Shown piece by piece: positions 1 to 64,000 of a stretch of DNA of 64,000 nt. This stretch comes from the human T2T-CHM13v2.0 reference genome, Homo sapiens. The DNA lies in assembly GCA_009914755.4 (NCBI GenBank), contig CP086569.2, positions 62,304,001 to 62,368,000 of the forward strand, given 5' to 3'. The translations under genes were made by a program, and so were the position numbers. A model generated the notes under the pieces. It did not search any database, was not told the origin of the DNA, and saw only the letters and a list, made by a program, of their open reading frames with translations. Each line of letters starts with the position of its first letter. The stretch's first letter is position 1.

Positions 1-154
1 TAAAAGTCAACAGACTGCTTTCATCTCTGTTATCTCATCTGATCGTGCTAGGGCTTGGTGGATAGAATTATCTCCATTTTACAGGGGAGAAAACTAAGGC
101 TCCAAGATTTAGTAACTTACTTCAGTCCCATCAAGGGAGAACTGGATCAGATTC

Positions 155-236
155 CTGATCCAATTGCCAGGAGGCAAACCCTGATCCAATTGCCAGGATC
201 CAATCTTGATCCAATTGCCAGGAGGCAAATATTTCT
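155..236. repeat. Imperfect tandem repeat, 3 copies of tgatccaattgccagga(ggcaaa), period ~24-26 bp
   Basis: Seen directly: copies at ~157-173, 183-199, 207-223. Confidence 0.7.
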
Positions 237-1177
237 GCTGTCCCACTGGAATATAGGGCTTTCCTGGCCTGCCCTTCTAGGGTCTGCATTTGCCAGCCCT
301 AGGATGAACACTTATACAGGAGCTATTTCTAAATGTCTAGATAGCCATGTTTATCAGTGCCCCACCATTCACTATGGTAACCCTAGATGCTGAAAATAAC
401 CATATTAAGGAAATTAGCCTGTGTACATTCACTCTCGTCATCATCTTGGTTTTGGTGGGTTTTGGCTGGCTTCTTTACTGCAGTCTGTTTTATCAGCAAG
501 ATCTTTATGACCTGTATCTTGTGCTGACCTCCTATCTCATCCTGCGACTTAGAATGCCTTAACTGTCTGGGAATGCAGCCCAGTAGGTCTCAGCCTTATT
601 TTACCCAGCTCCTATTCAAGACAAAGTTGTTCTGGTTCACATACCTCTGACAGGGAGGCCTCAGGAAACTTACAATCATGGTGGAAGGCAAACGGGAAGC
701 AGGCACATCTTACATGGCCAGATAATTACACTACAAATTTTAGGGTATAAATAAGATTACTTTAGGAGAGAATATGGAGTAAGAGGGGGCTTTGCTAGAG
801 TCCTGAAAGCTCTAAAGAGAGGCGATATTTAGAGTTCACACAGCTTAGTAACTCAGATCTCTCTGACTCTAAAACTCATTCTTTTTCTAGGATACTATGC
901 TGCCTCTTAAAGAATAGATATTGAATACAATATAATTAAGTTGATATTAATACCAAATGCGAACCTTTGCAAAGGGGAGATAAAGCAAGGGGAATGATTA
1001 AGATCACCAGGAAGAGTGTGAAGAGTAAGAAGAGAAGATGGCATAGGGCAGAACCCTATGGAATGTGAACATTTCTAAAGAAAATGAAGAGCTGCCACAG
1101 AGGTGGGAGGAGAACCAGCAGGGTGTAGTTCTTGGAAAGAGCTAACAGAATAAAGGGGTTCAAAAAGGAGGGAATAA

Positions 1178-1537
<360 letters not shown>

Positions 1538-2129
1538 CTATTTGTTTTAGCAACACTGTTGAGAATTCTGTCTGTAAAGGAGAGGTGAGAGAAAGACCAC
1601 TAGCTTATCTGTGTTTGGTCTGTGTTTGATGAGGGGGCTTGGGGTATGGGGTTAAGAAAGGTGACTTTGGAATGTTTTAGATGAGAGAAATTTTGACAGC
1701 CTTTAAGTCCTGATAGTAAAGAGCGAGTTAGCAGAGAGCCGTTGAGGAGTCATGCAACGGAAGGGTTCATCAGAGGAGCTTGACTCTGAGTCGGCAACAG
1801 GGAATAGAGATGGAAGAGGGCTGGCTTAGATCAAAGGAGAGTAGTCGTTTATTATTATTATTATTGCAAAAAGAATAGGAGAAAGGATTGGTGAGGGGTA
1901 CAAGAAAATTAGAAAATTTCATGGCGAAAGTAGAGGCAGTTCCTGTCAGATGAATTCTATTTTGTCTGTGAGGAAACGGGCGACGCTGCCTACTGAGACT
2001 AAGCAGGAGAGACGGGGCAAGCTTGGCTCTTCATTTATGCCGCCTACTCATTGCTGGTAGATTCTTTATCTAGCCTGCATCCTCTCATTTTCCTGGATCC
2101 CTATACGGCATTTGACGCTGTTTACCACA

Positions 2130-2640
2130 AGAGCTGTCGAACGAACGTGAAACACTCAGTGATACTCCAACCGGAACTACTACTCCCAGAATGCAGTACG
2201 GCTCCTGGGAAGTGCGGGGGGCTGGGAACGCAGCAGGCCTAGCCGTGTCGCCTGCTGCCATTGGAGGAGCGCTCCCACTCCCAAGAGGCCACGCGTAGAC
2301 GGGGCGCTTCATGCGGAAGTCAGCGGCGTCCGGTCCCAGCCTCCTCTGGGAGCGGGCAGTTGGCGACCCTGCACTGACCCGCGTCCCTCCGTCTCGAGCC
2401 CGCGCGCCCTCAGAGGGTGCCCGGACAGGTAAATGGAGTGGGGTGCGCCCTGCGGGAGGCGGGGAGAGAACTGCGGAGGGAGGGCGGAGGTGTCGATGGA
2501 AAGGTGCTGGGGTGGAGCGAGGAGGCAGTGCAGGGGTGACTTGGGCTTCTCTGGTGTCGACAGTTCCAGTTGTCGGGCAGGACCAGTTTTGGCGAGGTGC
2601 GTCTTATGCCACTGGAAAGGCCTCGAGTTAAAGAGTGTCA
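2130..2640. promoter_or_regulatory. VAMP7: CpG island / promoter region of VAMP7 (many CpG dinucleotides, GC-rich, spans putative TSS, exon 1 and start of intron 1; ETS-like gcggaagt at 2313-2320)
   Basis: Seen in sequence: dense CpG (cgcgt, gcgcg, ccgg clusters) in an otherwise CpG-depleted AT-rich window; lies immediately 5' of the first donor site of the gene. Confidence 0.7.
2290..2428 (+). other. VAMP7: VAMP7 exon 1, non-coding 5'UTR exon; 3' boundary at donor cag|gtaaat (2428/2429) is firm, 5' boundary (TSS) is a guess
   Basis: GT donor at 2429 within CpG island; splicing 2428 to acceptor at 10439 places 9 nt of UTR before the ATG. TSS cannot be fixed from sequence alone. Confidence 0.5.
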
Positions 2641-4689
2641 GAATGCGTCACTTAAGCTGTCATTACAGGAGGGAAAAAATGTTAACTTTCTCTCAGTTTG
2701 TATTCTACAAGACCTTTCTGTAGCATTTAAATCTCTTGAGATCGCCAGAGTCTTCTAAAAACTCTCTACGTCCTTGTTCGATGACGTCACTTTCTGCTTC
2801 ACCTTCTACTTCTGGCTGTTTATGCTCCTTCGTGGGTTCCTAGCCCCTTATTCGCCCTTCCTCCACTGCTCAGTATTGACAGTCCCCTTCTTCCTCTGTT
2901 CAGGGACTGTATTTCTGCCTAGACCCGTTTCCTCAGCTTCAGACCTGTTTGGTGTTTTTATTAATGGCCAATGTTTATCAAATTCTGACTGCGTACTTTG
3001 GTAAATGCTTTACATCTCCGTCTCCCATAACTCTCACAACCAACCAACTGTCTTCATTTGGCCTCATTAATTGCTTTCAACTACCTGTATCTCCATTATC
3101 CCTCCCTTGATCCCAGAGGATACAGTCATGTTTAGGATATTAATTCCCTTTGAATACCTGTGGCTGAGAGCAGATCCATTCATACATTTAACAAATATTT
3201 ATTGAACGGCTGGTATATGCTTGACACTCTTTTAAGTGCAGGGGATACAGCTGTAAACAAGACTTAGGAGGTTGCTACTCTCAGGAACTTACATGTTTGT
3301 GTCTAGAGGGGAAAACAGGAATAATCAGGATTATGTTATATATTGGTTAATGCAAAATAAAACAGGTGGTTGACTTGAAAGGATGGGATCCTATCCTAAG
3401 AAAGTCAGAGGTCAGGGCATCGTCCAGAAAGAATAGTTGTAATACCAACAGGAATAATCTTGATCTGTAACATGACTTTTCGTAAACACCTCTTCTTTTC
3501 CCCTGTCTAAGCAGTGTTTATTCTTCATTCTTCTATCTCCTCCAAGGTTATTGCATCAGAATTCATGGTTTATCTGTAGTTGGTTTATTCCTTCTAAGAC
3601 CCAGAGAGAAGAGTGGGGGATTGGATTACTATTAGCTCAACTGCTTTATCTTACTTAGAAAGATAGTTTGGTTGTGAAAATATTATTCTTACCAGGTCCT
3701 TCTGAATATAAAGTTATCTACCATTTATAGTATATTTTAAAACCAAAATATGCTCAATGTTCACTCATTTATTCAACAGATATTTGAGGGAATATTAGAT
3801 GGTAGGCACTGTGCTGAGCACTGGGAAAATAGGGTAAAATAGACACTTTGACCTCTCTTCCAAGGAGAAATAATCCTAACAGTATACTGAGGAAATTTCT
3901 AAGGCATAGGCTGACACCTGCATTCCTGTTCTTCATCCGAGGTGAGATCATCACAAAACATTAAGACATTTCCTGAGCAATTGCGGACATTCTTAGATTA
4001 TTCACTTATTATACTTTATTGCATTTATTTATATCTGTCTTCCCCATTGTTCTATGGCTCCCTCAAGTATAGGAGTCCCTTCTTCCTTAACTTTATACCT
4101 CTAGTGTCTACTTTGACTGTCATATAGTAACCCACCAGTATATACGTGTTGAACTGAAATAGACTCCCTATTTGATCAAATTTAAATGACATGATTTATA
4201 CAAGGCCTTCTTTATGTAAGGCCATCAGCCGTATTCCTCAACCTTCTCATTCACCAAAGGTGGACCATTCCATCTTATCAGGCTAGCTTATGTACCTTCT
4301 TTACCTTGCTCTCAGTGCCTTCTCTTCTTCCATCCATCCCTCCTAAAAGGATCTCCCATCTCTTCCCAAGCACCTTGTGTACCTCCCTCCATTAATTTGG
4401 TGGGCCAGTTAATTTAATAATCTGCTCATGATACAGGGGTGGAAAAAAATTAATTTCCTTTTTATATTTCCTATGAAACATTCTGCCAATGAACTCTTGC
4501 AAGAATTAATGTAATAGATCCTACTGCAATAATATAATGATACAGAATACTTTTTAAAGATTTTGCATTGACTATCACCATGTGCTATGTAATGAGTTAA
4601 TTCTACTACTTTATTTGAACAGTTGTATAACCTCTGTTCACACAGCATGTTTTGGTATCATTTGGTTTCTACTTGGTAGAAACACATCT

Positions 4690-4992
<303 letters not shown>

Positions 4993-5108
4993 AAGAAACA
5001 CATCTTTGAGTATTACTTTCTCAGCCTGAGGTAATTTAAGTGGTAATGTTATTCTGCCACATTGTCATTTTCAGGATGTCAGATAAAAGCCTCAAGTATT
5101 AAAATTAA

Positions 5109-5489
<381 letters not shown>

Positions 5490-6469
5490 TAAAAACAACA
5501 GCAGTACAAGAGTGCTTGAGTCATGACTGTCGTGAATTTAGGATGTGCCAACCTAAGATCAGCCAGATACTTCTAAGATGTAAACATTAAGCATTGTTAT
5601 TTTAGGTGATTTATTGACACCTATTTCTTTATAGACAGGAATGCAAGTGCAGCACTGAATTGTGTGCCATTGCTCGTTTATAAGATACACATGTAGATGA
5701 TCCAGAATATTCTTATACATTTTTCAGTGTTATCAAAATACAAATGCAGAATTAAAAGATTTCTCAAAACACATGGACTTGGCCTTTCCCCTTACTCAGT
5801 TACCTGAAACTGTCTTCAGCCTCTACTTGAAGATGCTTCTGCTGAGGAGGAGCATTTTCATCATTGCTGTTCTATGTTATTACCAAATTTTTTAATACAG
5901 GCAATTTCTTACTTACAAATGGATATATTCTAAAAGTACTGTTGTAAGCTTATTGTTTGGAACGCTGGATGCATTTCCTTCTATAAATAATGCTATCCAT
6001 GACATTTACACTGTTATGCCAACCAGTATCATTTTATTAACTTTTAATTTAGTGGACTCGAAGACCTTCCCCACAATTTACAATAATTCCTCTATTAAAA
6101 AACTGCATTTATAATTCTCATTTGAATTCCCTTATAGCATATCTTTTTTTAGAAACCCAACAACTAGAACAAAAATATCCTTTCTTTAGTCCCTTAACAT
6201 AGTAAAAACAGGCTTTTCTAACTCCAAACTGTTGTGGGTGACCCTTCTAGCCCTTAGCTCTAAGGACAGTCCTCCAATATGAGCAAGGAAAACGAAGGGA
6301 CAGAGGTTTTAGAGAGGGAGGCAAGTTGGGTGATATGAGTATCTGGAAAGGGAAGGGTAGGATTTATTTGGGATGAACAGTGAGTTTCTAAAATGGAAGT
6401 TTGCATTGCTTGTCAGCCTTTTGGCTAAGATCAGGTGTAGTATCAGTTTAAAATGGGGGTTTGTTGTGG

Positions 6470-6955
6470 GTTGAATTGTGTCCTCCAGAAAGCTGTGTTG
6501 AAGTTCTAACCCGTGGTACCTGTGAATGGGATCTTATTTAGAAATAGGATCTTTGCAGATGTAATTAAGATGTAATTGAAAATGGGGTCATACTGGAGTA
6601 GAGTGGGCCCTTTATCCAATATGACTGGCATCCATATAAAAGAAGAGAGACAGAGAGAATGCAGTGTGAAGACACAGATACAGAGAACACCATGTGACTA
6701 CAGAGGTAAAGATTGAAGTGCTGCACCTCCAAGCCAAGGAACACCAAGGATTGCCACCAAACTATCAGAAGCTAGAAAGAGATAAGGAAAGATTCTCTTC
6801 TACAGGTTTCAGAGGGAGCATAACCCTGCCAACATCTTGATTTTGGACTTTTAACCCTCAGAACTGGTAGGCGATACATTTCTGTTGTTTTAAGCAACCA
6901 AGTTTTTGGTACTTTATTACTGCAGCTACAAGAAACTAATACAGGATTCTTAGCA
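6470..6955 (+). mobile_element. MaLR-type LTR (MLT1/MST-like), ends …cagactaatacag-like motif (agaaactaatacag)
   Basis: Recognised conserved MaLR LTR 3' block (…cagaactggtaggcgatacatttctgttgttttaagcaacc…actaatacag). Confidence 0.6.
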
Positions 6956-8510
6956 GGAATAAAGTAGAATTGGGATGGTGGCTGTGGGACCAAGTGGGGA
7001 GTGAATAGGAGAACAAAGAGGAACAGTGTTGATATGGGGCTTTCCTTTATGTTGCATTATCTTTTTTTCTTCCCTTCTCTCTCTGGCTTATCTTTTCATT
7101 CTTTTTCTTCTTGGATCTTATCTTTATATAGCACTTTATGGTTTATTAGGCATTTACATACTGCTAATAATTAGCAGAGCCAGGTTTTCTAACTTCAAGT
7201 GCAGTGTTCATTGTGCCACAATTGTTTCTGTTATCCCAATACTCATCAAGACGTTATGGATTCTATTACAAGACACTTACAATGGGGGCAGGTAAGACTT
7301 CATAGGTGGGATTTTTAGCAGTATAGCAGAGAGGAAGGAATTCCTATTAGTGACATCTGGAAGGAAAGTAAAGTTTCTGTTGCTATGTACCCACTGTTTA
7401 ACAGTCATTTTTAAGTTGGGGACTGCTTTTATTGGAAGAAACACTACTTGCGTATAACTTATATTCATTGTTCCTAGTTATATTCTGAATAATGTGCTCC
7501 CTGTTCCAGGTGACTGTACTTTATATAAACTCAAAAACTATTGTCATGTTCCCTCTAAGTCCTCTCTTTCTCATGTTACATATCTCTAGTTCCTCCAGCC
7601 AGTCTTCAGATGACACAATCTCCATGTCTCTCACCCATATTGTATTGCCTCCCTTTTGTCTAGTCGTTAAATATTCTACCCAGAATTGAATTCAGTATTT
7701 TACATATGTTCTAACCAGCACAGAGTGTAATGGGACTAGTACTTAAACAGGTCAAGACACCCTATTTCTTAATGTACTTTGAGATTATGTAAGCATTTTT
7801 AAGCAATATCGCATACCGTTGGTTCATAATGAACTTACAGTCCACTGAAACACTAGATCTTTTTGTATTAATTGTTGCCAAGGTCAGTTTTCTTCTTGAA
7901 CCTGCACAGGGACTGAGGCTGCTGCTACTTTTTCATCTCTCTGTTCCAGGGACCATATGATTTCTTATCTCTGTTTCTCTTTGTGTTTTTGTTCCTCTCT
8001 ACTGTGTCTCTTTGACCCTAAGCAATGACCTCCTTCCTTGTTATAAAATTTCACTGATTGTTTTACAGTCTTCATTCTCTTTCTTTCCTTTCGGCTTCTG
8101 GGCCACCACACTTTTGGCTTTCCCATTTGGTCCTCCTCAGTCTTTGTGAGTCTCTATTTATCTACCTTTCCCTCAACTGTTGGTTGTGCTTTGGGTTTTA
8201 TCTTTGGCACTATTTTTTTTTTCTGTATGCAATATATCTTCAGCAAATAAATCATGTTTAAAATGGCAGATCTAACTGAGCTCATCTGGGAATAAAAGGG
8301 CACAGAATCAGTCCCGGAGGAAAGTCGACATTTAGAGGTCAGGTAGAGGAGGAAGAGTCAGCAAGAAGACAAAAAGAGCAGCCAGAGATGTAGGAGCATT
8401 TCAAGAAGGAGGGTCGGTCAGCAGTGTTGACTGTGCCTAAGAGGTCAAGTAAGGTAAGAATAGAGAAGCAACCACTGTATTTTGCAATATAGAGGCTGTT
8501 GGTGACCTTA

Positions 8511-8934
<424 letters not shown>

Positions 8935-9764
8935 GAAAAGAAACAGAACAGTAGGATCCACAGTTAGGGAGGCTTTAGGATCAAGGGAGATAAAGTATAA
9001 GACAGCAATTTGGAAACTATAACTTACTGCATATGTGTAAGGAGAATTCTAGAAAGAAGATGGTTGAGATCACAACCCTGGGGAACAACTTCAGTTAGAG
9101 AGTAGGAATGAAAAAGAGATCCCCAAAAGGCATTCAGCCCAAGAGACAGATGAGCACCTTCTGCTCTGTGTGCTGTCCTTCCATGCTGGGATTGCAATAA
9201 GGAATCTGCACATTCCTTGATCTCAAACAGTTTATAGTTTGCTGTTGTGTTTCACAAAGTATGTTTGTGTGAATCACCTGCATCCAGACAGACTTGTATT
9301 AAATACAGATTCCAGGGCCCTACCTCAGGCCTACGGAATCAGAATTTCAGGAAGTGATGCCAAGAGTTTGAATTTTTAGCAAATGACTCATACTCTGCCA
9401 CACAAGATGATTCGTATTCCCACTACAGTTTGAGAACCACTGGTATGTTGGGTACTGAGCATGTTAACAAATAAGAGTAGGTTTAACAGTTAATCGAAGA
9501 CTAGACAAGGATTTGTTCATCTCTTTTTATGTTTATGCCATTAAATAAGAGAAGCTGGGCTTGTTAGGTGGGAAATAATAGCACATATTCATAGGCAGAC
9601 ATAAGGAAAATAATCTTAAACTCATGCCATATGGTTTTAGTAATGTTTTGTTTATGAAGGGTCTTACCATTCCTTTCTTGTGGAAGCTTTGAGTTATTTT
9701 CACTTTGTTTCTGTTATGGATAATGCCTTTATACTGGCAGTGTACAGTAAAAGGCTAAGATTAT

Positions 9765-10000
9765 GAGCTCTAGAACCATACTGCCTAGGTTTAAATTGCA
9801 GCTCCACACTTACTAGCTCTGTAATTTGGGGGAAATTATTTAAGTCATCTGTGCTTCAGTTTTCTCATCTATAATAGAAGTATCATAATAGTGTATAATC
9901 TCATTGAGTTGTGAGGATTAAATGGATTAATAATTATAAAGTATTTAAAATGGTACCTGGCACATAGTAAACAATAAATATAGGCTATTTTTATTGTTAA
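9765..10000 (+). mobile_element. MIR SINE fragment
   Basis: MIR core: …acttactagctctgtaa…gtgaggattaaatg…cctggcacatagtaa…. Confidence 0.7.
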
Positions 10001-10191
10001 TAGTTATCTTTGTGAATCTAGAGTCTTAACTTCTGTTGAACTATTTCTCTAGGATAAATTTTCAGGATGGAATTTCTACATTAAAGAATGAAGACATCTT
10101 TATGTCCCTTTGCTATCTATAGTCATTGCTTTTCAAAAGGGTGATATCTGTTTGTGCTATAATAATTTGTAAATGCAAGCTATCAATGGTG

Positions 10192-10216
10192 TGTGTGTGT
10201 GTGTATGTGTTTTGTA
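10192..10216. repeat. (GT)n microsatellite
   Basis: gtgtgtgtgtgtgtgtatgtg. Confidence 0.9.
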
Positions 10217-10438
10217 TGTCTCTTTATATGAATGCATACAAGCATGGCTTAGGTTGTAAGTTTGTAGAAAACTTTGACCTTCTTTTTAAGCCTGCTCTTA
10301 AGTCTGTTGTTAAGTTTCATGTTATAGTGCCTCGTTAGATACTATCTCCAGGTAGTATGTTGATAAATGATAGTAAGTTACCTTTGAAAGATTATGTCAA
10401 AGAAATATTCTAAATCTGTGTCTTTTTCCTTTTGATAG

Positions 10439-10593
10439 ACTGAAGCCATGGCGATTCTTTTTGCTGTTGTTGCCAGGGGGACCACTATCCTTGCCAAACA
10501 TGCTTGGTGTGGAGGAAACTTCCTGGAGGTGACAGAGCAGATTCTGGCTAAGATACCTTCTGAAAATAACAAACTAACGTACTCACATGGCAA
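10439..10593 (+). CDS. VAMP7: VAMP7 exon 2 (ATG at 10448; encodes MAILFAVVARGTTILAKHAWCGGNFLEVTEQILAKIPSENNKLTYSHG + 2 nt of N); acceptor ttttgatag|ac, donor caa|gtgagt
   Basis: Direct translation matches N-terminus of VAMP7/TI-VAMP longin domain; canonical splice sites. Confidence 0.95.
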
Positions 10594-11330
10594 GTGAGTT
10601 CTGTTCTGCATGTGGTAAGGGATGAAAGAAGGGAATTCTGTTACTCTAATCAGAACGGTAGAAAAGTAGAAAACAAGCTTCTAGGTACATAATTTGAATA
10701 AGCTGACAGAATAGTAACCTTCACCAACTTAGAAAATATATCTGGTTTTGTTACTTATAAATTTAACTTGTAATTATTTTATTCTATTATTGAAGTGATA
10801 TTTTATTTTGAAGAAAGATGGAAATGTTAAATGTAAAAATGACTTTGCTCTAGAGCTGTGTGATATGTGAAATAATTCAGATAAGATAGATAATGTTCCT
10901 TTGTTCATTCTTTCAGTAAATATTTACTGAGCACTTAACTATTGCCAGGCACTTTGCTTGGTGCTCGGGATATAACAAGATATGTGGTATTTGCCCTCAT
11001 AAGGGTTATAGTTTAATGAGGGAGAAAGTCAAATCCACGATGTCAAGGGTTGGGGGGATGGGAAGTAGTAGATAGGAGAATGGTATTCCAAGTAGAAGGA
11101 ACAGCAGGTAGAGAAGTATGGAGGCATGAGATCATAGGGCGGGCATATTTAGGGAACTGCAGACTGTTCTCTGTGACTGGTGCCCAGGATGGTGAAAATA
11201 AAGCTAGAGAGATGGGTAGAAGAAAAGTCATGTAGGGCCTTGTAGGCCATATTAAGAGCTTGGACTTTACCTTGTGGGCAGTGGAAAGGCATTGAAGGTT
11301 TTCAGCCAGGGTGTGACAGAGTCAGGTTTG

Positions 11331-11641
<311 letters not shown>

Positions 11642-13708
11642 CTTCAGTCAGTTTTTGCTTTAGAAAGATCACTCTGGTGGCTTATTAGAGTGGCCATAGT
11701 TGGGAAATCTTAGTAATTAGTTTTAAAAAGTGCCTCAACCTTCCCCGTTGGCACTTAAAAATCTTTTCTTACTTAACCCAGCCTTACTTCCTTAGTTCTT
11801 ATCTCAGAATGAGGTCCTTATTACTTTCTATGGCTAACCCCTTATACAGTTTAAGGTGTACTCTAAGCTACTATGAGAGAGACCCCCAAGATACAGTATT
11901 AATTTTAATGAGATAGTCCAGAGATGAGTGGTTTGGGATGTTGGGGTGGCTCTGCCATTTCCAATTCCCTAATTCCCAAAGCAATTAGTGCTTTCCACTT
12001 CTGGCCAAGGCAGCTCCTTTGGTGCTTGTTATATCCCAGTGCTTGCCCAGTAATTTTAAAGGCAGGGCCCAGAAGTGGCCTGATATTGTTGAGAAGCTTC
12101 CACTTACATCTTACTGTTCACTACACAGTCATGTAGCTAGCATAGCTAGAAGGGAGGCCAGGAATTGTCATCTCTGGCTATGTAGTCGTAGGCTCAACTA
12201 AAACTCTGTTACTCTGGAGGAAGTTATAGGATATCAGGGGATGACTTGCAGTCTTCCAGTCTACTCTTCTGGCCACCCAGATATTTCAGTGAACCTTTCT
12301 TCCCAAACATAGAATACGCCTCTTCTCTGAGAGAGGTAGCTCCAAAGACCTATCTAGTCACTGTGTTTGGCTCCAAGTCCAGCATGTCTAGGTGGTACAC
12401 AGTCCTATCCATCAGGCCCTGGTGTGGCTCCTGTGGTCCACTGACCATAAAGTAAAAGATAAGTCATATGTTTTCCCTGCTTTCCCAGCCTAACCCAGTA
12501 GACAATGGTGAAATAAGAAAAGGATCATCACAGTGAGAGTTACAAACTCCCATTTGGAAAAGGGAAGAATGAGAAACATGTAGAAGTCATTGCTTTCCAG
12601 TAATGATCAAATAATTGCCTCACACAATTTCAAAGACTCCCTATTCTGACCAGGAAGTGGTTAGTGGTTCTGCTTTCTTGGAGGAACTCCCTCACCCTTT
12701 TTCCCTGACTCCTGGCTTTGTTCTCCAGGAAGTTTTTCCTTTCTGGCCACATCCAAAATGGTAGTTAGAGAGTATATCATCTTTGGGAATTGTACCCATT
12801 TTGTAGTCCTCTTGCTGCCAGCGTAGGTTTGTGGGCCTAGAGGATAGGGGTTAAATAATCTTAGCTTCTTATGATTTTGGCTTTATACTTTCTCTAAAAA
12901 TGTATTAGACTTACAGTCTTTGTGTTTCTAGGCAGTTCCTGGGAAAATGTCCAGGGAAAGCACATGTAGTCGTCCTTTTAGAGGCAAGACTGGGAAATAG
13001 GGCATATATCTTCCACTCATGTATTATGAGCCAGAATTTAGTCACAGCCATATGTAGCTTTAAGAGAGTATAGAATATGTAATCCAATTAAAATGCAGTT
13101 ATAGTAGAAGGAGATGTTATCTGTCTGCCATGCCTCTCTGCCTGTGTCTCTGATCTAGCTGTGTTATTTCGAGCTTTGGTACCTTTTTTTCATGCTTTTG
13201 TTATCTTCTAGGAATGCTGTTCTCCCCCTAAGCCTCCTTGTAAACTTTTGCTCACTTTACAGGTCCCAAGCGAAATACTTTCTTAATTTGTACTTTAATG
13301 CTTCTAAAAGGGCAGTTCTGATCATATTCCTTCCTTCAACAGATACTGTCTGCCCTCAAGGTAAAATTCCTTAACGGGACTTGGAATATTCTTCAAGATC
13401 TGCCCCTTTTTCCTTCTGTGGGCTCATCTTTTACTACTTTAGTCCTCAGTTTTGCTTTCCAGCCATACTTCATACTTAGCCATTTACAATTCAATGCTAG
13501 GTTCTTTCTCTCTTCCTAGCCTTTGCAATAGCTGTTACCTTTTACTGGAATATATTTATCTACTTAATTTTTTAAAAATCTCACTTTGTGTGCCTGAGCT
13601 TAGATGTTTCCTTTTCCAGAAACCCCTGAACATTAACACTGAGTCAGGCACCGCAATCAGACACTCTTTTTATGTGTCTACATAGCATCTAGTTTGTTCA
13701 TATTGTAA

Positions 13709-14049
<341 letters not shown>

Positions 14050-14454
14050 TAATTGAAATGATTGTTTATTTCTGTACCCTGACTGTAGGCTTCTTGATGG
14101 CAGGGATCATACCTTGTTACCTTTTGTGGCCTGTGCACCAAGTGACTTACAAGTCTGGTTTAGGAGAAACAAATTTTATGGGGAAAGTGATGACTTTCAT
14201 TCTGGGCATGTCATGTTTAAGCTGTCTATGGTATGTCCAGTTGGATATGTCTAGTAGACAGTAGTGTAGGTAGTCCTGGAGCTCAGGAGATAGGTCAGAT
14301 GGAGATTTGGGAATCATTGGCATAATTGTGGTAGCTGAAAACAAACTACAACAAAACATGAGAGTGCATGCTGCCCTCCAGGGAGTAAGTAAGTGTGAAA
14401 AAAGCAGGAGGCTAAGGAAGCTAGAAAACGTTAGTGTAGAGGGAAAGGGACTAT

Positions 14455-14810
14455 GATATAAACCAGGTATATTAGCCTGCTTGGGCTGCTATAACAAAAT
14501 ACCATAGACTGAGTGGCTTGAACAACAGATACTTGTTTCTCACAGTTCTGGAGACTGTGTGAGGTGCCCGCTAATTCAGTTCTTGATGAGGGCCTTCTTC
14601 CTGGCTGGCAGATGGCCACCTTCTTGCTGTGTTCTCAGGTGGTGGAAAGAGAGTGATCTTTTTCTTCCTCTTTTTTAAAGCCACTAATCCCATCACGAGG
14701 ACCCCACCCTCATGACCTCATCTAATCTTAAGTGCCTCCCAAAGGCCTTGTCTCCAAATATAGTCACACTGTAACATATGAATTTTGAAAGGACACAGTT
14801 CAGTCTATAG
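14455..14810 (-). mobile_element. MaLR LTR (MLT1-like), antisense
   Basis: gctgctataacaaaataccatagactgagtggcttgaacaacag…ttctcacagttctggag…tcccatcacgaggaccccaccctcatgacc… = reverse complement of MLT1 3' block. Confidence 0.6.
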
Positions 14811-15272
14811 CACCAGGCAAGCCTGATGTCAAGAAATCTAGTGAAGATAAAACACTTTCCAAAAGGAAGTGGTCAACACTATCATATGTTTCAGAGAGAG
14901 CCACTGGATATGGCAATGTGGAAGTCATTGGTGGAAATGGTGCAAATAGTTTTAGAGTATTGGAGGAAAAGATTTTGCCTGAGTTCCTTTATCTCCTTGT
15001 AATTCATGTCAGTCCTCTGTGAACATTAATATAATTCAACAGGTACCCCTATCTATCCACTTGCCCAAGGTACAAATGTGGGAGGCAAAATTTAGTTAAC
15101 CTGTCTCACGCCAGTCACCAAGTTCTATAAATGCTGCCTCCTATCTCTTCTCTGTCCCTTTTTCTTTATTACCCATTCTACTTTAGTTTATTTCCCTCCT
15201 CATTTCTTACCCGGTATACTGCAGTAGTCTCCTGTCTGGTCCTCCTTTGAGTCAGTTTTCCGCACTCTAGCC

Positions 15273-15321
15273 AATGTGTCCTTTGTTTTTTTTTTTTTTT
15301 TTTTTTTAATGTGTCCTTTTT
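15273..15321. repeat. poly(T)22 flanked by 13-bp direct repeats aatgtgtcctttg / aatgtgtcctttt
   Basis: Seen directly; resembles a TSD-flanked poly(A)-only retro-insertion scar. Confidence 0.6.
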
Positions 15322-15351
15322 AAAGTGCAAATCTGATCACACCCTCCCTAG

Positions 15352-16200
<849 letters not shown>

Positions 16201-16606
16201 TGAGAATTTGGTAGAAAAGATGTTTGCTTTAAGAACTTAGGAAAAAGCAAAGAAAACCATATGGCCTATTGGGGGTTAATCTTAATTACATCCTCCTCCT
16301 AAGATGTCATCTCTTGTTCATGCTTTAAGAGTCCAATTATGCTTTTGCAGCTATCGTTCTAATGGGTAATACACATGCTGTTGTGCTATGTAGCTAGAAT
16401 AGAGATCTTTTTATTTCTTATGTACTTCTATCAGTTTGACTTGAAAGAAACAGGTATATTGGGAAGGGGAAGAGGGAGAAGAGACTGTATCCGTAAGTAA
16501 TATGGTGACATTGGCAGTACTGAACGTGCTTATACATAGATAGAAGATAGAAGTAAAAGTGATGTTGCTTATAACCACAGTAAGTTTTATATCTTTTATT
16601 CTACAG

Positions 16607-16664
16607 TTATTTGTTTCATTACATCTGCCAAGACAGGATTGTATATCTTTGTATCACTGATGAT
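16607..16664 (+). CDS. VAMP7: VAMP7 exon 3 (…N YLFHYICQDRIVYLCITDD); acceptor ttctacag|t, donor gat|gtaagt
   Basis: Frame continues from exon 2 (phase 2); 58 nt; recognised longin-domain sequence. Confidence 0.95.
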
Positions 16665-16738
16665 GTAAGTAACTTGAAGACATATTGCTATTTAACTATG
16701 TGTACTGTTAATACAGCCAGTTCTTAATTATCTATACC

Positions 16739-17072
16739 AGGGGTCCCCAACCCCCAGGCTGCAGACCGGTACAGGTCTGTGGCTTGTTAGGAACCAGGCC
16801 ACATAGCAGGAGGTGAGTGGCCTATGAGCATTACCACCTGAGTTCTGCCTCCTGTCAGATCAGCAGCAGCATTAGATTCTCATATGAGTGTGAACCCTGT
16901 TGTGAACTCTGCATCCGAGGGATCTAAATTGCATGCTCCTTAGGAGAATCTAATGCCTGATGATCTGAGGTGGAACAGTTTAATCCCGAAACCATTCACC
17001 CTCCCCCAGTCCTTGGAAAAATTGTCTTCTACAAAACCGGTCCCTGGTGCCAAAAAGGTTGGGGACTGCTGA
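16739..17072. mobile_element. MER1-type non-autonomous hAT-Charlie DNA transposon with terminal inverted repeats (caggggtccccaaccc… / …ggttggggactgctg)
   Basis: Both TIRs and internal ccggtacaggtctgtggcttgttaggaaccaggccac motif recognised. Confidence 0.7.
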
Positions 17073-19095
17073 TCTGTACCTATAGTGGGCAAACGTGATG
17101 CGAACTTTACATAGCTGGAATTGTTAATATTTTGCATTTGTCATATAGAGCAGCAAATGTTAAGAAAACTTGATACTGGGGTATGTGCAAATCAACTCAA
17201 TTTTGGTAGAGTTTTAGCTTAGCCTCTTGCAACTTCTATATTTATTCTATTTTGTAGTGAGAATTGATGTTCATAATTATAATTCTTTGATATCAAAACC
17301 TCTCAAAAATTGTTTACGTGGAATGTTAAATTAGATAGCATCATTTCTTCTATCAGTAGTTAATGAATCCTTTAATGTGTGTGAACTTTGGAAAAACAAA
17401 ATTACAATACATTATGATCAGCTATATAAACCTGTAGTTTACATTGGTTAGGTATGACTGTTTGTCGGCTCTCAGCCCAAAATTCTCAGTAACTTAATGA
17501 TGTCATTAAGGTCCTTTCTCTTCTCTGCTTATCTCCGTGTCTCCTTCTTCCCAGACAGGTTGCCATTATGGTTTCGTAGAGCTACATACTTATTTATTCA
17601 TGTCCGGAGTAGAGGGACTGTGTCTTCTTGAGTGTCTTATTGTAGGAATGAGGAAGCTTTTCCCAGCTGCATGCCCTCCCCTCCCCCTGCTTTCAAAGTG
17701 AACTTCCTTTCATGTCTTATTGGCTGCATGCTCATTTCTAAACTGCCTACTGGCAAAGAGACTTGGAATTGGCATGGTTGCCATAGATCAGGGTTCCTAA
17801 TCTTTATTGTATCACAGACTCGTCACTTGTGGGACACTCCCAGAATGTTTTTGTTTTCTTTTTTTAATTTTCCTTTTCCAGAATGCTTTTAAATGTATAA
17901 AACACACACAATTCTAACAAAGCCAATTATATTGAAATATATATATATATAGTATTCAAAATATTTTAAAAACTTGATGTAGTAATATATATGCTTCTTT
18001 ATGAACTCATTAACAAGATCTAGTCATAGGTCTAATAACTAATAGTCTTGATGTGATGGGTGTTGACAGTATTTTGAGATATCTGTAACTGTGATGGTAT
18101 ACAAAAAAAGATTTCTGTTGGTGACAGTTACAGGTACTGTTTAATACTACCCCGATTATGAATATACAACCTATATTCACAATTGAAATATAAGTTAACG
18201 ATTGATAAAAATAATGATGTGATTTTCTTTTTTTCTATCCAAGTTCAAAGGCCCCTTGAATTTGGACCATTGACCCCAATTTAAGAACCCTTGGCTTAGA
18301 CTAAGCATCTTGGGTGAAAGGGAAATGACTGTCAACCATAGTGATCATCACAATGATTTTTATCTCTGGCTTCACAATATTTTCCAAAAGTACGAAAAAA
18401 TCTAGCTATATGTGAAATGACTGATGTGAAACAGCTTGGAATAGAAGGAAAATACTAATGAAATCTGGGATAGTTAGAGTCGAGCCTCATATTTCTTGAG
18501 CTATAATTTGATACACACATATACATGTATACATAAACACACATACACACATTCATTTTTTTCCTCTAAGGTATTCTTACAGAGAACACACATACTTTTT
18601 GGCTGGCTGGGATTAGACATGAGTATGTCACTTGATCTTTTCAAATATACCACCACTATTGAAAAAATTCGATTTGAAGTTAATATCAGTAGTAGTATCT
18701 GTATGTGTGAAAGACTCTATGATTATTATGGGATTTATTAAACATATTCTTGTGCTGGGCCTTCTAATAGATCTTATGAAATATATGGAGGAAGTAAAAT
18801 TCAATTCCTGATGTCAAGAAGTTGATAACCTAGGTATCATTATCTTCAGTTGTCAATGACCAGATATATCTGGATTCATTCTCAGCTCTTTCATTTACTA
18901 GTTGTTGGACCTTTGGACAAGTTAGTTACTTTTTCAGAGCCTTCCTTTACTTATCTTTAAGATAGGATCAATGCTAGTTCCTCCTCAGATAATCGTTGCT
19001 CAGTAAATGTTAGCTGTTTTTTATTGTTGTTCTTAATCACTCACATCATCTTTGTTTACTTTCTAAATGTGAGTTCTGTGTTGATCTCTTTTCAG

Positions 19096-19233
19096 GATTT
19101 TGAACGTTCCCGAGCCTTTAATTTTCTGAATGAGATAAAGAAGAGGTTCCAGACTACTTACGGTTCAAGAGCACAGACAGCACTTCCATATGCCATGAAT
19201 AGCGAGTTCTCAAGTGTCTTAGCTGCACAGCTG
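19096..19233 (+). CDS. VAMP7: VAMP7 exon 4 (DFERSRAFNFLNEIKKRFQTTYGSRAQTALPYAMNSEFSSVLAAQL); acceptor tcttttcag|g, donor ctg|gtaaga
   Basis: 138 nt, phase 0; translation matches VAMP7. Confidence 0.95.
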
Positions 19234-19739
19234 GTAAGATCTTTCTCAGGATAAGGTATTTTGATTTATATCTTCTTCATTACCTTCAAACACTATGAAT
19301 CTAGGGGGCCCTGACCTGCAATATAGTTTTCTGATTGTGTTACTGTAAGCCAACATAATAAAACTTCCCTGATTAAAAAAAAAATGTAAAGGGGCCATTT
19401 TAGGGTAGAAAACAGTGATAGTCTTTATTATCTCTATTAATAGTGGTCACAGTGTCTCATGATTGGAAGAGCATTAAAGATCATCTAGTTGAACTACCCA
19501 TCTGATGCTTAAATGTGTTCAGCATGCCAAATGATCTTTTAAACTATACGTAAACCTTCTACCCTTCCATGAGGGAAATTTAATTTTCTAACAACCCAAA
19601 TTAATAATTTGAAACTCTCCTCATCTGTTTGAATCCCTAATTGTCAGCTTAGTGAGGTTTTACATGTGAATATACCTGTGAAATACCACTGTACTTAAGA
19701 CAGCATTTTAATCACCCTAAAAGTTCCCTCATATCCCTT

Positions 19740-20360
19740 ACCAGTTGGTCCCCTCCCCTACACTTTGCCCCAGGCAACCACTGATCTGTTTTCTATCACT
19801 ATAAATTAGTTTTGTCTTTTATAGAACTTTCTGTAAATAGAATCATACAGTATGTAAACTTTCTGTAAATGGAATCATACAGTATGTACTTTTTTGTGTC
19901 TTGCTTGTTTCAGTCAGTGTAAGGCTCTTGATATTCTTCCATGTTGTATAAATCAGTAGTTTGTTCCCCTTTTTGCTAAGTAGTAGTATATGCATATACC
20001 ACAATTTGTTTATCCATCCACCTGTTGCTGGATATTTGGGTTGCTTCCAGTTTTCAGCTATCATGAATAAAGCTGCTGTTAACCTCCATGTATAAGTCTT
20101 TGTGTGGACATACGTTTTTATTTCTCTCTGATAAATACCTAGGAATGGAATTGCTGGGTCATATGGTAGGTGATGTGTAATTGAAAAAAAAAAAATCACC
20201 ACTTTTTTTTCCAAAGTGGTTGTACCATTTTATATTCTCACCAGCAGTTCCAGTGTCTCTGCGTCCTTGCCAGTACTTGATGTGGTCTTAAGTTTTGCCA
20301 TTCCAGTTGATGTGTAATGGTATCTCATTGTGGTTTTAATTTATGTTTTCATGATGTCAG
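19740..20360 (-). mobile_element. L1M (ancient L1) 3'-end fragment, antisense; contains a 31-bp tandem duplication (19828-19888)
   Basis: …caaccactgatctgttttctatcacta…aatggaatcatacagtatgta…ggaatggaattgctgggtcatatgg… matches old L1 3'UTR/ORF2 end reverse complement. Confidence 0.7.
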
Positions 20361-20516
20361 ACACCTTTCGAAATGCTTCCCTTTTATCCATGAAACTATT
20401 TGAGTATAAAGACGTAAGCTCTAGCTATGATTTTGTTGTGAGTTTAAAAAAAAGCTGTATTGTAATGGAATACTTTCACTTCTCCTGTGGTTTTAATACT
20501 CTGAGTATTACATTTC

Positions 20517-20546
20517 TAAATTTTATGCACACACACACACACACGC
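20517..20546. repeat. (CA)n microsatellite
   Basis: cacacacacacacacgcacacacat. Confidence 0.9.
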
Positions 20547-21483
20547 ACACACATACTCTTCTGGCAATAAAGTCCCTTTAAATTGGTTACTTATAAACCT
20601 TTATTATTCAAGCAGTTGGTTTGTTTCATACTCCCCACTAGGAAATGTTCATCTATGTAAAACTGTATAAAACACTACCCACAACAAAAATACCAGTACT
20701 TAGTCAAAAGTAAAGGGTCAGCTAGAAACAAAACTTTCAAATTAACCAATTTGTCATTAGCTCTAGATCTGTGTGACCTTCTGAACAAAATCTCTACCTG
20801 TTCCTTTGTCTGTAAATAGAGATAATAGCATCGTTTCATAGAGTTTTGGGGTGGATTAAATAATATCCCGTTTGAAGCACTTAACACAATGAAATGACTG
20901 GAACATTGTGTATTAAGCACCCCATAATTGCTAGCTATGGATAAATAATTTCAAACTATATATTATCAGTGTCTTAGATTCTAGATCCTGTGAGAAGCCA
21001 ATAAAAATAGTTTATATGCTGTGATCCTGGCAGATACAAGAACAGATTCTGAGAAGCTGGGCCAGCCCCTACCTCATCATACTCAAGAAGTGGGGAACAA
21101 TTTTGCAGCATTCTTTCCCCCACTGCCCCAACTACAGTCTTCTTTTTCTCCTTTCTTCCTTGTCTGAGCACAGATTATATATCCCCCCCAATCTCTGCCC
21201 CACAAGTCACATGTATATTTGATATAATGTTTATTTTTATTTTATTTAAAATAAGGTAATTTTTAGACTACATACTTATAGTTTGTATAGAAGCATTTTT
21301 TATGCTGCCCATATTTTTTCCTGGGTATTGTAACATTTTTCCAGTGAAGTGACATGTATCTTTTATATCAATAGAGACATAATTTTATAGCATTCCTCAG
21401 TGTAAATTGTCATTCCCCTTATTTTTGTTTTCCTATTGTAAATAATGTCTAGGTACCATAAGTTAAAACTTATTTTCTTATAG

Positions 21484-21574
21484 AAGCATCACTCTGAGAA
21501 TAAGGGCCTAGACAAAGTGATGGAGACTCAAGCCCAAGTGGATGAACTGAAAGGAATCATGGTCAGAAACATAG
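21484..21574 (+). CDS. VAMP7: VAMP7 exon 5 (KHHSENKGLDKVMETQAQVDELKGIMVRNI + 1 nt); acceptor ttttcttatag|a, donor atag|gtatgt
   Basis: 91 nt; start of SNARE motif; translation matches VAMP7. Confidence 0.95.
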
Positions 21575-22411
21575 GTATGTTTCATGGCATAGTTTCATGC
21601 ATGTGGGCAAAAATGATAAAGATTACTTGACTGGGGTCAAATTATTCTAGAGAAGCCAAAATAGCACTTCCTTATTCTTACCATTGGAAGTTAATTGTCA
21701 GCTGAGACAACTGTGATACTGTCTGCTTGTGCAAATGGTTTCTTCTTTGTCCTTGCAACTATTCTTCATTCTAAATTTACTAGTTTGCTTAACAAGACTA
21801 ATTTCTAAGAACCTTATGATAATTCAGCAGTTTAGAATAATTTGGTCAGTGTGATTGTACAGTATTTCACTGAGTTAATGTATCACGGGTTACCTAACCT
21901 TGCCTGAATTTTGGACGCATAGGTTCTTTAGCACAGTGTTAGAGTGCTGTTTTGCAACCAGATAAGGAGCTTGCTGAAGAATGTCAATCAATATTGTGCT
22001 TCCTTCACTGAGGCCCTCTTGCTATGAAAATGTCAATTGGACTGAACAGTATGCTTAGAGACTTAGTCAACCAGTTGCAAATACTCTTAAGTAGGACTGA
22101 TTTAGAAGTTTATCCTACAGTAGTAACCATACTGTTATATTTTTGTGCCTATTATGTTTTTCTTATTTTCTTGAGATTAATTATCGGGAATGGGATTAAT
22201 AATCAAAATGCGCAAACGTTTTCGTGGTTCTTGATATGTACGTCTTGGCTATTTAAAGTGATTTCCTTTAATTGATTTTAGTTTTAATTATATATCTAGA
22301 TAGAGACTAGAGAATCTGTTGAGACAACTACTATTTATTTTTATTCTTTTTTTTGTCACCAAATGTATTTATTTTGCCCGAAAGTGGAGGCAGACAATTG
22401 CTACAATATTA

Positions 22412-25366
<2,955 letters not shown>

Positions 25367-25868
25367 CAGCAAATTTAAAATGTGACAAGAACATTCCTAG
25401 TTAATTCCCTTTCATTTTTTTAACAGCTTAATTGAAATATAATTCACATATCATATAATTCACCCATTTAAAGTATACAGTCAGTGGTTACTATATTCAC
25501 AGAATTGTACAACCATTGCTGCAATCAATTTTGTAACATTTTTATCATCCCTAAATGAAGCCCTGTACTCATTTGCAGTTGCTCCTCAACTCTCAGACCT
25601 AAGCAACAATTAATTCCCTTTTCTTCTTCATAAATTTGCCTATTCTGGACATTTCGTATAAATGGAATCTTGTAATATGTGGCCTTTTGTGTCTTCGTTC
25701 ACTTAGCGTAATGATTGTGAGATTCATTCATGTCGTAGCATAAATCAATACTTAATTCTTTTTTATGACTAATAATTCCAATGCATTAATGCATTTTATG
25801 TATCTACTCATTAGTTCATGGTCTGGTTATTATAAATAATGCTGCTATGAACATTTGTGTACAAGTTT

Positions 25869-25906
25869 TTGTGTGAGCATATATATATATTATATATTAT
25901 ATATAT
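25869..25906. repeat. (TA)n microsatellite
   Basis: atatatatatattatatattatatatatatatatg. Confidence 0.85.
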
Positions 25907-27099
25907 ATATATGTTTTTGGTTCTCTTGCTTACATACCTAGGAATAGAATTGCTGGATCACATGGCAACTTTGTAACATTTTGAAGAAGGGCCAAACTTT
26001 CCTAAAGTGACTGCACCTTTATACATTCCTAATAGCAATGTATGAGGATTCTGATTCCTCCACATCCTTGCCAAAACTTATCTTTTTTGATTATACCCAG
26101 TCTAGTGAAATGGTACTTTATTGTGATTTTGATTTGCATTTCCCTGATGACTAATGATGTTGAGCATTTTTTCATGTGCTTATAGGCCATTCGTATATTT
26201 TCTTTACCTTTGGAGAAATGTCTATTTAAAAATACTTTATTGTTTTTAAGTGGGTTATTTGTCTTTTTATGGTTGAGCTATAACAGTACTTTATATATTC
26301 TGGATACTAGACCCTTATCAGATACATGATTTTCAAATATTTTGCTCTATTCTGTGAGTTGTCTTTTCATTTTCTTGATGGTGTTCTTTGAAGCACAACA
26401 GTTTTTATGAAGTCCAATTTATTTTTTTCTTTAGTTTGTGCTTTGAATAACATATCTAAGAAACTGTCGCCTAAGCCAAGATCATGAAGATTTACTACTT
26501 TGTTTTCTTCTAAGACTAGTTTTAGCTCTTACATTTCTATCTATGATCTATTTTGAGTTAATGTTTATGTATGGAATAAAGAAGAGATCCAACTTAATTC
26601 TGTTGAATATGTATATACAGTTGTTCCAGAACCATTTGCTGAAAAGGCTTTTCTTTCCCTGTTGAATGATCTTAGCATTCTTATCAAAAATTAGTTATCA
26701 ATGGATGTATAGCTTTGTTTCTGGACCTTCAGTTCTGTTCAGTTTATCTTTATGCCAGTACCAGGCTGTCATGATTATTATAGCTTTGTAGTAGGTTTTA
26801 AAATCAGGAAATATTCATCTTCCAACTTTATTCTTTCTCAAAATTGCTTTGACTATTCTGGGTACCTTTCATTTTCATGAACTTTAGGATGAGCTTGTCA
26901 ATTTCAGATAGCAAAAAAAGCTATCTGGGATTTTGATAGGGATTGTGTTGAATCTGTAGATCAATTAGGGGAGCCATTTTAACAATATTAAACTTCTGAT
27001 CCATGAACATGGGCTTTCTTTCTATTCATTTAGGTTTTCTTTAATTTTTTCCAACAATGTTTTGTAGTTTTCAGTGTGCAAGTCTTACATGACAAAGAC

Positions 27100-27545
27100 T
27101 CTGCTTCACCAAATTTTAGACAAGCTCCTCTGAGCACTCTGTTAAACTAGGTCTCATCCTCGGGCTCTGTCCTTGGCCTGCCTAAGGAAGTCTTAGCAAA
27201 GAATCCTGCTAATACCCCACCCTTGATCAAGTTCCTTGTCCCCTATATTTGATATATAAGTCCGGCCAGCTTTTAGCAGGAATCCTGTTAGGCCAGTTTA
27301 GAGAGAATCCCCTTGCCCTTGATGCCTCCTCTTAGTAATTTTCCATCCTCTGACCCCCTCACTCTGTTCATTGGCCACAAATCCCCACTGGTCTTGGTTG
27401 TGTTAGGAGTTGAGCTCAATCTCTCCCCTCCATTGTGATAGCCTTGACCCCTATTGCAGTAATCTCAAAATCTGCCTTACCATTTTTAAACCAGTGTCAG
27501 AATAATTTTTCTTTAACAATATCTCTTCTAACATCCTTCTTGCCT
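27100..27545. mobile_element. Unclassified ~450-bp interspersed sequence interrupting the old L1 (possibly a solo LTR); family not recognised
   Basis: L1 ORF2 homology stops at ~27100 and resumes at ~27545; intervening sequence GC-richer and non-L1. Confidence 0.3.
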
Positions 27546-28253
27546 TGTTCCTAAGTATTTTTTTATGCTATTGTAAGTGGAATTTTTCTCTTTCATTTTC
27601 GGATTGTTCAGTACTAATGTATAGAAATTTTATTGATTTTTATAAATTGGTGTTGTATCATACAACCTTGTTCTCATTTATTAGTTCTAATAGCTTTTTA
27701 ATAGTTTCCTTAGGATTTTCTCTATATAGAATCATGCTACTTGCAAATAGAGATAGTTTTAATTCTTCCTTTTCAATCTGGATGCTTTTCATTTCTTTTT
27801 ATTGCTTAATTGCCCTAGCTAGAACCTCCAGTATAATGTTGAATAGAAGTGGTAAGAGTGGACATCATTGTCTTATTCCTGCTCTTAGGGAGATCTTGAA
27901 GAATCTTCCACAATTAAGTATGAGGTTAGCTGTGGGTTTTTCATAGATGTCCTTTATCAGGTTGAGGAAGTTTCTTTTTCTTATTTGTTGAGTGGTTTTA
28001 TCATTAAACAGTGTTGGATTTTGTCAATTTTTTTTACATCTATTGAAATGATGGTTTTTGTTCTTTATTAATATGATGTATTATAACAATTGATTTTCAG
28101 ATATTAAATCAACCTTGTGTTTCTGAAATGAATCCCACTGCATCATGGTGTATAGTCCTTTTTGCATATTATTGGATTCATCCTGCCAGTAGTCTGTTGA
28201 GGATTTGTTAAATGTCTGTATTTTTAAGAGTTGTTGGTATATCATTTTCTTTT

Positions 28254-29582
28254 ATTTATTTATTTATTTTATTATTTTTTTTTATTGATCATTCTTGGGT
28301 GTTTCTCACAGACGGGGATTTGGCAGGGTCATGGGACAATAGTGGAGGGAAGATCAGCAGATAAACAAGTGAACAAAGGTCTCTGGTTTTCCTAGGCAGA
28401 GGACCCTGCGGCCTTCCACAGTGTTTGTGTCCCTGGGTACTTGAGATTAGGGAGTGGTGATGACTCTTAACGAGCATGCTGCCTTCAAGCATCTGTTTAA
28501 CAAAGCACATTTGCACCGCCCTTAATCCATTTAACCCTGAGTGGACACAGCACATGTTTCAGAGAGCACAGGGTTGGGGGTAAGGTCATAGATCAACAGG
28601 ATCCCAAGGCAGAAGAATTTTTCTTAGTACAGAACAAAATGAAAAGTCTCCCATGTCTACTTCTTTCTTCACAGACACAGCAACCATCCGATTTCTCAAT
28701 CTTTTCCCCACCTTTCCCCCTTTTCTATTCCACAAAACCGCCATTGTCATCATGGCCCGTTCTCAATGAGCTATTGGGTACACCTCCCAGACGGGGCGGC
28801 TGCTGGGCGGAGGGGCTCCTCACTTCGCAGACGGGGCGGCTGCCGGGTGGAGGGTCTCCTCACTTCTCAGACAGGGCGGCCGGGCAGCGACGCTCCTCAC
28901 CTCCCAGAAGGGGCGGCGGGGCAGAGGCGCTCCCCACATCTCAGACGATGGGCGGCCGGGCAGAGACGCTCCTCACTTCCTAGATGGGATGGCGGCTGGG
29001 CAGAGACGCTCCTCACTTCCTAGATGGGATGGCGGCCGGGCAGAGATGCTCCTCACTTTCCAGACTGGGCAGCCAGGCAGAGGGGCTCCTCACATCCCAG
29101 ACGATGGGTGCCCAGGCAGAGACGCTCCTCACTTCCCAGACGGGGTGGCGGCTGGGCAGAGGCTGCAATCTCGGCACTTTGGGAGGCCAAGGCAGGCGGC
29201 TGGGAGGTGGAGGTTGCAGCGAGCCGAGATCGCGCCACTGCACTCCAGCCTGGGCACCATTGAGCACTGAGTGAACGAGACTCCGTCTGCAATCCCGGCA
29301 CCTCGGGAGGCCGAGGCTGGCGGATCACTCGCGGTTAGCAGCTGGAGACCAGCCCGGCCAACACAGCGAAACCCCGTCTCCACCAAAAAAATACGAAAAC
29401 CAGTCAGGCGTGGCAGCACTCGGCAGGCTGAGGCAGGAGAATCAGGCAGGGAGGTTGCAGTGAGCCGAGATAGCAGTAGTACAGTCCAGCTTCGGCTGGG
29501 CATCAGAGGGAGACCGTGGAAAGAGAGGGAGAGGGAGACCGTGGGGAGAGTGAGAGGGGGAGGGGGAGAGGGAGAGGGAGAG
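28254..29582 (-). mobile_element. SVA retrotransposon (hominid-specific), antisense: poly(A)/(TAAA)n tail 28254-28283, SINE-R 28284-~28770, VNTR ~28770-29150, Alu-like ~29150-29495, (CCCTCT)n hexamer ~29495-29582; TSD cattttctttt at ~28243-28253 and 29584-29594
   Basis: All four SVA modules recognised in reverse-complement order; GC-rich 37-50-bp VNTR units (…cctcacttcccagacggggcggctgccgggcggag…). Confidence 0.9.
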
Positions 29583-29775
29583 CCATTTTCTTTTCTTGTG
29601 ATGTCTTTGTTTGGTTTTGATACCAGGGTAATGCTGGGCTCATAGAATGAGTCAAGAAGTGTTCCCCTTTTCTTCTATTTTGGAAAGATTTGTGAAAGTT
29701 TTGTATTAATTCTTGAAATGTTTGGTAGAATTCACCTTTGAAGCCACCTGGGCTTGGGCTTTTCTTTGTGTGAAG

Positions 29776-30120
29776 CTTTTTTGTTTTTGTTTTTGTTTTT
29801 TGAGATGGGGTCTGTCTGTCACCCAGGCTGGAGTGCAGTGACATGATCCTCTCTAATTCCTCTTTCATTCCCTTGGTGGGAGGGTTACCTGCAGCCTTGA
29901 CCTCCTGGGCTCCGGTAATCTTCCCACCTCAGCCTCCCAAGCAGCTGGGACTGCAGGCATGTGCCACCACACCTGGCTAATTTTTGTTTTTTGGTTTTTT
30001 TGTAGAGACAAGGTCTTGCCATGTTGCCCAGGCTAGTCTCAAACTCCTGGGCTCAAGCGATCCACTTGCCTCAGCCTACCAAAGTGCTAGGATTACAGGC
30101 ATGAGCCTCCATGCCCGGCC
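29776..30120 (-). mobile_element. Alu (with ~35-bp internal non-Alu insertion), nested in old L1
   Basis: …gagatggggtctgtctgtcacccaggctggagtgcagtg…ccatgcccggcc. Confidence 0.85.
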
Positions 30121-30591
30121 TGAAGTTTTAAAATTACTGATTTAGTCTCTATGCTTGCTGTAGCTATTCAGATTTTTTATTTCTTCTTGAGTCTGTTTAG
30201 CAGTTTGTATCTTTCTAGGAATTTGTGCATTTCATCTAAGTTACCTAATTTATTTACACACTCCTGTTTATAGAATTCCCCTAAGATCCTCTTCATTTTG
30301 TAAGTTTGGTGGTGATGTCTCCTCTTTCATTTCTGATTTTAGTAATGTAAGTTTTTTCTGTTTTACTTGGTCATTCTACGTAAAGGTTTGTCAATTTTAT
30401 TGATCTTTCTAAAGAACCAACTTCTGGTTTCATAGATTTTTTTTCTATAGTTTTTCTGTTCTCTATTTAATTTGTTCACCCTAATATTTATTTCCTTCCC
30501 ACTGCTAGCTTTAGATTTAGTTTACCCTTCTTTTCTAGATCCATAAGGTAGAAAGTTAAGTTGTTAGGTTGTTAATTTGAGATCATTTGTC

Positions 30592-30790
30592 TTAGCTCAG
30601 GCTGCCATAACAAAATTCCATAGACGTAGTGACTTAAACAACAGAAATTTATTTTCTCACATTTCTGGAGGCTAGAAGTCCAAGATCACGGTGCCAGTAT
30701 GGTCAGGTTCTGGTAAGGGCTCTCTTCCTGGCTTGCAGACAGCATCTTCTCTCTCTGTTCTCCCATCAGGCAAGGAAAAGAGAGCTAGCT
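30592..30790 (-). mobile_element. MaLR LTR fragment (MLT1/MST-like)
   Basis: gctgccataacaaaattccatagacgtagtgacttaaacaacagaaatttattttctcacatttctggaggctagaagtccaagatcacggtgccag. Confidence 0.55.
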
Positions 30791-30804
30791 GTCTAGTGTC
30801 TTTT

Positions 30805-33202
30805 ATTTAATTGATACATAATATTTGTACACATTTATGGGGTACGTGTGATATTTTGTTACATGCAAAGACTGTGTAATGATCAAGTCAGGATATATGG
30901 GGTGTCCATCAGCTCAAGAATTTATTTCTGTGTGATGGGAACATTTCAAATTCTCTCTTCTAGCTATTTTGAAATATATAATACACTATTGTTAACTTTA
31001 GTCACCCTACTCTGCTATCAAACATTAGAACTTATTCCTTCTATCCAACTGTGTGTTTGTACCTATTAACCATCCTCTCATATTCCCTGCTCGGCCCCAC
31101 ATACCCACACCCTTCCTAGCCTCTGGTATCTATTGTGCTATTGTCTACCTCCATGAGATCAACTGTTTTAGTTCCCACATGTGAGTAAGAACATGTGATA
31201 TTTGTCTTTCCATGCCTGCCTTATATCACTTAACATAATAACCTCCAGTTACATCCATGTTGCTGTAAATGGCATGACTTCATTCTATTTCATGGTCAAA
31301 TAGTATTCCATTGTGTTTATAAACCACATTTTCTTTATCCATTCATCCATTCATGGACACTTAGGTTGACTCCATATCTTTGCTATTGTGAATAGGGATG
31401 CAATAAATATGCAAGTGCAGATATCCCGTCTATACACTGATTTCTTTTCCTTTGCATAAATACCCAGTAGTAGGATTGCTGGATCATATGGTAGTTTAAT
31501 TTTTAGTTTTTGGGGAAATCTCCACACTGGTTTCCATAGTAGCTGCACTAGTTTACTTTCCCACCAACAGTGTGTAAGTGTTTTTTTTTTTTTTCCTTAT
31601 ACTAGCCAGCATCTGTTATTTTGTATCTTTTTAGTAACCATTCTAACTGGGGTAACATGATATCTCATTTTGGCTTTTATTTGCATTTCTATGATGTTGA
31701 GCATTTTTTCATATACCTTTTGGCCATTTGTATGTCTTCTTTTGAGAAATGGCTATTCATGTCCTCTGCCCACTTTTTAAGGGGATTATTTGTATATCTC
31801 CTGTTGAGTTCATTATATATTCTGGATATTATTCCCTTATCAAATGAATAGTTTGCAACTATTTTCTCCCATTCAACTGGTTGTCTCTTCACTCTTGATT
31901 ATTTCCTTTGCTGTGCAAAAGCTTTTTTGTTTAATATAGTCCTATTTGTCTATTTTTCTTTTCGTTACCTGTCCTTTTGAGGTGTTAGCCATAAAATCTT
32001 TTCCTAGAGCAGTGTTCTGAAGTGTTTCCCCTATGTTTTCTTCTAGTAGGTTTATAGTTCTGGGTCTGAAATTTAAGTCTTTAATCTATCTTGGTTGATT
32101 TTTGTATGTGATGAGAGACAGAGGTCCAGTTTAATTCTTCCACATATGGATATCCAGTTTTCCCAATACCATTTATTGAAGAAAGTGTCCTTTCCCCAGT
32201 GTACGTCCTTGGCACCTTTGTTGAAAATCAGTTGCCTATATATGTGTGGCTGTACATACGTGGATCAATGTCTGGCTTTTCTATTCTATTCCATCGACCT
32301 TGTGTCTGTTTTTATACCAAACCATGCTGTTTTGGTTACTGTAGCCTTGTAATATGTTTTGAAGTCAGGTAGTGTGATGCCTCCAGCTTTGTTCATTTTG
32401 CTCAGGATTGCTTTGGCTATTTGGACTCTTTTTTGGTTCCTGAAATACTAATTTTAGGATTGTTTTTTCTGTTTCTGTGAAAAATGACATTGGTACTTCG
32501 ATAGAGATTGCATTGAATCTGTAGATTGCTTTGGGCTTATGGTCATTTTAATAATATACATTCTTATGATCCATGACCATAAGATGTCTTTCTGTATCTT
32601 TGTGTCATCTTCAGTTTTTTTCATCAGTGTTTTGTAGTTTTACTTGTAGGAGTCTTTCACCTACTCGTTAAATTTATTCTTCAATATTTTATATGTTCAT
32701 AACTATTATAAATGGGATTACCTTCTTGATTTCATAAAGTTTTATTTCACCAAGTTGATTATTGATGCATAGAAACATTACAGATATTTGTATGTTGATT
32801 CTGTATCCTGCAACTTTACTGAATATATTTATCAGATCTAGGAGTTTTTTGGTGGAGTCTTTGGGTCTTTTAGACATAAGATCATATCATCTGCAAAGAG
32901 GGATAATTTGACATCCTCTTTTTCAATTTGGATGCCCTTTATTTCTTTCTCTTGCCTGATTGCTCTGGCTAGGACTTCCAGTATTGTGTTGAATAGGAGT
33001 AGTGAAACTGGGCTTCCTTCCAGTACTATGTTGAATAGGAGTGGTGAGAGTTTTCCATTTCTTAGAGGAAAGGCTTTTCGTTTTTCCCATTCCGTATGAT
33101 GTTAGCTGTGGGTTTGTCATAAATGGCCTTTATCATGTTGAGGGATATTCCTTCTATGCCTAGTTTTTTGAGAGTTTTTATCATGAAGAGATGTTGAATT
33201 TT
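30805..33202 (-). mobile_element. Older L1 (L1PB/L1MA-like) antisense, 3' end + ORF2; continues at 39774-40460 after the L1PA insertion
   Basis: Old-L1 3' end (…ttgatacataatatttgtacacatttatggggtacgtgtgatattttg…) then antisense ORF2; the RT motif …[12 protein letters not shown] reappears at 39902-40132. Confidence 0.7.
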
Positions 33203-33357
33203 TTTTGATACCTTGAACTATATATTTTTATTTGAATATATAAAAGTAGAATATCCTATTTTCCTTTTGAGCTATGTCATCATACTGCTAAAATTATGGA
33301 TGAAAATGGAAATACTTCAACCTGACCCATTGCAATTTCTATGTTACACATTTGCTC
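33203..33357 (-). mobile_element. Candidate 3'-transduced sequence carried by the full-length L1PA (between the L1 poly(A) and the downstream TSD)
   Basis: 155 bp of non-L1 sequence lying inside the 15-bp TSD pair gagatgttgaatttt (33188-33202 / 39759-39773), bounded by short A tracts on the L1 strand. Confidence 0.45.
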
Positions 33358-36300
33358 TTTTTTTATTATTATACTTTAAATTCTGGGATACATGTGCAGA
33401 ATGTGCAGCTTTGTTACATAGGTATACACATGCCATGGTGGTTTGCTGCACCCATTAACCCATCATCTACATTAGGTATTTCTCCTAATGCTATTTCTCC
33501 CCTAGCCCCCCTACCCCCAGCAGGCCCCAGTGTGTGATGTTCCCCTCCCTGTGTCCATGTGTTCTCATTGTTCAACTCCCACTTATGAGTGAGAACACGT
33601 GGTGTTTGGTTTTCTGTTCCTTTCTTACCTTGCTGAGAATGATGGTTTCCAGCTTCATCCATGTCCCTGCAAAGGACATGAACTCCTCCTTTTTTATGGC
33701 TGCATAGTATTCCATTGTGTATATGTGCCGCATTTTCTTTATCCAGTCTGTCATTGTTGGGCATTTGGGTTGGTTCCAAGTCTTTGCTATTGTGAACAGT
33801 GCTGCAATAAACATACGTGTGCATGTGTCTTTATAGTAAAATGATTTATAATCCTTTGGGTATATACCCAATAATGGGATTGCTGGGTCAAATGGTATTT
33901 CTGGTTCTAGATCCTTGAGGAATCGCCACACTGTCTTTGACAATGGTTGAACTAATTTACACTTCCACCAACAGTGTAAAAGCATTCCTATTGCTCCACA
34001 TCCTCTCCAGCATCTGTTCTTTCCTGACTTGTTAATGATTGCCATTTAATGATCGCCATTCTTACTGGTGTGAGAGGATATCTCATTATGGTTTTGATTT
34101 GCATTTCTCTAATGACCCGTGATGATGAGCTTTTTTTTCATATGTTTGTTGGCCACATAAATGTCTTCTTTTGAGAAGTGTCTTTTCATATCCTTCACAC
34201 ACTTTTTGATGGGGTTGTTTTTTTCTTGTAAATTTGTTTAAGTTCCTTGTAGATTCCGGATATTAGCCCTTTGTCAGATGGATAGATTGCAAAAATTTTT
34301 TCCCATTCTGTAGGTTGCCTGTTCACTCTGATGATAGTTTCTTTTGCTGTGCAGAAGCTCTTTGCTTTAATTAGATCCCATTTGTCAATTTTGGCTTTTG
34401 TTGCCATTGCTTTTGGTGTTTTAGTCATGAAATCTTTGCCCATACCTATGTCCTGAATGGTATTGCCCAGGTTTTCTTCTAGGGATTTTATGGTTTTAAG
34501 TCTTATGTTTAAGTCTTTAATCCATCTTGAGTTAATTTTTGTATAAGGTGTAAGGAAGGGGGCCAGTTTCAGTTTTCTGAATATGGCTAGCCAGTTTTCC
34601 CAGCACCATTTATTAAATAGGGAATCCTTTCCCCATTGCTTGTTTTTGTCAGGTTTGTCAAAGATCAGATGGTTGTAGATGTGTAGCGTTATTTCTGAGG
34701 CCTCTGTTCTGTTCCATTGGTCTATGTATCTGTTTTGGTACCAATACCATGCTGTTTTGGTTACTGTAGCCTTGTAGTATAATTTGAAGTCAGGTAGCGT
34801 GATGTCTCCAGCTTTGTTCTTCTTGCTTAGGATTGTCTTGGCTATATGGGCTCTTTTTTGGTTCCAAATGAAATTTAAAGTAGTGTTTTTCTAATTCTGT
34901 GAAGAAAGTCAATGGTAGCTGGATGGGGATAGCATTGAATCTATAAATTACTTTGGGCAGTTTGGCCATATTCTTCCTATCCATGAGCATGGAATGTTTT
35001 TCCATTCATTTGTGTCCTCTCTTATTTCCTTGAGCAGTGGTTTGTCATTCTCCTTGAAGAGGTCCTTCACATCCCTTGTAAGTTGTATTTCTAGGTATTT
35101 TATTCTCTTTGTAGCAATTGTGAATGGGAGTTCACTCATGATTTGGCTCTCTGTTTGTCTTTTATTGGTGTATAGGAATGCTTGTGATTTTTGCACATTG
35201 ATTTTGCATTCTGATACTTTGCTGAAGTTGCTTATCAGCTTAAGGAGATTTTGGGCTGAGACAATGGGGTTTTCTAAATATACAATCATGTCATCTGCAA
35301 AGAGAGACAATTTGACTTCCTCTCTTCCTATTTGAATACCCTTTATTTCTTTCTCTTGCCTGATTGCCCTGGACAGAACTTCCAATACTATGTTGAATAG
35401 GAGTGGTGAGGGAGGGCATCCTTGTCTTGTGCTGGTTTTCAAAGGGAATACTTCCAGCTTTTGCCCATTCAGTATGATATTGGATGTGGGTTTGTCATAA
35501 ATAGTTCTTATTATTTTGAGATGCATTCCATCAATACCTAGTTTATTGAGAGTTTTTAGCATAAAGCGGTGTTGAATTTTATCGAAGGCCTTTTCTGCAT
35601 CTATTGAGATAATCATGTGGTTTTTGTCATTGGTTCTTTTTCTGTGATGGATTACGTTTATTGATTTGCGTATGTTGAACCAGTCTTGCATCCCAGTGAT
35701 GAAGCTGACCTGATCGTGGTGGATAAGCTTTTTGATGTGCTGATGGGTTCGGTTTGCCAGTATTTTATTGAGGATTTTCGCATCAGTGTTCATCAGGGAT
35801 ATTGGCCTGAAATTTTCCTTTTTGGTTGTGTCTCTGCCAGGCTTTGGTATCAGGATGATGCTGGCCTCATAAAATGAGTTAGGGAGGAGTCCCTCTTCTT
35901 CTGTTGTTTGGAATAGTTTCAGAAGGAATGGTACCAGCTCCTCTTTATACCTCTGGTGGAATTCAGCTGTGAATCCTTCTGGTCCTGGACCTTTTTTGTT
36001 TGGTAGGCTATTAATTACTGCCTCAAGTTCAGAACTTGTTATTGTTGTATTCAGGGATTTGACTTCTTCCTGGTTCAGTCTTGGGAGGGTGTATGTGTCC
36101 AGGAATTTATCCATTTCTTCCAGATTTTCTAGTTTACTTGCATAGAGGTGTTTATAGTATTCTCTGATGGTAGTTTGTATTTCTGTGGGATCAGTGGTGA
36201 TACCCCCTTTATCATTTTTTATTGTTTCTATTTGATTCTTCTCTCTTTTTTCCTTTATTAGTCTCGCTAGCAGTCTATCAATTTTGTTAATCTTTTCAAA

Positions 36301-39300
36301 AAACCAGCTCCTGGATTCATTGATTCTTTTTGAAGGGTTTTTCATGTCTCTTTCTCCTTCAGTTCTGCTCTGATCTTAGTTATTTCTTGTCTTCTGCTAC
36401 CTTTGAATTTGTTTGCTCTTGCTTCTCTAGTTCTTTTAATTGTGATGTTAGGGTGTTGACTTTAAATCTTTCCCACTTTTTGCTGTGGGCATTTAGTGCT
36501 ATAAATTTCCCTCTAAATACTGCTTTAGCTGTGTCCCAGAGATTCTGGTACGTTGTGTCTTTATTCTCATTGGTTTCAAAAAACTTATTTATTTCTGCCT
36601 TAATTTTGTTATTTACCCAGTAGTCATTCAGGAACAGGTTGTTCATTTTCCATGTAGTTGTGCAGTTTTGAGTGAGTTTCTTAATCCTGAGTTCTAATTT
36701 GATGGCACTGTGGTCTGAGAGACTGTTGGTTACGATTTCCATTTTTTGCATTTGCTGAGGAGTGTTTTACTTCCAATTATGTGATCAACTTTAGAATAAG
36801 TGCAATGTGGTGCTGAGAAGAATGTATATTCTGTTGATTTGGCTTGGAGAGTACTGTAGATGTCTATTAGGTCCTCTTGGTCCAGAGCTGAGTTCAAGTC
36901 CTGAATATCCTTGTTAATATTCTGTCTCAATCTAATATTGACAGTGGGTGTTAAAGTCTCCTACTATTATTGTGTGGGAGTCTGAGTCTCTTTGTAGGTC
37001 TGTAAGAACTTGCTTTATGAATCTGGGTGCTCCTGTATTGGGTGCATATATATTTAGGATAGTTAGCTCTTCTTGTTGCATTGATCCCTTTACCATTATG
37101 TAATGCCCTTTTTTGTCTTTTTTGATCTTTGTTGGTTTAAAGTCTGTTTTATCAGAGACTAGGATTGCAGCCACTGCTTTTTTTTGCTTTCCATTTGCTT
37201 AGTAAATAATCCTCTATCCCTTTATTTTGAGCCTGTGTGTGTCTTTGCACATGAGATGGGTCTCCTGAATGCAGCACATGGGTGGGTCTTGATTCTTTAT
37301 TCAATTTGCCAGTCTGTGTCTTTTATTTGGGGCATTTACCCCATTTACATTTAAGGTTAATATTGTTATGTGTGAATTTGATCCTGTGATTATAATGCTA
37401 GTTGGTTATTTTGCTTGTTAGTCGATATAGTTTCTTCATAGTGTTGATGGTCTTTACAGTTTGATATGTTTTTGCAGTGGCTGGTGCTGGTTTTTCCTTT
37501 CCATATTTAGTGCTTCCTTCAGGACCTCTTGTAAGGCAGGCCTGGTGGTGACAAAATCTCTCAGCATTTGCATGTCTGTAAAGGATTTTATTTCTCCTTC
37601 ACTTATAAAGCTTAGTTTGGTTGGATATGAAATTCTGGGTTGAAAATTCTTTTCTTTAAGAATGTTGAATATTCGCCCCCAGTCTCTTCTGGCTTGTAGG
37701 GTTTCTGTCGAGAGATCTGCTGTTAGTCTGATGGGCTTCCCTTTGTGGGTAGCCTGACCTTTCTCTCTGGCTGCCCTTAACATTTTTTCCTGCATTTCAT
37801 CCTTGGTGAATCTGACGATTATGTGTCTTGGAGTTGCTCTTCTCGAGGAGTATCTTTGTGGTGTTCTCTGTATTTCCCAAATTTGAATGTTGACCTATCT
37901 TGCTAGGTTGGGGAAGTTCTCCTGGTTAATATCCTAAAGAATGTTTTCCAACTTGGTTCTGTTCTCCCTGTCACTTTCAAGCACACCAATCAAACATAGG
38001 TTTGGTCTTTTCATATAGTCCCATATGTCTTGGAGCCTTTGTTCATTCCTTTTCATTATTTTTTCTCTAATCTTGTCTTCACACTTTATTTCATTAAGTT
38101 GATCTACAATCTCTGATATCCTTTCTTCCACCTGATCAGTTCGGCTATTGATACTTTTGTATGCTTCACAAAGTTCTCGTGCCGTGTTTTTCAGTCCCAT
38201 CAGGTCATTTATGTTCTTCTCTAAACTGGCTATTCTAGTTAGCAATTCCTCTAACCTTTTTTCAAGGTCCTTAGTTTCCTTGCATGGGGTTAGAACATTC
38301 TCCTTTAGCTTGGAGGAGTTTGTTATTATCCACCTTCTGAAGCCTGCTTCTGTCAATTTGTCAAACTCATTCTCCGTCCAGTTTGTTCTCTTGGAATTTT
38401 CAGCCTTTTTGCACTGGTTTTTCCTCATCTTCATGGATTTATCTACCTTTGGTCTTTGATGTTGGTGACCTTTGGATGGGGTTTCTATGTGGACATCCTT
38501 TTTGTTGATGTTGATGCTATTCCTTTCTGTTTGTTAGTTTTCCTTCTAACAGGCCTCTCTGCTGCAGGTCTGCTGGAGTTTGTTGGAGGTCCACTCCAGA
38601 CCCAGTTTGCCTGGGTATCACCAGCGGAGGCTGCAGAACAGCAAAGATTGCTGCCTGTTCCTTCCTCTGGAAGCTTCGTCCCAGAGGGGCACCTGCCAGA
38701 TGCCAGCCAGAGCTCTCCTGTATGAGATGTCTGTCGACTCCTGCTGGGAGGTATCTTCCAGTCAGGAGGCATGGAGCTCAGGGACCCACTTGAGGAGGCA
38801 GTCTATACTTTAGCAGAGCTTGAGCACTGTGCTGGGATTGCCGCTGCTCTCTTCCGAACTGGCAGGCAGGAACGTTTAAGTCTGCTGAAACTGAGTCCAC
38901 AGCCACCCCTTCCCCCAGGTGCTCGGTCCCAAGGAGATGGGAGTTTTATCTATAAGCCTCTGGCTGGGGCTGCTGCCTTTCTTTCAGAGATGCGCTGCCC
39001 AGAGAGGAGGAATCTAGAGAGGCAGTCTGGCTACAGGGACTTTGCGGAGCTGCGGTGGGCTCTCCCCGGTTCAAACTTCCTGGCCACTCTGTTTACACAG
39101 TGAGGGGAAAACTGCCTACTCAAGCCTCAGTAATGGCAGACGTCCCTCCCTCCACCAAGCTCGAGTGTCCCAGGTCGACTTCAGACTGTTGTGCTGGCAA
39201 TGAGAATTTCAAGCCAGTGGATCTTAGCCTGCTGGGCTCCGTGGGGGTGGAATATACTGAGCTAGACCACTTGCCTCCCTGGCTTCAGCCCCCTTTCCAG

Positions 39301-39758
39301 GCGAGTGAACAGTTATGTCTCACTGGCATTCCAGGCGCCACTGGGGTATGAAAAAAAAACTCCTGCAGCTAGCTCGGTGTCTGCCCAAATGGCCGCCCAG
39401 TTTTGTGCTTGAAACCCAGGTCCCTGGTGGCATAGGCACCCAAGGGAATCTCCTGGTCTGCAGATTGCGAAGACTGTGGGAAAAGCATAGTATCTGGGCC
39501 AGAGTGCACCATTCCTCACGGCACGGTCCCTCAAGGCTTCCCTTGGTTAGGGGAGGGAGTTCCCCGACCCCTTGTGCTTCCTGGATGAGGCAACGCCCCA
39601 CCCTGCTTCGGCTCACCCTCCGTGGGCTGCACCCACTGTCTAACCAGTCCCAATGAGATGAGCCGGGTACCTCAGTTGGAAATGCAGAAATTACCCACCT
39701 TCTGCATTGATTTCACTGGGAGCTGCAGACCAGAGCTGTTCCTATTCGGTCATCTTGC
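33358..39758 (-). mobile_element. Full-length (~6.4 kb) primate L1PA element, antisense: 3'UTR/poly(A) at 33358, ORF2 ~33560-37180 (broken), ORF1 ~37454-38434 (broken), 5'UTR 38440-39758
   Basis: Antisense ORFs translate to L1 ORF2 (EN, RT, C-terminal domains) and ORF1; 5' end matches the revcomp of the L1 5'UTR start (…agctgttcctattcggtcatcttg). Confidence 0.9.
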
Positions 39759-39773
39759 CAACCACCCTGAGAT

Positions 39774-40460
39774 GTTGAATTTTATCAAATGCTTTTTTTA
39801 TCAGATGCTTTCTCTGCATCTATTAAGGTGATCATGTGGCTTTTATTCTCTATTCTATTGATGGAATGTTTCATGTTTATTGATTTGCATGCATTGAATC
39901 ATCATTGCATCCCTGGGATAAATCCCACTTGATCATGGTGTATTATCTTTTTGATGTGATGTTTGATTTGGTTTGCTAGTATTTCGTTGAGGATTTTTGC
40001 ATCTGTGATCATCAGGGTTGTTGGCCTGCAGTTTTGTTTTTTTGTTGAGTCCTTATCAGGTTTTGGTATCAGGGTAATGCTGGCCTTATAGAATGAGTAG
40101 GGAGAATTCCCTCCTCTTGAATTTTTTGGCATAGTTTGAGAAGTGATATTAGTTCTTCTCTGTAAGTTTCATGGAGTTCTCCAGTGAAGCCAGCTGATTC
40201 TGGGCATTGTTTTGGTTTTGTTGGGAGACTTTATTACTGATTATACTTTATTACTGATTCAATCCCATTACTCATTACTGGCCTGTTCAGGTTTTCTATT
40301 TCTTTCTGATTCAGTCTTGGTAGGTTGCATGTGTCCTGGGATTTATCCATTTCTTCTGGGTTTTCAAGTTTATTAGCATATAGTTGTTAATAGTATTTCT
40401 ATGGTCACTTCTTCCAATTTTTAGATTTGCTTTAATATGCAAGGACTTTTTCTTGAGGAT
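39774..40460 (-). mobile_element. Continuation of the older L1 (ORF2 RT region) interrupted by the L1PA insertion
   Basis: ORF 39902-40132 (-) = …[37 protein letters not shown] (L1 RT). Confidence 0.7.
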
Positions 40461-40807
40461 ATATCTATGGTGTTGGTTGGGCAGGGCACTTAGACTTTGA
40501 TTATGGGTACATTCAGTAGTGTAGTCTGTATAATTTCTTCAGCTATAAACAGCATCATCAACCATGTCTGTATTTTTCTTAGTGGCTTAGGGTGTAGTTG
40601 TTATGGAGGCTGTGGTGAAGTTTTGATGGGCATGGGGATTTCAGGTGGGCTAGTCCTTGTTTTCGAGTGGTGTCACCAGTGGGTGAAGCATGCCTGTCCT
40701 TTGGCCCCAGGACAGTGTATTCATTAAGTTATATTACTTTTTTAAAAAAAGTTTATTTTATTCTACAATGGAAAACTTGACCTTTTCTACTTTTCCAATA
40801 TTTTCAG

Positions 40808-40875
40808 ATCTGGTAGCTCAGCGAGGAGAAAGATTGGAATTATTGATTGACAAAACAGAAAATCTTGTGGATTCT
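40808..40875 (+). CDS. VAMP7: VAMP7 exon 6 (DLVAQRGERLELLIDKTENLVDS); acceptor ttttcag|a, donor tct|gtaagt
   Basis: 68 nt, restores phase 0; SNARE motif core (contains the conserved R of R-SNARE: AQRGE). Confidence 0.95.
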
Positions 40876-41576
40876 GTAAGTATGGAATCTGATAATATGG
40901 AGTCTGATGTAAAGTGGAGAAACTATGGATGATGGCTAACATAATTGGGAAATACCTTAAATTCAAATATTTGGTGGTTTTTTTTTCTTTCTCATTTCCA
41001 TTATGTGATTACTTTGTAATAATGAGGATAACAATGAGGCATAGAAAAGAAACATCATCCCCTAATAGCCATTAAGGTAGCTTTGGTTTGGAAAACATAC
41101 TCAGTATACAGAAACAATTTTCTAAAGCTTTGGATTGAGGCCTATATAATTTAGCACCTCAACTGCATGTAACAGTCTGTTCCCTTTACAAATTTGTAAA
41201 ACATGAAACAAATGTGCAAGCCGTTTGTGACCCAGTATGAATCTTGAAAACTGGACAATTCACTTTTTTGCTTACACTGATAGTTTCATCTTGCCTTGTA
41301 TCAATCAAGAGACATCGATTGGAAAGCGCCAATAAGCCTTAAAGGAGACAGTGTGTCCTTGTGAGCTGCTTATACTATGGTTCCGTATGTCCTCACATTT
41401 TCAATGCAGTTACTGTGGATGAAAGTTTTAAGGAAAGATGACAGATATATGGTGAACAGAAGGAGGGCAGAGATCAGCTACAATTTGGGTCTACACAATT
41501 ATAAATGTAAATGTACAGTGCAGGTTTACACCTTGAAAGAAAACAGTGATTGATTATGTTCGTTGTGACTGACAGC

Positions 41577-41830
41577 TGGATTGTAGTGGTTAAGAACACA
41601 GGCTCTAGTATCAGGTTGCCTGGATTTGAATCCCACCTCTGCTACTTACTAGTTGTGTGACCTTAGGCAAGTGACTTAACCTCTTTGTGCCTCAGTCATC
41701 ATCTTCTGTAAAATGAAGATGTAACCACTTCAGAGCATTTTAAGGATTAAATCAGATAATGCATGTAAAGTGCCTAACACAGTATTTGATACATAGTAAG
41801 AGCTATTTAAATGTTCATCATTATTGTTAA
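41577..41830 (+). mobile_element. MIR SINE
   Basis: tagtggttaagaacacaggctct…cttactagttgtgtgaccttaggcaagtgacttaacctc…taaaatgaag…ggattaaat…. Confidence 0.75.
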
Positions 41831-42234
41831 TTTTACAGGGACATCTATTAGCAGCAGGTTTTAGTATATACAGTCTACTATCAGGTTTTCTAGGAGTTTA
41901 TAAACAGTTTTTTCATCAAAGCATGTGGTAGGTGGAGGAAGGATGCTACCATACAGGAAGTCAAAACACCTGGGTTCTAGATCTCACTTTGTGACCCATT
42001 GCTGGGGAGCAAAGAAAACAGAGAAGTATCTGATTCCAGATCTGCAGACCAATTTCTTTGATACTTCCAGGCTGTCTCTTAGTTATTCTTAATTCTTGAG
42101 GATTACCCTGCTTAGGGGGAATGGTCTGTCTTTGACCAATAGTAGTATGATCTGTACTTTACAAATAAAAGTCTTAATTTTGTTGACTTCATGACTGAAA
42201 ACAGAAGGTACTAATGAACTAACAGGTATCTCTC

Positions 42235-45190
42235 TTTATGGTAGAATAACATACGTGCAGCAAATTGTATCAAGTGTACAACTTTTAAGTGTATAGCTCA
42301 ATTATTTTTTTATATATATCTATACCCATGTAACCACCACCCAGATCTAGATAGAAAACATTACCAACACCCCAGAAGGCTGCCTCATACCCCTTCCAGT
42401 TAATAATCCCCAATAGATGTAATTATGTTTCTGACTTATATCACCACAGATAGTGTTTTGCCTGTTCTTAAAATTTATTTGTGTCTGGCCTCTTTCACTC
42501 ACTGTTATGCCTGTGAAATTCATCCACGTTTTTTATTATAGTAATCACTTATTCTTTTTTATTGTTTTATATTATTCCATTATACAAATCTACCACAATT
42601 TGTTTATCCGTTCTTCTCTGTGGGGCTTTATTTCTGGATTCTCTATTTTGTTCCATTGGTCAGTTTGTCTACCTTTATGCCAGTACCACACTGTGTTGAT
42701 TAGTATAACTTAATAGAATTCTTGAAATTAAGTAGTGTAAGTCTTCCAACTATATTCTTGTTGTCCAATATTGTCTTCACTCTTTTAGGTGCTTTGCATT
42801 TCCATATATGTTTTAGAATAAGCTTGTTTTCCATCTCTTGACCCCACAACAATGTGTATCTTTGTGACTGCATTTAATATATAGGTCACTTTAGGGGACA
42901 TTGGTATCTTGACAGTATAGAGTTTTTCGGTCCATGAACGTGACATATCTCTGCTTTTGCTTAGGATTTAAAAATTTTTCTCAGCAGTATTTTTTAGTTT
43001 TTGGTGTACAGGTCTTGCACATATTTGTTAAATTTACCCTTGAGAATATCATGCTTTTGTATTGTGTAACAAATTTTTAAATTTTGTTTCTAATTCTTTA
43101 TTGCTAGTATATGGAAATAAAGTTGGTTATTGTATATTGACCTTGTTTGTATTCTGCAACCTTAGAAAAATTCATTTACCAGTTCTGGTTACTGTTTTGT
43201 ACATTCCTGCCTTTTATTTTCCTTCCCTTATTCTGGCTAGAACCTTCTACACAATACTGAATACAAGTGATAACAGTGAACATCCTTGCCTATTGACCAT
43301 CTTGTGGGGAAAAATTCAATACTTTTTGAAAAAAATAAATTCAGTGTTAAGTTTGTGGTTAACTGTAGATTTTTTGTAGGTACCCTTTAATAGGTGGAAG
43401 AATTCCCTTTAATTCCTCATTTGAGAGTTGTATTCATGATTTTATCAAATGCTTTTTCTCCATTTATTGAGATCTTTGGTTTTTCTCCTTTATTCAGTTA
43501 GTATGGCAAATTACATTGATTTTTCAGTGTTAAACCAACTTTGCATTCCTGCAAGGTCATGACTTACTACCCTTCTTATATAACACTTTATTGGATTTGC
43601 TATTGTTTTGTTCAGGAATTTGGCATCTATGTTTATAAGAGATAGTGGTCTGTAATTTATTTTTCTCTTTAGGTTTTGGTATCAGGAATATGCTGGCCTC
43701 ATTAAACAAGTTGGGAAATCTTACCTCTCTATCTTCTGAGTTTGGGTACTATTGGTATTATCTGTCTTAGATGTTTGGAAGAATTTACTAGTAAAGCAGA
43801 TTGGGCCTCGAGTTTTCTTCGTTGGAAAATTTAAAATCTGCCATCTTGCTGTTTGTTTCCTATTTATACCATCTAGTCTTTGTTCCCTTTTTGTTCTGCC
43901 TTCCATTGGATTTAGTACATTTGTTATTCCATTATGTCTCCTTTGTCAGTTTATTAGCTATAGCTCCATTTTGTCATTTTCTGATTGCTTTAGGGTTTAC
44001 AGTATGTCTTTGATTTATAATCTCCCTTAAAGTGGCATTTTTCCACTTCATGAATAGATAAGAACCTTATAATAGTATACTTCTAGCTGTTTCTTCTTGG
44101 CCTTTATGCTATTGTTGACATATTTTTATTTACACATGTATTAAAAACTTCATAATACATTGTTGTTGTTTTTGTTTAAAGAGTTGATTATCTTTTAAAG
44201 AGATTTAAATAATAAGGGAAGTCTTTTCTGTTTACCCATGCAGCTACCATTTCAGTGCTCTTAATTCTTTTGTGTAGGCCGAGTTTCTATCTGATGTTAT
44301 TTTCTTTCTGCCTGTATGCTTTAATTTAACATATAATCTTCCATTGTAGTTCAAGTGTGTAGGTCTACTGGAAATGAATTCTTTCAGGTTTGGTATGTCT
44401 GAGAAGTTTTTATTTCACTTCCTTTTTTTTTTTGAAAGACATTTTCACTGAGTATAGAATTCTAGGTCAGTGATTTTTCTTTCTTTTAATACTTGATGAA
44501 CGGTGGTTCATCACTGTCTTTTACATTGTTTCTGACAAGAATTCTGCTGTCATTCTTACATACATAAAGTGTATTTTTTTTTCTTCTGGATGCTTTAAAG
44601 ATTTTCTCTTTATCATTGGTTTTAAGAAATTTGATTATAATATATATGCCTTGGTATATATTTCTTTATGTTTCTTTGGCTTTGAGTTTGTTGTAGTTTT
44701 CATCAAATTATGAAAATGTTTAGCTCTTTCTAGGCTTCCAGTGACATCTGTATTAAGCCACTTGAAGCTGTCCCACAACTCACTGATGCTTTGTTCATTT
44801 TTAAGTCTTTTTTCCACTATGTTTCATTTAGAATAGTTTCTATTGCTATGTCTTCAAGTTTACTTACCTTTTCTTCTGCAGTTCGCAATCTGCTGTTTCT
44901 GTCCTGTGTATGTTTCATCTTTACAGGTTTGTTTTGGATCTTTTTTATATCTTCCATGTGTCTCCTTAACATGTGCATACTTTCCTCTACCTTGAGTATA
45001 TGAAGTATATTTATAATTGAAGTGCTTATTCCACTTACATGTAATGCAAATTTTGATAGAGTTAGGTGTAGGTATCTTGCTCTTTGTTTTTTATTTGCCG
45101 CATCCCTGTCCTCTTCTTTTTTATTTTGATTACTCAAGTACTTTTTAAATTGTATTTTAACCATCTCTATTTGTTTTTTAACACTTCTAT
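42235..45190 (-). mobile_element. Ancient L1M element, antisense (3'UTR at 42235, diverged ORF2, ORF1 coiled-coil region ~44817-45212)
   Basis: Old-L1 3'UTR revcomp (acgtgcagcaaattgtatcaagtgtacaacttttaagtgtatagctcaat…); ORF 44817-45212 (-) resembles L1 ORF1 (…RLRTAEEKVSKLEDIAIETI…). Confidence 0.65.
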
Positions 45191-45595
45191 TGAGAGATAA
45201 CTCACAGACCATACAAATTGCCCATTTAAAGGGTACACTTCAGTGGAATTTAGTATATTACATTATTAAAATTGTGGTAAAATATGTATAGCATAAAATT
45301 TTGCCATTTTAACCTTTTTAAAGTGCACAATTCAGTGATGTTAATTACATCCACAATGTTGTGCATCCATCACTACTAGCTATTTCCAAAACTTTTTTAT
45401 CACCCCTTAACAAAAACTCTGTAACCATTAAGTAATAATAACTCCCCATTCCCCTTACTCTCAGCCCCTGGTAACTCTAATCTACTTTCTGTCTCTGAAT
45501 TTGCCTGTTCTAGATATGTCATATAAGTGGGATCATACAAAATTTGCCCTTTTGTGTCTGGCTTATTTCACTAAGCATAATAGTTTATTGCTTAA
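45190..45595 (-). mobile_element. Separate old L1 3'-end fragment (L1PB/L1MA-like 3'UTR), antisense
   Basis: …cccatttaaagggtacacttcagtggaatttagtatat…ccccttactctcagcccctggtaactctaatctactttctgtctc…. Confidence 0.65.
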
Positions 45596-48500
45596 AAAAA
45601 AATGCTAACAATCACCTGAGCCTTCAGTGAGCCTTAATCTTTTTGCTGGTGGAGGGTCTCACCTTGATGTTGATGGCTACTGACTGATCGATCAGGCTGG
45701 TGGTTGCTGAAGGTTGTGGTGGCTGTGGCAATTTCTTAAAATAAGACAACAGTGAAGTTTACCACATTGATTGACTCTTTCACAAAAGATTTCTCTGTAG
45801 CATGTGTTGCTATTTGATAGCAATTTACTGGCAATAGAACTTCTTTCAAAATTGGAGTCAATCCTCTCAAACCCTGCTACTGCTTTATCAGCTGAGTTGA
45901 TGTAATTTTCTAAATCTTTTGTTGTCATTTCAACAGTGTTCACAGCATCTTCACCAGGAATAGTTGCCATCTCAAGAAACCACTTTCCTTGCCCATGCAT
46001 AAGAAACAACTCCTCATTCATTAAAGTTTTATCAAGAAACTGCAGCAGTTCAGTCATGTCTTCAGGCTCCAGTTCTAATTCTAGTTCTCTTCTATTTCTA
46101 CCACATCTGCAGTTACTCACTCCACTGAAGTCTTGAACCCCTCAAAGTAATTTGTGAGGGTTGTAATCAGTTTCTTCCAAACACCTGTTAATGTTTATAT
46201 TTTGACTTCCTCCCACGAATCATGAATGTTCTTAATGGCATCTAGAATGGTGAATCCTTTCTAGAAGGTCTTCAGTTTACTTTGCCCAGATCCATCAGAG
46301 GAATCATTATCTATGGCAGCTATACTAAATGTTTTTCTTAAATAATAAGACTTGAAAGTTGAAATCACTCCTTGATTCATGGGCAGCAGAATGGATGTTG
46401 TATTAGCAGGTGTGAACCCCAAAAGTCTGAGACAGGTCTCAGTTGATTTAGAAAGTTTATTTTGCCAAAGTTGAGAGCGCACACCCGTGACACAGCCTCA
46501 GGAGGTCCTGACAACATGTGCCCAAGGTGGTCAAAGCCCAGTTTGGTTTTATACATTCTAGGGAGACGTGAGACATCAGTCAACATATGCAAGATGAACA
46601 TTGGTTTGGCCTGGAAAGGCGGAACAACTCGAAGCAAAGGCGGGAAGGCTCGAAGTGGGGAGGGGGCCTCCAGGTCTTAGATAGATAAGAGACAAATGGT
46701 TCTATTCTTTTGAGTTTCTGATGAGCCTCTCCAAAGGAGGCAATCAGATACGCATTTATCTCAGTGAGCAGAGGGGTGACTTTGAATAGAATGGGAGGCA
46801 GGTTGGCCATAAGCAGTTCCCAGCTTGACTTTTCCCTTTAGCTTAGTGATTTGGAGGCCCCAAGATTTATTTTCCTTTCACACAGGCATGAAAACGACAT
46901 TTATCTCCTCGTAAGTCTCCATCAGAGCTCTTGAGTGACTAGGTTCATTGTCAATGAGCAGTAATACTTTGAAAGGAATCTTTTCTTTTTGAGCAGCAGA
47001 TCTCCACAGATCTTCTGTACACCATCCTGTAAACAGATGTGCTATCTTCCAGGTTTGTTGTTCCATTTCAAGAGCACAGGCAGAGTATATTTAGCATAAT
47101 TCTTACGGGCCCTAGATTTTCAGAATGGTAAACTACCATTGGCTTCAGCTTAAAGTCATCAGCTGCATTGGTCCCTAATAAAAGTCAGCTTATCTTTTGA
47201 AGCTTTGAAGCCAGTCATTGGCTTCTCTCTATGAAAGTCCTAGATGGCATCTTCTTCCAAAAGAAGGGTGTTTTGTTTACATTGAAAAATCTGTTGTTTA
47301 GTATAGCCACCTTTATCAATGATCTTAGCTAGGTCTCCTGGATAACTTACTGTGGCTTCTCTCTCAGCACTTGCTGCTTCACCTTGTACTTTTATGTTAT
47401 AGAGATGGCTTCTTTCCTTAAACCTCATGAACCAACTTCTGCTAGCTTTAAACTTTTCTTCTGCACCTTCCTCGCCTCTCTCAGCCTTCATAGAGTTGAA
47501 GAGTTAGGGCCTTGCTCTGTATTAGGCTTTGGCCTAAGGAAATGTTATAGCTGGTTTAATCTTCTATCCAGACCCCTAAAACATTCTCCATATCAGCAGT
47601 AAGTCTGTTTTGCTTTCTTATATGTGTGTTCACTGGAGTAGCACTCCTGATTTCCTTCAAGAACTGTTCTTTGCATTCACAATTTGGTTAACTGTTTGTC
47701 ACAGGACACCTAGCTTTAGGCCCATCTCAGCTTTCGACATGCCTTACTCACTAAGCTTAATTATTTTTATCTTTTGATTTAAAGCAAGGGATGTGTGACT
47801 TTTCCTTTCACTTGAATACATAGATGCCATTGTAAGGTTATTAATTGGCCAAATTTCAATATTGTGTCTCGGCAAATAGGGAGGCCTGAGAGGGAGAGAG
47901 ATAAGAGAATAGCTGGTCAGTGAACAGTTAGAACACACAACATTTATCCGTTAGCTCCGTCATCTTATATAGGCACAGTTTATGGCACCCGAAAACAATC
48001 ACAGTAGTAACATCAGAGGTCACAGATCGTCATAACAGATAGAATGAAAATAATGAAAAGTTTGAAATGTTATAAGAATTACCAAAACACAGACATGAGG
48101 CGACCACATGCTGTTAGAAAAATGGTGCTGCCGCATGTTCTCACTCCTAAGTGGGAGTTGAACAATGAGAACACATGGACACAGTGAGGGGAACATCACA
48201 CACTGGGGCCTGTCGGGGAGTGGGGGCTAGGGGAGGGATAGCATTAGGAGAAATACCTAATGTAGATAACGGGTTGATGGGTACAGCAAACCACCATGTC
48301 ACGTGTATACCTGTGTAAGAAACCTGCACGTTCTGCACATGTATCCTAGAACTTAAAGTATAATAATAATAATAAAAAGAAACAAAAAGTGCAGGCCAAG
48401 CAGGAAAAAAAAAAAAACAAACCAGAAAAATGGTGCTGATAGTCTCATCATGGGGTTTCCACAGACCTTCGATTTGCCAAAAAAAAAAAAAAATCCATGA

Positions 48501-48600
48501 AGTGCGATAATGTGAAGTACAATAAAAGGAGATATGCCTGTAATTCTTTCTGTTGTTCTTTATTGTTTTCTGCAGTTCTGTTTCAGTGTACGATTTTGTT
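45596..48600 (-). mobile_element. Tigger (pogo/TcMar-Tigger) DNA transposon, antisense, with degraded transposase ORF remnants; interrupted by a short L1 at 48129-48423
   Basis: Antisense ORFs 47240-47491 (…[28 protein letters not shown]…), 46878-47066 (…IPFKVLLLIDNEPSHSRALMETYEEINVVFMP), 46261-46482 (…[27 protein letters not shown]…[10 protein letters not shown]) and 45692-46120 all match Tigger1-type transposase. Confidence 0.8.
48129..48423 (+). mobile_element. 5'-truncated young L1PA 3' fragment (~295 bp) with poly(A), flanked by 15-bp TSD agaaaaatggtgctg (48114-48128 / 48424-48438)
   Basis: …gagaacacatggacacagtgaggggaacatcacacactggggcctgtcgggg…aacttaaagtataataataataataaaaag…aaaaaaaaaaaaa + perfect direct repeats. 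Confidence 0.85.
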
Positions 48601-48885
48601 TGCTTCAAACTGAAGAAGTTCTTTTATTGTTTCTTATAATGTTGATCTACTGATGAGAGATTCTCTAAGCTTTTGTCTGAAAATCTGTTTCATCATTTTT
48701 TTAAAGAATACTTTCTTTGCATAGAGTTTTTTAGTTTTTCACAATGGCAGTTTTTTTTTTTTTTTTTAAAGTGAGTGCTTTAAAAATGCCATTCCATTTT
48801 TCTTTGGCTTTCATATGTTCTCAAAGAGATTGTCATTTCTCTTAGTCTTACTTGAAAAATAATGATTCTTACCCCACCTTTGGCT

Positions 48886-49209
48886 TTTGTTGTTGTTGTT
48901 GTTGTTGTTTGTTTTGTTTTTTTAAGACAGAGTCTCTCTCTCTCACCCAGGCTGGAGTGCAGTGGCACGATCACAGCTTACTGTTGCCTCCACCTCCCAG
49001 GCTCAAGTGATCCTCCTGCCTTGCCTCAGCCTCCCAAGTAGGAGGACCACAGGCATGCGCCATCACACTTAGCTAATTTTTTAAATTTTTCTTAGAGACG
49101 GGTCTCCCTATGTTGCTCTGGCTGGTCTCAAATGCCCAGGCTCAAGTGATCCTCCCACCTTGGCTTCCCAAAGTGCTGGAAATACAGGCATGAGCCACCA
49201 CACCTGGCC
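48886..49209 (-). mobile_element. Alu with (TTG)n-derived tail
   Basis: ttgttgttgttgttgttgtttgttttgtttttttaagacagagtctctctctctcacccaggctggagtgcagtgg…cctggcc. Confidence 0.9.
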
Positions 49210-49289
49210 CCCTTTGGCTGGTTTTAAGAGTGTCTTTTTATATTTGGTTTTCAACTTTTTATATATGGTTATTAGCTTTCTGTGGCTGC

Positions 49290-49790
49290 TATCACAAATT
49301 ATCACAAACTTGGTGGCTTAAAACAACAAAAATTTATTTTCTCCCACTACTGGATTTCAGAAGTTCAAAATCAGTTTAACTGGGCTGAAATTAAGGTGTT
49401 AGCAAGGCTACACTCCTTCCAGAGGCTCTAGGAGAGGATCTGTTCCATGCCTCTTCCAGCTTCAGGTGGCTGCCAGTATTTCTTGGCTTGTGGCTATATC
49501 ATTGTAGTCTCTGCCTCCATGTTCACATTACCTTCTCCTTTGCATGTGTGTCAAGCCTCCATCTACTTTCCTCCTATAGAGACATTTGTGATGTCATTTA
49601 GGGCTCACATGGATAATCCAGGATACTCTCTTCATCTCAAGATTCTTGACATAATGACATCTGTAAAGACCCCTTTTCCAGATAATATCACATATGTCAC
49701 ATTCATAGGGATTAGGACACAGGCATGTCTTAGGGCAACATTTAACAATTGTTCTTTATAGGTGAACTTGTTTTAAACAGATGGTTTGTC
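49290..49790 (-). mobile_element. MaLR LTR (MLT1-like), antisense
   Basis: …aaacttggtggcttaaaacaacaaaaatttattttctcccact…ttcagaagttcaaaatcag…ctccttccagaggctctagg… family motif. Confidence 0.5.
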
Positions 49791-51340
49791 AGTGTTCAGA
49801 TGTTGACCTGAGGGTGGTGGAGGAATCTCCATTACAACCTGTTGAATCACACAACTATGTTCGGATTTATTAGTTTCATTCCTCACTGCTTTTTCTCATC
49901 TACATCATCTTTCTCTTTCTTGAATTATTTATTGTGAATTAGTCTTTGTTTGTAGTATATCCTCACACATTTTCTTCATATGAGTTTGTGGATGATAATC
50001 CCTTCAAGAATAAAAGTGTTATTTTGGTCTCATATTTGAACAATTTTTTGACTGGTGTAGAATTCTAGGGTTAAGATCATTTTCTCTCAAAATTCTCTGA
50101 ATATTGCTGCATTTCAGTGCATGAAGAATTTAGGCATCTGAGAAGTTCAACAACTATACAGTTTACACGTTTTTTATTTGGGCCAAGTTTGAGGACTGCA
50201 ACCCAGGAGCATAGATTCAAGTTGCTCTGAATATATGTTCTAATTAGCAGCAGTTACAAGTAGGTTTTTAAAGGAAAAAAGGAGAGGCAGTATCTAATTT
50301 GTTTACCAAGAATTTACATTAAAATAGCATAAGCTATTGATTGCTATACATTGTCCTTTGTATCACAAATTCCAGGAACATGAAGATAATGGTTGAGGCA
50401 GCTAGTCAGCAACAAATTGCCTTTAAACAGTTGCCCCCCCTGGGCATTGTGTGGGGGGTGTGACTGAAGTCCCCATACTCATGTCTTCTGGGCCTGATAA
50501 ATTTTATATACCTCACATAGCTCAGGCTGCTCTGAGCTGTTTTTCTTTTCTCATTTCCCCCTTTTGATCAAAATTTTTCTCTTCTGAAAGCATTGATGAT
50601 CAGCATTTTAGATATAAGTTTATCCCATGTCACTGGGGAGGCTTATTCCCAGATATTCTTGTCCCGTGTTGGATGGAAAGACGTAAAAAAGGTACCATGG
50701 CTTAAAGAACTTAGTGAGGTCTCAAGGCCAAATTGATTGGCAACACAGAGGAGCAGAGCAACAGGATCTCAGTCAAGCCATCCACTCACGCTGGAGCCAT
50801 GGCATGAACAACTATACAGTTTACTCAAGTCCACCCTCACTTAATGGCACCAACTGCAAGTTTGGGGATTCCCCAAACCACCCTCAGATTTGATAGTTCA
50901 TTAGAAGGATTTATAATACTCTGTGAGCACTATTATACTCACAGTTATGGTTTATTACAGGCAAATTATACATAGTAAGACCAGCCAAGGGAAAAAGTAC
51001 ATAGGGTGGAGTTTGGGAAGATACCGAATGTAGAGCTTTTGTTGTCCTCTTCCCATGGAGTCAGGACACGTTGCTCTCTTGGCATCAGTGTGTGACAAAA
51101 TGTGCAGAGCATTGCCTAACAGGAAAGCTTACCCAAGCCTTAGTGTTCAGAGTTTTTATTGGGGTTTCATTATGTAGGCATTATTGACTGACTGCCCTCT
51201 GGCTTGATCTCAGTCTCCAGCTCCACTTGGTGTGATCCAAAGCCTCCTAAATCACATAGTCATTTTTTCTGGAGTGTCTTTTCCCCACCCTAAATCACAT
51301 TGTTACTATCTAGATTACAGTCTATTAGAAAAATAAATCA

Positions 51341-51648
51341 AGGCTGTGCATGGTAGCTCATACCTATAATCCTAATACTTATACTTTGGGAGGCCAAAGC
51401 TGAAAGATCTCTAAAATCCAGAAGTTCAAGACCAGCCTAGGCAACAAAGTGAGACCTTATCTCTACAAAACCAAACAAACAAAAAAAAAATAGGTGTGAT
51501 TGGGTGCACCTGTAGTCCTAGCTACTTGGGGGGCTGAAGATGGAGAATTGCTTGAACCCAGGAATTCAGAGCTGCAGAGAGCTATGATCACACCACTGCA
51601 TTCCAGGCTGGGTTACAGAGGGGTGACCTCCATCTCAAAAAAAAAAAA
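51341..51648 (+). mobile_element. Alu, full length, poly(A) 51636-51648
   Basis: aggctgtgcatggtagctcatacctataatcc…. Confidence 0.9.
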
Positions 51649-57810
<6,162 letters not shown>

Positions 57811-58570
57811 AACAGGAATCAAAGGAAATTTTTTAAAAATCCCATTTATGATAGCATCAAAAAGAGTACAATAGTTAGGAATAAATTTAACCAAGGATGT
57901 AATAATGTGCACACTGAAAATTATAAAACATTGATGAAAGAAATTCAAGAAGACACAAATCAATGGAAAGATACCTTATGTTTATGGATTGGAAGAATCA
58001 ATATTATTAAAATGTTCATACTGCCTGAAGCAATACACAGATTCAACACAATCCCTATTGAAATTCCAATGGCATTTTTCACAGAATAGAAAAAAAAATT
58101 CTAAAATGTGGATGAAACTAGAAGACATTATATTAAGTGAAATATACTAGACACAGATAGATAAATACTGTATGATTTCACTTATATATGGAATCTAAAA
58201 AAAATGTTCAGTTCATAAAAGCAGAGAGTAAAACAGTGGTTGACAGTGGGTGGGAGACCTGGAGAGATGTTGGTCAAAGTGTATGAACTTACAGTTGTAA
58301 GATGAATAAGTTCTGGATACCGGACATACAGCATGGCAACTATAGTTAATAATAATGTATTGAATATTTGAAATATGCTATAAGAATAGATCTTAAGCAT
58401 TCTCACCACATACCCAAAAAAGTAACTATGTGAGGTGATGGATATTTTACTTAGCTTGATTGTGGTAATAATTTCACAATGTGTACATTTATCAGAATAT
58501 CACATTGTATACCTTGAATATATACCATTTTTATTTGCCAATTATACTTCAAGGCAGAAAAAAATAAAAT
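57811..58570 (+). mobile_element. Ancient L1M fragment in sense orientation (ORF2 C-terminal region + 3' end), abutting the L1PA 5' end
   Basis: ORF 57907-58089 (+) …[48 protein letters not shown] = L1 ORF2. Confidence 0.65.
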
Positions 58571-59653
58571 TAGAGTAGAAACAAAAGCTTGGAGGTCTGA
58601 AATGTTACTAAAAGTGTAACATTTTCCTTTTTTCAATATTCTTGCCACATGGTGGGTAGGTCCTTTTAGTCTGAAGATTCAAGTCTGTCTTATTTGGGGG
58701 ATATTTTCTTCAATTAGTCCCTTGATTATTGATCCTTCTCTTTTGGCTGTATTCTCTCCTGTGACTGCTAATAGGTGTGTAAATCAGTACCAGGCACATA
58801 ATAAGCACATGTTAAATATCTGTTGATCGTATAAATTGATCCTGGATTTGCTTGATCAGTTTTCCGTGTATCTTACATCTTCTTTCATGATTTACAACCT
58901 AGACATTTTGCTGTTTTCAGAACAAATTTTTTGAATTGTTACTGCAGAAGCTGCTTTTGCTCATTTATGTTCTGCTTTTAAAAAATTATGCCATTTTATT
59001 AAAATATAGTTTTTGGAATGTTGTCATGTTATCTAATTTTTTATGTCCTCTGATGACTTTGTTTAAAATTAGTTCAATTATGTCTTGTATCTGAGGATAC
59101 TTATTAGAAATTTTTTTATTACTGTTATTCTATCTTGTTTCCCATATTAACTTTGTTCCATTAAGGACTGTTTGTCCCCATTGCTTTTTTTGTCTCCTCA
59201 CTTTAACTGCTGTTTCTTCTCAAAAGTTCTAGTCAATGCATATATTCTATTCAACATATATATTTAGTTCTAGATGTAATCAGTTTTGGTATGTGCCTCC
59301 AGGTGGCATCCTGTGCAGTCTTCATGAAGTGAAACCCAAAGACTGGTGCCCCTGTCAGTTGTTCTACTGCAGAGACTTTGTGGAGTATGTGGTTGGAGAT
59401 GAATCTATGGTTAAGGGAGTGGATTTTTTAAAACCAATATGTTGAAGTATAATATACATAAGTGCATCAACTGTAAGCATACAACTTGTTGTGTTTTCAC
59501 AAAGTAAACATACCATGTAGAACCAACACCCAGATTAAGAACTAGAGCACGAACAGTACCCCAGAAGCTCCCTTCTCCCTTCTTTTAGTCACTACTCTTC
59601 TCCAAAGGTGGCCACTGTCCTGATTTCTCCACATAGATTAATAAAACATAGCA

Positions 59654-59820
59654 GGGGCCGAGAGTGGTGGCACACACCTATAGTCCCAGCTACTCAGGAG
59701 GCTGAGGTGGGAGGATCGTTTGAGCCCAGGAGGTCAAAGCTGCAGTGAGTCGTAATTGTGCCACTGCACTCCAGCTTGGGCGACAGAGCAAGACCCTGTC
59801 TCAAGATAAATAATAAAATA
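59654..59820 (+). mobile_element. Free right Alu monomer (FRAM-like) / half Alu
   Basis: ggggccgagagtggtggcacacacctatagtcccagctactcaggaggctgaggtgggagg…gcgacagagcaagaccctgtctcaa. Confidence 0.8.
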
Positions 59821-59949
59821 TAGCAGGTATTCTGTTTATGTCAAGTTTCTATTGCTCAAAATGATGTTTGTGAGATTCATCTGTGGTAAATTGTATAAAT
59901 GTAGTAGTAGATTGTGAATTGTCATTACTGTATTGTATTCCATGTTATG

Positions 59950-60130
59950 ACTCTCCTGTAATTTATGCATTGCACAGTTGATGGGCATTTGGGTGGTTTC
60001 CAGTTTAAGGTATGAAAAGTAGTGCTGTCCAAAACATTTTTTTATATGTCTTTTGGTGAATTTGTGCATACATCTGTTGGGTACATACCCAGAGTGGAAT
60101 TGCTGGATTATTAGGGAGTTTTGTTGGTTG
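59950..60130 (-). mobile_element. Ancient L1M 3' fragment, antisense
   Basis: …gttgatgggcatttgggtggtttccag…ggtacatacccagagtggaattgctggatt… diverged from old L1 3' ORF2 end. Confidence 0.5.
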
Positions 60131-60692
60131 GTTGTTTGCCATTTTGTTTTAAACTCCTTGTGTCCTGGTGGGAATTGTTCAGTAGATACTGAGAAATTGA
60201 TGATGCAAAAGAAAATGGATAGCAGAAGGAATGAAGTTCTATGGGTTTTGGCCCTCACAAAAGTAAATACATATCTTCCTACAGAAATCAAACAGGTTTT
60301 TATGGCTCAAAGCCCCGGAATTATACGGGGCAGAATAGGCGAATGTGCTTGCAGTCAGCTGGCTTTAAAAGAGCCTTTCTTATTGGAAGTATAGAGAGGA
60401 AAATTCTTTTCCACTAGCGGGAAGAACCACTTCTGGTGCTCAACATCATGTGCATTGCTGCAGTGGAGAAGAAAAAAGAGGGAAGTGTTTTCATTGGGCT
60501 CATACTGCTTATGATAGGCCTGGCAGAGTCTTGCTTTTGGCAACTATTGAGTATGAATGGCCAGTCTCTACTTGTAAAGAGAGGTCATTGGACTTAAATG
60601 GAATTAATGGAAGTAAAATGTTCTCAGGTTGTTACTGCAAATCATTCATGTAGTCAGTGCCAGGGGTTAAACAATTCTCGCCTCTTTTCTAG

Positions 60693-60785
60693 TCTGTCAC
60701 CTTCAAAACTACCAGCAGAAATCTTGCTCGAGCCATGTGTATGAAGAACCTCAAGCTCACTATTATCATCATCATCGTATCAATT
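60693..60785 (+). CDS. VAMP7: VAMP7 exon 7 (SVTFKTTSRNLARAMCMKNLKLTIIIIIVSI); acceptor cctcttttctag|t, donor att|gtaagt
   Basis: 93 nt; end of SNARE motif and start of transmembrane helix. Confidence 0.95.
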
Positions 60786-62020
60786 GTAAGTTTTTGTCCT
60801 TTTAGTGTATGGCTTTATTTTTCAATCTCTAAGAAATTAGGTACTAGAATTATTTCTCAATGATTAACACTCTGAAATGAGCTACATATGTCTTTTAATA
60901 GTGAAACACATGACCAGGCAGTGGCTTTCCTATGAAGTCACTATGAAATATCTCTACTTAAACCCCTCCTTCCTATTGAGAATTATTATATATTCTCAAT
61001 AGGAAGAGATCTATAAAACTGACCTCACAGAAATGTAGTTATTTTAAATAAAGACATTTCTGTTTATATGTAATGGGTTTATTGTTTTTATTTTTAAATT
61101 AATTATGTATTTTTAAAGTTTTAATTTCTAATATGGCAAATGCTGATAATTATAATCCCCCTTAAACAAGAACTCTTTGGAGTCCTCAGTAATTTTTGAG
61201 TGTGTAAAGAGGTCCTAAACCACAACTTTAAAAACTATTGCTAACAGGTGGGGGGTGCTTTACCCTGTTCATGGTCAGATAAAGTTGCCTTTCCTCCCCA
61301 TCCTCCAGTCATGTCCAGAAGCCCAAAGTTACCTCCAAGCAGATAACTCTGACCCTGCTTCTCCTCTACCACAGCTTGAGGGTCCTCTGCCTTAGACAGC
61401 TGGATTTATCTAAAAGAGAAGAGCAGTCATAGATCTGTAGATTTTATACTGGAAGTAATTGTCATGGCCTTGAATGGTTCCTTGCTCAGGTTTCTCTTTC
61501 TAATATCACATTTTAGGCTCCTGAGCTTAGCTTCTTACTTATTATTTGGTCTGGGAGTTTAGGTTGATTTGTGCAGCTGAATTGTTAAATTCAGAATATA
61601 TTTACTGATTACTTATTACATGCAGAGCACAGCTCTAAATGCAATATCAATCTTTGCGAAAAGGTGTTGTCACCTAACGAGATGTACTTCAGCTTGAAAA
61701 ATCCTTATATTACAGCTGTGACAAATAGTCAACTTTACATCAAGTTGGTAAACTTTACATTTGTGGCATGTGTATGTGTGAGTATGTGTGTGTATGTGTG
61801 AATATGATGTCAGAAGTTCAACCTATTCATTAATAAACAGAATTTGCTGTAATCTGCCCCCCAACCCTGGCAATATTTATAGTTCCCTACAAGGCAAAAT
61901 GCTTTGCTCACTTTTGGAGCAAAGGGCATGCAATTCATCAATGCATCCTTTTCCAAGCTTGCAAATAATGAAATCAGTCACTTAAAGATCTCAAAAAGTT
62001 GTAATTTAAAGCAAAATAAA

Positions 62021-62172
62021 GCCAGGCATAGGGGCTTATGCCCGTAATCCCAGCACTTTGGGAAGCTGAGGCAGGAGGATTGCTTGAGGCCAAGAGTTTG
62101 AAGCCAGCCTGGTCAACATAGTGACACCCTATCTCTACAAAAATAAAAAATAAAAAATAAATAAAATAAAGT
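62021..62172 (+). mobile_element. Alu left-monomer (FLAM-like) fragment with A-rich tail
   Basis: gccaggcataggggcttatgcccgtaatcccagcactttgggaagctgaggcaggaggattgcttgaggccaagagtttgaagccagcctggtcaacatagtgacaccctatctctacaaaaataaaaaat. Confidence 0.8.
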
Positions 62173-62873
62173 GACTAATGCAGTGAACCTAATGTTTAAA
62201 ATCTATTTTTTGTGATATAATAATGTGAACAAGTAGTGACTTTTATAATATAATTTAAAATTATAATCTAGAATTAAAAAGCAAACACATCTGTAATAGC
62301 ACCAGTATTTTTGCAGTGTTACTTACATCATCTGCTTTTCATTGTTTTGGTCATCGTAATTATTGTGTCATTATCCACTGAACAGTTCGTAGCAGTGTTC
62401 TTGCTCATAAGTGATGTAGATGAAAGCCTTCTACTCAGGCTTTTAAAATATATTCTTATATTAATCAAAAATAAAATTCATGTGCAAAACCTAAAAATAT
62501 AATTAATGAAACCATACTTCAGGAGAATTATGGTTATTTGTGATTTTTTTATGACTTGTTAATGACACATCAGTATGAGTTGCTCATTTAGCCTTGATTC
62601 TGCCGAGTTACCAGTGAAGAGCAACAACCCCACTGCTTTCTCTCCCACTGAAGGAAACGCTAGAGTTCAAGTGGGTGTGAGTTATACCAAAAACGACAAT
62701 GTTAACTACACTTCTGTCTTGGAAAATACTTGTTTAGTGTGTTCCATTACTACATAACTGCTACTCTAATGGAATCAGAAGTATTTCTTAATAAGGCTCT
62801 ACTTTCCTATATATATTATTTAGAATAATATGATTGATTCAAGAAAATAAAATTGCTCTCCTCGTCCCTCCAG

Positions 62874-62942
62874 GTGTTCATCTATATCATTGTTTCACCT
62901 CTCTGTGGTGGATTTACATGGCCAAGCTGTGTGAAGAAATAG
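62874..62942 (+). CDS. VAMP7: VAMP7 exon 8 coding part (VFIYIIVSPLCGGFTWPSCVKK*), stop TAG 62940-62942; acceptor ccctccag|g
   Basis: Completes a 663-nt / 220-codon ORF summed over exons 2-8 (146+58+138+91+68+93+69). Confidence 0.95.
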   Translation: MFIYIIVSPLCGGFTWPSCVKK

Positions 62943-64000
62943 GAAAGAAGAAGTTACCATTAACCAAGGATATGAGAGAACAAGGAGTTAAAAGCAATCC
63001 ATGTGACTCAAGCCTTTCACATACTGACAGATGGTATCTGCCAGTCTCTTCAACCCTCTTCTCACTTTTTAAAATCTTGTTCCATGCCTCCAGGTTTATC
63101 TTTGTCTTATCTACCAGTTTATTCCTGTGAACTTCAGATTGAACCATTCATTGCAGCAGTAGCCTTAAAAAGGCTTTTGTTTATTTCTTTGGTTTGTTAA
63201 CTAGTGTCATCTATTTAGAGAAACATTTTTGTTTTTAATTGCTCAAAGCTGTCGCCGCTAGTCTTATGAGCTATCTACTAAAACTATGGAGAAACTTTGT
63301 ATGTGCACACAAAAGTATTCAAGAGACAGTATTGCTAACATCTCATCTTAATGTCTTTTGTTATTGAGAAGTTTTAGGTGCTTCAAAACAATATAAATGG
63401 ATAATAGTTGTTATTTGGGGAATTGTAATGATGTTGGTGCTGCTTCCTTCTAAGAGCTCAGACAAGTAAAGTATGAAACATTCTTATTTCAGTTAGATGG
63501 GGAACATTTTGCTAGCCCATTAGAAGCACACAGAATTATCCTTGTCCTCCTAATATTGACTTTCAGGAATAAAGTTCAGTGTGCTGATCATTCACAATAC
63601 AGTGGATAGCTTGATATCTTCTGTTTTCCCATTGCAGTTGATTTGAGAAGATGAAGGTTTAAATATTGTTGAAAGTTGCAGTTTTTTAAATGTGTTCCTT
63701 TTTCTTCTGTGAATATTTAGGGCAATCGTGTCGCTAATAGAATATGTAGTAGAGGGGGTGGGGAGGTAAATTCCTCTGACTTGCCAAAGAAAAAGAAGGG
63801 AACCACAGTGGATATGCTAGCATTTTAGCTGTGCAAAGGGAGGTAGTGTGGGAAAAGTGTTTCCATTCTGGGAAAAGCCCAAACCGAATACGGTCAGCAG
63901 TCAACTCCAGGGTTTGGGCTTGATTCCTGTTGAATAATAGTTTTGAGCATTCTTTGTGGTTAAATAAATTCTTAAATCTGCCTAGTTTTGATGAATTCTT
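62943..64000 (+). other. VAMP7: VAMP7 3'UTR (continues to window end; candidate AATAAA at ~63963-63968)
   Basis: Follows stop codon in terminal exon; no further splice-competent ORF; poly(A) site not visible inside window with certainty. Confidence 0.55.

What the first reader, a model, noticed from the sequence alone, without database searches (positions are those of the whole stretch)
28243..29594. Hominid-specific SVA retrotransposon inserted antisense into an older L1 within VAMP7 intron 5, with 11-bp TSDs
All SVA modules are present in reverse-complement order (tail, SINE-R, GC-rich VNTR, Alu-like, CCCTCT hexamer). Flanking cattttctttt direct repeats show it is a discrete retrotransposition event into the old L1. 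SVAs are young and often polymorphic. They carry strong splice sites, CpG-rich VNTRs that attract methylation, and can act as enhancers or exon-trapping elements. One inside an intron of a gene already subject to allele-specific methylation deserves attention. The many ORF-track hits between 28639 and 29503 are VNTR artefacts.
Basis: partly seen in the sequence, partly recalled or inferred. Interest (0 to 1): 0.55.

Follow-up and report, generated by a model that had tools for sequence, protein, structure and literature searches.

The report
Old fixed SVA in VAMP7 intron
This is a real, complete SVA retrotransposon in intron 5 of human VAMP7, but it is an already catalogued copy shared with bonobo, not a young or variable insertion, and nothing here shows that it does anything.

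Summary
Window 28243-29594 holds a full-length 1,330-bp SVA on the minus strand, with hexamer repeat, Alu-like region, VNTR, SINE-R, AATAAA and A-rich tail. It is flanked by exact 11-bp direct repeats (CATTTTCTTTT). It lies in VAMP7 intron 5, inside an old L1.

The direct repeats are a true target-site duplication. Gorilla, gibbon, baboon, snub-nosed monkey and two New World monkeys all have the two flanks joined through one copy of the target. Bonobo has the same SVA at the same junction (97.7% identity).

So the element inserted in the human-Pan ancestor after the gorilla split. It is very probably fixed, not young or polymorphic.

The element appears in Damert 2018 as hs_SVA_D1 chrX:155136954-155137446, with a chrY PAR2 twin. 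There it sits among the "human-specific" elements, which the bonobo assembly contradicts.

The host L1 is also on the minus strand, so the SVA is co-oriented with the L1. Both are antisense to VAMP7.

I found no evidence of exonization or regulatory function. Ordinary; already known.

The parts
28243..28253 (.). Target-site duplication, copy next to the SVA 3' tail (CATTTTCTTTT)
   Evidence: Exact 11-nt repeat of 29584-29594. The target is present once in the empty sites of gorilla, gibbon, baboon and Rhinopithecus.
28254..28280 (-). Decayed poly(A) tail. On the minus strand it reads AAAAAATAATAAAATAAATAAATAAAT, now a (TAAA)n-like microsatellite.
   Evidence: The bonobo copy differs here by microsatellite-type changes.
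28281..28773 (-). SINE-R module (493 nt) ending in the polyadenylation signal AATAAA (28286..28281)
   Evidence: 7 mismatches and 1 indel over 487 nt against the published hs_SVA_D1 consensus, the best of 10 consensuses. 3/3 D1-versus-DR and 13/13 D1-versus-SVA_C positions are D1. The length equals the catalogued chrX:155136954-155137446 entry.
28774..29161 (-). GC-rich VNTR, about 9.8 units of about 40 nt
   Evidence: TRF 28781-29161, period 40, 76% matches. GC 0.65-0.71. The human-bonobo alignment has no length difference here.
29162..29510 (-). Alu-like region. Alu fragments are antisense to the SVA, so they read Alu-sense on the + strand. Boundaries are approximate.
   Evidence: BLAST hits to 18 Alu segments of the window. 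The orientations of those Alus, read from Rfam SRP-model hits, show that the + strand reads Alu-sense. An internal 75-nt direct repeat, D3, reflects the two Alu pieces.
29511..29583 (-). 5' (CCCTCT)n-type hexamer region. The element's first base on the minus strand is a G (29583) that is absent from the empty sites.
   Evidence: TRF period 6, 9.8 copies, 29523-29582. 5' sequence. Empty-site alignment. Bonobo has one extra hexamer unit.
29584..29594 (.). Target-site duplication, copy next to the SVA 5' end (CATTTTCTTTT)
27400..28242 (-). Host L1 fragment, part on the SVA 3' side (ORF2 reverse-transcriptase region). The limits given are minimal.
   Evidence: The joined flanks translated on the minus strand match human L1 ORF2p residues 465-752 (8uw3_A, E 9.3e-40), ungapped across the junction. 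The L1 is present in Old and New World monkeys.
29595..29775 (-). Host L1 fragment, part on the SVA 5' side. It is followed by an older minus-strand Alu at about 29776-30120.
   Evidence: The Alu is placed by Rfam SRP hits at 29800-29977 and 30003-30119 on the minus strand.
21484..21574 (+). VAMP7 exon 5 (upstream boundary of the host intron)
   Evidence: tblastn and splice-site reconstruction give the exact 220-aa VAMP7 protein. PDB VAMP7 4b93 matches at E 2e-119. The exact sequence is named human VAMP7 isoform 1 in the protein collection.
40808..40875 (+). VAMP7 exon 6 (downstream boundary of the host intron)

Best explanation
This is a full-length SVA retrotransposon of the basal subfamily SVA_D1.

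Inferred from the hallmarks: an SVA RNA, polyadenylated at its own AATAAA, was copied into the genome by the L1 machinery acting in trans (target-primed reverse transcription). The + strand was nicked after the T-run of 5'-CATTTTCTTTT/CT-3', inside an ancient minus-strand L1 ORF2 fragment in VAMP7 intron 5. A staggered second nick 11 bp away produced the target-site duplication.

Shown: the event happened on the X chromosome of the human-Pan ancestor, after the gorilla lineage split off.

Inferred: the copy was later carried to the Y when the human PAR2 region formed, and it is very probably fixed in humans.

Inferred: today it is most likely a neutral, decaying, CpG-rich intronic repeat. It is antisense to VAMP7, the orientation in which its own polyadenylation signal is not presented to the VAMP7 transcript. 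I could not demonstrate any effect on VAMP7.
For: Architecture:
- All five modules are in canonical order on the minus strand.

Retrotransposition hallmarks:
- AATAAA, an A-rich tail and an exact 11-bp TSD.
- A T-rich nick site, and an extra 5' G that is not in the empty sites.
- No 5' or 3' transduced sequence lies between the element and its TSDs.

Empty sites:
- Gorilla L011, Hylobates moloch L006, Papio anubis L005, Rhinopithecus L002, Saimiri L001 and a second New World monkey L004 all lack the element.
- In gorilla and gibbon the two flank alignments overlap by exactly 11 bp. In the monkeys they overlap by 7-9 bp as BLAST trimmed them.
- The human flanks joined with one TSD copy align without gaps to gorilla, gibbon, baboon and Rhinopithecus.

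Filled site in bonobo:
- L010 18001-19329 is 97.7% identical over 1,330 bp, with the same right junction.

Species identities:
- Accessions were matched to species from papers.
- Substitution divergence from human over the gene fits: bonobo 1.10%, gorilla 1.23%, gibbon 3.2%, Old World monkeys 5.4%, New World monkeys 9-10%.

Timing:
- Only 3 SINE-R differences from the D1 consensus are shared by human and bonobo (2 are CpG decay). 5 are human-only and 7 bonobo-only.
- In +/-6 kb of flanks, 20 informative sites group human with bonobo, against 7 (human-gorilla) and 3 (bonobo-gorilla).

Subfamily:
-.
- Damert 2018 independently lists hs_SVA_D1 chrX:155136954-155137446 and chrY:59239960-59240452.

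Host L1 orientation and continuity.
Against: - Chimpanzee and orangutan DNA could not be retrieved. The time bracket rests on one bonobo haplotype and one gorilla haplotype.
- Damert 2018 places the element among 54 "human-specific" hs_SVA_D1 elements. I attribute this to a failed LiftOver to panTro4 (methods) but could not verify it.
- The nick site TTTT/CT differs from the L1 endonuclease optimum TTTT/AA in the two bases after the nick.
- Fixation in humans, and the absence of function, are inferred. I had no population, methylation or RNA data.
- The match to the catalogue entry uses hg19 coordinates for VAMP7 that I recalled from memory. It is backed by the exact 493-nt length and by the chrY twin.
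Confidence: 0.93

Rival explanations
1. It is a young, human-specific and possibly polymorphic SVA insertion.
For: Damert 2018 Additional file 2 gives no chimpanzee or gorilla orthologue for chrX:155136954-155137446. The block with blank columns has exactly 54 entries, equal to the paper's count of human-specific hs_SVA_D1.
Against: - Bonobo carries the same element at the same junction, with 34 substitutions accumulated since.
- The catalogue's call rests on LiftOver to panTro4, and only lifted elements were inspected by hand.
Confidence: 0.02
2. The insertion is older, from the human-chimpanzee-gorilla ancestor or earlier. Its absence from gorilla would then reflect incomplete lineage sorting or a precise deletion.
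For: - Human-gorilla divergence (1.23%) and human-bonobo divergence (1.10%) are close at this locus.
- 10 of 30 informative flank sites disagree with the species tree.
- Damert 2018 reports such discordant SVA_D cases elsewhere.
Against: - The majority of informative sites (20 of 30) follow the species tree around the site.
- Only 3 shared post-consensus changes exist in the SINE-R.
- The gorilla empty site is clean, with a single target copy.
- Gibbon is also empty.
Confidence: 0.05
3. The element has been co-opted. It would act as a cis-regulatory or epigenetic element, or as a source of cryptic exons, that influences VAMP7 expression or its Xi/Y allele-specific silencing.
For: - It is the only CpG-rich block in the gene body apart from two Alu-sized patches: 57 CpGs, GC 0.57, observed/expected 0.53.
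- The VNTR length is unchanged between human and bonobo.
- On the VAMP7-sense strand there is an acceptor-like site (tttctcacag|A at 28311/28312) behind the poly-T, and a donor-like GGG|GTAAGG at 28579/28580.
- VAMP7 silencing involves CpG methylation.
Against: - The reported silencing-associated methylation is at the promoter CpG island, about 26 kb upstream.
- None of the 134 VAMP7-family proteins retrieved contains SVA-derived sequence beyond generic Alu similarity.
- Human-bonobo divergence inside the element (about 2%) is higher than in the flanks (1.1%) and is CpG-driven. This is the pattern of unconstrained decay.
- The hypothetical 268-nt exon would shift the reading frame.
Confidence: 0.05

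Closest known systems
SVA_D1 subfamily of SVA retrotransposons (hs_SVA_D1 of Damert 2018, Mob DNA 9:30; D1a of Levy et al. 2017)
   Same: - Same five-module architecture.
- The SINE-R is 98.4% identical to the published consensus.
- It has all 3 positions that separate D1 from the Repbase-type SVA_DR, and all 13 tested positions that separate D1 from SVA_C.
- It lacks the 20-bp deletion of D2.
- It has the age expected of a basal D element.
- This very locus is listed as hs_SVA_D1.
   Different: - It is scored as human-specific in that catalogue but is present in bonobo.
- Its VNTR is short, 388 bp.
- A roughly 20-nt gap in the Alu-like region relative to the consensus as I remember it. This rests on memory only and was not tested.
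Disease-causing intronic SVA insertions, such as the antisense SVA_F in TAF1 intron 32 (X-linked dystonia-parkinsonism). From my own knowledge; not checked here.
   Same: An intronic SVA antisense to its host gene on the X chromosome, with a CpG-rich VNTR and a hexamer repeat.
   Different: Those are recent, human-specific, polymorphic and pathogenic. This copy predates the human-Pan split, sits in both lineages, and has no known phenotype.
Ordinary L1-mediated non-LTR insertions (Alu, processed pseudogenes)
   Same: TSD of 7-20 bp, an A-rich tail, a T-rich nick site and a clean empty site in outgroups.
   Different: It is a composite non-autonomous element with VNTR and SINE-R modules, rather than a 7SL-derived SINE or an mRNA copy.

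Membership tests
SVA retrotransposon | 5' (CCCTCT)n hexamer repeat | tested here: met
   TRF period 6, 9.8 copies at 29523-29582. The minus strand starts GCTCTCCCTCTCCCTCTCC....
SVA retrotransposon | Alu-like region made of Alu fragments antisense to the element | tested here: met
   The + strand of 29162-29510 aligns to window Alus in the orientation that makes it Alu-sense. This uses the BLAST hits and the Alu strands from the Rfam SRP hits. The fragments are therefore antisense to the minus-strand SVA.
SVA retrotransposon | GC-rich VNTR of 35-50-nt units between the Alu-like region and SINE-R | tested here: met
   Period 40, 9.8 copies, 28781-29161, GC 0.65-0.71.
SVA retrotransposon | SINE-R module matching the family consensus and ending in AATAAA plus poly(A) | tested here: met
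   98.4% identity to the published hs_SVA_D1 SINE-R consensus. AATAAA and a 27-nt A-rich tail.
SVA retrotransposon | SINE-R derives from the HERV-K10 env/3' LTR | not tested
   I had no HERV-K reference sequence. This rests on established knowledge only.
SVA retrotransposon | L1-type insertion hallmarks: a TSD and an empty site with a single target copy | tested here: met
   Exact 11-bp TSD. Empty sites in six primates.
SVA retrotransposon | Restricted to hominoids | tested here: met
   In this locus there is no SINE-R or VNTR match in any monkey, gibbon or gorilla VAMP7 sequence. The element is present only in human and bonobo.
SVA_D1 subfamily | Three positions distinguishing D1 from SVA_DR (A53, T95, A185 of the SINE-R alignment) | tested here: met
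   Human and bonobo both have the D1 state at 3/3 positions. Consensuses come from Damert 2018 Additional file 3.
SVA_D1 subfamily | The substitutions separating D1 from SVA_C (12) | tested here: met
   13/13 differing columns in the first ~200 nt are in the D1 state. The SVA_C consensus was machine-read from a PDF figure, so only this part was used.
SVA_D1 subfamily | Lacks the 20-bp SINE-R deletion that marks D2 | tested here: met
   Aligning to D2a or D2b requires an extra indel event. The full 20 nt are present.
Human-specific / polymorphic SVA insertions (SVA_E, SVA_F and young SVA_D) | Absent from the orthologous site of all non-human apes | tested here: not met
   Present in Pan paniscus L010 18001-19329 with the same junction.

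The most novel reading that the evidence does not exclude
This human-Pan-specific, CpG-rich SVA, which has kept an unchanged VNTR length in both lineages, could act as an intragenic heterochromatin or methylation nucleation site. It could also supply a cryptic exon (candidate 28312-28579 on the VAMP7-sense strand). Either would modulate VAMP7 expression or its unusual silencing on the inactive X and the Y.
Probability: 0.04. Interest if true: 0.5.

Novelty: already known. Interest (0 to 1): 0.12.

Why it matters
It matters little as a discovery. This is a reference-genome repeat that any RepeatMasker run annotates and that has already been assigned to hs_SVA_D1 in print.

Two small points have some value.

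First, complete ape assemblies show that this copy, and its PAR2 duplicate on the Y, are wrongly counted among "human-specific" SVA_D1 elements. This illustrates how LiftOver to older chimpanzee builds inflates lineage-specific counts in subtelomeric regions.

Second, the copy predates the formation of human PAR2. Its Y-linked twin is therefore a passenger of the X-to-Y transfer, not a separate insertion.

For VAMP7 biology, the element is a candidate only in the generic sense that any intronic SVA is.

Tried and rejected
It worked later through the cluster-member id P0121.
- Exact look-ups of three ORFs from the window found nothing on record: one in the L1 flank and two spanning the junctions.
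- The 179-aa isoform P0097 was not on record.
Chimpanzee never appeared under this protein. Both therefore remain untested.
- A full-text search for SVA sequence strings found no paper.
- No supplements are held for Levy et al. 2017.
- The SVA+VAMP7 literature search returned only unrelated uses of "SVA", such as surrogate variable analysis.
- The SVA consensus I remember was used only as a lead. All subfamily tests use the published consensuses from Damert 2018.
- I considered and rejected the idea that the region is a chance juxtaposition of Alu, tandem repeat and LTR fragments. The whole 1,330 bp is missing as one block, with one target copy, in six species.
- I did not run the promoter/terminator scan, because it is built for bacterial signals.

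Full report
**1. The observation**

Read on the minus strand, it has these parts:
- A G followed by a (CCCTCT)n-type hexamer region, about 29583-29511. TRF gives period 6 and 9.8 copies.
- An Alu-like region, about 29510-29162.
- A GC-rich VNTR at 29161-28774. TRF gives period 40 and 9.8 copies. GC is 0.65-0.71.
- A 493-nt SINE-R at 28773-28281, ending in AATAAA.
- A 27-nt A-rich tail at 28280-28254.

The element is bracketed by exact copies of CATTTTCTTTT at 28243-28253 and 29584-29594. That 11-mer occurs three times in the window against 0.27 expected, and 0 of 100 shuffles reach three.

The + strand of the Alu-like region aligns to 18 Alu segments elsewhere in the window. The strands of those Alus, read from Rfam SRP-model hits, show that the + strand is Alu-sense. 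The Alu fragments are therefore antisense to the SVA, as the canonical SVA architecture requires.

**2. Genomic setting**

The window is the human VAMP7 gene on the + strand.
- tblastn and splice-site reconstruction give the exact 220-aa protein.
- It matches PDB VAMP7 at E 2e-119.
- The protein collection names this exact sequence human VAMP7 isoform 1.

A CpG island lies at 2101-2600. N-terminal extensions of several predicted VAMP7 proteins map to it, which marks a non-coding exon 1. The exons at 21484-21574 and 40808-40875 are then exons 5 and 6, so the element lies in intron 5.

The flanks belong to an old L1, but that L1 is on the minus strand. I joined the two flanks with one copy of the repeat and translated the minus strand. 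The product matches human L1 ORF2p residues 465-752 (E 9e-40), and the alignment runs ungapped across the junction.

So the SVA and the L1 are co-oriented, and both are antisense to VAMP7.

**3. Is the repeat a target-site duplication? Presence and absence in primates**

I reached orthologous VAMP7 loci, introns included, through the encoding-contig look-up. Accessions were tied to species from papers:
- L010: Pan paniscus
- L011: Gorilla gorilla
- L006: Hylobates moloch
- L005: Papio anubis
- L002: Rhinopithecus bieti
- L001: Saimiri boliviensis
- L004: a second New World monkey

Substitution divergence from human across the gene fits these identities: 1.10%, 1.23%, 3.2%, 5.4%, 5.4%, 9.8% and 8.9% respectively.

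Gorilla, gibbon, baboon, Rhinopithecus and both New World monkeys lack the element. Their two flanks abut through one copy of the target, and the gorilla site reads tctatCATTTTCTTTTcttgtg. The reconstructed human empty site aligns to gorilla, gibbon, baboon and Rhinopithecus without gaps.

Bonobo carries the element at the same place and in the same orientation. It is 97.7% identical over 1,330 bp and has the same right junction.

The 11-bp repeat is therefore a genuine TSD, and the whole element arrived as one block.

**4. Mechanism (inferred from the hallmarks)**

The hallmarks are:
- a TSD
- AATAAA followed by an A-rich tail abutting the TSD
- a T-run at the nick site (+ strand 5'-CATTTTCTTTT/CT-3')
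- a 5' G that is absent from the empty sites
- no transduced sequence between the element and its TSDs

These are the signature of L1-mediated target-primed reverse transcription of a full-length, polyadenylated SVA RNA. The two bases after the nick (CT) differ from the preferred AA.

**5. Date**

Present in human and bonobo but absent in gorilla and gibbon puts the insertion in the human-Pan ancestor.

The SINE-R supports this. Only 3 differences from the D1 consensus are shared by human and bonobo, and 2 of those are CpG decay. 5 are human-only and 7 are bonobo-only.

In +/-6 kb of flank, 20 informative sites group human with bonobo, against 7 for human-gorilla and 3 for bonobo-gorilla. Incomplete lineage sorting is therefore not needed, though it is not excluded.

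Chimpanzee and orangutan sequence could not be retrieved.

PAR2 arose in the hominin lineage (PMC6591651). The insertion predates it, so the Y-linked copy must have been carried over with PAR2. This step is an inference.

**6. Subfamily and prior knowledge**

I used consensus sequences published by Damert 2018 (PMC6139936, Additional files 3 and 4).
- The SINE-R is closest to hs_SVA_D1, with 7 mismatches and 1 indel in 487 nt. SVA_DR gives 10 mismatches and SVA_D4 gives 20.
- It has the D1 state at 3/3 D1-versus-DR positions.
- It has the D1 state at 13/13 D1-versus-SVA_C positions in the first 200 nt.
- It lacks the D2 deletion.

The same paper's Additional file 2 lists "hs_SVA_D1 chrX:155136954-155137446". 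That entry is 493 bp, the exact length found here. It lies where I expected the element from VAMP7's hg19 coordinates, which I recalled from memory. A twin is listed at chrY:59239960-59240452.

Both entries have empty panTro4 and gorGor5 columns. That block has 54 entries, which equals the paper's count of human-specific hs_SVA_D1.

The paper scored species-specificity by LiftOver and inspected only the elements that lifted over. The label for this element is most likely an artefact of the older chimpanzee assembly, and the bonobo assembly contradicts it.

**7. Function**

Nothing I could test indicates a function.
- The ORFs across the VNTR and Alu-like region have no Pfam match.
- Of the 134 VAMP7-family proteins I retrieved, none maps to the SVA apart from the Alu-derived tail of a Saimiri isoform, which hits every Alu.
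- Human-bonobo divergence inside the element is about twice that of the flanks. 12 of the substitutions are CpG transitions. This is the pattern of unconstrained decay.

The element is still CpG-rich, with 57 CpGs and an observed/expected ratio of 0.53. It is one of the few CpG-dense blocks in the gene body.

The literature confirms that VAMP7/SYBL1 is silenced on the inactive X and the Y, with methylation of its CpG island. That island is the promoter, about 26 kb from the SVA.

On the VAMP7-sense strand, an acceptor-like site lies behind the poly-T (28311/28312) and a donor-like GTAAGG lies at 28580. Together they would define a 268-nt frameshifting exon. This is read from the sequence only and is untested.

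**8. Verdict**

The orientation relative to the L1 is wrong, and the suggestion of a young, polymorphic element is refuted. The element is ordinary and already catalogued.

Noticed in passing
window 28281-28773; Damert 2018 Additional file 2: The published SVA_D catalogue lists this element (chrX:155136954-155137446, hg19) and its PAR2 duplicate (chrY:59239960-59240452) as two of 54 "human-specific" hs_SVA_D1 elements. The bonobo T2T haplotype has the element, so the label is wrong, and one insertion is counted twice.
   Followed up: partly
window 28774-29161 versus L010 (bonobo): The VNTR has exactly the same length in human and bonobo, with no gap columns in the alignment. The only length changes are one hexamer unit at the 5' end and two single-base indels.
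   Followed up: partly
window about 29415 (Alu-like region): Relative to the SVA consensus as I remember it, about 20 nt are missing (GCCGAGTGC^CGCCACGCC). Bonobo shares the gap. This is a memory-based comparison and was not tested against a reference.
   Followed up: no
window 28270-28312 and 28575-28585, + strand: On the VAMP7-sense strand, the poly-T from the SVA tail is followed by tttctcacag|A, which looks like a splice acceptor. GGG|GTAAGG at 28579/28580 looks like a donor. Together they would define a 268-nt frameshifting cryptic exon. I have no expression evidence.
   Followed up: no
L010 17990-18000 (bonobo left junction): In bonobo, the TSD copy next to the tail has eroded to CATTTTATTT through changes in the (TTTA)n microsatellite that the poly(A) tail has become. 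The other TSD copy is intact.
   Followed up: yes
window 29776-30120, minus strand: An older Alu lies in the same L1 fragment about 180 bp from the SVA. At least its start is present in Old and New World monkeys. Rfam splits it into two SRP-like hits with an unusual stretch between them.
   Followed up: partly
window 6405-6620, + strand: A sub-threshold match to U2 spliceosomal RNA (37.9 bits against a gathering score of 46, E 4.8e-4). It is probably a U2 pseudogene fragment in VAMP7 intron 1.
   Followed up: no
window 44929-45087, + strand: The alternative C-terminus of a gorilla UniRef VAMP7 isoform (P0088) maps here, in intron 6. The C-terminus of Saimiri isoform X1 (P0034) is Alu-derived and hits Alus throughout the window.
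   Followed up: no
window 31403-31506 and 47513-47597, + strand: Sub-threshold Rfam matches to the mir-6130 and mir-1261 precursor families. They are probably repeat-derived.
   Followed up: no
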